A stretch of DNA of 60,714 bases from a virus (taxonomy: Duplodnaviria; Caudoviricetes): IMG/VR virus record IMGVR_UViG_3300010354_000094, positions 1 through 60,714 of that record. One strand, 5' to 3'. A program made the position numbers and the translations under genes. Within the stretch, counting starts at the first letter, position 1. Each line of letters starts with the position of its first letter. Positions 1 to 60,714 of this stretch are shown in pieces. The notes beneath the pieces are model-generated. The model was given only the letters and a program-made list of their open reading frames with translations. It had not been told where the DNA came from and ran no database searches.

Positions 1-276
1 AGCGTTAGGGTCTTTAGCAGAGGCGGTTGTCCGGTACCTCCATCCCCGTCTTCATTACAACGGCGGTCTTACAAATATACGCTATCACATTTGTAAAACG
101 TGCTCTATCAAGAGCGTCTTTTTAGCCTTTAATCCTTTTCAAACAACTAAATCACAGCATTTAAGTGATCTTCATCCTTACGGGTAGTAGTTGAGTCCTT
201 GTTTTGGCGACAAGATTCCGTCCCTGCGATACGATTGTCCAGGTATAGGGCGCACGATATTAGCCTGCGCTAGCCT
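1..276 (-). ncRNA. Putative large structured non-coding RNA (3' part runs off window)
   Basis: No ORF and richer in GC than the flanks. Consecutive stems at 250-270, 222-250, 198-214, 144-193 (enclosing 151-169 and 176-183), 102-115 and 69-96. G-U pairs and a GUAA (GNRA) tetraloop work only on the minus strand. Confidence 0.65.
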
Positions 277-711
277 TTAACCAATTAATTTGCCTTTGAT
301 ATGTGAGCCATGTACACGAACAGATATCTGTCCGTTATAATATTCGTCTGATTCTAATACTTTTCTTGTGAATTGTTCTCGAGCTTCTATATAACTACAT
401 TCTGCTTTTGATTTACAGTAATATAATATTTCTCTATAAAATTTGTCTGTGCCTAATTGTTCTACGTCTTTGTTTAGATGATCATTTGAGCCATAATATG
501 TTTGCCAGTCCGAGTCTATTTTTGATTTAATACGTTTCTTTTTCTTAGTGCCGTTTTTAAGTTTTACTGTTTTGTAGCTTACTTTTGAAAATTTACTTAA
601 TTTTTTGCCAATATATTTTTTGCCAGTGACTGTATTTGTTATGAGATAAACAAAACCAATACAGTCATCTGGAAGTTCATTAATTATCTGATTTTGATAA
701 TACCAGGACAT
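277..711 (-). CDS. Stand-alone GIY-YIG family nuclease
   Basis: GFVYLITN...KKYIGKK motif, downstream YYGS and conserved E/YN residues. 144 aa, with no obvious C-terminal DNA-binding extension. Confidence 0.8.
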   Translation of the reverse strand: MSWYYQNQIINELPDDCIGFVYLITNTVTGKKYIGKKLSKFSKVSYKTVKLKNGTKKKKRIKSKIDSDWQTYYGSNDHLNKDVEQLGTDKFYREILYYCKSKAECSYIEAREQFTRKVLESDEYYNGQISVRVHGSHIKGKLIG

Positions 712-714
712 TGA

Positions 715-912
715 TCATTTAGCAGTCTTGGCTTCTTTACGAGCTGCTTTTTCTGCGGTAATCTCATTTCTTCTTGCTTTAACAGCCTTAGAAATTTCTG
801 CTAATGCCTTACGAGCCCTAGTTCCTGCTGCTGCATTTCCACTAGAGAATTTTTCATCTTCTTTCAAAAATTCTTCAAAGAGTTTTTGTAGCTGTACTGT
901 TGTGTTGTTCAT
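715..912 (-). CDS. Histone H1-like (Hc1 family) small basic protein
   Basis: KFSSGNAAAGTRARKAL...K..R matches the Hc1-like signature; K/A-rich tail. Confidence 0.7.
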   Translation of the reverse strand: MNNTTVQLQKLFEEFLKEDEKFSSGNAAAGTRARKALAEISKAVKARRNEITAEKAARKEAKTAK

Positions 913-1207
913 TCTTTTTTCCTTTTGGTCTTCCTGTTTTTTTAGGATGCAGTTTTCTATACGCCGCTTCCTGCTTTCTTCTTTCTATATCTGCTTTTTT
1001 AGCCGCTTTTGCTTCTGCATATACTAATCTACACTGTCTGTATAGTTCAGTACTGTCTTTCACCATCTTCCTACTGGCGTTACGTACCTCTAAACCATAT
1101 TCGTAATTTCTAGGAGCCCTCATAAATCGTAGATGAGAATTATGTAAGTCAACAATATTGTTGACAACACGATTGTATAACTCCTTAAATTTGTCCATTT
1201 CAGACAT
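875..1207 (-). CDS. Hypothetical basic helical protein
   Basis: ORF in operon between gp46 and Hc1-like gene; K/R-rich C-terminus (KKTGRPK). Confidence 0.6.
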   Translation of the reverse strand: MSEMDKFKELYNRVVNNIVDLHNSHLRFMRAPRNYEYGLEVRNASRKMVKDSTELYRQCRLVYAEAKAAKKADIERRKQEAAYRKLHPKKTGRPKGKKNEQHNSTATKTL

Positions 1208-1212
1208 TTTTG

Positions 1213-3000
1213 TTAAGCTGCCTCTATTACATCAACATCGTTTGAGTAGCTGGTAAATCCATTTTCTTTAACAACTTTTAAAACGTTGTTAACTCTACCA
1301 ACTAGTTCGTCTTTGTGTGATATTAAGTATATATTCTTATTTCTCTCCCTAGCCATTTTTTTCAAAACGGCTAATCCTGCTTCTACTCCTGCGGCATCCA
1401 TGCCTGCATCTATTAACTCATCAATAAACAATAAATTAATATTTTGATATAGACTTTCCCAAACATCTCTAAATGCAAAACTTAAAGATAGTATAAGTCG
1501 ATTTCTTTCGCCTCTGCTAAGGTTGTCAAAGTCTAAGTCTTGTCCTAACTGTGTAATTTCCACAGTAAGGTCGTTTAAAAATACAACCTTATGAGGTAAT
1601 CCTAGCTTGTCAATGTAATATGCCAATCTCTTATTAAGATAAGTCAAATTTTGATCAATAATTTTCTTTCTAATAAAGCTATCTTTATTGGTTAATAACT
1701 TTAATAAAAATTCTTGATGATCTTTAAGCTTTGTTAAATTGTTAACAGAACTCCAATCAATCTCTTGAATGGCTGTTTTCTTTAACTCTTCGATCTGTTC
1801 CTGATAAGGATTGTTTTCTTGACTTTTCTCTACCAATGCCTTTTCTAAATTACTAAGATTGTTTTTATGACTTAATGCCTCTGCTTCGGTTTCATAAAAA
1901 GTATTGGGCTTTGCTCCTTGCTTTCCAATTTTTTCAATTTCATTAACTACAAGGCCGTAATCATTGACTACTTTCAAAGCATAAGTTTCTGCATCCTGTT
2001 TATATTTTAGTGCTTCATCTAACATTTCTTTGTGTTGATGATCGTGAAGCTCATGTCCGCAGGCATGACATTTGTGATCTTGTAATTTTTCTACTTCGGC
2101 TACATATTTTTTTACAGTCTTTTCGGCCTGTGTCAACGCAGTTTCTAATGTTGCCTGTTGCTTTTTTAGGCCTAATAATTTTTTATCATTTTCTAACCAT
2201 GTCTTTAAAGATGCATGTGCTAGTATTTCTGCTTCTATATCTACAGATTCTAAATTTACAATAGCCTTTCCTAGGCTTTCTAATTCCTGGTCATGTTTAT
2301 TTGACCAAGCAGAGCTTTTTAATTCTAAGCTATTGATGCTTTTTTGAATGTTTTCATTGGCAGATTTTATCCCGTCAATTTTAAATGTTTCTACTTGGAT
2401 TAGATCTTTAGTGTTTTTAATTTCTATTTTAAGCTTTTCAGATTTTTCGCTGAGTATAGTTATACCTAACAGTTGTTCAATTACTTCTCTCTGATCAGCA
2501 GACTTCATGCTTAGAAATGGTTCTGTGTAAGTATTTAAAGCTACCAAATGCCTAAACATTGTAGGACTCATTTCTAGTAATTGATCTATGAACTTTTGTG
2601 TTTCTCTGCTATCGCCCTGACTTTCGTCGTCCTCATTAGAAGACTTTTGCTCATTATCGTCGACAAACAACTTCATAACATTTGGTTTACGGCCTCGCTC
2701 TATCCTATAGAGATTTGAATTTTTTTCAAATTCTACCGTTACCAGCATATTCTTACCGTTAGTTTTGTTTATCAAATTTTCTTTTTTGATATTAGTTAAC
2801 GCAGTACCATAAAGGCCGTAACATAGTGCATTAACAATAGTAGTTTTGCCGGTGCCGTTTCTACTACCGCTGTCGTCTCCGCCTAGGTCTAAGTTTTCAC
2901 CTAACACTAGTGTTAAAAGTTCTTTGTCGAAATCTACTGCCTGAGTCTGGTTACCAACAGATAAAAAGTTTTTAACACTGATAGATTTTATTTTGATCAT
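1213..3000 (-). CDS. Recombination endonuclease ATPase subunit (T4 gp46 / SbcC / Rad50-like)
   Basis: Walker A NGTGKTT, zinc hook CHAC, coiled coils, signature LSRGE, Walker B LLFIDE, ISH motif. Confidence 0.95.
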   Translation of the reverse strand: MIKIKSISVKNFLSVGNQTQAVDFDKELLTLVLGENLDLGGDDSGSRNGTGKTTIVNALCYGLYGTALTNIKKENLINKTNGKNMLVTVEFEKNSNLYRIERGRKPNVMKLFVDDNEQKSSNEDDESQGDSRETQKFIDQLLEMSPTMFRHLVALNTYTEPFLSMKSADQREVIEQLLGITILSEKSEKLKIEIKNTKDLIQVETFKIDGIKSANENIQKSINSLELKSSAWSNKHDQELESLGKAIVNLESVDIEAEILAHASLKTWLENDKKLLGLKKQQATLETALTQAEKTVKKYVAEVEKLQDHKCHACGHELHDHQHKEMLDEALKYKQDAETYALKVVNDYGLVVNEIEKIGKQGAKPNTFYETEAEALSHKNNLSNLEKALVEKSQENNPYQEQIEELKKTAIQEIDWSSVNNLTKLKDHQEFLLKLLTNKDSFIRKKIIDQNLTYLNKRLAYYIDKLGLPHKVVFLNDLTVEITQLGQDLDFDNLSRGERNRLILSLSFAFRDVWESLYQNINLLFIDELIDAGMDAAGVEAGLAVLKKMARERNKNIYLISHKDELVGRVNNVLKVVKENGFTSYSNDVDVIEAA

Positions 3001-4010
3001 AAATTATTATAAATTTCTAATAGAACCTTTGAATTAATAGTTTCGGAATCTACATTAAGAAGTTGTTCTGTTACAATTTGATCTACACTTTCAAATGCAG
3101 TATCCGGACTATCGTCCGTGCCTGTTTCTATATTATTTTTTTCTTGAATAAGACTAATTTCTCTTATATCGTGTTCTTGAATATAAGTTTCTTTGATAAA
3201 ATTAGCCTCTTCATACGTAATATCAATGTCAAGATTAACCCTGAGATACATTTTATTTTTCATAATCTTATCTTTTTCGTCGATAAGTTTACTTAAGGTT
3301 ACAGTTCTAAATTTAGGAGCATCAGGCCAGGCAATAAATTCCGGCTTTCCACCCCACTCCATAGTCATCATACCTCGATCGTCGTCCCATGTATCTGCAA
3401 AGTTATGAGGAAAGGCATTGCCTATATACCAAACTTTACCTTGATTTTGACGTTTATGAAAGTGTCCGCTAAACACGTACTCGGGATGAGTAAAATCGTT
3501 AGCCTTAAGCTCTCCATGGTCCGGCATTTGAACCATTGCGTTCATATAGAATAACGGCAATTCAAAGTGGCCGAATATATACTTGGCTTTTATATCTTTA
3601 ACTTTTTTCCATTCGTCACCTACTAACCACGGTACTAAGGCTACATTGTCTATGACTTCTACTTTTTCAACCACAGTGACGCCTGGAATATGTCTTCCAA
3701 ATATACTACTATGAATATCACGTTTATCTTTATAAAATAAATCGTGATTTCCTGGAAACCAATAAAATTGTTCAAAGGCGGCACCTAATTTTTCTAAACA
3801 TCGGATACTAGTATCTAACGTAATCAAATTAATGCTATTTCGATTGTGGTGCCAATCTCCGAGAAAAATACAGGTTTCTGCTCCCTGTGCCTTTGCAGTA
3901 TCGATAAACCAATCTACAAAATCTTCGCAATCTTGATTATGTGTTTGACTGTTTGATTTTAATCCAAAATGAATATCAGTAAAACAAGCAACTTTCTTGA
4001 ATAATGCCAT
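2997..4010 (-). CDS. Recombination endonuclease nuclease subunit (T4 gp47 / SbcD / Mre11-like)
   Basis: Metallophosphoesterase motifs DIHFG, GD, GNHD, GHFH; adjacent to gp46-like gene. Confidence 0.95.
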   Translation of the reverse strand: MALFKKVACFTDIHFGLKSNSQTHNQDCEDFVDWFIDTAKAQGAETCIFLGDWHHNRNSINLITLDTSIRCLEKLGAAFEQFYWFPGNHDLFYKDKRDIHSSIFGRHIPGVTVVEKVEVIDNVALVPWLVGDEWKKVKDIKAKYIFGHFELPLFYMNAMVQMPDHGELKANDFTHPEYVFSGHFHKRQNQGKVWYIGNAFPHNFADTWDDDRGMMTMEWGGKPEFIAWPDAPKFRTVTLSKLIDEKDKIMKNKMYLRVNLDIDITYEEANFIKETYIQEHDIREISLIQEKNNIETGTDDSPDTAFESVDQIVTEQLLNVDSETINSKVLLEIYNNL

Positions 4011-4030
4011 CAAAAGACTCTCCTACTATT

Positions 4031-4060
4031 AGTATAGTGTTTTTTTAACAGCAAGGTCAA
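4031..4060 (-). promoter_or_regulatory. Sigma70-like promoter for gp47/gp46 operon
   Basis: TTGACC-18 nt-TATACT on minus strand, followed by AGGAG RBS. Confidence 0.55.
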
Positions 4061-4965
4061 GTCTCTTCCTCTTCATCTTCGACGGTAGTTTCTTCGCTTT
4101 TTGGCATACGCATATTTTTGTACATCTCCGCTTGTCTAGCAGTTTCCTCGGCAAATTCCTGAGAAGTCTGCCTAGTTAAGCTAGGAGTTAGGCCGGACAT
4201 TTCTAATAAGTCGTCTCGGATGTTTTGATTTTTCTTTTCTAAATTTAATATTCGAGTAAAACTATTAGTAACTGCGGCAGTGTAATAAGCAAATGGATTT
4301 TCTGATTTTGATTCGTCGAATTGTAGACCAATCTGGCTTAACTGTAAAATAGCCTGTCCTCTCATTTCTTCAATATAAGTGTAACCTCGCCAGTTACTAC
4401 GCTGAGCATACCGTTCACTTAATTTAATAAACATACGTCCAAGATTTTCTGTAATCCTGCCGTGGTCCTTGCTAAACTGACCTTTGTCTAAAGTACCTTT
4501 CCAATGGCTTTTTCCAACGCAAACTAGTTCGTCGGCATCATTAAATTTCCAATGTTGAAATGGAGGAAAATTTACTTTGTCATGACTATCCGCTGTAGTT
4601 TTAGTAGTTTTTTTCCTACCAGGTGCTAAAGGAATATGCTCAAAAGTCATTATTCTAATTACAATGTCTGTCTTTTGAATTTTTTTGTAGTCTGGGGTAA
4701 CATCGGTAAGTTTAACTTTTTTATCTCCTTGAGCTCTAGCTATCATAAAAGCTTCTAGACCTAGTCTTTTGGCTCTATTTCTTTTAGCTTCTGCTACTGT
4801 TCTAATGTTTATTTTGTCCAGACTAGTTAGAATAATATCATGTTGACTATATTCGGGACTGGTAAAACTGCTGTAAGTACACTTACTCTTATGTATTTCT
4901 GCTAGTAAATCTCTATTATTAAGGTATTTTACTTTCCGCCCAGTTGGGGATGTTATTGTTGTCAT
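4057..4965 (-). CDS. Phage late-transcription sigma factor (T4 gp55-like)
   Basis: N-terminal YLNNRDLL, NWRGYTY..EM and FDESKSENPFAYYT motifs; acidic tail; sits next to gp47/gp46 as in T4-like phages. Confidence 0.8.
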   Translation of the reverse strand: MTTITSPTGRKVKYLNNRDLLAEIHKSKCTYSSFTSPEYSQHDIILTSLDKINIRTVAEAKRNRAKRLGLEAFMIARAQGDKKVKLTDVTPDYKKIQKTDIVIRIMTFEHIPLAPGRKKTTKTTADSHDKVNFPPFQHWKFNDADELVCVGKSHWKGTLDKGQFSKDHGRITENLGRMFIKLSERYAQRSNWRGYTYIEEMRGQAILQLSQIGLQFDESKSENPFAYYTAAVTNSFTRILNLEKKNQNIRDDLLEMSGLTPSLTRQTSQEFAEETARQAEMYKNMRMPKSEETTVEDEEEET

Positions 4966-4989
4966 TATAACGGATACTCCTTTTTACTG

Positions 4990-5018
4990 AGTATAACTAT
5001 TGTAATAAGTTTTGTCAA
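4990..5018 (-). promoter_or_regulatory. Sigma70-like promoter for gp55-like gene
   Basis: TTGACA-17 nt-TATACT, followed by AAGGAG RBS. Confidence 0.75.
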
Positions 5019-5049
5019 CCATAGTTAACTGAGCACTTTATTTATTGGG

Positions 5050-5055
5050 TAAATA
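5050..5055 (+). promoter_or_regulatory. Putative late promoter (TAAATA)
   Basis: TAAATA at the head of the structural operon; resembles T4 late TATAAATA and recurs before other structural genes. Confidence 0.55.
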
Positions 5056-5073
5056 GTGGATAAAGGACTGATC

Positions 5074-5895
5074 ATGAGCGACGAAATTGATGGTAGAAAA
5101 ATAAGAACTTACTCCGGAGACCTTAAAGAACTAGGTAATTCTGTTCTTAAGGCCACCGGTCTTGGTCCTGTAATTGACGGATTAAAACAGCTAAGGCTTG
5201 GTAGAGTAAAACCTACAGCGCAACTACCCACGCCAAACTTTGATATAAAATTTGATGGCGACAGAGATTTTAGAGCAAAGATAATTCCGCCTTATGAGTA
5301 TTTTAGAAATGGTAGTTTTCCTTATACTTGGGGTAGACGTTTAGAACTTGTAAAAAATCAAGGAATTATTTTTCCTTATACTCCTACTATTACACAGGAT
5401 TATTCAGCTAGTTATAATTCTTATACGCCCACACATTCAAATTATGCTTTACATTTTTACAAAAGTTCTACACCCGGACCTATTACTGTAGCAGGAAAAT
5501 TTTCTGTTCAATCAGATGCGGACGCATTTGTATGGTTGGCTACTACACATTTACTTAGATCGTTAATGAAAATGCGATTTGGTCAAGATTCTAATGCTGG
5601 TGTTCCGCCTCCAGTATGCAGATTTAGTGCATTAGGAGATATGCAATATAAAAATGTACCAGTAGTTATACAAAATTTTCGTGTTGATTTACCTGATAGT
5701 GTTGACTACTACGCAACTAAATCTATAGAGGACGAAGGTTCTACTTTTGCTTCTGGAGGAACAATGGTTCCTGTTGTTAGTACAATCACAGTTACAATGT
5801 TGCCTATGTACAGCAGAGAAGAACTGTTAGATGCAAAACAAGTAGATGACTATATAGGTGCTACACCTAATCTAAGACAGAGAGGTTATCTATAA
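5074..5895 (+). CDS. Putative baseplate/tail-tube-associated structural protein
   Basis: FPYTPTI and GVPPPVCRF motifs typical of contractile-tail tube initiator-like proteins; lies before gp53-like gene; ATG at 5074 has AAGGA RBS. Confidence 0.55.
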   Translation: MSDEIDGRKIRTYSGDLKELGNSVLKATGLGPVIDGLKQLRLGRVKPTAQLPTPNFDIKFDGDRDFRAKIIPPYEYFRNGSFPYTWGRRLELVKNQGIIFPYTPTITQDYSASYNSYTPTHSNYALHFYKSSTPGPITVAGKFSVQSDADAFVWLATTHLLRSLMKMRFGQDSNAGVPPPVCRFSALGDMQYKNVPVVIQNFRVDLPDSVDYYATKSIEDEGSTFASGGTMVPVVSTITVTMLPMYSREELLDAKQVDDYIGATPNLRQRGYL

Positions 5896-6191
5896 TGGCA
5901 TACTCTTCAACAAGTCCTTATTTCGCTACAAAAATACAGAATAATTATCTAGGAGTTATGACTTTTAGAAATATTCCTAGTCTTGATAGTGATATTGAAT
6001 ATGAGATTTTGCCTCAATATGAAAATAGGCCTGACCTTTTAGCTTACGATTTATACGGCGATGTTAATTTATGGTGGGTATTTTCGGTGCGGAATAAAGA
6101 CATAATCAAAGATCCTATTTTTGACATGTACCCTGGTCAAAAAATAAAATTACCTACTCTTGAAACACTTAAAGCAGTGTTAGGATTCTAA
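5895..6191 (+). CDS. Baseplate wedge subunit (gp53-like, LysM-like fold)
   Basis: RPDLLAYDLYGDVNLWWVF..RN motif. Confidence 0.8.
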   Translation: MAYSSTSPYFATKIQNNYLGVMTFRNIPSLDSDIEYEILPQYENRPDLLAYDLYGDVNLWWVFSVRNKDIIKDPIFDMYPGQKIKLPTLETLKAVLGF

Positions 6192-6192
6192 T

Positions 6193-6726
6193 ATGGCTAA
6201 TAGCCCAGAAGTAAACAGAAGATCAGGGACAGCGTTCCAAACTTCGTCAACAGCTAGTCCAGACAGAGATAACCAGTTAAGGTCTAAAATTCCTAAGGCC
6301 GAATATGCAAACGAGTATAATGTTTTGCATAAGTTTAGAAGTTTTAATTACTTGTTTACATTGGCAGCAGTAAAAAACGACGCCCTTTCTAATCCAGAAT
6401 CATTACGGAATAGTTCAGATTATTTTGTTATCGCTCGTTCTTACGGTAAGAATAAACCAATAAATTCAGACAGTGCAAAAAATCCGGCAGCTAAAGGATT
6501 AATTGAAGGATTTAATTCAAAGAGTCCTGGACGATTTAATCTTTACATCAATGATGTTGATATAGAAACAGTAATGGGATTTAGTAATAAAACCAATTTG
6601 TCTATGGCAACAAAAATTAATTTTGAAATTTTTGAACCTCTGAGTATTAACGGCTTTATGGAGGCATTACAAGTATCCTCTGTGGCAGCAGGCCATACCC
6701 AATTTACTAATGCTCGTTATTGTTAA
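6193..6726 (+). CDS. Putative baseplate hub protein, N-terminal part (apparently frameshifted)
   Basis: NVLHKFRSFNYLFTL and FEIFEPLS motifs; ends overlapping the next ORF in the -1 frame. Confidence 0.55.
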   Translation: MANSPEVNRRSGTAFQTSSTASPDRDNQLRSKIPKAEYANEYNVLHKFRSFNYLFTLAAVKNDALSNPESLRNSSDYFVIARSYGKNKPINSDSAKNPAAKGLIEGFNSKSPGRFNLYINDVDIETVMGFSNKTNLSMATKINFEIFEPLSINGFMEALQVSSVAAGHTQFTNARYC

Positions 6727-8369
6727 AAATGGAGTTTATTGGATATACCACTGACGAAAGTGGGCAAGATACTATTAAGAAATTAGGAAAAGAAGCGACT
6801 CGTTATTTTGTTTTTAATATTACTAAAGTAGATGTTGAGATGACAGAAAATGGGACCAAATATCGTTGCCAGGGTGTACCTACAAACGAGTTGGGACACG
6901 GGGATCATAATAATTTAAAACATGCTATACAAATGGAGGGTTCTACTGTTAAAGAAGTTTTGCAGGCTTTAATGTCTTCTATTAACAATAGTAATGATAG
7001 AGCTAATCAAACAGATCAAGGAGACGATAATATTTTTGATCAATATGAAATAGCGTTTCCTAGTAGAGATGCAAACGGTACTTACAATTATTCAACAGAG
7101 AATACTAAGCTCAGTCTTGCAAAAATTCATAGTTTGTATCAATCTCCGGGAATTTTTGCGTTTCCTGATCATTCTGCATATGCAACTGATTTTAGAAAAA
7201 AAGCAGAACAAGCAAATACAGGCAAAAAAATTAATCCCGAAACAGGAGAAGAATACACACCAGTAGATCCTGACCCACCTGATGCAAATAAATTTTACAA
7301 ATACGAAGCTAATCAAACAGTAGTGCAGTTCCCGGCCAAGGCAAAAATAACCGATATTATTTCAAGTGTAGTTAGGGATAGTGAGTACGGAAAAGATATT
7401 ATTAGAGGCTTGCCTGATCAAGTGATTAAAAATCAGATGGTTGAGTATATACACGTACATTTAGAGGTTATTCCTTTAAATCAGTACAGTAAAAAGCTAC
7501 AACGTCCAGTTTTTAAGTACAGGTATGTGTGTTTACCTTATAACATTCATTATACAAGGATACCTTTGTATCAAGATTTAGATATTAATAGAAAAGAATT
7601 AGAAAATTTATATGTAAGAAGAAAATATGATTACCTATACACAGGCAGGAATGTAGATATTAGAAATTTTAAACTAACATTTAATAGTTTATTTTATCAA
7701 GCCTATCCTCAGGGAATGCAAAAAATATTTTCTGATCCGAGCACTAGAGTTACTGAAGATAAAACAGGACGCAAGATAGAAGATAAAGATTCAACTAGAG
7801 TAGTAACTAGCACATTGGGTCAAAGTCCAAATGGAGCTGATCCTCGTTTTGCCGATGTTGTTAAGGTAGGAGGAAATGCAGGGGTTAGGTCTTATGATGA
7901 ATATGACAAACTTGTAACCGCTATGCATCAGGCTATATTAGATAATTTAGATCAAGTTTCCTGTGAATTAGAAATTTTAGGAGATCCTTATTTCTTAGTT
8001 ACTGGCGGCATGGGCAATTATATGCCAGAAATGGGAGATAAAAGAGGAATAACCCAAACAGGCGAAGCACCTTATTTTTCTGAAGATATTATAGTTGTAG
8101 TAGAGTTTAGAAGCCCGGACGACATCGACGAAAGAACAGGTTATGTTAAATTTAATTCAAATAAATCTCCATTCAGTGGTTGTTTTAGAGTTATAAACGT
8201 TGTAAGTAAATTTAACGAAGGGATGTTTACTCAAAGATTGCAGTTAATAAGAATACCAGGTCAACTAGCTCAAACAGCTAGTGGTACAGAAGATAGATCT
8301 ACAAATGCTGGATCAAAGCCAGCCTCAGCCACTACTTCTTACACAGAACAAGATACAGGTAGCGCATAA
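6720..8369 (+). CDS. Putative baseplate hub protein, C-terminal part
   Basis: YDYLYTGRNVDI, LEILGDPYFL and FSGCFRVINVVSKFNEGMFTQRLQL motifs typical of hub/gpD-like C-termini; precedes gp5-like gene. Confidence 0.6.
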   Translation: MLKMEFIGYTTDESGQDTIKKLGKEATRYFVFNITKVDVEMTENGTKYRCQGVPTNELGHGDHNNLKHAIQMEGSTVKEVLQALMSSINNSNDRANQTDQGDDNIFDQYEIAFPSRDANGTYNYSTENTKLSLAKIHSLYQSPGIFAFPDHSAYATDFRKKAEQANTGKKINPETGEEYTPVDPDPPDANKFYKYEANQTVVQFPAKAKITDIISSVVRDSEYGKDIIRGLPDQVIKNQMVEYIHVHLEVIPLNQYSKKLQRPVFKYRYVCLPYNIHYTRIPLYQDLDINRKELENLYVRRKYDYLYTGRNVDIRNFKLTFNSLFYQAYPQGMQKIFSDPSTRVTEDKTGRKIEDKDSTRVVTSTLGQSPNGADPRFADVVKVGGNAGVRSYDEYDKLVTAMHQAILDNLDQVSCELEILGDPYFLVTGGMGNYMPEMGDKRGITQTGEAPYFSEDIIVVVEFRSPDDIDERTGYVKFNSNKSPFSGCFRVINVVSKFNEGMFTQRLQLIRIPGQLAQTASGTEDRSTNAGSKPASATTSYTEQDTGSA

Positions 8370-10435
8370 TGTCAGTTATAAAAAGATCACCGTTTAAATT
8401 ACCTTCTCCCGGGCCTTATATTGCAATTATTCAGAGTCATTTAGATCCTACTTACATGGGAGGAGTAGAAGCAGTAATTATTCAAGGAGCCGGCATCGCC
8501 GCTAAGCCTCCTTATAACAAAAGTCAAACAGTTGTATTACATTATCTTAGTCCATTTTATGGAGTAACTTCTAAAGAATTCCAAGGTACTGATCCTAAAG
8601 AGTTCAACGATGTTCAAAAAAGCTATGGAATGTGGATGATACCCCCAGATATAGGTACAAGGGTAATGTGTATTTTTATAGATGGGGACACTAATCAGGG
8701 CTACTGGATAGGATGTGTACAGGATCGTTGGCAAAATCACATGGTACCTGGAATTGCCGCTAGTACTGATGTTGCATGGAAACCAGGACAGCAAGATGAG
8801 TATGGGGGTGTTGCTTTTGTTCCCGTCGCAGAATTTTTAAAAACAAAAGAGTCAGAAGATCAACCTCAAAAATTACATAGTAGTCCTAAACCAGTGCATC
8901 CTTTTGCAGATCGATTAAAAAAACAAGGACTGCTAGCTGATACAATACGTGGAACATCGTCAAGCAGTGCTAGAAGAGAAATCCCTAGCGCAGTGTTTGG
9001 AATAAGCACACCGGGTCAGGTACAGTTAACTGGCCGCCGTGCGTTTGTAGGTTACAAAGATAAAGATAATTATGAAATACCTATTAGCAGAAATGGCGGA
9101 CATTCTTTTGTCATGGATGACGGAGATGTTAATGGAAATAGTAATTTAGTTAGAATAAGATCAAGTGCCGGACATCAAATATTATTACACGACACTTCTA
9201 ATCTAATATACATTGCTAATGCAGATGGCACAGCTTGGATAGAAATGACCGCTCAGGGAAAAATAGATATTTTTTCTCAAGATAGTGTCAGTATTCATAC
9301 AGAAGCAGACTTTAATTTTAGAGCAGATCGAGATATAAATCTAGAAGCTGTAAGAAATATTAATATTAAAGCAGGTAATAATTTTACTTTAAATGCAGGT
9401 AATGATTTTAATCTACGTGCTGCTGTTACAGGAAAAATATTTGTAGATGGTGCATTAGAATCTTATGCAAAAACTGATTTAAAGCTAACAGCAGGGAATA
9501 TACATCAATATAGTTTAGGTACAATTAATTTGCTTTCAACCAAAGGCGGAACTAACGTTATGGTCTATGATGGAGATTATAAAGTCACTGCTAAAACAAT
9601 ACATCATAATGGCCCTAAAGCAGCAGATGCTGATTATGCCGCAGAAGCTATTCAGAATACTACTAAGCTCACTGATTATTCTATACCGTCAACTTCTAGC
9701 AGTCAAAATTGGAGTGAGCGTTATTCTTCAGGGGAAGCAGTATCCTTTTTACAACGAGTACCAATGCATGAACCTTGGAGCCAACATGAAAATTTAGATC
9801 CAGTAAAGTACACTGCGAACAATACTGATAGCTCGGCGGCCCGTGCGCCCTCCGGATCCAGTTCGGGATCATCTTCTAATAGCGGATCTGGTGTAAACGC
9901 ACCAGTACCGGGGACAAATCCTAATACACCGCCCGATTGGACTAAAGATACTGGATTTTTAAACAGAGTAAAAGCATTAGCTACTAAATTTAATGCAGAT
10001 TATCTTGACTTTTTAACGGTTATGATGGTAGAGACAGCGAGCACTATGAGTCCTAGTATAAGAAATCCTAGAGGAAGTGCTACAGGTCTAATTCAATTTA
10101 TTGAAAGTACAGCTAAAGGATTAGGTACAAGTACGAGTCAACTAGCTACTATGACCAGAGAACAGCAGATGCATTATGTTGAAGAATATTTTAATAGGCA
10201 ATATAAACAATTGATTAAAGATCCTAGCTTGAATAACATTTATATGGCTGTGTTTAGTCCTGCAACTGTAGGAAAACCTGATAATTCTCCATTGTATTCT
10301 AGAGATCAAGGTAGAAGCTACAGTGACAATATTGAATATGATCGAAACGGAGATGGTGTTATAACCAAAGCCGAGGCCTGCTCTGCACTACCTACCTTTA
10401 AAAAGAAGGTCAAAAAAGCTCTAGGTATTAGTTAA
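8369..10435 (+). CDS. Baseplate central spike (gp5/VgrG-like) with C-terminal lytic transglycosylase-like domain
   Basis: OB-fold SYGMWMIPPDIGTRV, GHSFVMDD/GHQILLHD, beta-helix repeats, Ser/Gly linker, then VE...ATGLIQF lysozyme-like domain. Confidence 0.85.
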   Translation: MSVIKRSPFKLPSPGPYIAIIQSHLDPTYMGGVEAVIIQGAGIAAKPPYNKSQTVVLHYLSPFYGVTSKEFQGTDPKEFNDVQKSYGMWMIPPDIGTRVMCIFIDGDTNQGYWIGCVQDRWQNHMVPGIAASTDVAWKPGQQDEYGGVAFVPVAEFLKTKESEDQPQKLHSSPKPVHPFADRLKKQGLLADTIRGTSSSSARREIPSAVFGISTPGQVQLTGRRAFVGYKDKDNYEIPISRNGGHSFVMDDGDVNGNSNLVRIRSSAGHQILLHDTSNLIYIANADGTAWIEMTAQGKIDIFSQDSVSIHTEADFNFRADRDINLEAVRNINIKAGNNFTLNAGNDFNLRAAVTGKIFVDGALESYAKTDLKLTAGNIHQYSLGTINLLSTKGGTNVMVYDGDYKVTAKTIHHNGPKAADADYAAEAIQNTTKLTDYSIPSTSSSQNWSERYSSGEAVSFLQRVPMHEPWSQHENLDPVKYTANNTDSSAARAPSGSSSGSSSNSGSGVNAPVPGTNPNTPPDWTKDTGFLNRVKALATKFNADYLDFLTVMMVETASTMSPSIRNPRGSATGLIQFIESTAKGLGTSTSQLATMTREQQMHYVEEYFNRQYKQLIKDPSLNNIYMAVFSPATVGKPDNSPLYSRDQGRSYSDNIEYDRNGDGVITKAEACSALPTFKKKVKKALGIS

Positions 10436-10441
10436 TAAATA
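10436..10441 (+). promoter_or_regulatory. Putative late promoter (TAAATA)
   Basis: TAAATA 5 nt before the gp25-like ATG. Confidence 0.45.
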
Positions 10442-10446
10442 TTGTT

Positions 10447-10881
10447 ATGGCCTACAAAAATCTAGTCATTAAACCTGCTAAAATTCCAAATGCAGACTCT
10501 GTAAAACAATCTCAATTTTACAAAGGCTTCAGTACGGTGTTTGATATTAAAAATAGTAAGGTATATGATAAAGAATTGGTTAAACAGGATTTAATAAACC
10601 ATTTTAATACCAAAAGAGGAGAACGGGTGATGAATCCTGAATTTGGTACTATAATTTGGGACTGCATATTTGAACCTTTGACTATAGAACTCAAAGAAGA
10701 AATCAAAAGCGACATAGAACGTATTCTAACCAGCGATCCTCGTCTATCTCCAGTGTCAGTTAATATTGTAGAAAAAGATTATGGATTATTATTAGAAATG
10801 ACAGTGATGCATGTAGAAACAAATCAAACCGAATCTATTCTGCTGAGCTTTGATAGAAACATCGGTTTAGTTGTTCAATAA
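10447..10881 (+). CDS. Baseplate wedge subunit (gp25-like)
   Basis: LINHFNTKRGERVMNPEFGT..IFEP...DPR motif. Confidence 0.9.
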   Translation: MAYKNLVIKPAKIPNADSVKQSQFYKGFSTVFDIKNSKVYDKELVKQDLINHFNTKRGERVMNPEFGTIIWDCIFEPLTIELKEEIKSDIERILTSDPRLSPVSVNIVEKDYGLLLEMTVMHVETNQTESILLSFDRNIGLVVQ

Positions 10882-10903
10882 TATACCTATATTATAAAAC
10901 AAA

Positions 10904-10909
10904 TAAATA
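10904..10909 (+). promoter_or_regulatory. Putative late promoter (TAAATA)
   Basis: TAAATA in the intergenic gap before the gp6-like gene. Confidence 0.45.
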
Positions 10910-10929
10910 CGGTATCTTAAGAAAAAACT

Positions 10930-13900
10930 ATGATACCATCAACTACAAATAAACTTTTGGTAACTGAAGACTGGAAAAAAATTTACCAGTCTTATAAAAA
11001 TGCGGACTTCAAAAGTTACGATTTTGAGACTTTACGTCGTACAATGATTACCTATCTCAGGGAAAATTACCCTGAGGATTTTAATGATTATATTGATAGC
11101 AGTGAATACATTGCACTTATTGATCTAATTGCCTATTTAGGTCAAAATTTAAGTTTTCGTATAGATTTAAATGCTAGAGAAAACTTTTTAGAAACTGCCG
11201 AACGAAGAGAAAGCATCTTAAGATTAGCGAGGTTAATTAATTATAACGCTAAACGTAATGTTCCTGCTAGCGGCTTATTAAAAATTAATTCAGTACTCAC
11301 TACCGATAGTGTATTAGATAGTAATAATGTTAATCTTGCAAATACTGTAGTTAGTTGGAACGATTCGACTAACCCCAATTGGTATCAACAATTTATTGCT
11401 ATTTTGAACAGTGCAATGATTAGCACATCATCTTTTGGAAAACCTACTGCTAAAGGTGTAATTGAAGGTATAAGAACAGAACAATATAAACTGAATACAA
11501 ACAATTCAGGCGTCCCAGTTTACACTTTTAATAAATCTATCAATGGTATTAATTTAACTTTTGAGATTGTTTCTACAGACCTGGGCGATTCATTAAAAGA
11601 ACAAAATCCTAAACCAGGAAATGCTTTTAGTTTTGTTTATAGAAATGATAATCAAGGTAATAATAGTTCTAATACTGGATTTTTTGTTCACTTTAAACAA
11701 GGCACATTATCTATAGCAGACTTTACTATAGATAATCCTGTACCAAATGAAGTTATCGGTATAGATGCTCCTAATATTAATGATACAGATGTTTGGTTAT
11801 GGCAACTAAACGCAGACGGCACATATCCTGATAGCCCTTGGACAAAAGTGGCGGCCACTTCTGGTAATAATGTTATCTATAACAGTATTTCAGGAAGTAG
11901 AAATATCTATGCAGTCCTTACGAGAGACCAGGATCAGATTGATTTAAATTTTGCGGATGGAAGTTTTGGTAATTTACCTAAAGGTGCTTTCAAACTATTT
12001 TATAGACAGAGTAACGGATCCTCGTATAATATTGCTCCAGCACAGTTAAGTAATATTAGTTTTGACATCACGTATGTTAATAAGGCAGGTCAAACTCATA
12101 CATTAACAGTACTAGCAGGACTAAATTATCCTGTCACTAATGCATCAGGCCCAGAGTCGGATGCTGATATTAAATTAAAAGCTCCTCAAGTTTATTATTC
12201 GCAAAATAGAATGGTTACTGGTGAGGATTATAATATATTACCGTTAACTGCCGGCACAGATATTTTAAAGGTTAAAACAGTTAATAGAATTAGTAGCGGA
12301 ATTTCAAGATACTATGAACTTTCAGATGTTAGCGGAAAGTATAGTAGTCTTAATGTTTTTGCTAATGATGGAATAATTTATAAAGAAACAAATGAATACT
12401 CTTTTGAATATGACCTTGGTACCAAAAACGAAATAAGAACAGCTATTCGAAAAAATTTAAAAGATGTTGTTACGAGTAAAGAGTTTAGATCGTTTTACTA
12501 CGATAGATATACTAGACCTAGCTTCTCTGGTTATAATATTAAGTGGGTTCAAGGAACAAAGACTACAAATCAAACTACAGGATACTTTGAAATAGACGAA
12601 TTAGGTATTAATCAATATCAACCTGTACCGGCTGGGGAATTTTCTAGTAATAATTTAAAATTTGCTACCGAGGGTTCTTTGATAAAATTTAAAGCCCCTA
12701 TGCGATCTGACCCAAGCATTGTTAATAATACTTCAACTCAGCAAACCTATTTTCTTCCAAACGGCAAACTAACTTTTAAACCAGATAATGCTACTACTGA
12801 TTATAAATGGAGTAAGGTAGTAAACATCGTTTTAGACGGATACAATGAAGGCAAAGGCTTGTTATCTTCGGGCCTTGGTCCAGTCACTATAACAGGTAAC
12901 ATACCAACTGATGCTGTACCTGAAGAAATTATACCTAAATTTGTTTCAGTTATATCTGAAGCATTGGAAACTGAAATTATTAATCTTTCGTTGACTAAGG
13001 GTAATTTTGGAATAGGCCTAGACCAAGAAAAAACAGAATGGTATATTATTTCAGATTCTAATATTGACTTAAGATCAGATTTTAGTCTATTAAATCAGAA
13101 AGATAGTAGCAACACCAACAAAGATTCTAGTTGGATGATTGCATTCGAATGGACAGGTAAGAAATACAAAGTCAGGTATAGAGTTATCGATTATCTTTTT
13201 GAAAGCCAAAAAGAAACTGCCTTCTATGTAGATACTAGTAAAATTAATTATGATTATATTAACGACTCGGTAATCAAGGATAAAATTACAGTATTAGGAA
13301 TAAACACAGATGCTACTGCAACAACATCTATAAGATTTGATCAAGAATGGCAAATTGATGATTCTGTGTTAGAGTTAGATGGCTATCAAAATCCTAAAAA
13401 AGTAAAAATAAGCTTTTATGATAAAGATGAAGACGGGTTAATAGATAACCCTGACAGCTTTGAATTAATAGTTAAACCTGATTCAATAAATGTTCAATCG
13501 GGCTTTAAAGATAAGTTTGTTGTTTTCAAGCGCTCGTCGGACGGATTAAGGTACAATTTAATAGATTCTACAGATTTTTATTTTTATCCAACTGAATCAA
13601 ATGTTCCAAATTCGCAAAAAGAGGACGGGCAATTTTTCTATTTTTATGATCCTTCTGCGGACGTAGTTAAAAAATGGTCTTCCTCATTAGGTGATTTTGA
13701 TCTTCAGATAGATTATTTTGCTAGACCGGGCAGATCAGGATTGAAGTTTTCTTATAATCATAAAGCAGTTGAGACACGACGAATAGATCCTAGTAAAACA
13801 AATTTAATGGACATCTATATGTTAACCAAAAGTTATGACACTGATTTTAGAAATTGGTTAATATCAGATGAAGGATTAGAACCATTAGCCCCTACAAGTC

Positions 13901-14382
13901 AATCATTAGAAATTTTATATAGCTCTGCCTTAACGCCTATAAAATCTATCAGTGATGAATTAGTGTTTCATCCTGTAAGTTATAAGATACTTTTTGGAAA
14001 CAGAGCGGCTCCTTTACTTCAGGCAACTTTTAAGGCAGTTCGAAATTCTTCTAGACCAACAAGCGATAATGATCTAAAGGCAAGAATTCTAAAAGCAATT
14101 AGTGATTTTTTTGCAATAGAAAATTGGGAATTTGGTCAATCATTTTATTTTTCAGAATTAGCAACCTATGTAATGAATATTATGAGTCCTGACATAACAA
14201 ACTTTGTAATTGTTCCTAAACAAAACTCAACGTTCGGAAGTTTATTTGAGATAAAATGTCAAGGGAACGAAGTATTCATTTCTAGTGCCAGCGCCACTGA
14301 TATAGAAATAATTGATTCATTAACCGCTACAGAAATTAAATCATCAGGCAATATTGTAACTACATCAGGAGGTCAGCAGTAA
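10930..14382 (+). CDS. Baseplate wedge subunit (gp6-like, extended)
   Basis: DFETLR, DLIAY, ENFLETAERRESILRLA, FADGSFG, ESDADIKLKAP..YYSQNRMVTGEDY motifs. Confidence 0.9.
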   Translation: MIPSTTNKLLVTEDWKKIYQSYKNADFKSYDFETLRRTMITYLRENYPEDFNDYIDSSEYIALIDLIAYLGQNLSFRIDLNARENFLETAERRESILRLARLINYNAKRNVPASGLLKINSVLTTDSVLDSNNVNLANTVVSWNDSTNPNWYQQFIAILNSAMISTSSFGKPTAKGVIEGIRTEQYKLNTNNSGVPVYTFNKSINGINLTFEIVSTDLGDSLKEQNPKPGNAFSFVYRNDNQGNNSSNTGFFVHFKQGTLSIADFTIDNPVPNEVIGIDAPNINDTDVWLWQLNADGTYPDSPWTKVAATSGNNVIYNSISGSRNIYAVLTRDQDQIDLNFADGSFGNLPKGAFKLFYRQSNGSSYNIAPAQLSNISFDITYVNKAGQTHTLTVLAGLNYPVTNASGPESDADIKLKAPQVYYSQNRMVTGEDYNILPLTAGTDILKVKTVNRISSGISRYYELSDVSGKYSSLNVFANDGIIYKETNEYSFEYDLGTKNEIRTAIRKNLKDVVTSKEFRSFYYDRYTRPSFSGYNIKWVQGTKTTNQTTGYFEIDELGINQYQPVPAGEFSSNNLKFATEGSLIKFKAPMRSDPSIVNNTSTQQTYFLPNGKLTFKPDNATTDYKWSKVVNIVLDGYNEGKGLLSSGLGPVTITGNIPTDAVPEEIIPKFVSVISEALETEIINLSLTKGNFGIGLDQEKTEWYIISDSNIDLRSDFSLLNQKDSSNTNKDSSWMIAFEWTGKKYKVRYRVIDYLFESQKETAFYVDTSKINYDYINDSVIKDKITVLGINTDATATTSIRFDQEWQIDDSVLELDGYQNPKKVKISFYDKDEDGLIDNPDSFELIVKPDSINVQSGFKDKFVVFKRSSDGLRYNLIDSTDFYFYPTESNVPNSQKEDGQFFYFYDPSADVVKKWSSSLGDFDLQIDYFARPGRSGLKFSYNHKAVETRRIDPSKTNLMDIYMLTKSYDTDFRNWLISDEGLEPLAPTSQSLEILYSSALTPIKSISDELVFHPVSYKILFGNRAAPLLQATFKAVRNSSRPTSDNDLKARILKAISDFFAIENWEFGQSFYFSELATYVMNIMSPDITNFVIVPKQNSTFGSLFEIKCQGNEVFISSASATDIEIIDSLTATEIKSSGNIVTTSGGQQ

Positions 14383-17300
14383 TGGTTTCTAATTACAAAG
14401 GTCGTAGGTCGTCGGATTTACTTCCTGCATTTTTTAAAACAGAAAAAAATAGAAAGTTCTTAACCAGTACTATTGATCAGCTAATTAATCCTCCGGCATT
14501 AAGTAGGATTGATGCATTTGTTGGTAGTAAGAACACGCCTAATTATAAGTCAACTGATCTTTATGTTGCAGAAACTAATCCGTTGAGGCAGCAATATCAA
14601 TTAGAACCTGCTCTTATAGTAAAAAATGAAACTCAAGAAATTAAAAAGACTCTAGCATTTGACGATTTAATTAATCAGTTAAACTCATTTGGTGGAACTG
14701 TTTCAGATTTAAACAGGTTATTTCAACCACATTACTATTCTTACGATCCAAAAATAGATTGGGACAAATTTATTAATTTTAGAGAATACTATTGGTTACC
14801 AACTGGCCCTTCAACAATTACAGTAACAGGTGAGCAGGTAGCTCCGATATCTACTATTTCTGTAACAGATGCAGAGGACAAGATTCAATTTGTATTTGGG
14901 GGTTTAACAACTAGCGAAAAATTGGTTTTATATCGTGGTTATACCTATGTGTTTGAAGTTGATTCTATACATAATTTTTATATAAAATATACCAATCAGG
15001 TCGGACCTGCTGACCAATATACAAACAATGTTTCTAATAACGGAGTTAAAAAGGGTCAAATAATTTTCACTATTGATTGGACCACTCCAGCAAGATTATT
15101 CTATACATCAAATGATGAGCAACTTAGCACAGGCGAAATTATTATTAAGGAGCCTCAAGAAAATTCAACAATCAATGTTGAAGATGAGATCGTTGGCAAG
15201 ATAAATTACACTTCTTCTAACAACATTAAATTTATTAATGGTTTAAAGATTAGATTTGGGGGAACAGTATTTCCTGAATACTATCGAGATTCTGATTTTA
15301 TTGTTGAAGGTGTTGGTGACTCTATCAAACTTATCAAGTTTTCTTTATTATCTACACCTGATGTAATTGCTGATCTTGTTAATGATAAGTTCGATGGAAC
15401 TAACTTTGATCAGTTTCCTTTTGATAACTTTAAAAATATTCCTTTAGTTCCCGAGTATATTACAATTAACAAAGCTAGTAAAGATCTAAATCCTTGGACT
15501 AGATATAATAGATGGTTCCACTCAGATGTAATAAAAGCATCTGCTGAATTTAATAACGCAGTACCTGACTTTCCTCAAGAATACAGAGCCACTAGACCTA
15601 TTATTGAGTTTAAAGCAAACTTGCAACTTTATAAATTTGGTGATACAGCCATAGGGAACATTGACTTAATTGATAATATGACAACTGATGCTTTTGGTAT
15701 TGCCGAAAGCGTTGATGGTTATTATATTGATCATGTAAGAGTTGAAGAAGGTTATAGAGTTATATTCAATGCTGATTCAGATCCTCTAGTAAGAGGTAAA
15801 GTTTTTAGAGCAACTTATTCTAAAGTTTGGCGTAAAACTATTAATCCAGTAACCGGACAACTTGTAGTTAGTAATACAGAATATGATTTAAAATTAAATC
15901 TAGAATTAGAATCAGATGCTCCAGTTGAAGGCTCATCGATACTAGTTACCAAAGGTAATTCAGATGCCGGTAGTAGTTATTATTTTGATGGAACACTTTG
16001 GATAAAATCCCAACAAAGAACTTATAGGAATCAACCCCCGTTATTTGACCTGTTTGATAAAGACGGCAATAGCTATGGGGGAAAATATTACTTAACAAAC
16101 TTTACAGGTAATAAGATATTCGGATACGGAATAGGCACAGGAACCCCTGATCCTGTTTTAGGATTTCCCTTACAGTATAAGAATGTAGGAGTTGAAGGTA
16201 CTTATTTGTTTAATAACTATTTTTCAAATCAGGAGATTATAGTTGTTGAAAATAATGAAACAAAAATTGTACCTAGCGAAACTTCTTTCTTTAGAATTAA
16301 TGATAGCCAAACAATTTTTGCAAATATTTGGGTAGTAGCTGAAGAGTATGAAATTCCTAAATTAGATAATGGCCTGTATGAAGTTCCATTAAATTTGACT
16401 AATAACCCTAATAACGCCAGGATCTCAGACTTTACACTAACCGAATTGTCGGATCATGTTAAAACAATGGTATCCAGGGATTCTAAATTTGAAGGTCTAT
16501 TTCCAGGTCTAAGTAATTTAAAAGATTTACCAAATATAGCAAAATACGGTAATAGAATTATTTCTAATATAAATTCTATGGCCTTCCCCTTACACTTCAT
16601 TGCTGATAAAGAAAATAATGTTATTGATGCAATAAAATTAGTATCGGACCAATATAATCAATTTAAATTCAGTCTTATTAAATCTTTCTTAGAAGTAGAT
16701 AGGACAGATTCTCCTATAGATGCACTTGATTCTATATTAACTAAACTTAACCAAAATAAGACTACTACTTTTCCATATTTTAATAGTTTAATGTTGGGAT
16801 ACGGAACCGGTGCCATTGTAAGGAATTATAGAGTTACTGATTCTAGAAATACTACATATTCTTTACCTAGTGATTATTCTCCTTCGGATGTTGCAAGCAG
16901 AGCAGTTTACATCTACTTAAATGGAACTCAACTAATAAATGAATTAGAATATAAAATAAGTGCTTATAGTAGTAATTTTGAAATACTTGTTCCGTTAGAA
17001 AGAGGAGATTTAATTCTTGTTAAAGATTATAAATCTATTGAAGGTAACTTTGTACCACCTACTCCTACTTCGTTAGGATTATATCCAAAGTTTGAACCAA
17101 AAATTTATCTTGACGATACCTATGCAGGAGATCCGGTAAATGTAATCCAAGGCCATGATGGTAGTTTGACTGTGGCATTTAATGATTACAGAGATGATAT
17201 TATATTAGAATTTGAAAAGCGTGTTTATAATAATATTAAAATTTCTTATAACATCGATATTTTTGATATCAATAAAATTTTACCAGGTGCTTTTAGATCT

Positions 17301-20300
17301 ACTCAATATAATTATTGGGAAGTTATTAATCTTGTATATAGAGACTTTTTAAAATGGAAGAGTTCCTATACTGTTGAATTTGAAAAAAATACAGCGTGGG
17401 ATGTTAATAATCATAGAACTTATAATTATGGATCTATTGATGGACCTCTAGGCGAAAAACTACCGGGCAATTGGAGAGCAATATTTAAGCTGTATTTTGA
17501 TACTGATAGGCCCCACCTATGTCCATGGGAAATGTTAGGGTTTTCAAATAAGCCAGACTGGTGGGAATCTGCGTACGGTCCTGCTCCTTATACTTCTGGA
17601 AACTTGCTAATGTGGGAAGATATTGCAGAAGGTAGGATAATTCAAGGCCCGAGACAAGGATTACACGCCACGTATGCTAGACCCGGTTTGTTGGATTTAC
17701 TTCCTATAGACGATGAAGGTAATCTTGTTGACGTAAGGAATTGGCATATTCTAGGTCAGGCTGATGCATTGCAGGATTCAAACGCATCTTGGAAATTTGG
17801 TGATCACGGTCCGGCAGAAACTTCTTGGAGAAGAAGCAGCTATTGGCCTTATGCAGTGCAGATTATTCTTGCGTTGATTAAGCCTAGCCTATACGGAAGT
17901 CTTATGTTTGATACCAGTAGAGTAAACAAAGACAAAATAGGTAATATAGTTTATTCTAATGATGGATTATTTTTAAGTACAAGAAGATTGTTAGTTCCGT
18001 ACGATGTTGTTAATTCTAAGAAAGTTCTTTGTACAGGTTACAGTGTATTTCTTGTTGAAGCAGGTTTGCAAAGGACACTAGAATATATTAATAATCTTAA
18101 ATCAGATTTAAAATTTTCTAATTTCCACTTAATGCATAAAGTTGGTGGGTTCATTAGTAAAGATAAAATTGAAGTTGTAATTGATAGTGTAAATCCTAAT
18201 AGTATTAGTCCGGGTGTTTTATTACCTTTAGAAGATTATAGTATTTTCTTCAATGTCGGTAACACTGTTCAAACTGTCTCAGCTTCTGGCATGATTATAC
18301 AAAAATACAACAATAATCAGTATATTGTTAGAGGATATGATAGAGTTAACCCATATTTTACAGTTTACGATCCTATTCATCAGAAGTCAGATAAATCGTT
18401 AACGGTTGGAGGGAAGTCTGAAGATTATTCATTATGGTCTGCTAACTTTTTTTATAGTGCAGGAGATGTTGTCTCGTATCAAAATCAGTTTTATAGAGTT
18501 GTAACCAATCATAATTCTGGTCAAACATTTAATTCAAAATTCTATTCTAACTTAAGAGTATTGCCTACAGTTGGGGGAACAACAGCGGCTATTAGCGATG
18601 TATATGAAACATCATCTAGGAAAGTTTCCTATGGTGTAATATTAGACTCAGTTCAAGCAGTAGTCGACTTAATGTTAGGTTACGGAAAATTTTTAGAAAC
18701 TGAAGGTTTTATATTCGATGACTTCAATGTTGATTTGAATCAAGATATTAATTGGAAATTTAGTGTTAAAGAATTTTTATTCTGGACAACTCAAAATTGG
18801 GCCAACGACAGTGTTATAGCAGTAAGTCCTTTTGCAAATAAGATAACCTTTACTAGCCACGATTCTGTTGTAGACAATGTTTTTAATAGTTTCTATGAAT
18901 ATAATATTTTTAATGCTAGCGGTAATGCATTTCCTAAAGAAGATTTTAATTTAATAAGAAATGAAGCTACATGTACTATTACTACTGATCGAGAAGAAGA
19001 AGGTATTTTCTTTATAAGATTAAGATTAGTACAAAAAGAACATGTTTTAATTTTGAATAATCGTAGTAGGTTTAATGATGTAATTTATGACACTGAAAAG
19101 GGTTATAGACAGCGAAGAATAAGATTAATTGGATTTAAAACGTCTGAATGGAATGGAGATTATTTCAGTCCGGGATTTGTATACGATAGCTCCGTTATTA
19201 AAAAATGGACGCCTTATACTGATTATCTTGCAGGCGACGTTGTAGAATATACCGGAAATTATTACAGTTTAATAAAGAATCTTTCTGGAACTGAAAAGTT
19301 TAATTACACTGATTGGAGCTTGTTAGGGAACAAACCTGTAGCTCAATTAATACCTAATTTTGATTATAAAATTAATCAGTTTGAAGATTTTTATAGTTTA
19401 GATATTGATAATTTTGATGTAAGCCAACAACAGTTAGCACAGCATTTAATTGGTTATAGTTCTAGAGTCTATCTATCTAATATATTCATCGATCCTATTG
19501 CTCAATATAAATTTTACCAAGGATTTATTAGAGAAAAGGGCACTCGTAATGCTTTAGAAAAATTAGCCAAAGCTAGTGTAAATAATCTTCAAGGAAAAAT
19601 TGACTTTAATGAAGAATGGGCATTTAGAGTTGGACATTTTGGTGCTTATTCTAGCTTAGATGAGCTAGAGTTTCCTTTAGAAGAAAACAAATTTTTGGAT
19701 AACAGCCAAGTTATAAAATTTGTTGCATCGGAACCCGGCATAGATTTTGATATAACAAATTATATAACAGAAGACAAGTTATCAATGAAGCCGCAGGATT
19801 TTGATATTTCTTCGGTATTTGCAACTAAGTCGCAAACTTATGCGGAAAATGATTATGTATTACCTGTAGCAGGATATGCTAGAGTAGAAGATGTACACTA
19901 TGCTATCAAAGATAAGGCGTCATTATATAATTTTACAACCAGTACTTTTATAAAAACTGGTGATACTGTATGGATAGGTTTTGAAGAAGATGGTGATTGG
20001 GGAATGTATAGATATGCTAGACTGTCTCCTGTTGTTGTTAATGTTGAAACTGACATAGCTGGACAAACTTTACTTTTTACTACAGATGTTTATCACGGGC
20101 TATCCGAAGGCGAGATTATTGCAATCACTAGATTTGAAGATACTTTAGACGGTGTTTACAAAATTAAAAGTGTACCTTTGTTAAATCAGATAATTGTAGA
20201 ATCTACAATTATACCTGGCAATACATTTACGCCTTACGGAGTGTTGTTTAAGTTTGTTAAATGTAGATTTGATTCTTTTGATGATCTTGCTAATACTGAA

Positions 20301-23300
20301 TTTTTAGCAGACATTAAAGAAGGTCAAAAAGTTTGGGTTGATCGTAATTCTAAAGGAAAATGGGAAGTATACGAAAAGATAGACAATTACAGGTCTTTAA
20401 CTATAACTAGCGGACTTAAAAATCCAGGAATGAGGTTTGGCCATAGATTAGTATCAAGAGAAGGATCGGGTGTAATGGTTGCTGCCGCTCCGTTATATAA
20501 TGATGCTGTTTATGGAACAGGTCGAGTTTTTGTTTTTAATAACTCTTATGCTGCTACAGAAAATGCTGTTCAGCAAAAATTTAGTTATGGTTTGAATAAA
20601 ATAGCAGATCAATTTTATAATTCTACATCTGGAACACCTGCGAAATTTGGTCATGCACTAGCTTTGGATTCTAAAGACGGGTTAATATTTGTAGGAGCTC
20701 CCTTTGCCAGTAATGTTCGAAGGAACTCGTCAAATACTAGTACAAACTTTGTTGTTGCAACTAATACAATGTCTGGTTATGTAGCAGAAGGAATAGTTAC
20801 TATGTCCTTTAATGTACCTTCTGCTAATAATGAAATAAGATTTAAAACTTTAGCTTCTTCGGAACCAGAAAATAATTTAAATTTTGGTTCAAGTATTTTT
20901 GTAGCCGATGTTAAGGGAACAAAACCTTTATTAGTTGGTGCTCCTGGTCATACTAGTAGCACTGGTGCAGTCTTTGTTTTTAATGTTGCTTACAATAGAT
21001 TTGACCCTCCAAATACAAGTTTTGATGAAGGTCTTACTGTTTTCGATAGTGGTACATGTTTATTTGACGGAGAAGTTGTATTCATAACAGAAACTAATAT
21101 AACTGCTACCTCTCAGATTAAGTTACCAACAGTAGGTATTCCTGGACTAACAGGCAGTAGATTTGGAGAAAGAATATCAGGAGATTTGGTAGGAACCAAG
21201 ATCGCAGTAGCAGCGCCTCAATATGATAATGGGAATGGTGCAGTATTCATATATCAATCTACAGCAACATTAGCGCCGTATTCTTTAGTGCAGACTATTC
21301 CGTGGAATGCTGAGTATCATAACGGTGTATTGCCTATCGGTAGCAATTTTGGTACAGAGATAAACATCGATGATTCGGGCCATTATCTTTATGTGTCTGC
21401 GTATACAGCCGACGATAAAAAATATCAACCAGGAAAGGTGTTAATATACAATTGGACTGGAACTGCTTACACTTATACTCAGGTTCTTCATAACCCCTCA
21501 GCTACGCTTGGCCTTAAGTTTGGATATAGTCTTGAAAGTGATAGTAAAGGAAATATATTAACAGTAACCAGCCAAGGTCCGAACTATTTTGTTGGAATAA
21601 AATTTGACAGCGGCGAAACTACATTTGATGCAGATTCTACCCAATACGGTAGTGTAGTTGAAGATAGTGGCAGTGCATATGTATACAATAGGTATGGTTC
21701 AAAATACATTTTCTCAGATGAATTATTCAACGAATCAGTTACTAAAAATAGTTTATATGGCGGCAGTGTGGCTGTTGATAGAAATACTATCTATGTCGGC
21801 GCACCAGGATTTGTAGAAGTATTCAGTATAACAGAATTTGCAGAAACATATAAAGGTAATTTTGATTATGCTACTTTCTTAACCACAGCTCAATCTATAT
21901 TGCCTTTGTATACTAGTAATAATTCTTATATTACAACACCGGGTACTAGATACGGACTATTTAGAGATCCGGATAATACAGGATTAAGTTATTGGACAGC
22001 CTTTGCAATCAACCAAAATCAATCTTCTACTTCCACAGTATTTTTAGATAGTTTCTTTGAAGCAGTATCATTGACTTCCGAAGCTTCTAGGGCACTAACT
22101 AACAATAAGACATTCTTACCATCAAATAATGGTAGAGTATTTGTATGGAATTCAAAAGATCCATTGTCTAACAGTTGGAAAATAATTAGGCAACAAGATG
22201 AATCTATCGACGTAACAAAGTTTAAACAAATAAAAACTATTAATGTTAGGGACGATAGTGTTGAAGAGTATTTAGAAATATATGATCCTGCTAAAGGTAA
22301 AATACCTACAATTGCTGATGACGAGATCAAATACAAAACTTTCTTTGACCCAGCAGTTTATTCATCTGGTATAGATTCTGTCAGTGTTGATGTTGAATCG
22401 TATTGGACTGACGAAAAAGTCGGAGAATTATGGTGGGATCTGAGCTCCGTAAAATATGTATGGTACGAGCAAGGGGATGTTGAATATAGAAACAAAAGTT
22501 GGGGTAAATTATTTCCAGGATCTACGATAGATATTTACGAATGGGTAAGTTCGCCGTATCTTCCAAGCCAATGGGCTGATTTATCTGGTACTCCTCAAGG
22601 TCTTGCACTAGGTATTACAGGAGAACCAAAGTTTGCTGACGACAGCGTGTATGCAATTAAAAAAGTATACAATAGTCTGACAAATACTACATCAAGTTTA
22701 TATTACTATTGGGTCAAAGGAAAAACTGATGTACCTAATAGACAAGGCAGAAAAATATCAGCCTATGATGTTGGGGTTGCTATAGAAAATCCAAAGTTTT
22801 ACGGCCTCAAATATCTACAGGTGTTAAGCAAAGATTCTTTATCGGCAGTAAATGTTAAAGGGTCTTTAATTGATGATGTAATTTATCTAAACATACAAAT
22901 AGATGACATCGATAATCCTAATAACAGGCATAGTGAATGGGAGCTAATTGCTGAAGGATCTGCAAAATCAAATATTAGTACTATTCTAGAAAAGAAATTC
23001 GTTGATAGCCTATTAGGTAGGGATAGGTTAGGTAATCTTGTTCCGGATAGTTCTCTCCCAGATAGACAAAAATACGGAATTCAAATTCGTCCAAGACAAT
23101 CTATGTTTAAGGACAGAATTAGTGCTTTAAGAAACTCTGTAGACTTTATAAATGATGTTTTTGAGAAAAATCTAATTACAGATTTTTATAATCTCAATAC
23201 TATGAAGTTGAAAGATGAGATTCCTGAAATAAGTTCTAGGGAATATGATCAAATAGTAGAAGATTTAGGTCAACGCGATTTAATAGAAATTAAAGATCTA

Positions 23301-26300
23301 AGACAGGCAAAGGTTGCTTGTACCATATTAAATGGAAAAATAGATTCCTTAACTATTATTGATAGCGGATATGGTTATGGAAAATTAGAAATTTACGAAT
23401 ATGATATTAATAACAATCCTATAAAATGGAGAGGACCTAAAGTTTCTATTGATAATGATACCAATGGAGCAGTTATAGAAAGTATTATTAACGGTTTTGG
23501 CGAATTAGTTGAATTAATATTAAAGAATCCTGGCACAAACTACTATTCAACACCAATTATAAATGTTAGACCTTATTCTGTTATAGTTCAAACAGATGAA
23601 AACTCAAAAGGAAAATGGGCAAAGTATTCTGTAATCAATAAATCATGGTCTAAAGTTCAAACACAAAAGTTTGATACTACTAGATATTGGGATTTTGTTG
23701 ATTGGGTGAGTCCAGAATATAATCAGTATCAGACTATAGCATCGACTGTTGATAAATTATATCAAACTCAAGAATTAACTTTACGACCTAATGATTATGT
23801 AAAGGTAAATGACGGCGGCGCCGATCGATATTTAATTTTGCGTAAGACAGAATTAGGAGTTCAAGGTACATTCAATGAGTTGTTTGATGTAATGTATAGT
23901 GAAAAAGGTACATTAAAAATCAAAGAAAGTGTATGGGATTTAAGACAATCTTATTTAGGATGGGATCAAGTTTCTCCTTACGATGAAACATATTATGATC
24001 AAACTCCTGACGTTGAATTAGAAAATATTTTACAAGCCCTTAAAGAAGATATTTTTGTAGGAAATTTAAAAGTATATTGGAATAAATTATTCTTTGCATC
24101 TGTAAGATATGCCCTTACAGAACAAAAATCTCTTGACTGGGCATTTAAGACATCATTTATTAATGTTCAAAATCAAGCAGGAGAATTAGATCAAAGACCT
24201 GTTTATAAGTTCCAAGATAGTAAATGGTATGAAGATTATCTAGATGAAATCAAACCCTATCACACTAAGATAAGGAATTACGAACTAACTTATAACAATA
24301 TAGAACCAAGTCAAACGTTTACAACTGACTTTGATTTACCTAGTGTGTTTGATAATAATCTAGGAAAGTATGTAATTTTAGATCCAAGTAATCCTAAGGT
24401 TCAAGAATATCCTTACAAAGGTTGGACAGACAATTACAAATTATTTGTTGATTCTATCATTGTTACAAATGGTGGAACATTATATACCGCAGTACCTGAA
24501 ATAAGAATAATACCGGCATTTGGCGATACTCCTACAAGAACTGCAACAGCTGAAGCTTATATATCAGGTGGTAAGCTTTCTCAAATTATTGTAACAGATC
24601 AAGGCGAAGGTTATACCAAGACTCCTACTGTATTGGTAGTAGGTGGAAAAAGTCTAACAGATGGCGTATTGGCTAAGGCCAGTGCGATAATGACTAACGG
24701 TAAAGTAAGAACAAATACCGTAGGTATGAAGTTTGATAGGATTTCTATATCGAGAGAAATTGGTTCAAAGACTGTTACAGATACATTTGTCGCCGACGGT
24801 ATACAGCAAGAATTTGTATTAAGTTGGCCTGCTTTCTTAAACAAAGAAGAAATTTCTATTACATTAGACAATGTTATTATTTTAGGTGCAAACTATACTT
24901 TTGAAGATTTTAAACAACTTTATAACGGTTATAATAAATCTTATACCAAGTTAGTTTTGAACTTCCAACCTGATAAAAATAGTGTTCTAAAAATAACTTA
25001 TCCTAAGAGTCTTAAGATTTATACAGCTATTGACAGGATTGAAGATTATTATGATCCTCATTTTGGAATGCCTGGAAAAGAACCAGAACAACTAATGAAG
25101 GGGGTAGAATATCCCGGAACAAAAATTGTAACTCAAGAATTTGCCTATGATTTTTCTTGGGATGCATTGCCTTTTGAAAGTGTAACTTGGAATAGATTGG
25201 CCAATCAAACAGACGATTTAGATTCTATTATTGATGGTGGAAGTCTCACTACAACTAACGGACTATTTGTTTCAGCTTCGGGGATCAAACCAGAAGATAT
25301 AAATCTTGACGGCGATCAATTTTTAAGTCCTTGGAGGTCTCATGCTCCAGAAGAACTAATTAGAGGCGAAGTTAACGAAAGCCTGGCAGTTAATGTTTAT
25401 ACTAGAGAAATTAGTGGAAGCCCGATGATTTACACAGCGTCAGGCCAAGTTATACCCGGACGACCTACTGTTATAAAATTAACAATTAAACCGCCTAATA
25501 GAGAATCAGTAATTGTAACTTTGAATAACAGATTATTAAATTATGGCGAATTTACAATTAATTTTGAAACCGACGAATTAACATTTCCAAACACAAGCAA
25601 TTCTTCTGGTATTATAGAAATTACCTATATGGATGTAGGGGGCACTGGTTTCTTAAGCTTAGACAGTCAGACGAATGAAGGAGAAAGTATTGGTTCAGTC
25701 GTTGGATCCTGTGCATTTGTTGATGTAAAAAGTGTGTATGTTAGTGTGAACGGTATTAGAACACCTCCTTATACACAACTCTCTGGTTCGGGATACATTA
25801 TATCTGTAGCAGAAGAAGGTGTAGATGCTAGGGCTAAGATAACTGTTTACGGGTTATCGACCACAGGTGAAAACACAATTACGGCAGCATTTTTCAGTGC
25901 TGAATTTAAAGGGTTTAGCGAAGTAAGAGAACAAATTGTTTTCAATACTGTTCAAAAACAATTTACATTAGTGCAACCCCCTGCCAATATAGGACCTCAG
26001 TCCTCTAATGCCATTGTTGAATTAGATAAGCGTAGATTATCTCCACCAAATACTACTTATTATGAAGTAACTTCTGTAAGTACGGGATCATATGCTATCA
26101 GTCAATCAATGACATACGAGCCAGGTTCAATTGGGTATACAAATATCGAAGTATATAAAAACGGACAAAGAATTCCTGGAACTAATTTCTTTATTGATCA
26201 AACAAATAATATCTTAAGAGTTAATCCTTTAGATTTTAAAGTAGGGGATGTGTTAGCTATTACAGTGTTACTAGATCATGAATTTGTTATTGTTGGTAAT

Positions 26301-27701
26301 CAACTAGTTTTAACTGACAGAGTCAATGTAACTCCACCAAATCAATTAAGGATTTTAACTTTTACTAATCATGATGCTAGCCTAATAAGAACAGAAGTAT
26401 TCAATATTAATTCTGCTGGGTTATATAAGATATCTAGACCTGTAGTTAACGATAATTATATTTGGATCAGCATCGGGGATAGAGTTTTAGTAAGTGGTTA
26501 CGATTTCTTTGTTTTACAAGATGGGGTTACTATTCAATTAGATCCAGATATTCCCTATCAGGATGGTCAAAGAATTACTATAATGACCATTGGAGAAAGG
26601 CAATCTGGAAAGACTATTGGATATAAAATATTTAAAGATATATTTGGTAGAAATCATTATAAGAGATTGAGTCAAGCAGATACAACCTATTTGACTCAAC
26701 CCCTACAATTAACCGATACGTCTATATTTGTAGAAAACGGTAACGTTTTACCTCCACCGGATCTACAGAAAAATATTCCAGGAATAATTTTTATTGCAGG
26801 TGAAAGGATTGAATACGATTACAAAAACGGTAATCAATTAACTGGTCTAAGAAGGGCAACATTCGGTACCGGAGCTAAAGATTATTATGCCATAGGAACT
26901 TGGGTAGCCGATCAAGGAATAACGCAAACTGTACCTTTTAATGAAACTGTTAATGAGCAACAAATTTTAACAAGTTCAGTTATATCTTACACCCCAGTTC
27001 ATTCTTTTGATAATGCAGGAAACTATGTTGATAGAGTAACAGGAAGCTATCTAACAGATGGGTTTGTAGCAGGACAAACTATCAAGATTGCCGGTACTAG
27101 ATTTAACGACGGAGTTTATCAAGTGTTACAAGTTAATGCAACAAGAATGTGGTTTACTCCATTAAAAGTTGCTACTAACGAACTTACTGTCGGTACTTTT
27201 ACAATAACAACTATTGGTTATCCTATAACTACATTAACGTTTGTAAATACTGCCGAGCGCCACGATCAGGTTGAAGTATATTTCAGAGGAAGGAAGTTAG
27301 AAAAACCGACAAAAGCTGGAAACATAAGGTATGCCCATGATAAATCTCAAGCCTATGATAGCGGATCAGAAATAGGAAGGTCTATTATTAATCCTGATTT
27401 TAATATTACCACAGCAACAGTTAGTGCTACAATAATAACTTCAGTAGTTCTTACAGATAATATACCTATTCAAGGAAATGAGCCACTATTATTAGTGCAG
27501 AGGAAGTCCACAAGTTGGTATGATCAAACCAGTGCTACAAACATTTCTCTACTGACAGGACAGACTATACAAGCAAGATTTATTCAAGAAAGACCGTCGT
27601 TTACACCGGACATATATTATTACGGTGGGGACACTGTTTTACGATTTGATGATGGATTGCCATTGACCACAGATGATGATAGACCAATAAAAGGAAGCTA
27701 A
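14382..27701 (+). CDS. Giant virion structural/baseplate protein (4439 aa; gp7-like position) with FG-GAP-like propeller and CBM-like repeats
   Basis: Follows gp6. LLPAFFKT start, KGTRNAL, IKPYHTKI, FG...VGAP repeats, W...Y..GDVV.Y repeats and GxGYxxxP Ig-like repeats. Confidence 0.75.
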   Translation: MVSNYKGRRSSDLLPAFFKTEKNRKFLTSTIDQLINPPALSRIDAFVGSKNTPNYKSTDLYVAETNPLRQQYQLEPALIVKNETQEIKKTLAFDDLINQLNSFGGTVSDLNRLFQPHYYSYDPKIDWDKFINFREYYWLPTGPSTITVTGEQVAPISTISVTDAEDKIQFVFGGLTTSEKLVLYRGYTYVFEVDSIHNFYIKYTNQVGPADQYTNNVSNNGVKKGQIIFTIDWTTPARLFYTSNDEQLSTGEIIIKEPQENSTINVEDEIVGKINYTSSNNIKFINGLKIRFGGTVFPEYYRDSDFIVEGVGDSIKLIKFSLLSTPDVIADLVNDKFDGTNFDQFPFDNFKNIPLVPEYITINKASKDLNPWTRYNRWFHSDVIKASAEFNNAVPDFPQEYRATRPIIEFKANLQLYKFGDTAIGNIDLIDNMTTDAFGIAESVDGYYIDHVRVEEGYRVIFNADSDPLVRGKVFRATYSKVWRKTINPVTGQLVVSNTEYDLKLNLELESDAPVEGSSILVTKGNSDAGSSYYFDGTLWIKSQQRTYRNQPPLFDLFDKDGNSYGGKYYLTNFTGNKIFGYGIGTGTPDPVLGFPLQYKNVGVEGTYLFNNYFSNQEIIVVENNETKIVPSETSFFRINDSQTIFANIWVVAEEYEIPKLDNGLYEVPLNLTNNPNNARISDFTLTELSDHVKTMVSRDSKFEGLFPGLSNLKDLPNIAKYGNRIISNINSMAFPLHFIADKENNVIDAIKLVSDQYNQFKFSLIKSFLEVDRTDSPIDALDSILTKLNQNKTTTFPYFNSLMLGYGTGAIVRNYRVTDSRNTTYSLPSDYSPSDVASRAVYIYLNGTQLINELEYKISAYSSNFEILVPLERGDLILVKDYKSIEGNFVPPTPTSLGLYPKFEPKIYLDDTYAGDPVNVIQGHDGSLTVAFNDYRDDIILEFEKRVYNNIKISYNIDIFDINKILPGAFRSTQYNYWEVINLVYRDFLKWKSSYTVEFEKNTAWDVNNHRTYNYGSIDGPLGEKLPGNWRAIFKLYFDTDRPHLCPWEMLGFSNKPDWWESAYGPAPYTSGNLLMWEDIAEGRIIQGPRQGLHATYARPGLLDLLPIDDEGNLVDVRNWHILGQADALQDSNASWKFGDHGPAETSWRRSSYWPYAVQIILALIKPSLYGSLMFDTSRVNKDKIGNIVYSNDGLFLSTRRLLVPYDVVNSKKVLCTGYSVFLVEAGLQRTLEYINNLKSDLKFSNFHLMHKVGGFISKDKIEVVIDSVNPNSISPGVLLPLEDYSIFFNVGNTVQTVSASGMIIQKYNNNQYIVRGYDRVNPYFTVYDPIHQKSDKSLTVGGKSEDYSLWSANFFYSAGDVVSYQNQFYRVVTNHNSGQTFNSKFYSNLRVLPTVGGTTAAISDVYETSSRKVSYGVILDSVQAVVDLMLGYGKFLETEGFIFDDFNVDLNQDINWKFSVKEFLFWTTQNWANDSVIAVSPFANKITFTSHDSVVDNVFNSFYEYNIFNASGNAFPKEDFNLIRNEATCTITTDREEEGIFFIRLRLVQKEHVLILNNRSRFNDVIYDTEKGYRQRRIRLIGFKTSEWNGDYFSPGFVYDSSVIKKWTPYTDYLAGDVVEYTGNYYSLIKNLSGTEKFNYTDWSLLGNKPVAQLIPNFDYKINQFEDFYSLDIDNFDVSQQQLAQHLIGYSSRVYLSNIFIDPIAQYKFYQGFIREKGTRNALEKLAKASVNNLQGKIDFNEEWAFRVGHFGAYSSLDELEFPLEENKFLDNSQVIKFVASEPGIDFDITNYITEDKLSMKPQDFDISSVFATKSQTYAENDYVLPVAGYARVEDVHYAIKDKASLYNFTTSTFIKTGDTVWIGFEEDGDWGMYRYARLSPVVVNVETDIAGQTLLFTTDVYHGLSEGEIIAITRFEDTLDGVYKIKSVPLLNQIIVESTIIPGNTFTPYGVLFKFVKCRFDSFDDLANTEFLADIKEGQKVWVDRNSKGKWEVYEKIDNYRSLTITSGLKNPGMRFGHRLVSREGSGVMVAAAPLYNDAVYGTGRVFVFNNSYAATENAVQQKFSYGLNKIADQFYNSTSGTPAKFGHALALDSKDGLIFVGAPFASNVRRNSSNTSTNFVVATNTMSGYVAEGIVTMSFNVPSANNEIRFKTLASSEPENNLNFGSSIFVADVKGTKPLLVGAPGHTSSTGAVFVFNVAYNRFDPPNTSFDEGLTVFDSGTCLFDGEVVFITETNITATSQIKLPTVGIPGLTGSRFGERISGDLVGTKIAVAAPQYDNGNGAVFIYQSTATLAPYSLVQTIPWNAEYHNGVLPIGSNFGTEINIDDSGHYLYVSAYTADDKKYQPGKVLIYNWTGTAYTYTQVLHNPSATLGLKFGYSLESDSKGNILTVTSQGPNYFVGIKFDSGETTFDADSTQYGSVVEDSGSAYVYNRYGSKYIFSDELFNESVTKNSLYGGSVAVDRNTIYVGAPGFVEVFSITEFAETYKGNFDYATFLTTAQSILPLYTSNNSYITTPGTRYGLFRDPDNTGLSYWTAFAINQNQSSTSTVFLDSFFEAVSLTSEASRALTNNKTFLPSNNGRVFVWNSKDPLSNSWKIIRQQDESIDVTKFKQIKTINVRDDSVEEYLEIYDPAKGKIPTIADDEIKYKTFFDPAVYSSGIDSVSVDVESYWTDEKVGELWWDLSSVKYVWYEQGDVEYRNKSWGKLFPGSTIDIYEWVSSPYLPSQWADLSGTPQGLALGITGEPKFADDSVYAIKKVYNSLTNTTSSLYYYWVKGKTDVPNRQGRKISAYDVGVAIENPKFYGLKYLQVLSKDSLSAVNVKGSLIDDVIYLNIQIDDIDNPNNRHSEWELIAEGSAKSNISTILEKKFVDSLLGRDRLGNLVPDSSLPDRQKYGIQIRPRQSMFKDRISALRNSVDFINDVFEKNLITDFYNLNTMKLKDEIPEISSREYDQIVEDLGQRDLIEIKDLRQAKVACTILNGKIDSLTIIDSGYGYGKLEIYEYDINNNPIKWRGPKVSIDNDTNGAVIESIINGFGELVELILKNPGTNYYSTPIINVRPYSVIVQTDENSKGKWAKYSVINKSWSKVQTQKFDTTRYWDFVDWVSPEYNQYQTIASTVDKLYQTQELTLRPNDYVKVNDGGADRYLILRKTELGVQGTFNELFDVMYSEKGTLKIKESVWDLRQSYLGWDQVSPYDETYYDQTPDVELENILQALKEDIFVGNLKVYWNKLFFASVRYALTEQKSLDWAFKTSFINVQNQAGELDQRPVYKFQDSKWYEDYLDEIKPYHTKIRNYELTYNNIEPSQTFTTDFDLPSVFDNNLGKYVILDPSNPKVQEYPYKGWTDNYKLFVDSIIVTNGGTLYTAVPEIRIIPAFGDTPTRTATAEAYISGGKLSQIIVTDQGEGYTKTPTVLVVGGKSLTDGVLAKASAIMTNGKVRTNTVGMKFDRISISREIGSKTVTDTFVADGIQQEFVLSWPAFLNKEEISITLDNVIILGANYTFEDFKQLYNGYNKSYTKLVLNFQPDKNSVLKITYPKSLKIYTAIDRIEDYYDPHFGMPGKEPEQLMKGVEYPGTKIVTQEFAYDFSWDALPFESVTWNRLANQTDDLDSIIDGGSLTTTNGLFVSASGIKPEDINLDGDQFLSPWRSHAPEELIRGEVNESLAVNVYTREISGSPMIYTASGQVIPGRPTVIKLTIKPPNRESVIVTLNNRLLNYGEFTINFETDELTFPNTSNSSGIIEITYMDVGGTGFLSLDSQTNEGESIGSVVGSCAFVDVKSVYVSVNGIRTPPYTQLSGSGYIISVAEEGVDARAKITVYGLSTTGENTITAAFFSAEFKGFSEVREQIVFNTVQKQFTLVQPPANIGPQSSNAIVELDKRRLSPPNTTYYEVTSVSTGSYAISQSMTYEPGSIGYTNIEVYKNGQRIPGTNFFIDQTNNILRVNPLDFKVGDVLAITVLLDHEFVIVGNQLVLTDRVNVTPPNQLRILTFTNHDASLIRTEVFNINSAGLYKISRPVVNDNYIWISIGDRVLVSGYDFFVLQDGVTIQLDPDIPYQDGQRITIMTIGERQSGKTIGYKIFKDIFGRNHYKRLSQADTTYLTQPLQLTDTSIFVENGNVLPPPDLQKNIPGIIFIAGERIEYDYKNGNQLTGLRRATFGTGAKDYYAIGTWVADQGITQTVPFNETVNEQQILTSSVISYTPVHSFDNAGNYVDRVTGSYLTDGFVAGQTIKIAGTRFNDGVYQVLQVNATRMWFTPLKVATNELTVGTFTITTIGYPITTLTFVNTAERHDQVEVYFRGRKLEKPTKAGNIRYAHDKSQAYDSGSEIGRSIINPDFNITTATVSATIITSVVLTDNIPIQGNEPLLLVQRKSTSWYDQTSATNISLLTGQTIQARFIQERPSFTPDIYYYGGDTVLRFDDGLPLTTDDDRPIKGS

Positions 27702-27705
27702 TAAA

Positions 27706-28740
27706 ATGACAAGGATTTCTCAACTGCCAAGAGTAACCGGAGTTAACGACGAAAGTTTATTCGTTGTTTTAGAAAACGGTGTAGCCAAAGCTGTAACTTT
27801 TGGATTTTTACGAACTGAAACTGTAGGCTACACAGGTTCAATAGGCGGCCGAGGTATCCAAGGTAGTCCGGGATATACTGGTAGTAGGGGTATCGGTTTT
27901 GCAGGCAGTCAAGGTCCTCAAGGTATTCCAGGATTACCAGGCGGATATACAGGAAGTCAAGGATTTGGATTTTCTGGATCGGCAACTCCTGGTTTTATGG
28001 GAAGTCGCGGCTTTATAGGTAGTATTGGTTTTACAGGTAGTGCTGGTACTAATGGTTTCACGGGGAGCACAGGTTTTGGTTTTGCAGGCAGTCAAGGTGA
28101 CACAGGATTTATTGGTAGTCAAGGTCCGCAAGGGCCCGCTGGAGGATTCACAGGTAGCGCCGGAGCCCAAGGCCCTCAAGGTGTTGCTGGAAGTCCTGGA
28201 GGGTATACTGGTAGTAGTGCCGCAGGGTTTACCGGAAGCTCGGCTCCGGGATTTACTGGCTCAGCAAGCGCAGGCTTCACTGGAAGTGTAGGTATAGGAT
28301 TCACCGGTAGTGCTATTGTTGGATTCACTGGCAGTGGTGGAGGTGGATCTGGAGTTGGTCTTACTTCTAGATCTACCGCGGCGGTAACTACAACATCGTT
28401 AGCCAACAATGCTACAGCACAAACTACACTTACTGGTTTTAAATCTTATATATTATACAAGGTTCAAACTAGTGCCGCAGCCTGGGTAAGAATATATACT
28501 AGTGCATCTGCACAAAGTTCTGATGCTGCCAGGACACAAGGTACTGACCCGGCACCAGGTAGTGGTGTAATTGCAGAAGTAATTACATCAGGAGCAACTA
28601 CTCAATTAATTAGTCCAGGTGTTATTGGGTTCAATGATAGTTTACCTGTTTCTACAACTGTTTTTGTAACAGTTACAAATCTTAGCGGTGTAACTACACC
28701 TATTACTGTTACATTGACAATCAATCAACTAGAGAATTAA
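27706..28740 (+). CDS. Collagen-like (GFTGS repeat) tail fibre/decoration protein
   Basis: RISQLP N-terminus; many G(F/Y)TGS and GxQG triplets. Confidence 0.75.
   Translation: MTRISQLPRVTGVNDESLFVVLENGVAKAVTFGFLRTETVGYTGSIGGRGIQGSPGYTGSRGIGFAGSQGPQGIPGLPGGYTGSQGFGFSGSATPGFMGSRGFIGSIGFTGSAGTNGFTGSTGFGFAGSQGDTGFIGSQGPQGPAGGFTGSAGAQGPQGVAGSPGGYTGSSAAGFTGSSAPGFTGSASAGFTGSVGIGFTGSAIVGFTGSGGGGSGVGLTSRSTAAVTTTSLANNATAQTTLTGFKSYILYKVQTSAAAWVRIYTSASAQSSDAARTQGTDPAPGSGVIAEVITSGATTQLISPGVIGFNDSLPVSTTVFVTVTNLSGVTTPITVTLTINQLEN
27826..28335 (+). repeat. Degenerate coding repeat (GFTGS / Gly-X-Y)
   Basis: Recurrent GG(T/A)TT(T/C)AC.GG.(AG/TC) units in the collagen-like gene; boundaries approximate. Confidence 0.7.
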
Positions 28741-28741
28741 T

Positions 28742-31720
28742 ATGTCCGAAGTTAAAGAATATATTGTAACACTAAAAAATGCAAGCGATCTTGACCAATT
28801 CTATCAAGATATGGAGACCCCTGGTGGTAATTTATATATTCCCAACAGGACAGTAGAATTAGCAGATCGCAGGCCAATAAGTCGTAATACACATTATTTT
28901 TTAACTCAAGAAGAAGCGCAGAGTCTTCGTAACGATCCTAGAGTTTTAGATGTTGAATTAACTCCTAATGAGTTGGGATTAATAATATCCCCTTGTTATA
29001 CTCAAACATCTATTAACTGGAACAAAAATTCTAGCAATAATAATGCACATAGGAATTGGGGTTTGCTAAGATCTACACTACCTACAAATCCGACAAATTG
29101 GGGAACAGACGGCACAGTTAGTCAGAGTAATTTTATCGAAGTGACTAGCGACGGAAAGAATGTAGATGTGGTAGTAGTAGACGGACATTTTGATCCTACG
29201 CACCCCGAGTATGCAAGAAATTTAGATGGAACCGGTGGTACAAATATTATTCAATATAATTGGTTCCAATTAAATCCTTCAGTAACAGGTGCATCTTCTA
29301 GTACCTATGTGTATACTCCTTACGTAGATGCTGCCTATCCTGATAACAACGGCGACGGGATCTCAGATAGAACTTCTCAAAATGATCATGGTGCTCACGT
29401 TGCAGGAACAATTATGGGTAATACTCAAGGATGGGCTAGGGGGGCTAACATATACAATATTAGCCCTTATTCGACCAATCCGAATTTCATAGACGGAACA
29501 AGATTATTTGATTACATAAGAGTTTTTCATAATAATAAGTCTATTAATGCTACAACAGGAAGGAAAAACCCTACGATTCTAAATAATAGTTGGCAGTATA
29601 GTACAACAGTTCCTATAGCAAATGTTCAGTCGGTTACCTACCGAGGAGTAACCGAAGCCGGACCCTTTACTAGTTCTTCTTTGCAGGCATTTGGTATCAG
29701 AGTATCCGGATCTAACTGCGTTATAAATTATAGATATACAGCAGTTGACGCTGACATTGCAGACTGTATTTCGGACGGAATTATTGTTGTAGGTAGTGCA
29801 GGTAATGATGGCGCCAAGATAGACGTACCCGGAGGCCAAGATTATAACAATTACCTTTATGATGGTTCCTTTAATTATTATTATCATAGAGGATCCACAC
29901 CGGCTGCATCTGGAAATAGTCCTGCTCAAGTCATCTGTGTAGGATCTGTAAGCGCACTTAAGAATGAATCTAAATCTACTTTTAGTAATTGCGGTCCAAG
30001 AGTTGATATATTTGCACCAGGCGAAAATATTATAAGCACAGTTAATAGTAACACTAGGAACCCAACATTTGATTCTAGAAACAGTTCTAAGTATTTGATA
30101 AAATATAACGGAACAAGTATGGCAGGTCCCCAAGTTACTGGGGTTTTGGCCTGCGCATTAGAAGTATATCCTTACCTTAATCAAACAACTGCTAGGAGTT
30201 ATCTTTTAAATTATGCTAAGTTAAATCAAATGTTTGATTCTAACGGTAGCTATACTGATACAACTAGCTTACAGAGTGGACCTAATAGATATCTTTATTA
30301 TAATAAAGAATCTGTAACTTCGGGAAACGTGTTTCCTAAACTAAATGTAAATCAACGTCCTTCCGTAGGCCAGGTTTATCCTCGAAATAGAATTTATAGT
30401 TTTGGTCCTCAAACTACTCCGTCGTATTCCTTTACTGCATTTAACACTGCAAATCTAACAGCTTCTAGAACTGCTGTACAATTAGGAGGAACTCGAACTG
30501 CTGTATCATCAAATTGGACAGTATCTTCAAACTCGGTAACACTAGTCGGTACAGGTTTACCTTACCATAGTTACGGAGATGTTGCATCAGTAAACACTCC
30601 GGGGGCCCAGAATTTTAATAAAACTTGGACATATAGAGGTGGTCAAAACACTACTGGAACACAGGTAGCTACAGGTGCAGGACTTATAGGCATCTGGTTA
30701 AACGGTGTATCAATGTTTAACCCTTCTGCTCAAAGCGGAGGTCCAACTGGTCCTAATCCTTTTTCTCCTAATTGGCAATATAATGCCTCTTCAGAGTCAG
30801 GCGATGACTTAGGCTATAATTTCGGAGAAGACGGTGCAGGAGGTCATGCAGCTCCTCCCAATCAATATCACTATCATGATTTTAGCTTTGATGATGCATG
30901 GATTTCTGGATCTGGTAATACTGGAGCAACTTACGGAACGACTGGTTTAGCGGAAGTTAATGTTATACCTTATCTGTCTGGTTCGTTAATACACCCAGAC
31001 GGACATAGTAAAATTTTAGGTATAAGCGCAGACGGGTATCCGGTATATGGCCCTTACGGATACATTAATCCTGCAAACAGTATTAGTGGAATTAGAAGAA
31101 TGACTTCCGGATACGGGGAAATAACTGTTAGGGGAGGTGCTAATCCTCCGCCAACTTCTACTTATCCTTTTGGAACTTTCTGCCAAGATTATACTTTTGT
31201 TGGTTTTGAAAGCCCTGTTGATAGATATAATGTTACAACTGTTACTAATGCTTATTCTTTAAGTGAAGTAGTCTCAGTGGGCGGGCAAACTACTACTAAC
31301 AATTTAGGTAACAATCCTACAATTAGAGTACAGGCAGGAACTATTTTATATTTTAATATTACAACATCCGGTCAGCCATTTTATCTAAAAACGGCAATTA
31401 GTACAGGAGCTTCTAATTTAATTTCTCAAGGAACTGTCGTAGGTCAAGGAACAACAACGGGTCAAACAAGGTGGCATACGCTTAATGTAACTCCAGGGAC
31501 GTATTACTATGTTAGCGGTAATAATGTTAATTATGCCGGGCAGATTATTATTGAAAGTGCTGTACCTAGTACTTTAGATAGATTTAATGGTAGATACTGT
31601 GTTACACCGGATTATCCTAGCGGTACATATGCTTATTTTTGTACTATAGACGATGTTGGTGGCCCTGTATATCCCTATATTTTAGGAAATAATTATTATA
31701 GCACACCTGCTAGTCTGTAA
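28742..31720 (+). CDS. Subtilisin-like S8 protease fused to YHYH domain
   Basis: Catalytic D (VVVVDG), H (HGAHVAGT), oxyanion SAGN and S (GTSMAGP); C-terminal QYHYH, DGYPVYGPYG and LDRFNGRYCVTPDYP. Confidence 0.85.
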   Translation: MSEVKEYIVTLKNASDLDQFYQDMETPGGNLYIPNRTVELADRRPISRNTHYFLTQEEAQSLRNDPRVLDVELTPNELGLIISPCYTQTSINWNKNSSNNNAHRNWGLLRSTLPTNPTNWGTDGTVSQSNFIEVTSDGKNVDVVVVDGHFDPTHPEYARNLDGTGGTNIIQYNWFQLNPSVTGASSSTYVYTPYVDAAYPDNNGDGISDRTSQNDHGAHVAGTIMGNTQGWARGANIYNISPYSTNPNFIDGTRLFDYIRVFHNNKSINATTGRKNPTILNNSWQYSTTVPIANVQSVTYRGVTEAGPFTSSSLQAFGIRVSGSNCVINYRYTAVDADIADCISDGIIVVGSAGNDGAKIDVPGGQDYNNYLYDGSFNYYYHRGSTPAASGNSPAQVICVGSVSALKNESKSTFSNCGPRVDIFAPGENIISTVNSNTRNPTFDSRNSSKYLIKYNGTSMAGPQVTGVLACALEVYPYLNQTTARSYLLNYAKLNQMFDSNGSYTDTTSLQSGPNRYLYYNKESVTSGNVFPKLNVNQRPSVGQVYPRNRIYSFGPQTTPSYSFTAFNTANLTASRTAVQLGGTRTAVSSNWTVSSNSVTLVGTGLPYHSYGDVASVNTPGAQNFNKTWTYRGGQNTTGTQVATGAGLIGIWLNGVSMFNPSAQSGGPTGPNPFSPNWQYNASSESGDDLGYNFGEDGAGGHAAPPNQYHYHDFSFDDAWISGSGNTGATYGTTGLAEVNVIPYLSGSLIHPDGHSKILGISADGYPVYGPYGYINPANSISGIRRMTSGYGEITVRGGANPPPTSTYPFGTFCQDYTFVGFESPVDRYNVTTVTNAYSLSEVVSVGGQTTTNNLGNNPTIRVQAGTILYFNITTSGQPFYLKTAISTGASNLISQGTVVGQGTTTGQTRWHTLNVTPGTYYYVSGNNVNYAGQIIIESAVPSTLDRFNGRYCVTPDYPSGTYAYFCTIDDVGGPVYPYILGNNYYSTPASL

Positions 31721-31740
31721 AACACATTAAAACTTATGGA

Positions 31741-31746
31741 TAAATA
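31741..31746 (+). promoter_or_regulatory. Putative late promoter (TAAATA)
   Basis: TAAATA 5 nt before the ATG at 31752. Confidence 0.45.
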
Positions 31747-31751
31747 TCACT

Positions 31752-32420
31752 ATGGACCACTCTACACAAGATAAAAAAAATACCGAAAAAGATATGGAAG
31801 AAAAGAAAGTGCAAAAACCTGACGAACAAGGGAATATTAGATTAACAGGTCATATTAAAATATATGATCCAGAATCTAAGGAAATATTTGTTGACAAAAG
31901 AAACGCTATTCACTACGAAAATTTTAGTATAGCATTAGCCAGCGGAGTTAGCAATCAAGAGTCCGGAGTAATTGCAGAAATGGTTTTTGGCCGAGGCGGA
32001 AGTAGGATAGATCCTACCGGCATTATAACATATCTAACTCCTAATACAACTGGTAGTGCCGCAGCATTATATGATCAAACTTATTACAAAACAGTAGATG
32101 GTAGAAATCCTAACAGCTTAGATCCAAGCAGAAACTATATGGAAGTAAGACACATTACAGGTACAGCATATAGCGATATATTAGTAAGCTGTTTATTAGA
32201 TTTTGGGGAACCTGCGGGGCAGGCTGCTTTTGATAACGAAACCGCACTCGACAGTCCTTTTGTTTTTGACGAATTAGGTTTAAAAAGTTATAACACAGCA
32301 GGACCTAATACCGGTCTTTTATTAACTCATGTTATCTTCCATCCTGTTCAAAAGTCTTTAAACAGATTAATTCAAATAGATTACACCATCAGGGTGCAAA
32401 GTTTAAGTAGCGGAATTTAA
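31752..32420 (+). CDS. Virion structural protein (baseplate/fibre attachment)
   Basis: KRNAIHYEN, FDELGL and LLTHVIFHPVQKSLNR motifs; located in the structural operon. Confidence 0.6.
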   Translation: MDHSTQDKKNTEKDMEEKKVQKPDEQGNIRLTGHIKIYDPESKEIFVDKRNAIHYENFSIALASGVSNQESGVIAEMVFGRGGSRIDPTGIITYLTPNTTGSAAALYDQTYYKTVDGRNPNSLDPSRNYMEVRHITGTAYSDILVSCLLDFGEPAGQAAFDNETALDSPFVFDELGLKSYNTAGPNTGLLLTHVIFHPVQKSLNRLIQIDYTIRVQSLSSGI

Positions 32421-32422
32421 AA

Positions 32423-33943
32423 ATGACCTATACAGTATACCTATCTAATCCTAGCAAAACTCCAATATCGGTAGCTGATCTTAGCGTTGATCAAAGTACT
32501 AGTATTAATTTGGTAGGTAGAAATGCATCTGGTTATGGCCAAGCAATAGCTGAAAATTTTATACATTTATTAGAAAATTTTTCTTATACAACTCCACCGG
32601 GAAGCCCATTAGAAGGGCAGCTTTGGTACGACACTACTGTACCTAACAATAAAATTTTAAAAGTTTATGACGGGTCTACGTGGACTCCTTCTGGGGGACT
32701 ATATAGTGGAACAAGCGATCCGGTAGATGGACCTTATACCGTTAAGAACGGAGACCTGTGGGCAGACAGTGCAACCTTTAGATTAAAAATGCGGGTTGCT
32801 GGCTCTTGGAAAGTAATTGGACCTGAACTAGATAATGTTCGTAGAACAGGGACTTTTGTTGATATTTTAACAGATGCTCTTGGAGATCCTCACGAAGTAG
32901 TATTAACTTATGTTAATGATAGTATCATAACTATTACTGCTAAAGAAACATTCACTCCTAACCCTTCAATAACAGGATTTAGTCAATTAATTCCTGGCTT
33001 AAATGTTAGTACGCAGGCATTTGGAGGAACATCGGCAAAGGTTAGTGGTTTAGCAAATACAGCTTTAAGTCTGCAGGTATCAACTCAACCAGCTCCAGTT
33101 CCTGCAGATAATTTTTTAAGAGCAGACACAGCTGGTACTATTAATGGATTTTTAAGAATCAATTCAGACGGCGGAATAAAAATAGGAAATATTTCTCAGA
33201 CTTTCTTAATTGAAAAACAGATCAATGACGGGGTTATGATCAATAGATCTGATAGCGCAAGGCTTAGATTTAGAGTTAGAAAGAATGATGTTGATAATGA
33301 AATTTTAACACTGGATGGAAATTTACAAAGGGTTGGTATTAATAATGATACTCCTACTCAATCTTTAGATGTAAACGGAAGTGCAAAGTTTAGTGGGACG
33401 TTAACAATTACATCGGCGGCATCTAATGCTGTAAATGTGTCCGGTGGCGGAAGTTTTGGTACCAATTTAAATGTACTAGGAAATGTTACAGTGTCTAATA
33501 CTGGAACATTTAGGCGGCAAGTGATTGTAGGATATCTAGGTAGCGGAGGAACAGGTATAGTTCCTGCAACAAATGGCACCTATGATATAGGCAGTGTCTC
33601 TAATCCGTTCAGAACAGTTTATGCAAAGAATTTTGCTACAACATCTACAGCATTTTCTATGGTCCAGACTGGGATGATAACATTGTATTCAGGTGCAGGA
33701 ATACCAGATGGATGGGCAGTCTGCGACGGCAGCACAGTTCCTAGAGCAGGAGGATTTCAACAATTGTATGATTTGTTAGGAACTACATATGGTGAACCAA
33801 CTACAGCTACTCCGTCTCCGTCTTGGACATTTACAGATTATTTGGTATTACCCAATTTAACTGGTGTAACAGTGGTTAATCCGCAAAGTCCGGCTACTCC
33901 GCCTAATCCGTTACCAACAGTAAGATATATTATAAAGTATTAA
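32423..33943 (+). CDS. Tail fibre protein 1 (shared N-terminal module, C-terminal collar domain)
   Basis: LVGRN..GYG..IAENF.HLLENF..GQLWYD; C-terminal IPDGWAVCDG...LPNL...YIIKY collar motif. Confidence 0.75.
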   Translation: MTYTVYLSNPSKTPISVADLSVDQSTSINLVGRNASGYGQAIAENFIHLLENFSYTTPPGSPLEGQLWYDTTVPNNKILKVYDGSTWTPSGGLYSGTSDPVDGPYTVKNGDLWADSATFRLKMRVAGSWKVIGPELDNVRRTGTFVDILTDALGDPHEVVLTYVNDSIITITAKETFTPNPSITGFSQLIPGLNVSTQAFGGTSAKVSGLANTALSLQVSTQPAPVPADNFLRADTAGTINGFLRINSDGGIKIGNISQTFLIEKQINDGVMINRSDSARLRFRVRKNDVDNEILTLDGNLQRVGINNDTPTQSLDVNGSAKFSGTLTITSAASNAVNVSGGGSFGTNLNVLGNVTVSNTGTFRRQVIVGYLGSGGTGIVPATNGTYDIGSVSNPFRTVYAKNFATTSTAFSMVQTGMITLYSGAGIPDGWAVCDGSTVPRAGGFQQLYDLLGTTYGEPTTATPSPSWTFTDYLVLPNLTGVTVVNPQSPATPPNPLPTVRYIIKY

Positions 33944-33947
33944 TGCC

Positions 33948-36155
33948 ATGGCCTATACAATAAAAAAATCAGACGGAACAGTTTTAGTTAATCTAGTAGA
34001 TGGAACACTAGATAATAAATCTACCAGTATTACACTGATAGGTAAAAATGTCGACGAATACGGAACTGCACTCAATACTAACTTTGTTAGATTGTTAGAA
34101 AATTTTGCAGGAGTTACTCCGCCCCTTGCACCTCAGACAGGCCAGCTTTGGTACAGCACAGCTGATGGTAGATTAAAAGTTTATACTCCAGAGGGAACAT
34201 TTGGTGAGATATCATCTTCAGTATTAAGTGCTACTAAACCTTCTATATTAAGACAGGGCGATTTATGGATCGATACAACAAATGATCAATTAAATTTTAC
34301 TAAGGATGGAAATACTACAGTACTTGCAGGCCCAATATATAAATCTCCTTTTGGTAAATCTGGATTTGTCATTGAAAATTGGAAAGATGATGCCTTAAGA
34401 GACAGACAGGTTACAGCTTTATATTCTAATGGAATTCTAGTTGCCGTAGTTAGCACTGCTACTATAACATTTGCAAACACTGCTACACAAAATACTCAGG
34501 GGTTGTTTTATGTTACTCCTGGTATTACTCTTAATCAGGCCGCAGTACCTAATGTAAAATTTGAAGGAACAGCTACAGATTCGACAAATTATTTAGGATT
34601 CAGTGCAACAAATTATTTGGTTAACAATTTTGACGAAGTTACAGATAGTGCAATTTGGATTAAAAATGATACTAGAAAGGGAGTAAAGAGCGGAAGCGTT
34701 TATTCTTGGCCTACTGCTACTCCAGTTGATGAGGGAGGATTGTTTATCGGAAGTAATCCTGCCCAACCGGGTGGAGCTCCAGACCTTCAAATATTTGCAT
34801 CAGGATCTGGAGGCAGCAGAACATCTTTTATCAAGAGTGTAAACGTAGACCAGAAATTGGTATTTAAACAGGTTAGAACCATTGGTGACAATGATTTATT
34901 AACTTTACAAGGCGATAAGGTTGGTATTAATTTATCTAGTCCAATTTTTAATCTTGATGTTGCGGGAAATACTAGAATTACAGGTAATCTACAGGTCACA
35001 GGTATTGTAGAATTTTTTGGAACAGTTACAACTGTTAGATCTACTATTGTTCAGGTAGCAGATAAAGCAATTGAATTAGCTTCTAGCGCAACATCATTTA
35101 CAGATGTTCAAGTTGACGGCGGCGGTATTATCCTTAAAGGAACAACGGATAAGACATGGCTATATAACAACACATCAACGTCGTGGCAGTCTAATATAGA
35201 TATCGATACTGTAGGATCTAGCTCAACATACAAGATTGCAGGGGTACCTACAGTAGGCCAAAGATTTTTAGGAAATCTAGTTACTACAACAAATATTACA
35301 CGGTTAGGTGTGCTAACTGAGCTCACAGCAAGTAATGTATTGATTAAAGGAACTGGTATTACTACCAATGCTCAGAGTCTTAGAATTAGTTCAGTATCGG
35401 CTGTATCAACAGGTACTGGTACTGTAATAACTGTTAATTTACTAACACCTGCTCCCTTAATATTTACAGGGACTAGTATAACAATTAGTGGTGTAGTTGA
35501 TCCAGGTTATGACGGTAATTATCAAGTAAGGACAGTAACTACTTCGAGTAATAATCAATTTACGATTTTATCAAACGGTGTTCTGTCTACCACTAACCCT
35601 ATAATCGGTGTTAATGGTGTTGCTATATTCCCTGATCTATTGTTGAATTCATCTGCTAATGGTAATATTGATGCGACAAATAAGAGAATTATTAATGTTG
35701 GATATCCTGTACGACCTACAGATGCAGCCAGCGTACAATTCTTGCAAGACTATTCTGCTGTATCACAGCTTAAGGGATTTGTATTAAGCATAGATATTAC
35801 AAACATGGCCTTACCTGATACAGATATTGCAGGCATATTAATGGTTTTAGCACCTCCAGTAAACCAAATTCCTCCTTTGTATCCTTTTGAAAGTCAATAT
35901 GATCTTCCTGTGGGATATAGAGCTAGGGTTCTTTGTCAACGTCATGGTATTGTTGTACCGCCTCAACCAATAAATGTAGCAACAACATCTACGTTGTTCC
36001 AATTGTACCCAACTAGTGCTCCGGGTGGAGCAGTTACAGCAGTAGCGGCAACTGCTACATTTGTTACTACTACTGCAACAATACAGTATACAGTTAAAGA
36101 ATTTAGAGTTGTAAATGACCCGCCGTTAGTGTGGAGATTCTACAGAGATATTTAA
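33948..36155 (+). CDS. Tail fibre protein 2
   Basis: Same N-terminal module (LIGKN..YG...NFVRLLENF..GQLWY); LDVAG and RIINVG.P..PTDAA fibre repeats. Confidence 0.7.
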   Translation: MAYTIKKSDGTVLVNLVDGTLDNKSTSITLIGKNVDEYGTALNTNFVRLLENFAGVTPPLAPQTGQLWYSTADGRLKVYTPEGTFGEISSSVLSATKPSILRQGDLWIDTTNDQLNFTKDGNTTVLAGPIYKSPFGKSGFVIENWKDDALRDRQVTALYSNGILVAVVSTATITFANTATQNTQGLFYVTPGITLNQAAVPNVKFEGTATDSTNYLGFSATNYLVNNFDEVTDSAIWIKNDTRKGVKSGSVYSWPTATPVDEGGLFIGSNPAQPGGAPDLQIFASGSGGSRTSFIKSVNVDQKLVFKQVRTIGDNDLLTLQGDKVGINLSSPIFNLDVAGNTRITGNLQVTGIVEFFGTVTTVRSTIVQVADKAIELASSATSFTDVQVDGGGIILKGTTDKTWLYNNTSTSWQSNIDIDTVGSSSTYKIAGVPTVGQRFLGNLVTTTNITRLGVLTELTASNVLIKGTGITTNAQSLRISSVSAVSTGTGTVITVNLLTPAPLIFTGTSITISGVVDPGYDGNYQVRTVTTSSNNQFTILSNGVLSTTNPIIGVNGVAIFPDLLLNSSANGNIDATNKRIINVGYPVRPTDAASVQFLQDYSAVSQLKGFVLSIDITNMALPDTDIAGILMVLAPPVNQIPPLYPFESQYDLPVGYRARVLCQRHGIVVPPQPINVATTSTLFQLYPTSAPGGAVTAVAATATFVTTTATIQYTVKEFRVVNDPPLVWRFYRDI

Positions 36156-36167
36156 TGAGACAATAAT

Positions 36168-37073
36168 ATGACATATAGTATAAGAAAATCAGACGGAACT
36201 CTATTAATTGATCTCCCCGACGGTACAACTGACGTATCAAGGACTAGCTTGACTTTGATAGGTAAGAATGTTAATGCTTTTGGTAAATCACAGAATGAAA
36301 ATTTTGTTAGGCTTTTAGAAAATTTTAACAGTTCTGTAGAGCCAGTTAACCCAATTCAAGGTCAGTTATGGTTTAATAAATCTAATGAGCAGATGTATGT
36401 AAGAACTGCTACAGGTTTTCGATCAATGGGGCCATTTACGAATAATACTACCCAAACAGTTGATAATAACTCTACGGCAACTGCTACTACAGCGTTTGTT
36501 CATAGTGTTATTCCTCTAGGTAGTATATTAATGTGGTACGGATCGATCGCTAGTATTCCTTCTGGTTGGGCACTATGCAACGGACAGACTGTGAATGGTG
36601 TAATAACACCTGATCTTAGAGATAGATTTATTATGGGAGCTGGAAACGAATATGCTCCAGGAAACACCGGTGGTACCAAATCTATAACCACAGTAGTTGC
36701 ACATACACATGGATTCAGCGGAGCTAGTTCAGTTGAAAGTGCAGATCATACTCATAGCGGCGTAACAGCTAGTGCAGGCAATCATAATCACGGTATGCCC
36801 GGCGACGATCAATTAGCCTTTGCAAATGGAGTTGCAGGTTGGACAAGTAACTCTAGAGGCGGATTTAATTATGATGCTAGATCTGTTTCTGGCGGTGCCG
36901 GCCAAATTTGGGATACTACCACAGCCGGTAATCATAACCACACATTTAATACTGGCGGCCAATCGGGAAGTCATACACATACCTTTGGTGGGACCACTAG
37001 TGCAACAGGTTCAGCCTCAGTTGATGTTTTAAATCCGTATTATGCACTGGCGTTCATAATCAAAGTAATTTAA
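36168..37073 (+). CDS. Short tail fibre protein 3 (collar domain plus HxH needle)
   Basis: Shared N-terminal module; IPSGWALCNG...TPDLRDRF; five HxH motifs; PYYALAFIIK. Confidence 0.8.
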   Translation: MTYSIRKSDGTLLIDLPDGTTDVSRTSLTLIGKNVNAFGKSQNENFVRLLENFNSSVEPVNPIQGQLWFNKSNEQMYVRTATGFRSMGPFTNNTTQTVDNNSTATATTAFVHSVIPLGSILMWYGSIASIPSGWALCNGQTVNGVITPDLRDRFIMGAGNEYAPGNTGGTKSITTVVAHTHGFSGASSVESADHTHSGVTASAGNHNHGMPGDDQLAFANGVAGWTSNSRGGFNYDARSVSGGAGQIWDTTTAGNHNHTFNTGGQSGSHTHTFGGTTSATGSASVDVLNPYYALAFIIKVI

Positions 37074-37077
37074 CCGG

Positions 37078-37083
37078 TAAATA
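37078..37083 (+). promoter_or_regulatory. Putative late promoter (TAAATA)
   Basis: TAAATA before tail fibre gene 4 and its GGAG RBS. Confidence 0.45.
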
Positions 37084-37102
37084 TTGTAAACGGAGCCAGT
37101 GA

Positions 37103-38317
37103 ATGCCTTATACACTTTTAAAAACAAATGGATTAAAGTTAACTACTGTTGATGATGGTACACTTAATCTAACTACAGATCTTGCATTGGTAGGAAGAAA
37201 TTATGCAGGTTATGGACAAGTTGTTAATGAAAATCTTGTAAAACTTTTAGAAAATTTTGCTAATAATTCTGCCCCTAGTAAGCCATTAACTGGACAGCTT
37301 TGGTACGACACATTATCTAAAAAGTTAAAGTTATATGACGGCATTCAATTTAAGAATTTATTAACAACTACTGTATCAACAACACAGCCTACTGATTTAA
37401 ATAATGGCGATTTTTGGTTTGATAGTGCAGGTGAAAAGTTATATATTAAAAACTTAAATGAGCTTGTATTGATAGGTCCCGGTGGCGGCAGTGGAACCTC
37501 TACAGGCGGTGGAACCTCTACAGGCGGATTAGGTATTAGCAATGTACTAGCTAGTACAAATGTTCCTTATGATGTTATCAAATTATCTATAGGTGAAGCT
37601 ACTATCGGTGTAGTATCGCCTAATGCTTTTAACGTTGATATTACTGATCCTTTATACACAGAATTCAGTCAGATAAAATACGGTATCACGTTAAAAGGTG
37701 CCGATCCTATAACCGGTGTATCCACCTCTACTCAAAGTTATTTTTGGGGAACGGCTGCAGATAGCGTTCGATTAAATGGTAGAGCTGCTACAGATTATGT
37801 ACTAACAAGTCAGGTAAATTTAATTGCTGGAAATATTACTCAGTTATTAAATTTAACAAAAATAAGCACCGGCTCTCCTTCTACTCCGGGAACAATAGAA
37901 GGAGCTTGGACTTTAATTGCAGGATCAACTCTCCAGGCTACTTATGCTGACTTGGCAGAAAGATATGAAAGTGATTCTTTTTATGATTTTGGCACAGTAT
38001 TAACTGTAGGTGGTGATAAGGAAGTAACTATAGCTAAGACCAGAGCCGATATAAAAGTTGCTGGAATAGTTAGCAAGAACCCTGCATTTAAAATGAATAG
38101 CTCAGCAGGTGACGACTGGACTCATCCTTATATTGCTCTAAAAGGAAGGGTTCCTTGTAAAGTAACTGGAAAAATTTCTAAAGGCGATCATTTGGTATCA
38201 AGCGAAAGAGCAGGATGTGCTGAAGCTGCTAAACTAAGCGATGATCATAGATCTATAATTGGAATAGCCTTAGAAGATTTTGAAGGTCTTGATGGCTATA
38301 TCGAAGTTAAAGTTTAA
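37103..38317 (+). CDS. Tail fibre protein 4 with C-terminal intramolecular chaperone-like domain
   Basis: Shared N-terminal module; YADLAERY...GIVS.NPA..MN...IALKGRVPCKV..KGD.LVSS. Confidence 0.75.
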   Translation: MPYTLLKTNGLKLTTVDDGTLNLTTDLALVGRNYAGYGQVVNENLVKLLENFANNSAPSKPLTGQLWYDTLSKKLKLYDGIQFKNLLTTTVSTTQPTDLNNGDFWFDSAGEKLYIKNLNELVLIGPGGGSGTSTGGGTSTGGLGISNVLASTNVPYDVIKLSIGEATIGVVSPNAFNVDITDPLYTEFSQIKYGITLKGADPITGVSTSTQSYFWGTAADSVRLNGRAATDYVLTSQVNLIAGNITQLLNLTKISTGSPSTPGTIEGAWTLIAGSTLQATYADLAERYESDSFYDFGTVLTVGGDKEVTIAKTRADIKVAGIVSKNPAFKMNSSAGDDWTHPYIALKGRVPCKVTGKISKGDHLVSSERAGCAEAAKLSDDHRSIIGIALEDFEGLDGYIEVKV

Positions 38318-39201
38318 ACAGCCATTGGTGCTTTGATAGCTTCGTGGCATTGATAGTTAACTAATTCGATATCTTGAATAGTAAACTTTGTTATTTCTTT
38401 AATGCTTGGATTTAAATTTAATCTAGATAACTCATAAGGTTCCCTAGTTAACTGAGCCTTAACTTGTTCGATATGATTTTCGTAGATATGTGCATCACCG
38501 AAACTGATTACTAATTCACCGACTTCTAAATCACAGACCTGTGCTATCATGTGAGTAAACAACGCATAAGACGCAATGTTAAAAGGAACGCCTAAGAACA
38601 TATCTGCACTTCTTTGATACATGTGGCAATGCAATTTTTTATTTTTGCTAACGTAAAACTGCGACATCATATGACATGGCGGAAGTGCCATTAAATGCAA
38701 TTCTCCAGGATTCCACGCCGTAATAATATGCCTACGGCCATTGGGATCTTCTTTTATTCCATTAATCAATAGTTGTAATTGGTCTATATGTCTTACACCC
38801 ATTTTATTAACGCCAAATACCGGCGCACGCCATTGCCGCCATTGTACACCATAGATGCGACCTAAATCGTCTTGATGTTTTTTATTTTTAGTCTTAATCC
38901 AATATTCAGACTGAGCATTATCGGTCCAGATAGTTTTTTTGTCTGAGTTAGGATCTCCGTGTAACAATTCTTTTAACCTACGCTCATCGCCACTACCTTC
39001 AATAAACCATAATAATTCGCTGACTACACTTCGCCATGCTAGTTTTTTTGTTGTAATAGCAGGAAATCCTTGAGATAAATTAAATCTCAGTTGGGGTGCA
39101 AACTTACTGAGGGTGTAGATACCAGTTCTGTTTGTTTTAACTTCGCCATTATCTAGTATGTCTTGTAATAAGTTAAGGTATTGTTTTTCTGAATTACTCA
39201 T
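38314..39201 (-). CDS. thyA: Thymidylate synthase
   Basis: ELLWF, YGVQWR, MALPPCH, YQRSADMFLGVPFNIASY, GDAHIYENH. Confidence 0.97.
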   Translation of the reverse strand: MSNSEKQYLNLLQDILDNGEVKTNRTGIYTLSKFAPQLRFNLSQGFPAITTKKLAWRSVVSELLWFIEGSGDERRLKELLHGDPNSDKKTIWTDNAQSEYWIKTKNKKHQDDLGRIYGVQWRQWRAPVFGVNKMGVRHIDQLQLLINGIKEDPNGRRHIITAWNPGELHLMALPPCHMMSQFYVSKNKKLHCHMYQRSADMFLGVPFNIASYALFTHMIAQVCDLEVGELVISFGDAHIYENHIEQVKAQLTREPYELSRLNLNPSIKEITKFTIQDIELVNYQCHEAIKAPMAV

Positions 39202-39679
39202 GATTATATTCTTTTATAGTATACGGTATAGGTTCATTAAATGTAGCATGTTCTATGACTTTTGTAAAGTTTTCTTTAACATAATTGTAATTAAAAAATG
39301 TATCGCACGGATATTCCATATCAATTTCTGTTACGTAAAATCTGTCTACTATATCTAAATAGTGTTGATATACTACACTACCGCCTATGATATAAATTTG
39401 CTTATACGGATAAAGCATTTTGCAATAACCTAAAAGCCAATCTGTATCATTAGATGATGCGTCACATCCAAGAATTTTATTTTTGCTTAATACTAAATTA
39501 ATTCTATTTGGCAATGGCTTCGAACCAATACTTTCCCAAGTTTTACGACCCATGATAACAATTTGATCTGTTGTCTTTTCTTTAAACCATTTAAGGTCAC
39601 CTGAGAGGCGAGGCCAGGGCATAGAACCATTTAATCCTATACCCTGGTTACGATCTACTGCTACTATACAGTTAATCAT
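39194..39679 (-). CDS. folA: Dihydrofolate reductase
   Basis: GIG..GSMPW, MGRKTWESI, PLPNRINLVLS, IIGG, CDTFF. Confidence 0.95.
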   Translation of the reverse strand: MINCIVAVDRNQGIGLNGSMPWPRLSGDLKWFKEKTTDQIVIMGRKTWESIGSKPLPNRINLVLSKNKILGCDASSNDTDWLLGYCKMLYPYKQIYIIGGSVVYQHYLDIVDRFYVTEIDMEYPCDTFFNYNYVKENFTKVIEHATFNEPIPYTIKEYNHE

Positions 39680-40275
39680 TCAACTGCTTCTTTGGCCTTT
39701 GTAGATTTCTTTTTTGGAGGATCAATTTCGTCTGCTTGCTTACGAAGTTGCTGAGCCTGTTTGAATAGTGCGTCTGCTCGTGATCTCATTTCCGAAGCAG
39801 ACAACTCAAATCCACCGTCATTAATTTTAGGACTTGTATCTACCGCAGGAATATTTTCTGTTACACTTTCTTTAGATGAAACTTTTTTCTGAGATCCATC
39901 TGTAACAGCAAGATCCTCTACTGATACTCCTTTTTGTTTAGCAATCAATTCATTTAATTCGTTTAAAGGAATTGAAGTTTTAGAATCGGGAGTAACAAGA
40001 ACCATGTTTGTAGGAACTTTAACTAGATGACCGTTGGAATGAAGATAACCCAACATATTGGAACCATCTGGGAAACGTCTTATAGATAAAATATCTGCAA
40101 GCTCGTTTGTTTGCTGGCCCATGTCTCCTTCGATTACAGCCATTAGAGAGTCGTGATAACTGTCTACAAGACCGTTTGTTCCTATAACTAAAGAGCTATA
40201 AGGATCACCCGGTAAGGTCCTATAAACAATAGCTACCCTTGCCGAGTTATTTTTCATTTTACCAACGTGTTTCAT
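39676..40275 (-). CDS. Hypothetical protein
   Basis: 199-aa ORF with AAGGAG RBS, in operon. Confidence 0.7.
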   Translation of the reverse strand: MKHVGKMKNNSARVAIVYRTLPGDPYSSLVIGTNGLVDSYHDSLMAVIEGDMGQQTNELADILSIRRFPDGSNMLGYLHSNGHLVKVPTNMVLVTPDSKTSIPLNELNELIAKQKGVSVEDLAVTDGSQKKVSSKESVTENIPAVDTSPKINDGGFELSASEMRSRADALFKQAQQLRKQADEIDPPKKKSTKAKEAVE

Positions 40276-40287
40276 ACCATTCTCCTT

Positions 40288-40518
40288 TTAGACGCCGTTT
40301 GATTGTTGTTCAGCTGTCTGTTGCGGTGAAACGGCATTTAGAAAGGAATCTAACTTATTGTAGACAGTGCCAACTGCGGCCATTTCGCTAGCACCAAATG
40401 CTCCTCGTCTAGAAGCCGCATCAATAATAGCTCTAATATTTTGCAAGTCAGTGACAGTTAACTCAGGCGATGGTGCTGCCTGTTCGCCTTGAATACCTTG
40501 TACTTCTTCGTTTGACAT
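40288..40518 (-). CDS. Hypothetical protein
   Basis: AGGAG RBS; IIDAASRRGAF motif. Confidence 0.7.
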   Translation of the reverse strand: MSNEEVQGIQGEQAAPSPELTVTDLQNIRAIIDAASRRGAFGASEMAAVGTVYNKLDSFLNAVSPQQTAEQQSNGV

Positions 40519-40529
40519 TTATAATTCTC

Positions 40530-40811
40530 CTATTTCTTATGTATAAATGGACATCCTAAACTCAGCATCGTAAGCTCTTTAGGATCTTCGATGCCTATCT
40601 CGCAGGCTTCTATCATTTTATTGTTAGAGCTTACAATATAAGTTTTCTTTAAACAATATCGACTATTCAAATTTTGATATATCCAAGTATCTATATTTGC
40701 CATTTCGCTGATATTGTCAATATAAGTTTTGGCAAAATGCGGAGGTGTAAAACCTAGCTTTCTTACACCTAGCAAGTTTAGTGGGTTGATACTACCTCTG
40801 CTTAATGCCAT
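40530..40811 (-). CDS. Hypothetical protein
   Basis: ORF in operon. Confidence 0.6.
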   Translation of the reverse strand: MALSRGSINPLNLLGVRKLGFTPPHFAKTYIDNISEMANIDTWIYQNLNSRYCLKKTYIVSSNNKMIEACEIGIEDPKELTMLSLGCPFIHKK

Positions 40812-40823
40812 TATATACCTATA

Positions 40824-42074
40824 TTATTTATAATACGCAGTTTGACCAAACGGAGAAATGATTGATTCATTGCCATGAATGACAAATAACGTATCACAGT
40901 ATTCCTCATCGCCCCAACTTCCGCAAGGATATCCGTCTGTAAACATAATGAATTTTTTGGGCTCGATACCTTGATCCTTCATAAAAGTCCAGTTTACATC
41001 AAAGTCTGTACCTCCACCACCGGCTACCTTGTAGTCTAGGATTTCGTCGGCAGTGTCTCCGGTAAATTTAGCATAGTTGTATACATCAGTATCAAAGCAC
41101 CAAATATCCAAAGTAAAGTCTACGTATTCATCCATAATGCCTTTGACTTCTGAGATAAAATCTTTAGCCATAGCATCTGAAATACTTCCGCTCATATCGA
41201 TTGCAATGCTTACATCAATTGTTTCGTCATTGAGCATTCCAGGAAGGATAGCACCGCAATGCTGACTTTTACGATTTGGACGAGCAAAACTGAAGTTACT
41301 CTTAAGAATACTTTGAATGTTCATACGCAAGAGCTGACGCCAGTCCATTTTAGGTTCCGTAAGGTCCTGGATCATACGTGCTACGCCTGCCGGAACCTTA
41401 CCTGCGCCGGCACTTTGCGCCGCGGCAATCATTGCTTCTTTGATTTCGTCACGGATCTTTTTACGTTCTTCAGCACTAATTCGTGGGGGCCCGTTACCTT
41501 CTTTATTCCCGTTATCACCATCTTCACCGTCACCGTCACCGTCGAGGTGCTCATCTAAAAGCTCACCGAGGGTACCAATATCAATTTTTTGAGCTTTGTC
41601 GTAGATGTCTTGATAAATTTGCTCGTAGCTCCAGCCTCTATATTTGTTGTCTTGGAAAATTTTAATCCAAGTAGGCACTTCGCCAATCTTTTCATCTTTG
41701 AGAATTTGATTAACTGCAAAGTCTGCCGCAATATTAGAGATCTGGGGATCACGTCCGTCACGACGACCGAGGTGATCAAAGACATTATGAAGAACTTCGT
41801 GAGCAAAGCCAAACTCTGCTTCTTTAGGTTTGAGTTTATCTACAAATTCTAAATTGTAATAAAAGGTACGACCGTCAGTGGCTAAAGTAGCACACCAATC
41901 GCTAGCTTCTACTAGCTTCATACGTGTAGCAAGATTTCCAAAGAACGGATGGCGAAGGAGTAAACCAACTCGAGCAGTAATCAATTTATCTAGAATTTTG
42001 TTCTTTTCGTTTTCGCTAAAAGTCTTAGTTTTTTTAGGCTTACGGATCTTTTCGGTTTTCATCACTGAAGTCAT
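40824..42074 (-). CDS. HExxH metallopeptidase-like / VWA domain protein (MoxR partner)
   Basis: TLATDG, AHEVLH, NIAADFAVN; VWA MIDAS DMSGS, GGGTDF and FTDG. Confidence 0.9.
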   Translation of the reverse strand: MTSVMKTEKIRKPKKTKTFSENEKNKILDKLITARVGLLLRHPFFGNLATRMKLVEASDWCATLATDGRTFYYNLEFVDKLKPKEAEFGFAHEVLHNVFDHLGRRDGRDPQISNIAADFAVNQILKDEKIGEVPTWIKIFQDNKYRGWSYEQIYQDIYDKAQKIDIGTLGELLDEHLDGDGDGEDGDNGNKEGNGPPRISAEERKKIRDEIKEAMIAAAQSAGAGKVPAGVARMIQDLTEPKMDWRQLLRMNIQSILKSNFSFARPNRKSQHCGAILPGMLNDETIDVSIAIDMSGSISDAMAKDFISEVKGIMDEYVDFTLDIWCFDTDVYNYAKFTGDTADEILDYKVAGGGGTDFDVNWTFMKDQGIEPKKFIMFTDGYPCGSWGDEEYCDTLFVIHGNESIISPFGQTAYYK

Positions 42075-42098
42075 ATCTATCCTCTTAAGTATTGTATT

Positions 42099-42127
42099 AT
42101 TATATACTCAAAATTAACATTTTGCAA
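42099..42127 (-). promoter_or_regulatory. Sigma70-like promoter for VWA gene
   Basis: TTGCAA-17 nt-TATAAT. Confidence 0.6.
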
Positions 42128-42129
42128 GT

Positions 42130-42151
42130 AAAAAAGGGCCCTAATGGGCCC
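42130..42151 (-). terminator. Rho-independent terminator after MoxR gene
   Basis: GGGCCC-ATTA-GGGCCC followed by a T-run on the minus strand, immediately after the stop. Confidence 0.8.
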
Positions 42152-42155
42152 AATT

Positions 42156-43238
42156 TTATCCCTCCATTGCTTGGATAATGTATTTTCCATATTTGTCATG
42201 GAACTTATCAAAGTGTTTGAGCTTACTAGCATCGAACGGCAAATTGTAGTTAGTAAGAGCTACCTTAGCACCCATAACAACAAGCTCTGTTGGAAAATTA
42301 TCCATCATGAACTTGAAGAAATTGTCAGCCATATCGTCCCAAGCTTTGACTTTTTTCTTGTCTGCTTCTTGAAGCTCGTAGCAAAGGCTAATGGTCAAAG
42401 AGTACATAGCAGAGATTTCTTTGATATTGCACTTATCGACCTTACCAGAAAGAATTTCTGTAGGGTTAGGCATCTGTTTGGCTACTTTGCGGTGAGCCAT
42501 AAACTTAACAGCAAGGCCTTCTCCAACCGCACCTGCAACCAAATCAGTCAAAGTATTTTCTGGCAAGTCTTCGTCTTGCAAAAGTTCGCTTACAAAACTC
42601 CAAGAACGAGGCGTAGCAAATGAGCGGCTAGCAGATTTTGGATCAAAGTCGTAAAGGTCTTGCTTGGCAAAACCAACATAGCCTACAACCTGTTCATGAA
42701 CCTTGTTGTTAGTAGCCCATTGCAACCAATCTTCAAAATCTGTACGTAGTTCCAAATGCAGGAAACGGTTTGCCAGCGGCGCAGGCATACGGTAGGTAAC
42801 ACCTTTGTCGGTTTCACGGTTACCTGCGGCAACAATCGAAACACCTTTGGGCAATACGTAAGTACCAACACGACGGTTCAGTACCAATTGATAAGCGGCT
42901 GCTTGAGTAGCAGGCGCCGCAGAGTTCAGCTCGTCCAAGAAAAGAATTGCTGTAGAATCTGGATCAGTAGGCAGTTCTGCTGGAGGTGCCCAGCTCATGG
43001 TGTTGGCTTGACTATTGTAATACGGGATACCTTTGATGTCAGTAGGTTCCCAAAGACTCAAGCGAACGTCAATAACTTCGCGTTCTTGTTCGTCACCGAT
43101 TTGTTTAACAATATCGGACTTACCGATACCTGGGGGACCCCACATAAAAACCGGACGCTTAATCTTAATACATTTACGCAATGCCGCCTTAGCTTCGTTA
43201 GGGCTTACAGTACGATTGGAACTAATTTTCTCTGCCAT
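42156..43238 (-). CDS. MoxR/AAA+ ATPase
   Basis: Walker A GPPGIGKS, Walker B LFLDE, AAGNR, PLANRF, TPRSW. Confidence 0.92.
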   Translation of the reverse strand: MAEKISSNRTVSPNEAKAALRKCIKIKRPVFMWGPPGIGKSDIVKQIGDEQEREVIDVRLSLWEPTDIKGIPYYNSQANTMSWAPPAELPTDPDSTAILFLDELNSAAPATQAAAYQLVLNRRVGTYVLPKGVSIVAAGNRETDKGVTYRMPAPLANRFLHLELRTDFEDWLQWATNNKVHEQVVGYVGFAKQDLYDFDPKSASRSFATPRSWSFVSELLQDEDLPENTLTDLVAGAVGEGLAVKFMAHRKVAKQMPNPTEILSGKVDKCNIKEISAMYSLTISLCYELQEADKKKVKAWDDMADNFFKFMMDNFPTELVVMGAKVALTNYNLPFDASKLKHFDKFHDKYGKYIIQAMEG

Positions 43239-43270
43239 TTTTGCCTCTTAAAAAGTGTTAGTGTTCTATT

Positions 43271-43299
43271 ATTATACGGTCACTTTCAGGCAAAGTCAA
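43271..43299 (-). promoter_or_regulatory. Sigma70-like promoter for MoxR gene
   Basis: TTGACT-17 nt-TATAAT. Confidence 0.75.
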
Positions 43300-43303
43300 T
43301 GAT

Positions 43304-43696
43304 TTATTTGTTGTTTTTTTGCGACAGATGCTTGGATTCTAGATATTTTGGTAAATTTCCGTCAAATAAAACCAATTCTATTGCTACTCGTTCTTTAAAA
43401 ACTGTTATGTACTTATAATCTAAGTAAAACGGGCAGTCTATGAATTTGTCTAATCTTAATATAAATTGGCTAGAAAGGGAATTAAGTGGAGTTGGGTACG
43501 TTATTTTATAAGATTTTAATTTTAGTTTAGATTCAAAATCCTCTAAACCTCTTTCCGTTAACCGAAATCCATAGTTTTTATTTTTTCTTGGATTCTGCCA
43601 CCAAAGATAATGCCAGTCAGTGATATTTTTGGCAGTTGTTTCTATGCCTAATTGCTCTAAAAAAGTCTTAGTCAGTTGAATTTTTTGATTCGTCAT
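43304..43696 (-). CDS. Hypothetical protein
   Basis: ORF in operon; WWQNPR...RLTERG. Confidence 0.6.
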   Translation of the reverse strand: MTNQKIQLTKTFLEQLGIETTAKNITDWHYLWWQNPRKNKNYGFRLTERGLEDFESKLKLKSYKITYPTPLNSLSSQFILRLDKFIDCPFYLDYKYITVFKERVAIELVLFDGNLPKYLESKHLSQKNNK

Positions 43697-43979
43697 CTTT
43701 TACAGTTTCGCCGCTGGTAAGTTTTACCACAGAAAAATCCTCACAGCTAAAAATTTTATTGAGTTTTTCTGCTAAATTGAAGGCATGTCCGCTATTCGAG
43801 AAGCTTACCTTCTTATATTTTGGGCCAATCTGTTGAGCTACAATACTGGTAGTCTTGAGATTAACTGGTTTGTTTTTATAAAATACGGCCCAGATGGCTT
43901 CGGCTTCTAGAACCTGTTCGGTTTTATAAGTTTTTTTATTTGTAAGCTCTAGAAGAACTTTTGGTTTAGGCCTTGACAT
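43668..43979 (-). CDS. Hypothetical protein
   Basis: MSRPKP start with GGAG RBS; PKYKKVSFSNSGHAFNLA; TAAATA upstream at 44008-44013. Confidence 0.65.
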   Translation of the reverse strand: MSRPKPKVLLELTNKKTYKTEQVLEAEAIWAVFYKNKPVNLKTTSIVAQQIGPKYKKVSFSNSGHAFNLAEKLNKIFSCEDFSVVKLTSGETVKDDESKNSTD

Positions 43980-44021
43980 ATATGTACGCTCCAATTCTCT
44001 ACGTACATATTTATCAGCTTT

Positions 44022-44246
44022 TTATAGATTTCCGCCATCCATTTTAACTGTGACTTGCAGATTATCAGGCTTGTTTGTTATTTCTGTAGATAATTTGCTA
44101 ACTAGTCTTGTCATAACAACACTTAGACATTCACTTAGTATCTGCGCTTCTTTTACGTCTAAAACTAACGTTTTAGAACCGTTTTTGCCTGCAATCCTGG
44201 CCTTTTCTAGAAAGTTTTCTATTGGTAATGTGTTAATATTGTTCAT
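44022..44246 (-). CDS. Hypothetical protein
   Basis: ORF overlapping upstream gene by 4 nt. Confidence 0.55.
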   Translation of the reverse strand: MNNINTLPIENFLEKARIAGKNGSKTLVLDVKEAQILSECLSVVMTRLVSKLSTEITNKPDNLQVTVKMDGGNL

Positions 44247-44719
44247 TTATCTTTACCTGTAATGTTTAGAGCATTCTTCATCTGTTCCTCTGTTTTAAAA
44301 GGACCTTGATAAGGATATCTTTCTAAGGTAATTAACTTTGGACAATAGCTTTTGACCCATCCTTTTCTAAATTTAATGATGTAATAACCTGCACAGTACA
44401 GACTTTTACTTTTTAAACTCTTAGAATATATAGGAAGTTTCTTTTTAATATTGTATACTGGATTATGTGGTCTGCTAGAACAAGGAAAATCATAGACATT
44501 ATGGTCTATGGTTGATCCTTTATCTTTTTTTACTGTTCCAGTTTCTGGTAAAGTTATACCCAATGTCTGGGAAATATCGGATTTTTTAATTTCAATTTTC
44601 TGCCCTTTGACAAGAAAGGTGTATCCTTTCTTTTCTTTGTTCAGAGTACCTACTTTTTTACCACCATCCTCTACTAGCCAAGTTTTATTTGGTATTAAAA
44701 TTTTTGCAATAGCACTCAT
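44243..44719 (-). CDS. Hypothetical protein
   Basis: YCAGYY...CPKLITLERY.YQGPFKT; coupled overlap with neighbours. Confidence 0.65.
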   Translation of the reverse strand: MSAIAKILIPNKTWLVEDGGKKVGTLNKEKKGYTFLVKGQKIEIKKSDISQTLGITLPETGTVKKDKGSTIDHNVYDFPCSSRPHNPVYNIKKKLPIYSKSLKSKSLYCAGYYIIKFRKGWVKSYCPKLITLERYPYQGPFKTEEQMKNALNITGKDK

Positions 44720-45702
44720 ACCATATACCTCGCATTTAATGGTTCTGCATAATTTTGCACGTTCTCACTGATTTTGACTAAATCATATTCTGAGCAAAAC
44801 TTCAAAAGGCGAATTCCAACTTGACTAACATTCTTAGCAGAGGAAATAGCCTCGTCGATTGTTCTATTAATCTCTAATTTAATGTTTTCTGGCTGGCAAG
44901 TAAGATCGCATAATAGTTTATTACGCTCATAACACTCTTTTACTCTATGCTCTTGACCGTCATGGTCGACCCAACGTTGTAGCATAAGATTGTTCCACGC
45001 CCATCCTTTGTTATTTCTATCTTCAAATGCATCTTGAAGACCAACTTTGTTCTTAGTTCCTTTGGTTCTAACACCTGGATATGCACTAAAAATGTTATCG
45101 GATGTATCACCTCTCATGCATTTCTCAAACAACAGCCATTCCGGATTAGGCGCAGACTTTACAGTTTTAGTTTTTGGATCTACTACAGCCTTTCCCTTTT
45201 CGTCAAAATACCCTTCGTGTGTAGTAGTGATACCAGACACACCGTTATACTGTCGAACATTCGGAGCAATTAGTTGAGCAAAGTCACCGTCTGTGGAAAT
45301 AATTACGTGATTATCGTTAGGATGTTTTGCAATCCAACCTGCAATGAGATCATCTGCTTCTAATTGAGAATTATGTAGTACGGTACAGTTAGTCTTAGCA
45401 TTGATAAAATCTTTGAACTGGTCAAATGTTTCCCAAAATAATTTATCTTCTTCCTGTTCTTTTGGACTCAGTGCCGCACGAGCTTCAGATCTGTTTCTTT
45501 TGTATGGAGCATAATGATCCTTACGCCAACTACGTCCCTCTAGTGCAAAGATAACGTGACTCCCGTTAAAATCTTTCCATGCCTTTTTAATAGAGTTTAA
45601 TGTAATGTGCATAGCCATGCCTACCTTTTCTTCGGCATTTCCTCTAATCACATGACGTGCTCTAAAAAATGTGTTAGCTGTATCTACTAAAATATAAGTC
45701 AT
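44716..45702 (-). CDS. rnh: T4 RNase H-like 5'-3' exonuclease (PIN/FEN fold)
   Basis: ILVD, SWRK, YKRNR, EADDLI, ISTDGDFAQL, GDTSDNI. Confidence 0.9.
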   Translation of the reverse strand: MTYILVDTANTFFRARHVIRGNAEEKVGMAMHITLNSIKKAWKDFNGSHVIFALEGRSWRKDHYAPYKRNRSEARAALSPKEQEEDKLFWETFDQFKDFINAKTNCTVLHNSQLEADDLIAGWIAKHPNDNHVIISTDGDFAQLIAPNVRQYNGVSGITTTHEGYFDEKGKAVVDPKTKTVKSAPNPEWLLFEKCMRGDTSDNIFSAYPGVRTKGTKNKVGLQDAFEDRNNKGWAWNNLMLQRWVDHDGQEHRVKECYERNKLLCDLTCQPENIKLEINRTIDEAISSAKNVSQVGIRLLKFCSEYDLVKISENVQNYAEPLNARYMV

Positions 45703-46184
45703 TAACTTATCTCTGATTTTCCATTGCCAATATTATTAACATTGATATATCCAGAACCTCTTCTTTCCATATCAACACCTTGTTCTGCACCGATATTCCT
45801 ACAAAGATCTTGAAACCAAGCATCTACAATTTGTTCTTCAGACGAACCAGAATATCCTGCTAACTTTAATTGTACAACAAAATACTCATTCCAGTCAAGT
45901 TCAAAAAAACCGTTCCTAACATTATCCTTGTTAATTTTAGTATCCAACACAGCTACCCAAGGTTCTTGATTTTTTGTAGCTTCTTCTTTGGATAAAGGAG
46001 ATGCACTGACAGTATTCAGCTTTTCTAGTTTGGCTTCAACTTCTTTTTTAGCTTGCTCAGCTTCTTCAAATTTGGCTTCAACTTCTTTTTTAGCTTGCTC
46101 AGCTTCTTCAAATTTTCTTTGGGTTTCTGCAATGGCTTTTTCCATCTCGTCTATGCCAAAAATTTTCTTAATTAAATTCTTCAT
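45702..46184 (-). CDS. Hypothetical protein with coiled coil
   Basis: Likely start MKNLIKK; EPWVAV...GFFELDWN motif. Confidence 0.65.
   Translation of the reverse strand: MKNLIKKIFGIDEMEKAIAETQRKFEEAEQAKKEVEAKFEEAEQAKKEVEAKLEKLNTVSASPLSKEEATKNQEPWVAVLDTKINKDNVRNGFFELDWNEYFVVQLKLAGYSGSSEEQIVDAWFQDLCRNIGAEQGVDMERRGSGYINVNNIGNGKSEIS
46029..46115. repeat. Perfect 42-bp tandem duplication
   Basis: TTTGGCTTCAACTTCTTTTTTAGCTTGCTCAGCTTCTTCAAA x2, encoding (KFEEAEQAKKEVEA)x2. Confidence 0.9.
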
Positions 46185-46185
46185 A

Positions 46186-47043
46186 TTAAGTACCCCATTC
46201 ATTTTTAAATAACGGAACCTGAAGCCTGTCACTGTATCTTAGCCCATGCTTCATACAGGCTAGTGCCACGTTTTTATTATTTAGGCTGTATACACTTTCT
46301 ACACCACCTACAGGCATGAGATATACTTCGCCCTCAAATCCTTCTTTACGGTATTCATCGATTGCTCTTAGTGCATCTTCGATGTCTTGTTCCGAAGCAA
46401 CAACAAATTTTAGATAAGTCCACCCAATATTTTGATAATCACAGACTACACTTGGCTTTATGGCATCTTCCCAAGGTTCACCGCTAACTGGAAGTTTAGC
46501 ACTAACACTAAAAGTAATTTCTCGATCAATAAATCCTTCGTGGCGCCATTTCCATTCTTCTAAATATTTTTTAAAGTCTTTAGTTAACCTCATCGAACCA
46601 TTTGTTTCGAACGTAATTTCTTTGAGTGTGTCCATCTTAGGATGATCTAGTAAATCGGGGTATGCCTTTTGCCAACCTAACAAAGGTTCTCCTCCGGTAA
46701 TAACTAAATGTTCTCTGGTCCACTTCTTGAATGGGAGGAGCTCAACGATTGCTTCCGCAACACTATCTGTTGTAAGTAACGGTGAAAGATCTTTGAACCT
46801 AGGATCCCAGCTAGCATAAGAATCGCAACCGGTATGAACAAGAGGTAAATCTCTATATTGTTTATACTGTTCAATATTAGTTGCAATAATGTTTCGTTCA
46901 TTTGATTTTTCTCCTCTAGGCATTCCGAAACCGTCGCAGGTAAAATTACATCCAAAGGTTCGTAAAAAGATAGAAGGGACGCCCATATAACGTCCTTCAC
47001 CTTGTACACTGTAAAACAGTTCGCTGACTTTTAATTTACTCAT
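46186..47043 (-). CDS. queE: 7-carboxy-7-deazaguanine synthase (radical SAM)
   Basis: ELFYSVQGEG, FLRTFGCNFTC...CDS, ITGGEPL, FETNG, KFVV, RLQV.LF. Confidence 0.9.
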   Translation of the reverse strand: MSKLKVSELFYSVQGEGRYMGVPSIFLRTFGCNFTCDGFGMPRGEKSNERNIIATNIEQYKQYRDLPLVHTGCDSYASWDPRFKDLSPLLTTDSVAEAIVELLPFKKWTREHLVITGGEPLLGWQKAYPDLLDHPKMDTLKEITFETNGSMRLTKDFKKYLEEWKWRHEGFIDREITFSVSAKLPVSGEPWEDAIKPSVVCDYQNIGWTYLKFVVASEQDIEDALRAIDEYRKEGFEGEVYLMPVGGVESVYSLNNKNVALACMKHGLRYSDRLQVPLFKNEWGT

Positions 47044-47308
47044 AAATTTTTGACCATATTTTAAGTTTATCTGCTTTGTGTTGCTGAGCTATTTCTAATT
47101 CTTCTTTAGAAAATATCCCATTGTCAACTAAAAGATTAATCATTAGCATAACATCACCTGCTTCTTGAGTCAAGTGTTGTCGTTGGGTTCCGCCATCTTT
47201 ATAACTGTTATCTAAACCAAATCGTCTAACCTTACTGGCGGATACTATCAATTCTCCACATTCTTCTTGTAGTATATCTAAAATTTCTTGTATTTTATTT
47301 TGATTCAT
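47036..47308 (-). CDS. MazG-like nucleotide pyrophosphohydrolase
   Basis: LQEECGELI...EAGDV all-alpha NTP-PPase motif. Confidence 0.75.
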
Positions 47309-48321
47309 TTTAAAAATAGATCGTTAATTTGTCTGTTTACACGCAAAAAGGTAGTGCATTTACTTAGGTGTTTAAGTTCTTGAGCTCCTACGTATGTACA
47401 AGTACTGCGAAGTCCGCCTAATAAATCTAACACAGTATGCTTTACAGGACCACGATAATCAATTTCAACAGTTCTTCCTTCACTGCTACGATATTCTGCA
47501 ATACCACCGTGATGTTTTTCCATAGCAGTATCGCTACTCATACCGTAAAATATAACTTTACCGTTTTCAATAATTCCACCGCCCTCATCATGGCCGGCAA
47601 ACATGCCACCTAACATTACAAAGTCGGCACCTGCACCAAAAGCCTTAGCCACGTCACCGGGACAAGTACAGCCACCGTCAGCAATAATATGGCCACCAAG
47701 ACCATGAGCAGCATCAGCACATTCAATGATCGCGGAGAGTTGCGGATAGCCCACTCCAGTCTGGATGCGAGTAGTACATACACTACCAGGACCAATACCA
47801 ACTTTGACAATATCGGCTCCACGTAATATTAACTCCTGTGTCATATCTGCTGTAACAACATTGCCGGCAATAATAGTTCTATCTGGCCAGCGATTTCTAA
47901 CCCGTTCGACAAAGTCACCAAAATGTTCACTGTATCCATTAGCTACATCTATACAGATAAACTGAGCACCGATACCTGTAATGATAGTATTTAGATTTCT
48001 AAAATCTTCATCGCTAGTACCTGTGCTAACGGCATAATTGTCACGGCAAACTCGAAAGTCTGCAAAATTGTCTATATCTTTATTATAGTTTTTAGTTAGG
48101 CAAGTAAACAGTCTTTGCTTATGTAATGCCATAGCCATATTAATTGTACCAACACCATCCATGTTAGCAGCCATAATAGGTACACCCTCGTACTCATATT
48201 TGCTATGTTTAAATTTAAAAAATCTTACAAGGTCAACTTCACGACGACTTGACAAAGTTGATCTTTTAGGTCTAATTAATACATCTTTAAAATCTAATTT
48301 AATTTCGTCTTCTATTCTCAT
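47305..48321 (-). CDS. guaC: GMP reductase
   Basis: [57 protein letters not shown]. Confidence 0.95.
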
Positions 48322-48906
48322 TTATTTCCACCATATTTCGTAAGGAAATTCGACCCATACATCTTGTTCTGCTTTGTTTATCTCCATACCAACATAGTCC
48401 ATTTTAACATTACATTGGCTAGCAAGATTATCTACAATTACTGCAAATCTTACATTGTTGTTCCACACCCATTTCCAGTCTGGATCGTTGGGTAAACAAC
48501 TACTAGGCCAGTCCTTCATAATCCAGTTAAATGTAGCGCCTGTGTCGTTGATATCATCGACGATTAGAATGTTTTTGTAAGGAGCAGATCTTTCTAATAA
48601 ATTACCTGCGGCTTCTAATACAGCACCAATGTCATTTTCATCTTCTACAAATGTTTCTTGTTTAGGATAACCTAATGCATCTTCGGCCATACCGCAATCA
48701 CTAACAAGTTCTCCTCCATCCCTAAGACTTACCATTAAGGTTTTCATAGGAATATTAAAGTAATGACTAATCATAACTGCGGGGAGTAATCCTCCCCTGT
48801 TAATACCGATAATATAATCCGGTTTCCACTCACTGATAGAAATTTTCCTACAAATTTCTGTAACTAGACCTCGAAATTGATCATAGTTAATTGTTTGCTT
48901 TTTCAT
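48322..48906 (-). CDS. Type I purine phosphoribosyltransferase (Gpt-like)
   Basis: IIGINRGGL, PRPP loop ILIVDDINDTGAT, WVEFPYE. Confidence 0.85.
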   Translation of the reverse strand: MKKQTINYDQFRGLVTEICRKISISEWKPDYIIGINRGGLLPAVMISHYFNIPMKTLMVSLRDGGELVSDCGMAEDALGYPKQETFVEDENDIGAVLEAAGNLLERSAPYKNILIVDDINDTGATFNWIMKDWPSSCLPNDPDWKWVWNNNVRFAVIVDNLASQCNVKMDYVGMEINKAEQDVWVEFPYEIWWK

Positions 48907-49361
48907 TTTATAGCTTTCTCTGTTAGATATTGATCGCTTTTAATCCATTTGTTGTTAACTAAAAATCCCCATTCTCGTTTTTGAGGACCTGGCATAAACA
49001 ATGTCCATGCAGTTACATTAGGATCTAACTCTATGCGATGATAAGAAGTAGCACTACAAGTCCTAAAATGACCAGGCCCTCTCCAATGCCTAATCTCTCC
49101 GATTTTTCGTCCTGTTTTATCAAATTCCGGAATCCATTCATAGTAACCACCTTTTAAAATTAGTGTTGCATAAGGCCAGGGATGATCATGAACATCATCA
49201 GGGTCTGATTTTAAAAATTTATGTAGAAAAATATTAAACGGAAATTTCTTTCTATCTTTTAGAAATAAGTAGTATCTTTCTAGGTAAGGTTCTTCACTGC
49301 CCCTATCTAGTATTATACGTTTTCTATCTATTTTTTCTAACAATGATAAAAAGAAATTCAT
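48903..49361 (-). CDS. Cupin-like protein
   Basis: LH.F..SD.D..HDHPW, GGYYE, HRIEL, WTLF. Confidence 0.6.
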   Translation of the reverse strand: MNFFLSLLEKIDRKRIILDRGSEEPYLERYYLFLKDRKKFPFNIFLHKFLKSDPDDVHDHPWPYATLILKGGYYEWIPEFDKTGRKIGEIRHWRGPGHFRTCSATSYHRIELDPNVTAWTLFMPGPQKREWGFLVNNKWIKSDQYLTEKAIK

Positions 49362-49363
49362 AA

Positions 49364-49777
49364 TTATTCTTTTCCTGTATATTCTTCACCGGTGTCTTCA
49401 TTGGTTAATTGTATAGGCCCGTAAATCCAATGTTCGGTTTCATCGTTGATCCAACCATCACCTTCCATGCCCTCGTACCAATCTTCATCCCAAAGAGCCT
49501 GAATACGTTCTTGTTCTTCCTCGTCCATATCATCCGGGAAAGTCCATTCGACCCAACACCCGTCGTTCATGTCTAGCATTTCCCAATCATAGTCAGTATT
49601 AAGTACATCATATCCGTCGGGATTATCCAGGTCAATATCTGGGCGTTCGTCACTCTCACACGACCATGTGCCCCAACGGAAGCCCTCATCTTTAATTACA
49701 GTTATGCCGTCTTTGGTCCAAAACTGACGTTCAACTGCGTTCTTTTTTGTTGCGTTACTTATTTTCCAAGTAGTCAT
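49364..49777 (-). CDS. Hypothetical acidic, Trp-rich protein
   Basis: ORF with AGGA RBS; D/E- and W-rich. Confidence 0.65.
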   Translation of the reverse strand: MTTWKISNATKKNAVERQFWTKDGITVIKDEGFRWGTWSCESDERPDIDLDNPDGYDVLNTDYDWEMLDMNDGCWVEWTFPDDMDEEEQERIQALWDEDWYEGMEGDGWINDETEHWIYGPIQLTNEDTGEEYTGKE

Positions 49778-49788
49778 TTAAGTTCCTA

Positions 49789-50097
49789 TTAATCAAAGTC
49801 TGCTGAAAATTCCTCTTCACCGTACCACATCGAAAATTCTTCTTTAAATTCTTCTTCTGTGTTTACAAAGTCTATTATAGCATTTTTAGTTTCTTCGTCT
49901 AAATTATCAAACTCTTCTCGGAAGTATTCTGCTTGTTCTTGAGAAGCCTGTTCTCTTATTTCTTCGGCGGCCTCCCAGTCTTCTTCGTTATCTGATTCCA
50001 TGAGCGTGTCTGCCTCAATCCAGGTGTCCCAGGCTCGGTGATGTGCGTTGTCATTAATACTAGAAATAATATCGTATGCTTCGCTAAGGGTAATCAT
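49789..50097 (-). CDS. Hypothetical highly acidic protein
   Basis: About one third D/E residues; AAGGA RBS. Confidence 0.65.
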   Translation of the reverse strand: MITLSEAYDIISSINDNAHHRAWDTWIEADTLMESDNEEDWEAAEEIREQASQEQAEYFREEFDNLDEETKNAIIDFVNTEEEFKEEFSMWYGEEEFSADFD

Positions 50098-50106
50098 AGC
50101 ATTTCC

Positions 50107-50907
50107 TTATCTTGGTGCAAACTCTTGTTGCAATTTAATATTATCCATAAATTCTTTTTTAGTACCTGGATCCTCTTTAAACGCACCTTTTAATACCGTA
50201 GTCTGTGTAAGACTAGAGTGTGCCATTATGCCTCGATTCTCACAGCAACCATGTGTAGCTTGAATATAGACACCTAGGTCTTTGGCTCCTGTAGCCTTTT
50301 GGATTTCCCGAGCAATGTCATTAGCAAGTTCCTCCTGGAGAGTACCTCGTCTTGCACACCACTGGGCGATTCGGGTGTACTTTGATAATCCAATAAGTTT
50401 CTCAGCGGCAATAATGCCAATATAAGCAACACCACTAACGGGTTGGTGATGATGGCTACACATACTGCGAAGCTCACTGCGAACAACAAGCATACCTTCA
50501 TAACGGTCCTGCGTGTCGTTTGGAAATGCTGTTGCGTCCGGTGCTGGGTCATATCTTCCTGCCATTATTTCATTAAAATACATTTTAGCCAGCCTACGTG
50601 CTGTGCCTTTACTATTAGGATCGTTTTCACGATCAATCAGCAAACGATCGAGCACTAGTTCAAATGCTTCTGTTGCTTCGTCGATTAGTCTTTCTTTATC
50701 ACCTTCGTGTAAGTAATCACTGATATTGTCGCCCGCCCAGAAACGTTTTCCTTCGCGTCGCATTTTAAATCGAAGATGATCGCCTAGGTATGCTTCTTCG
50801 TATTCAAATTTATCATCGTCGACTACATTTGAACCGGCGACTAAGTTAACTGCCATTTCGTATCCAGGATGAAAAGGTGCATCTTCTACTAATTTTTTTG
50901 TATCCAT
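50107..50907 (-). CDS. folE: GTP cyclohydrolase I
   Basis: TARRLAKMY, SMCSHHHQP, GLSKYTR, LQEEL, ATHGCCENRG. Confidence 0.95.
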   Translation of the reverse strand: MDTKKLVEDAPFHPGYEMAVNLVAGSNVVDDDKFEYEEAYLGDHLRFKMRREGKRFWAGDNISDYLHEGDKERLIDEATEAFELVLDRLLIDRENDPNSKGTARRLAKMYFNEIMAGRYDPAPDATAFPNDTQDRYEGMLVVRSELRSMCSHHHQPVSGVAYIGIIAAEKLIGLSKYTRIAQWCARRGTLQEELANDIAREIQKATGAKDLGVYIQATHGCCENRGIMAHSSLTQTTVLKGAFKEDPGTKKEFMDNIKLQQEFAPR

Positions 50908-51707
50908 TATTTTAACCTTAAAAACAAATTCTTTTTAATAGCTGACTCTAATACTTCTAAGTTTATATTATATTCTTTTGCATGATTTACAAGAGCCTGT
51001 GTGTCTTTTGGAAAACACATTCCGCCAAAACCATATGTACCATCGCCGCCCGGAACTTGCATATGACTTGATCCAATTCGTGAGTCAAGTTTAACAGCAT
51101 TGGAAATATTTTTCCAATCGCATCCTAATGACCTAGATAGTTGTTCCATTTCATTCATAAAAACAACCTTTGTAGCTAGGAAAGAATTTATTATATATTT
51201 AGAAAGAGCCGCTTCTTCTATTGAACAATGTATTACTTCTTTTACAGATGTTTGAGTAATTTTTATAATGCGTTCTGCTTCTCTAATATATGCACTTACT
51301 TCTCCTCCTATGATTACAAATTTAGCATTTGTATAGTCTTGTTCTGCGTTAGCGGCAGTTAAAAACTCTGGAGAATGAACTAAATTTTTATATTTCTTTT
51401 GTAATTGTTTATAGACACCGGGAGGTGCTGTTACTTTACTAATGATAACCCCAGTATAGGAAATATTATTTAGGTTTTCTAAAACCGACTCTAAAATACT
51501 TGTGTCGCAGGAACCGTCATCTGTTGAAGGACTAGGTACGCAGACAAATATACCGTTACAATCTTTTAAATTTTCGTACGATAGATAAACTCCTTTAGGG
51601 GGGTCTAGAAGTTTTATGTCATAAAAAGGCAAGGCGTAATCCATACTATTTTTTATAGCATTTCCTACATATCCTAAACCAATAATTCCTATTTTGGTAT
51701 TATCCAT
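50907..51707 (-). CDS. UDP-glucose/GDP-mannose dehydrogenase family protein (short form)
   Basis: GIIGLGYVG, FVCVPSP, SPEFL, KYIINSFLATKVVFMNE, GFGGMCFPKD. Confidence 0.9.
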   Translation of the reverse strand: MDNTKIGIIGLGYVGNAIKNSMDYALPFYDIKLLDPPKGVYLSYENLKDCNGIFVCVPSPSTDDGSCDTSILESVLENLNNISYTGVIISKVTAPPGVYKQLQKKYKNLVHSPEFLTAANAEQDYTNAKFVIIGGEVSAYIREAERIIKITQTSVKEVIHCSIEEAALSKYIINSFLATKVVFMNEMEQLSRSLGCDWKNISNAVKLDSRIGSSHMQVPGGDGTYGFGGMCFPKDTQALVNHAKEYNINLEVLESAIKKNLFLRLK

Positions 51708-51708
51708 A

Positions 51709-52809
51709 TTATTGTATATTTTTTAAAATATTGTCAGCACTAAAAAAGTAACTGGTAAGATCATTGGCTTGTTTTTTTAGCTGAGGCAAGCGTTTTTCAT
51801 AGTGCGTCATGGTTACAATAATATGATGACAAAGTTGAGATCTATGAGCAATATAACTGTCCCAATTCTGTGTCCATTCGCTTGGATACTTAAATCCCTC
51901 ATAATACATTTCGGTATAGCTTAACCTATCGGGCACCATAGGAATAGCATCCACTAGTGCTCCTTCATAGCAACCTATACCTAAAGTTTCTTGAAGACTT
52001 GCGCTAAAAACAATTTTACTTTCACCTAAGAGGTTATGATATTCATTTTTTGTTAGTTGTTGATCTTGACAAACAACAAATTCATACTGAGGTAATTGCT
52101 CTTTGAGATCCCTAAAAATTTCAACTTGTTTTTCTGGAGCGATACGATGAGGGAAAAGAATAAGATCACGTTTGGGCATATTTTTATATGAAGTAAGAAT
52201 TCCGTCCATATACTCCATAGGCCAACCAGTGCGTACAACTTTACCTTCTGCTAGCCGGTCGTTGTAATCTTCTTCGTACCATGGATTTTCTGATTTGTAA
52301 CCGCCTTCGAGTAAGTTATCTGTTAGTAATCTAATATGAAAGTCTGTAGCAAAATAGTTATGATCGATAGCATAGAAGAAACTTTTCTCAGCATGTCTAA
52401 CCCACTTGGCTTTGCCAATTAATCGACCTAAGAAATCTTGAGGATCATAACTGCCAGCATGCCATAGTGCGTGAATCTTAACAGGAATGTTAAGAAGCTC
52501 GCTCATGTATTTTAAGTTTATGATGCCCGGATGCCAAGCGTCAGTAAAAAGAAAATGGTCGCCAGGCTGAATGCGTCCAGCGCAAAATAGTCGACCAATT
52601 TGTTCAACTTGACTAGACTTATAGATATTAGTCCCACCAAAGTTAAGAAAAGCGCCTGGAGTGGTAGCACTAGGAATATCTTCAGGACCAGAGATAACTT
52701 GAACTTGATGTCCTGCCCTTTTAAGAAGTTCGGGTACATGCTTCTTCCATTGGCTAGTATAACGTGTTTCTACTGATTCTAGATCAATTAGAAAAACATT
52801 TTTATGCAT
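51709..52809 (-). CDS. GT-B fold glycosyltransferase
   Basis: HAGSYD, FPHRIAPEKQ, LQETLGI..YEG...P; likely start MHKNVFL at 52809. Confidence 0.8.
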   Translation of the reverse strand: MHKNVFLIDLESVETRYTSQWKKHVPELLKRAGHQVQVISGPEDIPSATTPGAFLNFGGTNIYKSSQVEQIGRLFCAGRIQPGDHFLFTDAWHPGIINLKYMSELLNIPVKIHALWHAGSYDPQDFLGRLIGKAKWVRHAEKSFFYAIDHNYFATDFHIRLLTDNLLEGGYKSENPWYEEDYNDRLAEGKVVRTGWPMEYMDGILTSYKNMPKRDLILFPHRIAPEKQVEIFRDLKEQLPQYEFVVCQDQQLTKNEYHNLLGESKIVFSASLQETLGIGCYEGALVDAIPMVPDRLSYTEMYYEGFKYPSEWTQNWDSYIAHRSQLCHHIIVTMTHYEKRLPQLKKQANDLTSYFFSADNILKNIQ

Positions 52810-53026
52810 TATAATCCTTACGCTTGTAGTCCTTTTTGAATCGACGTTCTTTATAATCTCGGTCTTTTTGCCAGTACCGATACTCTTGAGACCTGTACAA
52901 ATCCTTAGGATCAAAGTTAATAAGATTGAATCTGCAATGATCCAACCATGCATCGAGATCATCAAAGATCTTAGTGACTTCGGGCTTCATACGAAGAGTC
53001 TTTTGAATATGAGCAGGAATTGCCAT
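52802..53026 (-). CDS. Hypothetical protein
   Basis: AAGGT RBS; IFDDLD.WLD.CR motif. Confidence 0.65.
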   Translation of the reverse strand: MAIPAHIQKTLRMKPEVTKIFDDLDAWLDHCRFNLINFDPKDLYRSQEYRYWQKDRDYKERRFKKDYKRKDYNA

Positions 53027-53051
53027 TTACAAGTTACCTTTTGAAAGTTGA

Positions 53052-53441
53052 TTAAAATTTAATAAAACAGCCGTTTTCTCCATCTTCACTTACTTCAATC
53101 CAAATCTCACGATTTGGATATCTTGCGGTGATTTCAGCATGGAGGTTTTCTGAAATCATCTCGCAGGATTTATAGTTTAGCTGAAGTGTGCCTTCGTTGT
53201 AAAGCTTTTCCAGCCAACGTTTGAATTGTATAAACTCGATGTCACGATCGTCGTGAAAAACTTCAATATAAACCTTAAAGTGAAAAATATGCCTATGAGG
53301 AGTACCTAAAAAACTGACATCGTACTCATCACCTGTTTTAAGTTTAGGATCAGTGGCAGCTGCCGGATACATGTGAATGCCTTCTTTACGGAAAGTTACC
53401 CAAATCATTTTTTTGGGTCTCACATCTTGTTTGATAATCAT
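53052..53441 (-). CDS. QueD-like T-fold protein with LxxxHRHxF motif (DpdL-like)
   Basis: EGIH, LGTPHRHIFHF, DRDIEF, SCEMI, VSEDGEN; lacks the QueD CxxxHGH motif. Confidence 0.7.
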   Translation of the reverse strand: MIIKQDVRPKKMIWVTFRKEGIHMYPAAATDPKLKTGDEYDVSFLGTPHRHIFHFKVYIEVFHDDRDIEFIQFKRWLEKLYNEGTLQLNYKSCEMISENLHAEITARYPNREIWIEVSEDGENGCFIKF

Positions 53442-53950
53442 TTGATAATCTCGTCGTTTTTATATTGTGACCAGTCTGTGAATTTACTACGATCCATTAG
53501 TGTATGTAGACTGTGGGACCATACACCGGGATTAGTTGCCTTAAAATCTTTATCGTCGATTTTAAGCATTGTATTATAATTCCAAAGTTTAATATATGGA
53601 ATTGGTACTCGAATTTGCGGAATAAAATTATCGTGCTCGCAAAGACCTCCTTCGTGAAATTCTTCAACAGCACTGATAGGAATGTCTAGACTGCATAGAT
53701 AATCTTTGTCTAGAAAGTATTGTATCATACTTTCCCAACGTTGCCAATCTAAATTATCTTTTGGATTAAAACTATGATTAGCACCAAAAAAGATATGTTT
53801 ACGATTTTCTAATCTGCTTACGATTTCGTCATAACCTTGAATACCTACTACAAATAATGTATCCATTCCGTAGGCAGGAGTATGCTCAACTTCTTTACCA
53901 AAAAAGAAATTGATATCGTTAATATTTCCTGTTGAATAATCGCGTTTCAT
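53438..53950 (-). CDS. Hypothetical protein in deazaguanine cluster
   Basis: G.EVEHTPA.G..TLFVVG, HIFFGANHSF, KIDD.DF.ATNPGVW.H; translationally coupled to the T-fold gene. Confidence 0.7.
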   Translation of the reverse strand: MKRDYSTGNINDINFFFGKEVEHTPAYGMDTLFVVGIQGYDEIVSRLENRKHIFFGANHSFNPKDNLDWQRWESMIQYFLDKDYLCSLDIPISAVEEFHEGGLCEHDNFIPQIRVPIPYIKLWNYNTMLKIDDKDFKATNPGVWSHSLHTLMDRSKFTDWSQYKNDEIIK

Positions 53951-53956
53951 ATGTAT

Positions 53957-53985
53957 AGTTTATAATAAAATTATTCTACTGTCAA
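53957..53985 (-). promoter_or_regulatory. Sigma70-like promoter, probably leaderless transcript
   Basis: TTGACA-17 nt-TAAACT, with the ATG only 6 nt downstream. Confidence 0.6.
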
Positions 53986-55527
53986 GCTTTCTTCGAGGTT
54001 TCTGAGTTCATCATCGTCCGGATTGGCTAAATCAATTTCATCCTGATGAGTGATTTCTTCAACTTCGAACAATGAAGTGAATTTATTTTGAGCAGGGCCG
54101 CCTTGTAATCGAGCACCCTCTAAACTACGTAAGAATGGTAATGCTTGCTCAATCATGTCAAACGCTTCTGACTTGTTTTTAGTATTGAATAGATCTTCAA
54201 CAAAGTTGGCAAAATAAAGAACATTCCTAGGTACCCAATCTGAGTACTCATCGCTCATATCTTGAGCTTTTACCTTTTTCCAATGACGCCAATTAATTTT
54301 GCCTTTGGTTTTGGCAATTTCAATATCCATTAATTGTTGAGCACGTTGAACCGCAACAATATGACAGTAGACATTATGTCCCATCATTAGAGCATAGGCA
54401 AAGCTATCCCATGATGTCTTTCCTTCTTTTCCAATTTTATTCAGCATGCCTGGTGCATAATGACATATATCTCCTAAGGTCATTCTTCTACCGATTTCGC
54501 TTTCGAAGGGAAACGGGATGTCGGACTTTGCAAGTGCTTTGTTATCTGGTGCTTTGTCCATAATAACGCTCCACCTTTTGGGAGTGTGGACTGCGTTGGT
54601 GTAGACAAGTCCGTGGGCCGTTGCGATAAACGGTGAGGCGCAGTCAAAAGATATGGTAATTTCTTCATTAATATGTTTCCTAATTTCCCGTTGAATTAAA
54701 GTTAAGTAACAACTCCAGTCTAACTGAGCGGTGCCCAGGAAGTGGATCCAATTTTTGCCTTTCAGCAAACCATCTTCACGCAAGGTCATTAGACGCTTAA
54801 GTGTAATATCCATTTTACACATATTAGCACCACCAAAGGCCCACCCTTCTGCTTCATTACCTGCATAAGGTCCTTTAGGATCGCTAAATTCTTTTACACC
54901 TTGATACCATTGTTCAGCAGTATCCCAATCGCTACCTTGTAAAACGTTAAGCCACTTAGTTTGGCCTAAACGATTTTTAAGGAAGTAGTCATTATTAAAT
55001 CTTGTTTTGTCTAGACAATCTTCAAATGTTTTTAGACCAGTCTTTGGACTATGAATGTGATCGCAGGCCCAAGTTGGAACGTCTAACATCATAGACCAAT
55101 CAGCAGTTAGTTCCAACCACTCAAGAATTTTTTGACGAGTTTTATTTGCTTCGGCACCTTCAAAATTAAGCCAGTCGAATTTAAGAACACCTTTACCAAT
55201 TTGGTATCCTCCTGAGTCGCCTAAAATCATTGTGTTATTACGATCACGTTGTTGGATCATAGACTCTTGTATTAAACTTTTATTCAAGTCTAACTGTGCA
55301 TGACCTGCAGAGTAAAGACCGTATTTGTAAGTAAAATATCCTTGTTCGGGGTTGAGGAAGTTCATTCCTTCAATGCCTCGATCAAATCCTGCAGGAATTC
55401 GACCCGTAGATACAAATTCTTCTAAGCGTTGTTTAGCAATATAAGTGCTATAAAAAGAACTGATAGCTGGCAAATATACAGCATAGTCTTTTTGTAATGG
55501 TGTTAGGTTAACTGGTGGTCTGTTCAT
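53971..55527 (-). CDS. dpdA: TGT-family DNA deazaguanine transglycosylase (DpdA/DpdA2-like)
   Basis: GDSGGYQI, MMLDVP, LNVLQG, GWAFGG, IHFLG, SFDCASP and late HN motifs; clustered with folE and queE. Confidence 0.8.
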   Translation of the reverse strand: MNRPPVNLTPLQKDYAVYLPAISSFYSTYIAKQRLEEFVSTGRIPAGFDRGIEGMNFLNPEQGYFTYKYGLYSAGHAQLDLNKSLIQESMIQQRDRNNTMILGDSGGYQIGKGVLKFDWLNFEGAEANKTRQKILEWLELTADWSMMLDVPTWACDHIHSPKTGLKTFEDCLDKTRFNNDYFLKNRLGQTKWLNVLQGSDWDTAEQWYQGVKEFSDPKGPYAGNEAEGWAFGGANMCKMDITLKRLMTLREDGLLKGKNWIHFLGTAQLDWSCYLTLIQREIRKHINEEITISFDCASPFIATAHGLVYTNAVHTPKRWSVIMDKAPDNKALAKSDIPFPFESEIGRRMTLGDICHYAPGMLNKIGKEGKTSWDSFAYALMMGHNVYCHIVAVQRAQQLMDIEIAKTKGKINWRHWKKVKAQDMSDEYSDWVPRNVLYFANFVEDLFNTKNKSEAFDMIEQALPFLRSLEGARLQGGPAQNKFTSLFEVEEITHQDEIDLANPDDDELRNLEESLTVE

Positions 55528-55864
55528 CTTTACTCAATATAATCGTTGTTTTTAATTGTTCTTCTGCTCTGCGTAAATTTTCTACAGCGGCTTGAATAGC
55601 AGGATGTTCTTTTGACAATTTTTCAAGCTCTTGTTCTTCTCTTTGTTTTTGAATAGCCCATGTTAGAGCACGTTCGGCATCGGGTGAAAGGTTAATATTA
55701 GCACTTCCGGAACAAGTAAGCCAACTGTTTCCGTCATAGACTTCTACCCTTCCGCCACTGTGATAACGTAGCATACCAGCCGCAGGCTGACTGGTATTGT
55801 TATAGTACGTTTGTGCGTTATGACCGACAGTAAGATACTGTCCACCCATTATGTTTGTAATCAT
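55508..55864 (-). CDS. Hypothetical protein
   Basis: GMLRY...VEVYDGNSW plus C-terminal coiled coil. Confidence 0.6.
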   Translation of the reverse strand: MITNIMGGQYLTVGHNAQTYYNNTSQPAAGMLRYHSGGRVEVYDGNSWLTCSGSANINLSPDAERALTWAIQKQREEQELEKLSKEHPAIQAAVENLRRAEEQLKTTIILSKDEQTTS

Positions 55865-56595
55865 GCCTGTGCTGGAATAATATATTTGTAAACTGCTAAA
55901 CCGCTATCTAAAGTAATCATCATAGCGCCTTCATTGCTAAAACTTACTTTGGTGTTATTAGCATCAGATGATTTTAGAATACTAAGGACAGAGGCCACAG
56001 GCCATGCCCATGCTTTATTTAGGTTTCCTGAGATATTAGTAGCAAAAACAAATTCTCCGCCGTGTGTACTAGCATCGCCGAAGGTGAACTTTAAGTTACC
56101 GTTGTCTGTCTTGGCAACAAAAGTTGCATGTTCAGAATTAGCACCTGCTTGAAAGCTAAATCTCTGAATAGATTGCAAACTAGGGCTTACTTCAACGTCC
56201 CATTTAACACCTTTAAATTTATATGATTTAAGTTTTTCATTTATGATTTCAGTGTTCATAAACTTATAATCATTCTTAAAATCCCCGTCCTTATTTTCAA
56301 AGTGTATGCCTACTGGGATCACTTCACCGTTTCGATTTGAAGTAACGATGTCGATCTTAGCGTTGTCTTTATATTCGGTTCCGTCTAAGAGATATTTTAA
56401 TTTGTTCAATTGAGGCATACCAAAAACACCGACCATTTCTGGATAAGGGTTTGTTGTCTCTGCGGTCATAATAACTGAACGATCGTCTGCCATTGAATCG
56501 ATATTAGTTTTTGTATCAGTACCTGTAACTTTTACAATATTTAAAAATCCAAGATTGTGTGTGTGGCTAACGATGTCTTGTAGAATGTCTTTCAT
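55861..56595 (-). CDS. Putative DNA polymerase sliding clamp (gp45/PCNA-like)
   Basis: 244 aa, alternating beta/alpha pattern, C-terminal YKYIIPA, immediately downstream of PolB. Confidence 0.6.
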   Translation of the reverse strand: MKDILQDIVSHTHNLGFLNIVKVTGTDTKTNIDSMADDRSVIMTAETTNPYPEMVGVFGMPQLNKLKYLLDGTEYKDNAKIDIVTSNRNGEVIPVGIHFENKDGDFKNDYKFMNTEIINEKLKSYKFKGVKWDVEVSPSLQSIQRFSFQAGANSEHATFVAKTDNGNLKFTFGDASTHGGEFVFATNISGNLNKAWAWPVASVLSILKSSDANNTKVSFSNEGAMMITLDSGLAVYKYIIPAQA

Positions 56596-56612
56596 GTTTG
56601 TTCCTTTTAATA

Positions 56613-56641
56613 AGTTTATTTAGAAAATTGATCAATGTCAA
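56613..56641 (-). promoter_or_regulatory. Sigma70-like promoter overlapping a TAAATA motif
   Basis: TTGACA-17 nt-TAAACT; TAAATA at 56617-56622. Confidence 0.6.
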
Positions 56642-56649
56642 ATAATTTT

Positions 56650-59319
56650 TTATTCAAAGCTGAATAATGAGCTGAATGTGTTTTCTTGTGTGGTAGATTC
56701 CAAATCCCACTCAAGTACTCCTATAAGGTTATCTAATTTATTGTTAATAATGGTTGCTTCCATTTCACTATGATTGAAAGGTAGTTCCTGAAACCATTTA
56801 GGCAATCTAAGTTCGTCTGTAGGATAAGCCACAGACGTATAACCTAAAGGATTGTCTTTGAGTTTACAAACAATAACTTTCATTCCGTCAACAATACCCA
56901 TAGAATATTTGTCAGAATTAAGTCGCTTTAGTGTATTCCAATTGATACTTGCTCTAACATGTCCTGGCATATTGGCTTTACCACTTTTGACTTCTTTGGC
57001 CTGATATTCTGTAATGTTATTTGCTCTTTTAGGAGATCCTTTCTCCCAGCCCGGCCTTGCTTTAAATTCTGTACGGAATTCACTTATACGTTCTAGAACT
57101 TGTTTTTCCTCGGCACCGTTTAGCACCATAGTTAAAATCTCTTCTAAAAACTTTTGCATAAATTCCGGAGTATCGGACCTTTTTAGATCTAGGCCCATAG
57201 CCTTAATCTTTCCAGGCTTACCTTCGATATCTGTACGCTTTCCTTCTTTATCATAGTAAAGAACAGCATATCTTTTCTTGGTAATGAACAGTCCTTTACT
57301 AGCAACAATTTCTCTACCAGCCTTAATAACTTCACCGCGACTCTTAGGACAATGGAATGCGTCTAGCATAAATTGACTGAAAGTAGAATTTACTTCTCCT
57401 GCAATAGTATCATACAACTGTATCACAGTATCTTTATCCCAAGGAACTAGTCCTTTAGAAATATCTGTCTTAAGTGTAGAATATGCTGAGAAATATGCAG
57501 AGTCGGTATCACCGTATATAATTGACTTTCCTACGTGATTATATTCTCCAGTTATTACTTCATTAATTTTACTAGCCATGTGTTTGGCAATTTGGCGTCC
57601 TGTAAGTGTGGTGCTTTGACCGATACGATTATCGAAAAACCTACAACCAGCATTAAGAATAGCACCATATAAGCTATTAAGGTTAATCTTTTTAACCAAT
57701 TGACGTTTATCCCAATATTCTTCTTCAATTTTATTCTCCGCTTTAATAGCATCCTTTAATTTGGCCTGCATTTCCTTACGTTCTTTATACCATCTCGCTA
57801 ACAGACCGGGAATAATTCCCTCGAATTCATATGTAAAAATAGTGCCATTGGCTGACAGCATCCATGGTTTACTGCTGTTAAAAATAAGTTCATATATTTC
57901 AGCACCACTCATTATTGTAGTTTCGCCGTTTTCCCAATCAACGGTTATATCGCTTGCCCTATTTTGACTCATTACGAAATCATATTCTAGACTACCAAAT
58001 CGACCTTCCCATGCAGCCGCAAAACTTTTTCCTTTGGACATTTCTCCTTCTATATACGTTTTTGTGTAGTCCTGTCTTAATTGTCCTATAATAGTTTCAG
58101 GACCCATGTTCAGCGCCCTAATAACACTGGGATATAGACTGTTAATGTCCATACTTCCAATCCAATCATGGAGTCCTTTCTTAGGATACGCAACATAGGC
58201 GCCAGCGGCTTGTGTATCGATATTTTCATCGCGTCTTGGTCTGCTAGGTACAATTAAACCTCTATGATGCGCTTCGTTAACAATGGCCTGCTCTGTAACA
58301 GCTACAGCGCCCATTGTAGTCTGTAACAGAACAGTATTTTCATGGGCGATTGTATTAGCTAGATCGATAAACTTTAATTTACGGTCTAATTTATTAAGTA
58401 ACGCACAGTCTTGTCTATTATATTCAATAAACTTTCTAAAGTCATTATTGTAAAGTTGGTCAAGTGTGCCTTCGTAAACAGTTTTACTTTCGCCTATCTC
58501 CATTTCTCCGATGGCGTCAAGTCTGTAAGTATGACGTTCTTCATAGGTATACTTTCTGTACAGCTCAAGGCTATCAAGGTGGACACGACCAATAAGGTCA
58601 TAAGTAACGGCCTGTTTCCCATATTTTTCATACTCTCGTTTTTTAGGCAATTGATCCCATAAGCAGAAGCGTCTAGTATCTTCTTTACTGAGAACTTTAA
58701 TAACCCGATTCACAGTGTATGGAATATCAAAACCCTCTGAATTCCATCCGCTGAGCACATCTGCATCTTCAATAAGATTTAAGAATGTGTCTAGCATTTC
58801 TGCTTCTGATTCGAATAATATAGTATTAGGGAAATCTTTAACCTGCTCTTTAGCTTGTTCCATACTCAGTGTTTTAGGAGGAATAGCCAAACAGACTAGT
58901 GTATCTAACCATTGCAAATGAACTGCTATGGCAGTGATAGGCATAAACGCATCATCAGGACTAGCATAACCTCTTTCAGGGTCAAAATCTACCTCGATGT
59001 CAAAAAATGCTACATTTAGTTTTGGGGCATCTTTGCCTAAATAGTTTTCTTCTAGGGTACGGAAGACTACGTTAATATCGCTTTCATATAATTTATGATT
59101 GCTGTGGATTCTAAGTTCTTTTTGAAAGTCTTTAAAATTTTTGCATACTACCCTAGAAAGATTTTCTCCATATATGGATTTGTACTTTCCTTTTTGATCT
59201 GGATAATAAAATAAGTGCTTTGCGGGATATTCTTGATATAAGCGACCTTTTTTAGGGTCTCGCTCTACAATTTTGACAATGTCATTATCACGGTCCCAAA
59301 TGCCGTCAACATAACTCAT
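56650..59319 (-). CDS. Family B DNA polymerase (gp43-like)
   Basis: Exo motifs DIEVD, GWNSEGFDIPY and YNRQD; pol motifs DINSLYPS, KKINLNSLYG, YGDTDS and KKRY. Confidence 0.97.
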   Translation of the reverse strand: MSYVDGIWDRDNDIVKIVERDPKKGRLYQEYPAKHLFYYPDQKGKYKSIYGENLSRVVCKNFKDFQKELRIHSNHKLYESDINVVFRTLEENYLGKDAPKLNVAFFDIEVDFDPERGYASPDDAFMPITAIAVHLQWLDTLVCLAIPPKTLSMEQAKEQVKDFPNTILFESEAEMLDTFLNLIEDADVLSGWNSEGFDIPYTVNRVIKVLSKEDTRRFCLWDQLPKKREYEKYGKQAVTYDLIGRVHLDSLELYRKYTYEERHTYRLDAIGEMEIGESKTVYEGTLDQLYNNDFRKFIEYNRQDCALLNKLDRKLKFIDLANTIAHENTVLLQTTMGAVAVTEQAIVNEAHHRGLIVPSRPRRDENIDTQAAGAYVAYPKKGLHDWIGSMDINSLYPSVIRALNMGPETIIGQLRQDYTKTYIEGEMSKGKSFAAAWEGRFGSLEYDFVMSQNRASDITVDWENGETTIMSGAEIYELIFNSSKPWMLSANGTIFTYEFEGIIPGLLARWYKERKEMQAKLKDAIKAENKIEEEYWDKRQLVKKINLNSLYGAILNAGCRFFDNRIGQSTTLTGRQIAKHMASKINEVITGEYNHVGKSIIYGDTDSAYFSAYSTLKTDISKGLVPWDKDTVIQLYDTIAGEVNSTFSQFMLDAFHCPKSRGEVIKAGREIVASKGLFITKKRYAVLYYDKEGKRTDIEGKPGKIKAMGLDLKRSDTPEFMQKFLEEILTMVLNGAEEKQVLERISEFRTEFKARPGWEKGSPKRANNITEYQAKEVKSGKANMPGHVRASINWNTLKRLNSDKYSMGIVDGMKVIVCKLKDNPLGYTSVAYPTDELRLPKWFQELPFNHSEMEATIINNKLDNLIGVLEWDLESTTQENTFSSLFSFE

Positions 59320-59326
59320 TAATTTT

Positions 59327-59385
59327 CTCCTCGTGGTTTATGGCCCACTGACCTTCTTATTGCGATTTATGGCTCGCAGGACCTT
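59327..59385 (-). promoter_or_regulatory. Tandem twin-hairpin element in PolB 5' leader (putative translational operator)
   Basis: AAGGTC-c-TGCGA-GCCATAAA-TCGCA and AAGGTC-a-GTGG-GCCATAAA-CCAC, immediately before the GAGGAG RBS. Confidence 0.75.
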
Positions 59386-59387
59386 TC

Positions 59388-59684
59388 TCAAAAAATATTT
59401 AGCATCCTTGCCAGTCCTACGGTATCAATTGTAGTCAGCAGTAGGTAGTTAGCCAGCATACCAAAAGATTTCCTAGTCCAAGCAGCCCAAGCATACATGG
59501 CACAGCCAGCAATCCAAATAGGATATAAAGCAAGAAGCGGTGGTTCGGGAACTGTGACTGCCATAGTAATACTGCAACCAATACTAGCAGCCCAAGCAAG
59601 CAACTCAACAATAAAGCGAATTCTATGAGACTTAAAGTCATCACGTATCCAATCGAATGTTGGTTTGAATAGATCTAATATCAT
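59388..59684 (-). CDS. Small membrane protein
   Basis: About three hydrophobic segments. Confidence 0.7.
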   Translation of the reverse strand: MILDLFKPTFDWIRDDFKSHRIRFIVELLAWAASIGCSITMAVTVPEPPLLALYPIWIAGCAMYAWAAWTRKSFGMLANYLLLTTIDTVGLARMLNIF

Positions 59685-59953
59685 TAATCCTCACGTCGGT
59701 TAGCGTGACCACTGATATCTACAATAGTTTCAAGATCATCAAATTCACGGAAAACTTGATCCCATTGATCTTTTAGAGCAATACGTATAGCTTTTCTAAT
59801 AACGCTGGGTTTTACATCTAGCTCTTCTGCCACAGCTTTAATGGTTTCATTTAGACCCTCTGTAAGGTCTTGTATTTCTTGCATTACAGTAACGCCCTCA
59901 GATACAATTTGTTTAATTTTAGCCTGTTCTGGGGCCCCGAATGATTTACTCAT
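59684..59953 (-). CDS. Putative dsDNA-binding protein (T4 DsbA/GapR-like)
   Basis: Helical; IKAVAEELDVKPSVIRKAIRIA pattern; AGGAG RBS. Confidence 0.5.
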   Translation of the reverse strand: MSKSFGAPEQAKIKQIVSEGVTVMQEIQDLTEGLNETIKAVAEELDVKPSVIRKAIRIALKDQWDQVFREFDDLETIVDISGHANRRED

Positions 59954-59973
59954 AGTTTATCTCCTAGATTAAT

Positions 59974-60002
59974 ATTTTATGTTATGTATACTTAATTGTC
60001 AA
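59974..60002 (-). promoter_or_regulatory. Sigma70-like promoter for the dsbA-like/PolB operon
   Basis: TTGACA-17 nt-TAAAAT. Confidence 0.7.
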
Positions 60003-60023
60003 ATGAAATGGTTTAAATATTTT

Positions 60024-60131
60024 GTACGGTTGTTAAAGTGGCGGCACAGAGATCCTGGACTCAAGATTTTTCCACTTTTCTTCTTGGGGTATCAACGAAT
60101 TGGCAGACGAGCGGGCAACCTGTGGCCGTAC
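60024..60131. ncRNA. Putative structured RNA with pseudoknot
   Basis: GTACGG/CCGTAC, CACAG/CTGTG and CTCAAGA/TCTTGGG stems; AAAGTGG can pair with loop CCACTTT. Confidence 0.5.
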
Positions 60132-60133
60132 TT

Positions 60134-60421
60134 TTAGACTTTTTTCTCGCCTGTTAGATATGGTAAACTAAACCATAATTTAAACCATTCTGGTGTTCCG
60201 GGTCGAATATTTTTCTCTCGCATAATACAAGCATTTTCTGCCGCAGTGTGGCTAATGTTTTTATCTATATTTTCTTGTAGGGGAGGAGTGTATCCTAATC
60301 CTGCTAGGTACTGAATCTTCGCTAGTTCATAAGCAGGATCATTTGGAGGAAGTATACAATCCTCGTCTGAAGGTTTAATCAGATGTGAACTGTTTATTTT
60401 GACTTGCCGCCAGTAGTTCAT
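60134..60421 (-). CDS. Hypothetical protein
   Basis: NIRPGTPEWFKLWFSLPYLT motif. Confidence 0.6.
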   Translation of the reverse strand: MNYWRQVKINSSHLIKPSDEDCILPPNDPAYELAKIQYLAGLGYTPPLQENIDKNISHTAAENACIMREKNIRPGTPEWFKLWFSLPYLTGEKKV

Positions 60422-60714
60422 TTTTTAAGTTTTTCGTTAAGTAGCGTAGTAAGTCTAAGTTGATACCAATCTGTGCTTTCCATTTTAACACAGTTGTCTA
60501 CAGTACGTCCACCTTTCTTTTTAGTGCCCATACGCTTATAGCCTTTCCAGCAGGCTTTACCGTCCACACCTTTTTGTTTTTCTTCCTCCAGACCACGCTC
60601 ACCCTGACGCATACTATAATCAGTATAATCAAAATCGTCATCTTGGTCTATATGAAAGAATCTATCATATGCCATACCGAATGCTCGTCTAAATAGTTTA
60701 GGATTGGCTTTCAC
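60418..60714 (-). CDS. Hypothetical protein, 5'-truncated by window, with CWKGY...NCV motif
   Basis: ACWKGYKRMGTKKKGGRTVDNCVK, a short motif seen in large T4-like phage proteins. Confidence 0.6.
   Translation of the reverse strand: MKANPKLFRRAFGMAYDRFFHIDQDDDFDYTDYSMRQGERGLEEEKQKGVDGKACWKGYKRMGTKKKGGRTVDNCVKMESTDWYQLRLTTLLNEKLKK

Follow-up and report, generated by a model that had tools for sequence, protein, structure and literature searches.

Where a small nuclease gene runs directly into a long and densely folded stretch of non-coding DNA, it has to be asked whether the two form one system or are neighbours by descent. The question is raised by one end of a phage sequence of 60,714 nucleotides (the window, which is the entire IMG/VR record IMGVR_UViG_3300010354_000094), in which a GIY-YIG gene on the minus strand is followed by back-to-back stems up to the edge of the DNA. 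An earlier note, made from the letters of the sequence, had proposed that the nuclease forms a particle with a co-transcribed RNA or, alternatively, that the RNA is an independent large phage non-coding RNA of the GOLLD/ROOL kind. It is the alternative that fits the data best. From comparison of related loci, we consider it probable that this is an independent, folded, trans-acting RNA of mobile elements, which functions without the nuclease, stands last in its phage transcript and carries a pair of repeats that may be binding sites. The elements of the locus are:

1 to 290, minus strand: large non-coding RNA, 5' two-thirds, truncated by the window edge; its whole length aligns with 92 related loci
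141 to 275, minus strand: match to the whole RF01718 model (104 bits, E 9.1e-23)
277 to 711, minus strand: GIY-YIG gene (SegE-type), 144 aa, single domain (PF19835, E 2e-32, residues 3-129)
715 to 912, minus strand: 65-aa Hc1-like ORF (Pfam and ORF list)
875 to 1207, minus strand: 110-aa ORF (ORF list)
1213 to 3000, minus strand: Rad50/gp46-like gene (Pfam)
2997 to 4013, minus strand: Mre11/gp47-like gene (Pfam)

A catalogued motif as the front end of a longer RNA

A covariance search against Rfam, which the earlier note had advised, recovered a known family. Positions 141-275 of the minus strand match RF01718 (Polynucleobacter-1) well above its gathering score of 37, and the alignment spans the model from position 1 to position 141, as expected of a full-length member. 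Beyond RF01718 the scan of the whole window gave no other match, the same family was the sole match on the RNA in 10 of 10 related loci at the gathering score, and ARAGORN found neither tRNA nor tmRNA in positions 1-3000. In the table that lists the motif, its entry reads 'Burkholderiales, fresh water/estuary', with a 'y' in the second column and a '?' in the third, and this listing assigns it no function (Weinberg et al., 2010; PMC2864571). The habitat of the present copies agrees with that entry; the majority of them, however, come from phage contigs.

Past the end of the RF01718 model, conservation and covariation extend for ~300 nt further, both in the bacterial copies and in every one of the 92 aligned relatives. 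The RNA of the relatives has a median length of 360 nt if counted up to and including the second repeat, and of 436 nt if the terminator hairpin is included; at ~440 nt it exceeds the ~141 nt of the family, of which the window is nevertheless a member. On this comparative evidence the Rfam model is incomplete and covers only the 5' third of the predicted RNA, and the part beyond it, which is absent from Rfam, is equally conserved and covarying. The motif catalogued in 2010 as a 141-nt candidate would be the front end of a triply pseudoknotted RNA, to which the relatives studied here add helices, three pseudoknots and matched repeats. It is a well-supported candidate for the short list of large structured RNAs without an assigned function, and an alignment of more than 140 distinct copies is available for structure work.

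The window contains only the first ~280 nt of the RNA (from ~290 to 1, minus strand) and, being the whole of its record, had to be completed from relatives, in which the ~160 nt past base 1 hold two matching repeats, a hairpin, tail hairpins and a terminator. At the other end a leader of ~15 nt precedes the Rfam start and is conserved even behind a different preceding ORF. When positions 1-711 were compared by blastn with 50,697 cultured phage records, the RNA had no match, and the only similarity was 61 nt within the ORF in Bacillus phage G (2 records).

Structure and covariation

Covariation was assessed over the window and 92 distinct related loci, using a structure that we supplied (91 pairs in 19 helices). 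In this set 95.7% of cells pair, compared with 78.6% in shuffles, and none of 500 shuffles equalled the observed value; sliding the partners by one to three columns drops pairing to 36-41%. Both-sided changes are found in 68 of the 91 pairs, and the observation made in the earlier note is confirmed. As predicted from the alignment, the RNA is made up of at least 19 helices, three of which are pseudoknots. Those that lie in the window are:

262 to 275, minus strand: pseudoknot PK0, GGC (275-273) with GCU (264-262), inside the P1 loop; 90.3% paired
250 to 270, minus strand: P1, GCGCA (270-266) with UGCGC (254-250); 99.8% paired, both-sided changes in 3 of 5 pairs
224 to 242, minus strand: P2, CUGGACA (242-236) with UAUC.CAG (231-224), from the Rfam alignment; 96.0% paired
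198 to 214, minus strand: P3, CUUGU (214-210) with ACAAG (202-198); 96.2% paired, both-sided changes in 6 of 6
144 to 193, minus strand: P4, CAACUA (193-188) with UAGUUG (149-144), closing a junction; 99.3% paired, 4 both-sided
173 to 187, minus strand: within P4, pair C187:G173 and the CC-GUAA-GG hairpin (183-176)
150 to 170, minus strand: P5, GAUCAC (170-165) with GUGAUU (155-150), inside P4; 98.7% paired, 4 both-sided
102 to 115, minus strand: hairpin H4, GCUCU (115-111) with AGAGC (106-102); 96.0% paired, both-sided changes in 4 of 4
68 to 97, minus strand: long hairpin H5, UUUACAAAUGU (97-87) with AUAUUUGUAAG (78-68); both-sided changes in 10 of 10
1 to 84, minus strand: pseudoknot PK2, H5 loop UAGCGU (84-79) with ACGCU (5-1); 97.2% paired, both-sided changes in 6 of 6
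26 to 61, minus strand: pseudoknot PK3, GUUGU (61-57) with ACAAC (30-26); 97.6% paired, 3 both-sided
7 to 47, minus strand: H7, GGGG (47-44) with CCCU (10-7); both-sided changes in 5 of 5
20 to 40, minus strand: H8, GAGGU (40-36) with GCCUC (24-20), enclosed by H7; 97.4% paired

The compensatory changes expected of RF01718 are present, its helices P1, P3, P4 and P5 being 96-100% paired with both-sided changes. Exchanges of whole pairs are seen in PK0 (alignment columns 10-12 with 21-25), where 75 rows have G-C and 14 have A-U at pair 11:24, and in the P4/P5 region, where 79 rows have C-G and 14 have G-C at pair 109:125. P2 carries one C-A mismatch in the window sequence, and 5 of its 7 pairs are invariant in the pattern-selected rows, largely by construction; in the protein-selected set its pair 47:64 is C-G in 4 rows versus U-A in 37. 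PK2 corresponds to columns 255-260 with 411-417, and its final pair lies past the window edge.

Stems that had been drawn from the single sequence can be compared with this family structure. The alignment bears out GCGCA/UGCGC, CUUGU/ACAAG, CAACUA/UAGUUG, CC-GUAA-GG, GAUCAC/GUGAUU, GCUCU/AGAGC and a 10-bp stem of UUACAAAUGU with AUAUUUGUAA (96-87 with 78-69), and G-U pairs that work only on the minus strand are seen, as had been claimed, at columns 128:155 (90 of 93 rows) and 306:318 (93 of 93). The proposed stem CCCU-AUAC/GUAU-AGGG was in the wrong register, the family pairing this segment as P2. Taken singly, the sequence has no significant folding energy (minus strand z = -1.38, with 16 of 200 shuffles as good; plus strand z = -0.18); it is the family model and covariation that support the structure, and not the energy.

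Matched repeats in the 3' domain

Past the window edge, the 3' domain contains two direct repeats, which are single-stranded 8-10-nt copies on either side of a conserved hairpin. The copies are identical within an RNA and differ between lineages: they agree in 90 of 92 rows across 8 haplotypes, and a second sample, chosen by the protein, gives 55 of 56 rows. Repeats that change in step are an unusual and directly testable feature. No consistent reverse complement of the repeat was found within 3 kb, and a search of three whole phage records (262-355 kb) with the complement patterns returned the repeats themselves only, plus one extra 11-mer in two near-identical records. The repeats and the hairpin that they flank are likely to be the working part of the RNA, just outside the window. 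We conjecture that they are two equal binding sites for one partner, which might come in trans, as a nucleic acid, or might be the invariant UUGUUUGA strand, in which case it would pair first with one repeat and then with the other.

Position of the RNA in its proposed transcript

On the minus strand there is no ORF of at least 30 aa between the stop codon of the GIY-YIG gene (279-277) and base 1, in agreement with the earlier reading of the locus, and the only ORFs in this interval are short and on the plus strand (1-96, 2-187 and 27-125). The stop codon lies within the leader of the RNA; this conserved leader shares bases with the final codons of the ORF, which leaves no space for a promoter of the RNA's own. 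A consensus scan of positions 1-4200 for promoters and terminators found 16 promoter-like sites against 13.9 +/- 4.1 expected, which is no enrichment, and no promoter-like site directly before the RNA. A plus-strand 'terminator' at 100-117 was discarded, being hairpin H4 read in reverse.

The gene order of 715-4013 upstream is repeated in most related loci, and these genes are probably the transcription unit that the RNA ends. In phage the RNA would be the last element of a transcript that also covers the gp47-like, gp46-like, small and GIY-YIG genes and which, in the relatives, would end at a covarying, terminator-like hairpin between the RNA and the downstream genes. After this terminator a late-promoter-like word, TATAAATA, is present in only 24 of 92 rows. 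The RNA is situated at the border of early-type and structural genes, and the genes downstream of it differ between loci in both family and strand, which makes the role of a 5' leader unlikely.

The GIY-YIG protein

Across 48 diverse sequences of the nuclease family Y22, Y33, G35, K37, Y72, S75, E109 and N126 are invariant, and R93 is retained in at least 90%. The tyrosines of the GIY and YIG motifs and the conserved Arg, Glu and Asn are presumably catalytic, by comparison with I-TevI; together with the profile match, these residues place the protein in the GIY-YIG superfamily. An AlphaFold2 model predicts one domain (pLDDT 96.3) in which a Lys-rich insert of ~27 residues forms a long beta hairpin (residues 40-66), which bears out the earlier description of a single-domain nuclease with a Lys-rich insert. 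The best structural matches in Foldseek are the I-TevI catalytic domains 1ln0 and 1mk0 (probability 0.80-0.91, weak E values of 0.13-0.36), and a search of PDB sequences with the family profile gave 0 matches. Pfam family (SegE_GIY-YIG) and fold thus liken the protein to Seg enzymes and I-TevI; unlike these, it has no DNA-binding domain and carries the hairpin insert, and its gene is conserved within the clade, not patchy as expected of the Seg type.

Relatives are mostly 130-165 aa long. Homologues occur in 514 cultured phage records, 339 of them from Synechococcus phages, and the family is nearly universal in cyanomyoviruses. Their surroundings in cultured phages vary, and in one case include other annotated homing endonucleases. 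The gene is not intron-borne, as had been recognised: a group I intron with an embedded homing endonuclease gene is rejected because Rfam finds no group I intron and the ORF begins 3 nt past the stop codon of the preceding, complete ORF (715-912).

Occurrence in phages and bacteria

At least 120 viral contigs hold the RNA, which is common in freshwater jumbo-phage contigs and occurs in sporadic islands of Polynucleobacter, Limnohabitans and allied bacteria. The phage setting is one clade, of freshwater jumbo phages that have T4-type recombination genes (relatives measure 345-355 kb); by gp46 identity (50.5%) the nearest cultured relative is PA5oct, and RF01718 was not found in it. The bacterial setting consists of sporadic islands in the chromosomes of freshwater Burkholderiales. 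Among 36 pattern matches in bacterial genome contigs, 29 are RNA-like stretches and 26 of these are of a distinct bacterial type, which has the same long architecture and a middle domain strongly unlike that of the phage RNA. RF01718 was present in 5 of 5 bacterial genomes that were searched again. In one genus 16 of the 141 species genomes have it, and the RNA is therefore accessory in that genus.

In bacteria the RNA occupies the margin of small islands that contain an integrase and an AAA ATPase. A DUF6641 gene is located divergently, 170-250 nt upstream, in 25 of the 26 bacterial-type loci, and the RNA is often near a small tyrosine recombinase (188-218 aa) without an N-terminal DNA-binding domain. 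In both settings, then, the RNA adjoins a small domain-only DNA enzyme, GIY-YIG nuclease or tyrosine recombinase, which could exceed coincidence. By tblastn, DUF6641 had 0 matches in the window and 120 viral loci, among the matches listed. DUF6641 and its neighbours matched no PADLOC defence model, its predicted structure (pLDDT 84.5) had no Foldseek match at E <= 0.001 (best 0.28), and an Atlas search returned only its own family.

Association between the nuclease and the RNA

Among the matches listed, 119 phage loci chosen by the RNA are informative. The GIY-YIG gene lies upstream in 116 of them; 3 are without it, and 6 have other ORFs between RNA and protein. An upstream nuclease at this frequency, and a stop codon inside the leader, are the layout expected of a functional pair and have to be recorded as counter-evidence. 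The reverse sample, of 77 informative loci in which the protein is 70-90% identical, covers the regions downstream of homologous genes that the earlier note had wished to see, with a divided outcome: the RNA is adjacent in 55, lies 0.2-1 kb downstream in 5 and was found in none of the remaining 17 by nhmmer and Rfam, by which presence was called (a strict pattern finds only 11 loci, the motif being variable). RF01718 was in 0 of 4 cultured phage records tested that hold the protein, other genes directly follow the gene of more distant homologues, and 0 of 26 bacterial-type loci contain a GIY-YIG gene. Judged by this distribution, the RNA has no obligate partner in the mini-nuclease next to it. 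Their adjacency would be a gene order inherited within one phage clade, and the RNA would not be a cofactor or guide of its neighbour.

Weighing the explanations

A particle in which the RNA binds the GIY-YIG protein and guides or activates it, with the repeats as guide-like segments, has in its favour the tight junction on one strand, the frequency of the upstream nuclease, a modelled Lys-rich hairpin that could bind nucleic acid, repeats that vary by lineage yet match within each RNA, and bacterial copies near a recombinase that lacks an N-terminal DNA-binding domain. Against this stand the 17 of 77 close homologues (70-78% identical) without an RNA nearby, the distant homologues and cultured records, the intervening genes in 6 phage loci, the bacterial loci without the protein, and the missing complement of the repeats in cis and in three whole phage records; the particle is left unsupported, and we hold it to be highly improbable. 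The earlier note had itself named a known family unlinked to the nuclease as an outcome that would tell against it, and this applies in part, the family being known and linkage being absent in bacteria. HEARO and omega RNAs work with IscB or TnpB nucleases, and the locus resembles theirs in that a structured RNA abuts or overlaps the end of a small nuclease gene. It differs in having no Rfam HEARO match, a GIY-YIG protein and not RuvC or HNH, and no obligate co-occurrence of RNA and nuclease; of the guide-target relationship, the variable matched repeats are present and no complement was found within 3 kb or in three whole phage records. A broader version, which we rate as scarcely probable, would have the RNA act as a programmable module by which small, domain-only DNA enzymes recognise their targets: its repeats would read the target for GIY-YIG in phages and for the catalytic-domain-only tyrosine recombinase in Burkholderiales islands; if true, RNA guidance would extend to enzyme families that are not known to use it. 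The pairing might instead be selfish-gene biology, with the nuclease as a free-standing homing endonuclease that targets the adjacent conserved RNA gene. Its Seg/I-TevI type fold and Pfam family would suit this reading, as would its varied contexts in cultured phages and the replacement of GIY-YIG by a PD-(D/E)XK endonuclease (PF24608) in loci L057 and L095 (E 1e-27 and 3e-28). However, a one-domain protein of 144 aa lacks the DNA-binding part of such enzymes, its presence in 116 of the 119 informative RNA loci and in cyanomyoviruses is not patchy, and it is well conserved (65-90% identical, catalytic residues kept), so that homing appears very unlikely.

Phage-made pseudo-ToxI antitoxin RNA acts as a decoy against ToxIN, and the phage RNA could similarly mimic a host-island RNA that works with DUF6641 in a defence- or addiction-like module, which it would neutralise or hijack in infection. 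The divergent DUF6641 gene, the accessory distribution, the island-edge position with integrase and AAA ATPase, and phages that have the RNA without DUF6641 all agree with such a role. It is nonetheless unlikely, as DUF6641 and its neighbours match no defence model, its predicted structure resembles no solved fold, the middle domain of the phage RNA is strongly unlike that of the bacterial one, and infection of island-carrying hosts by these phages is an assumption of the reading. A cis-acting element (a 3' UTR stabiliser, a downstream 5' leader or riboswitch, or a replication origin or primer region) could be argued from the early/structural gene boundary and from the 'y' in the 2010 table, whose second and third columns we take to be cis-regulatory and switch. 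Yet the downstream genes vary, a terminator-like hairpin intervenes, the nearest constant gene in bacteria is upstream and divergent, and a fold of ~360 nt, with its three pseudoknots and numerous unpaired bases that never vary, far exceeds the needs of an mRNA end or a primer, which makes this reading exceedingly improbable. The independent RNA that we prefer would act alone, as a folded trans-acting RNA of mobile elements like GOLLD, ROOL and OLE, large RNAs of ornate structure from bacteria and phages (Kretsch et al., 2025; PMC12286853). The likeness is a working analogy: all are large, heavily structured, likewise without an assigned function, and found on phage or mobile DNA and in hosts. 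The RNA described here is shorter, however, and neither the window nor the 10 related loci match their covariance models at the gathering score.

Public records of the locus

All or part of the stretch is contained in 20 public runs, 10 of which hold at least half of its words, and these are mostly freshwater or plankton DNA. Among 4 runs examined at the level of contigs, one freshwater metatranscriptome holds a 207-nt RNA-library contig from a ~93% identical relative, corresponding to window positions 1-179; it is the sole RNA-library support, and may be DNA carry-over. A second run has contigs over the ORF. Finally, the nuclease matches phrog_447 (E 1.3e-35), which, like many phage records of this protein, is labelled 'NAD synthetase'; this label appears to be wrong for a protein that scores as a GIY-YIG domain.

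The RNA and its extent

The RNA lies at the end of a run of minus-strand genes:

2997-4013, minus: Mre11/gp47-like gene
1213-3000, minus: Rad50/gp46-like gene
875-1207, minus: 110-aa ORF
715-912, minus: Hc1-like ORF, 65 aa (PF07432, chlamydial histone H1-like family Hc1, E 7.8e-13)
277-711, minus: GIY-YIG ORF, 144 aa (Pfam PF19835, SegE_GIY-YIG, E 2e-32)
276-1, minus: ORF-free 276 nt after the GIY-YIG gene, down to base 1

In many related loci, too, the position immediately ahead of the GIY-YIG gene is taken by an ORF of 65 aa.

The earlier note read the ORF-free stretch as a large folded non-coding RNA, and this is borne out by an Rfam match and by covariation among relatives. The Rfam search proposed there places all 141 model positions of RF01718 (Polynucleobacter-1) on window 141-275 (minus), with a score of 104 bits (gathering score 37; E 9.1e-23), and found nothing else in the whole window. 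The window RNA is a further copy of this known family, whose model covers the 5′ part only. Polynucleobacter-1 is tabled as a likely RNA of 'Burkholderiales, fresh water/estuary' in Weinberg et al. (2010; PMC2864571), the one paper in which an open-access literature search found the motif named.

A conserved pattern taken from the motif recovered at least 120 viral contig stretches with the RNA, and in those listed conservation runs on for about 300 nt past the end of the Rfam model; RF01718 was the sole Rfam match on the long conserved stretch in 10 of 10 scanned loci. Counted from 32 nt ahead of the pattern, the core of the RNA has a median length of 360 nt, and a covarying terminal hairpin brings the median to 436 nt. 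The roughly 15 nt of leader ahead of the Rfam start are kept irrespective of the preceding ORF, which implies that the RNA in the window overlaps the last GIY-YIG codons; taken with the lengths in relatives, this means that about the first two-thirds of the RNA lie in the window. Support for expression is thin, a single RNA-library contig, from a relative, that runs across window 1-179. New here are the true size and fold of the family, how common it is in jumbo-phage contigs, the islands that surround it in bacteria, and its matched repeats; an open-access literature search found no paper on these points.

Fold and covariation

Helices were derived from mutual information and pair statistics on an alignment (A1) of window 1-284 and 92 distinct loci covering the region, and then counted. 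The structure has 91 pairs in 19 helices, with standard pairs in 95.7% of cells as against 78.6% in shuffles (0 of 500 reaching the observed value) and 36-41% with slid partners. Covariation, for which the note had suggested a test, is present: both partners vary in 68 of the pairs, and the covariation score reaches 0.477 versus 0.172. Single-sequence folding energy gave no significance (z = -1.38). The stems tested from those drawn in the note all held except that at 222-250, which takes another register in the family. Three of the 19 helices form pseudoknots:

GGC ahead of helix P1 (270-266/254-250), with the P1 loop
loop of the long hairpin H5 (97-87/78-68), with ACGCUA about 150 columns downstream
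GUUGU, with ACAAC within the loop of helix H8 (40-36/24-20)

Matched direct repeats

Just past window base 1, in the 3′ domain, two direct repeats lie on either side of a conserved hairpin (A1 columns 431-446 and 495-511, as in the related locus L008), for example ACUCGGAUGAUG ... AUCUGGAUGAUA, with GUGUGAC ahead of each copy. The copies are identical at three variable positions in 90 of 92 rows, representing 8 haplotypes, and the protein-chosen sample shows the same agreement in 55 of 56 rows; these identity pairs rank with the strongest mutual-information signals. The repeat sequence is alike within an RNA, unlike between lineages. Bacterial RNAs carry other repeat sequences, again as matched pairs. 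Searches of the neighbourhood and of three whole phage records found no sequence complementary to the repeats. Either copy could base-pair, by A-U and G-U, with an invariant UUGUUUGA strand; such pairing is tolerant of purine changes, yet gives no reason for the copies to match.

The GIY-YIG protein and its linkage to the RNA

The description of the 144-aa product as a minimal GIY-YIG nuclease was right, as the PF19835 match, conserved residues and one-domain fold attest. Its close metagenome relatives number thousands (8000 of 8000 scored candidates at E <= 1e-5), with 2119 related cluster representatives at E <= 0.001, and Y22, Y33, G35, K37, Y72, S75, E109 and N126 are invariant in 48 diverse sequences. 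The AlphaFold2 model (pLDDT 96.3) is a single compact domain, with the Lys-rich insert as a long beta hairpin (residues 40-66); the best meaningful Foldseek matches are I-TevI catalytic domains, with weak E-values (0.13-0.36) and a probability of 0.80-0.91. The family is labelled 'NAD synthetase' in PHROGs (phrog_447) and many GenBank records, which, because Pfam match, residues and fold identify a GIY-YIG nuclease, looks like a propagated mislabel.

The strength of the nuclease-RNA link depends on whether RNA or protein picks the loci. Among 120 listed viral loci chosen by RNA, a homologue lies directly upstream on the same strand in 110 and 0.7-1.9 kb upstream with intervening ORFs in 6, and is lacking in 4, one with upstream sequence too short to judge; thus 116 of the 119 informative loci among the matches listed have one. 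The upstream proteins are 65-90% identical to that of the window, which indicates one clade with shared gene order. When 80 metagenome loci were chosen by protein (70-90% identical), 77 had at least 150 nt downstream; the RNA was adjacent in 55, 0.2-1 kb downstream in 5, and absent from 17, where neither nhmmer nor Rfam at its gathering score gave a match. Of 12 RNA-less loci examined, 9 have an ORF of 350-400 aa that overlaps the stop codon of the GIY-YIG gene. Cultured phage records with a homologue number 514 (339 from Synechococcus phages); in Melnitz, P-HM1 and phiN3 it is closely trailed by other genes, and RF01718 was found in none of these three or PA5oct (0/4).

Two RNA-less loci, L214 (4418-4900) and L230 (565-1120, approximately), have no ORF for about 480-550 nt in the usual RNA slot after the GIY-YIG gene; neither gave an RF01718 or nhmmer match, and these gaps may hold a different or very divergent RNA. 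In L057 and L095 a 172-aa PD-(D/E)XK endonuclease replaces the GIY-YIG gene just before the RNA (PF24608, E 1e-27 and 3e-28); the L057 RNA is a divergent form with a bacterial-like leader.

Bacterial copies and the nature of the RNA

A looser pattern had 36 matches in contigs of bacterial genomes, sorted by inspection into 7 chance matches, 3 of phage type within MAGs and 26 of a distinct bacterial type, which shares the long architecture of the phage RNA. Hosts of the last are mostly Comamonadaceae, Limnohabitans, Polynucleobacter and other Burkholderiales; the contigs of some copies are 0.7-2.4 Mb long, and 3 copies are truncated. Rfam confirmed RF01718 in 5 of 5 such genomes (85-102 bits). 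Within one host genus it exceeded the cut-off in 16 of 141 species genomes, at 1 or 2 per genome in varied places, which marks the RNA as accessory in bacteria. None of the 26 loci has a GIY-YIG gene. Instead, a divergent DUF6641 gene lies just upstream of the RNA in 25, and a tyrosine recombinase of 188-218 aa, a catalytic domain alone, 0.4-0.5 kb downstream in at least 10, several loci stopping short of that distance. Beyond these are an AAA ATPase and ORFs of no known family, with ordinary chromosomal genes on the DUF6641 side. In L159, L175, L172, L173 and L174 the RNA sits between a divergent DUF6641 gene and the recombinase gene at the edge of a small AAA-ATPase island, and one genome has two copies on the same strand, 18.3 kb apart.

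The RNA is probably an autonomous, putatively trans-acting large RNA of mobile elements, the phage copy being the tail of an early-type operon and its GIY-YIG linkage inherited gene order. An independent large phage RNA, the second of two proposals made from the sequence, is the best fit, given RNA without nuclease in bacteria and protein without RNA in phages. The same observations leave the other proposal, a nuclease-RNA particle, very improbable despite the near-constant adjacency in RNA-chosen loci. That adjacency could also be that of a homing enzyme whose site is the RNA gene, which we think rather improbable. The near-constant DUF6641 neighbour in bacteria raises another reading, which we regard as unlikely, that the phage RNA is a decoy of a host-island RNA working with DUF6641. 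Neither the window nor the viral loci encode a DUF6641 or recombinase homologue. A purely cis-acting element is hardly credible.

Phage setting

The window spans its entire IMG/VR record (60,714 nt), which leaves no sequence to extend it with, and has a completeness rating of 17%; two RNA-carrying relatives of 345-355 kb are rated 99-100%. Judged by gp46, PA5oct-like jumbo phages are the closest in culture (50.5% identity). Pseudomonas phage PA5oct itself (L176) has a 664-nt unannotated gap among small ORFs at 8868-9530, near gp46-like and baseplate-hub genes, where an Rfam scan gave nothing close to a gathering score. The related phage contig L017 carries, about 11 kb away from the RNA, a match to the Rfam freshwater-2 motif (RF02980) at 14865-14940 (+), with 56.2 bits (gathering score 49.9).
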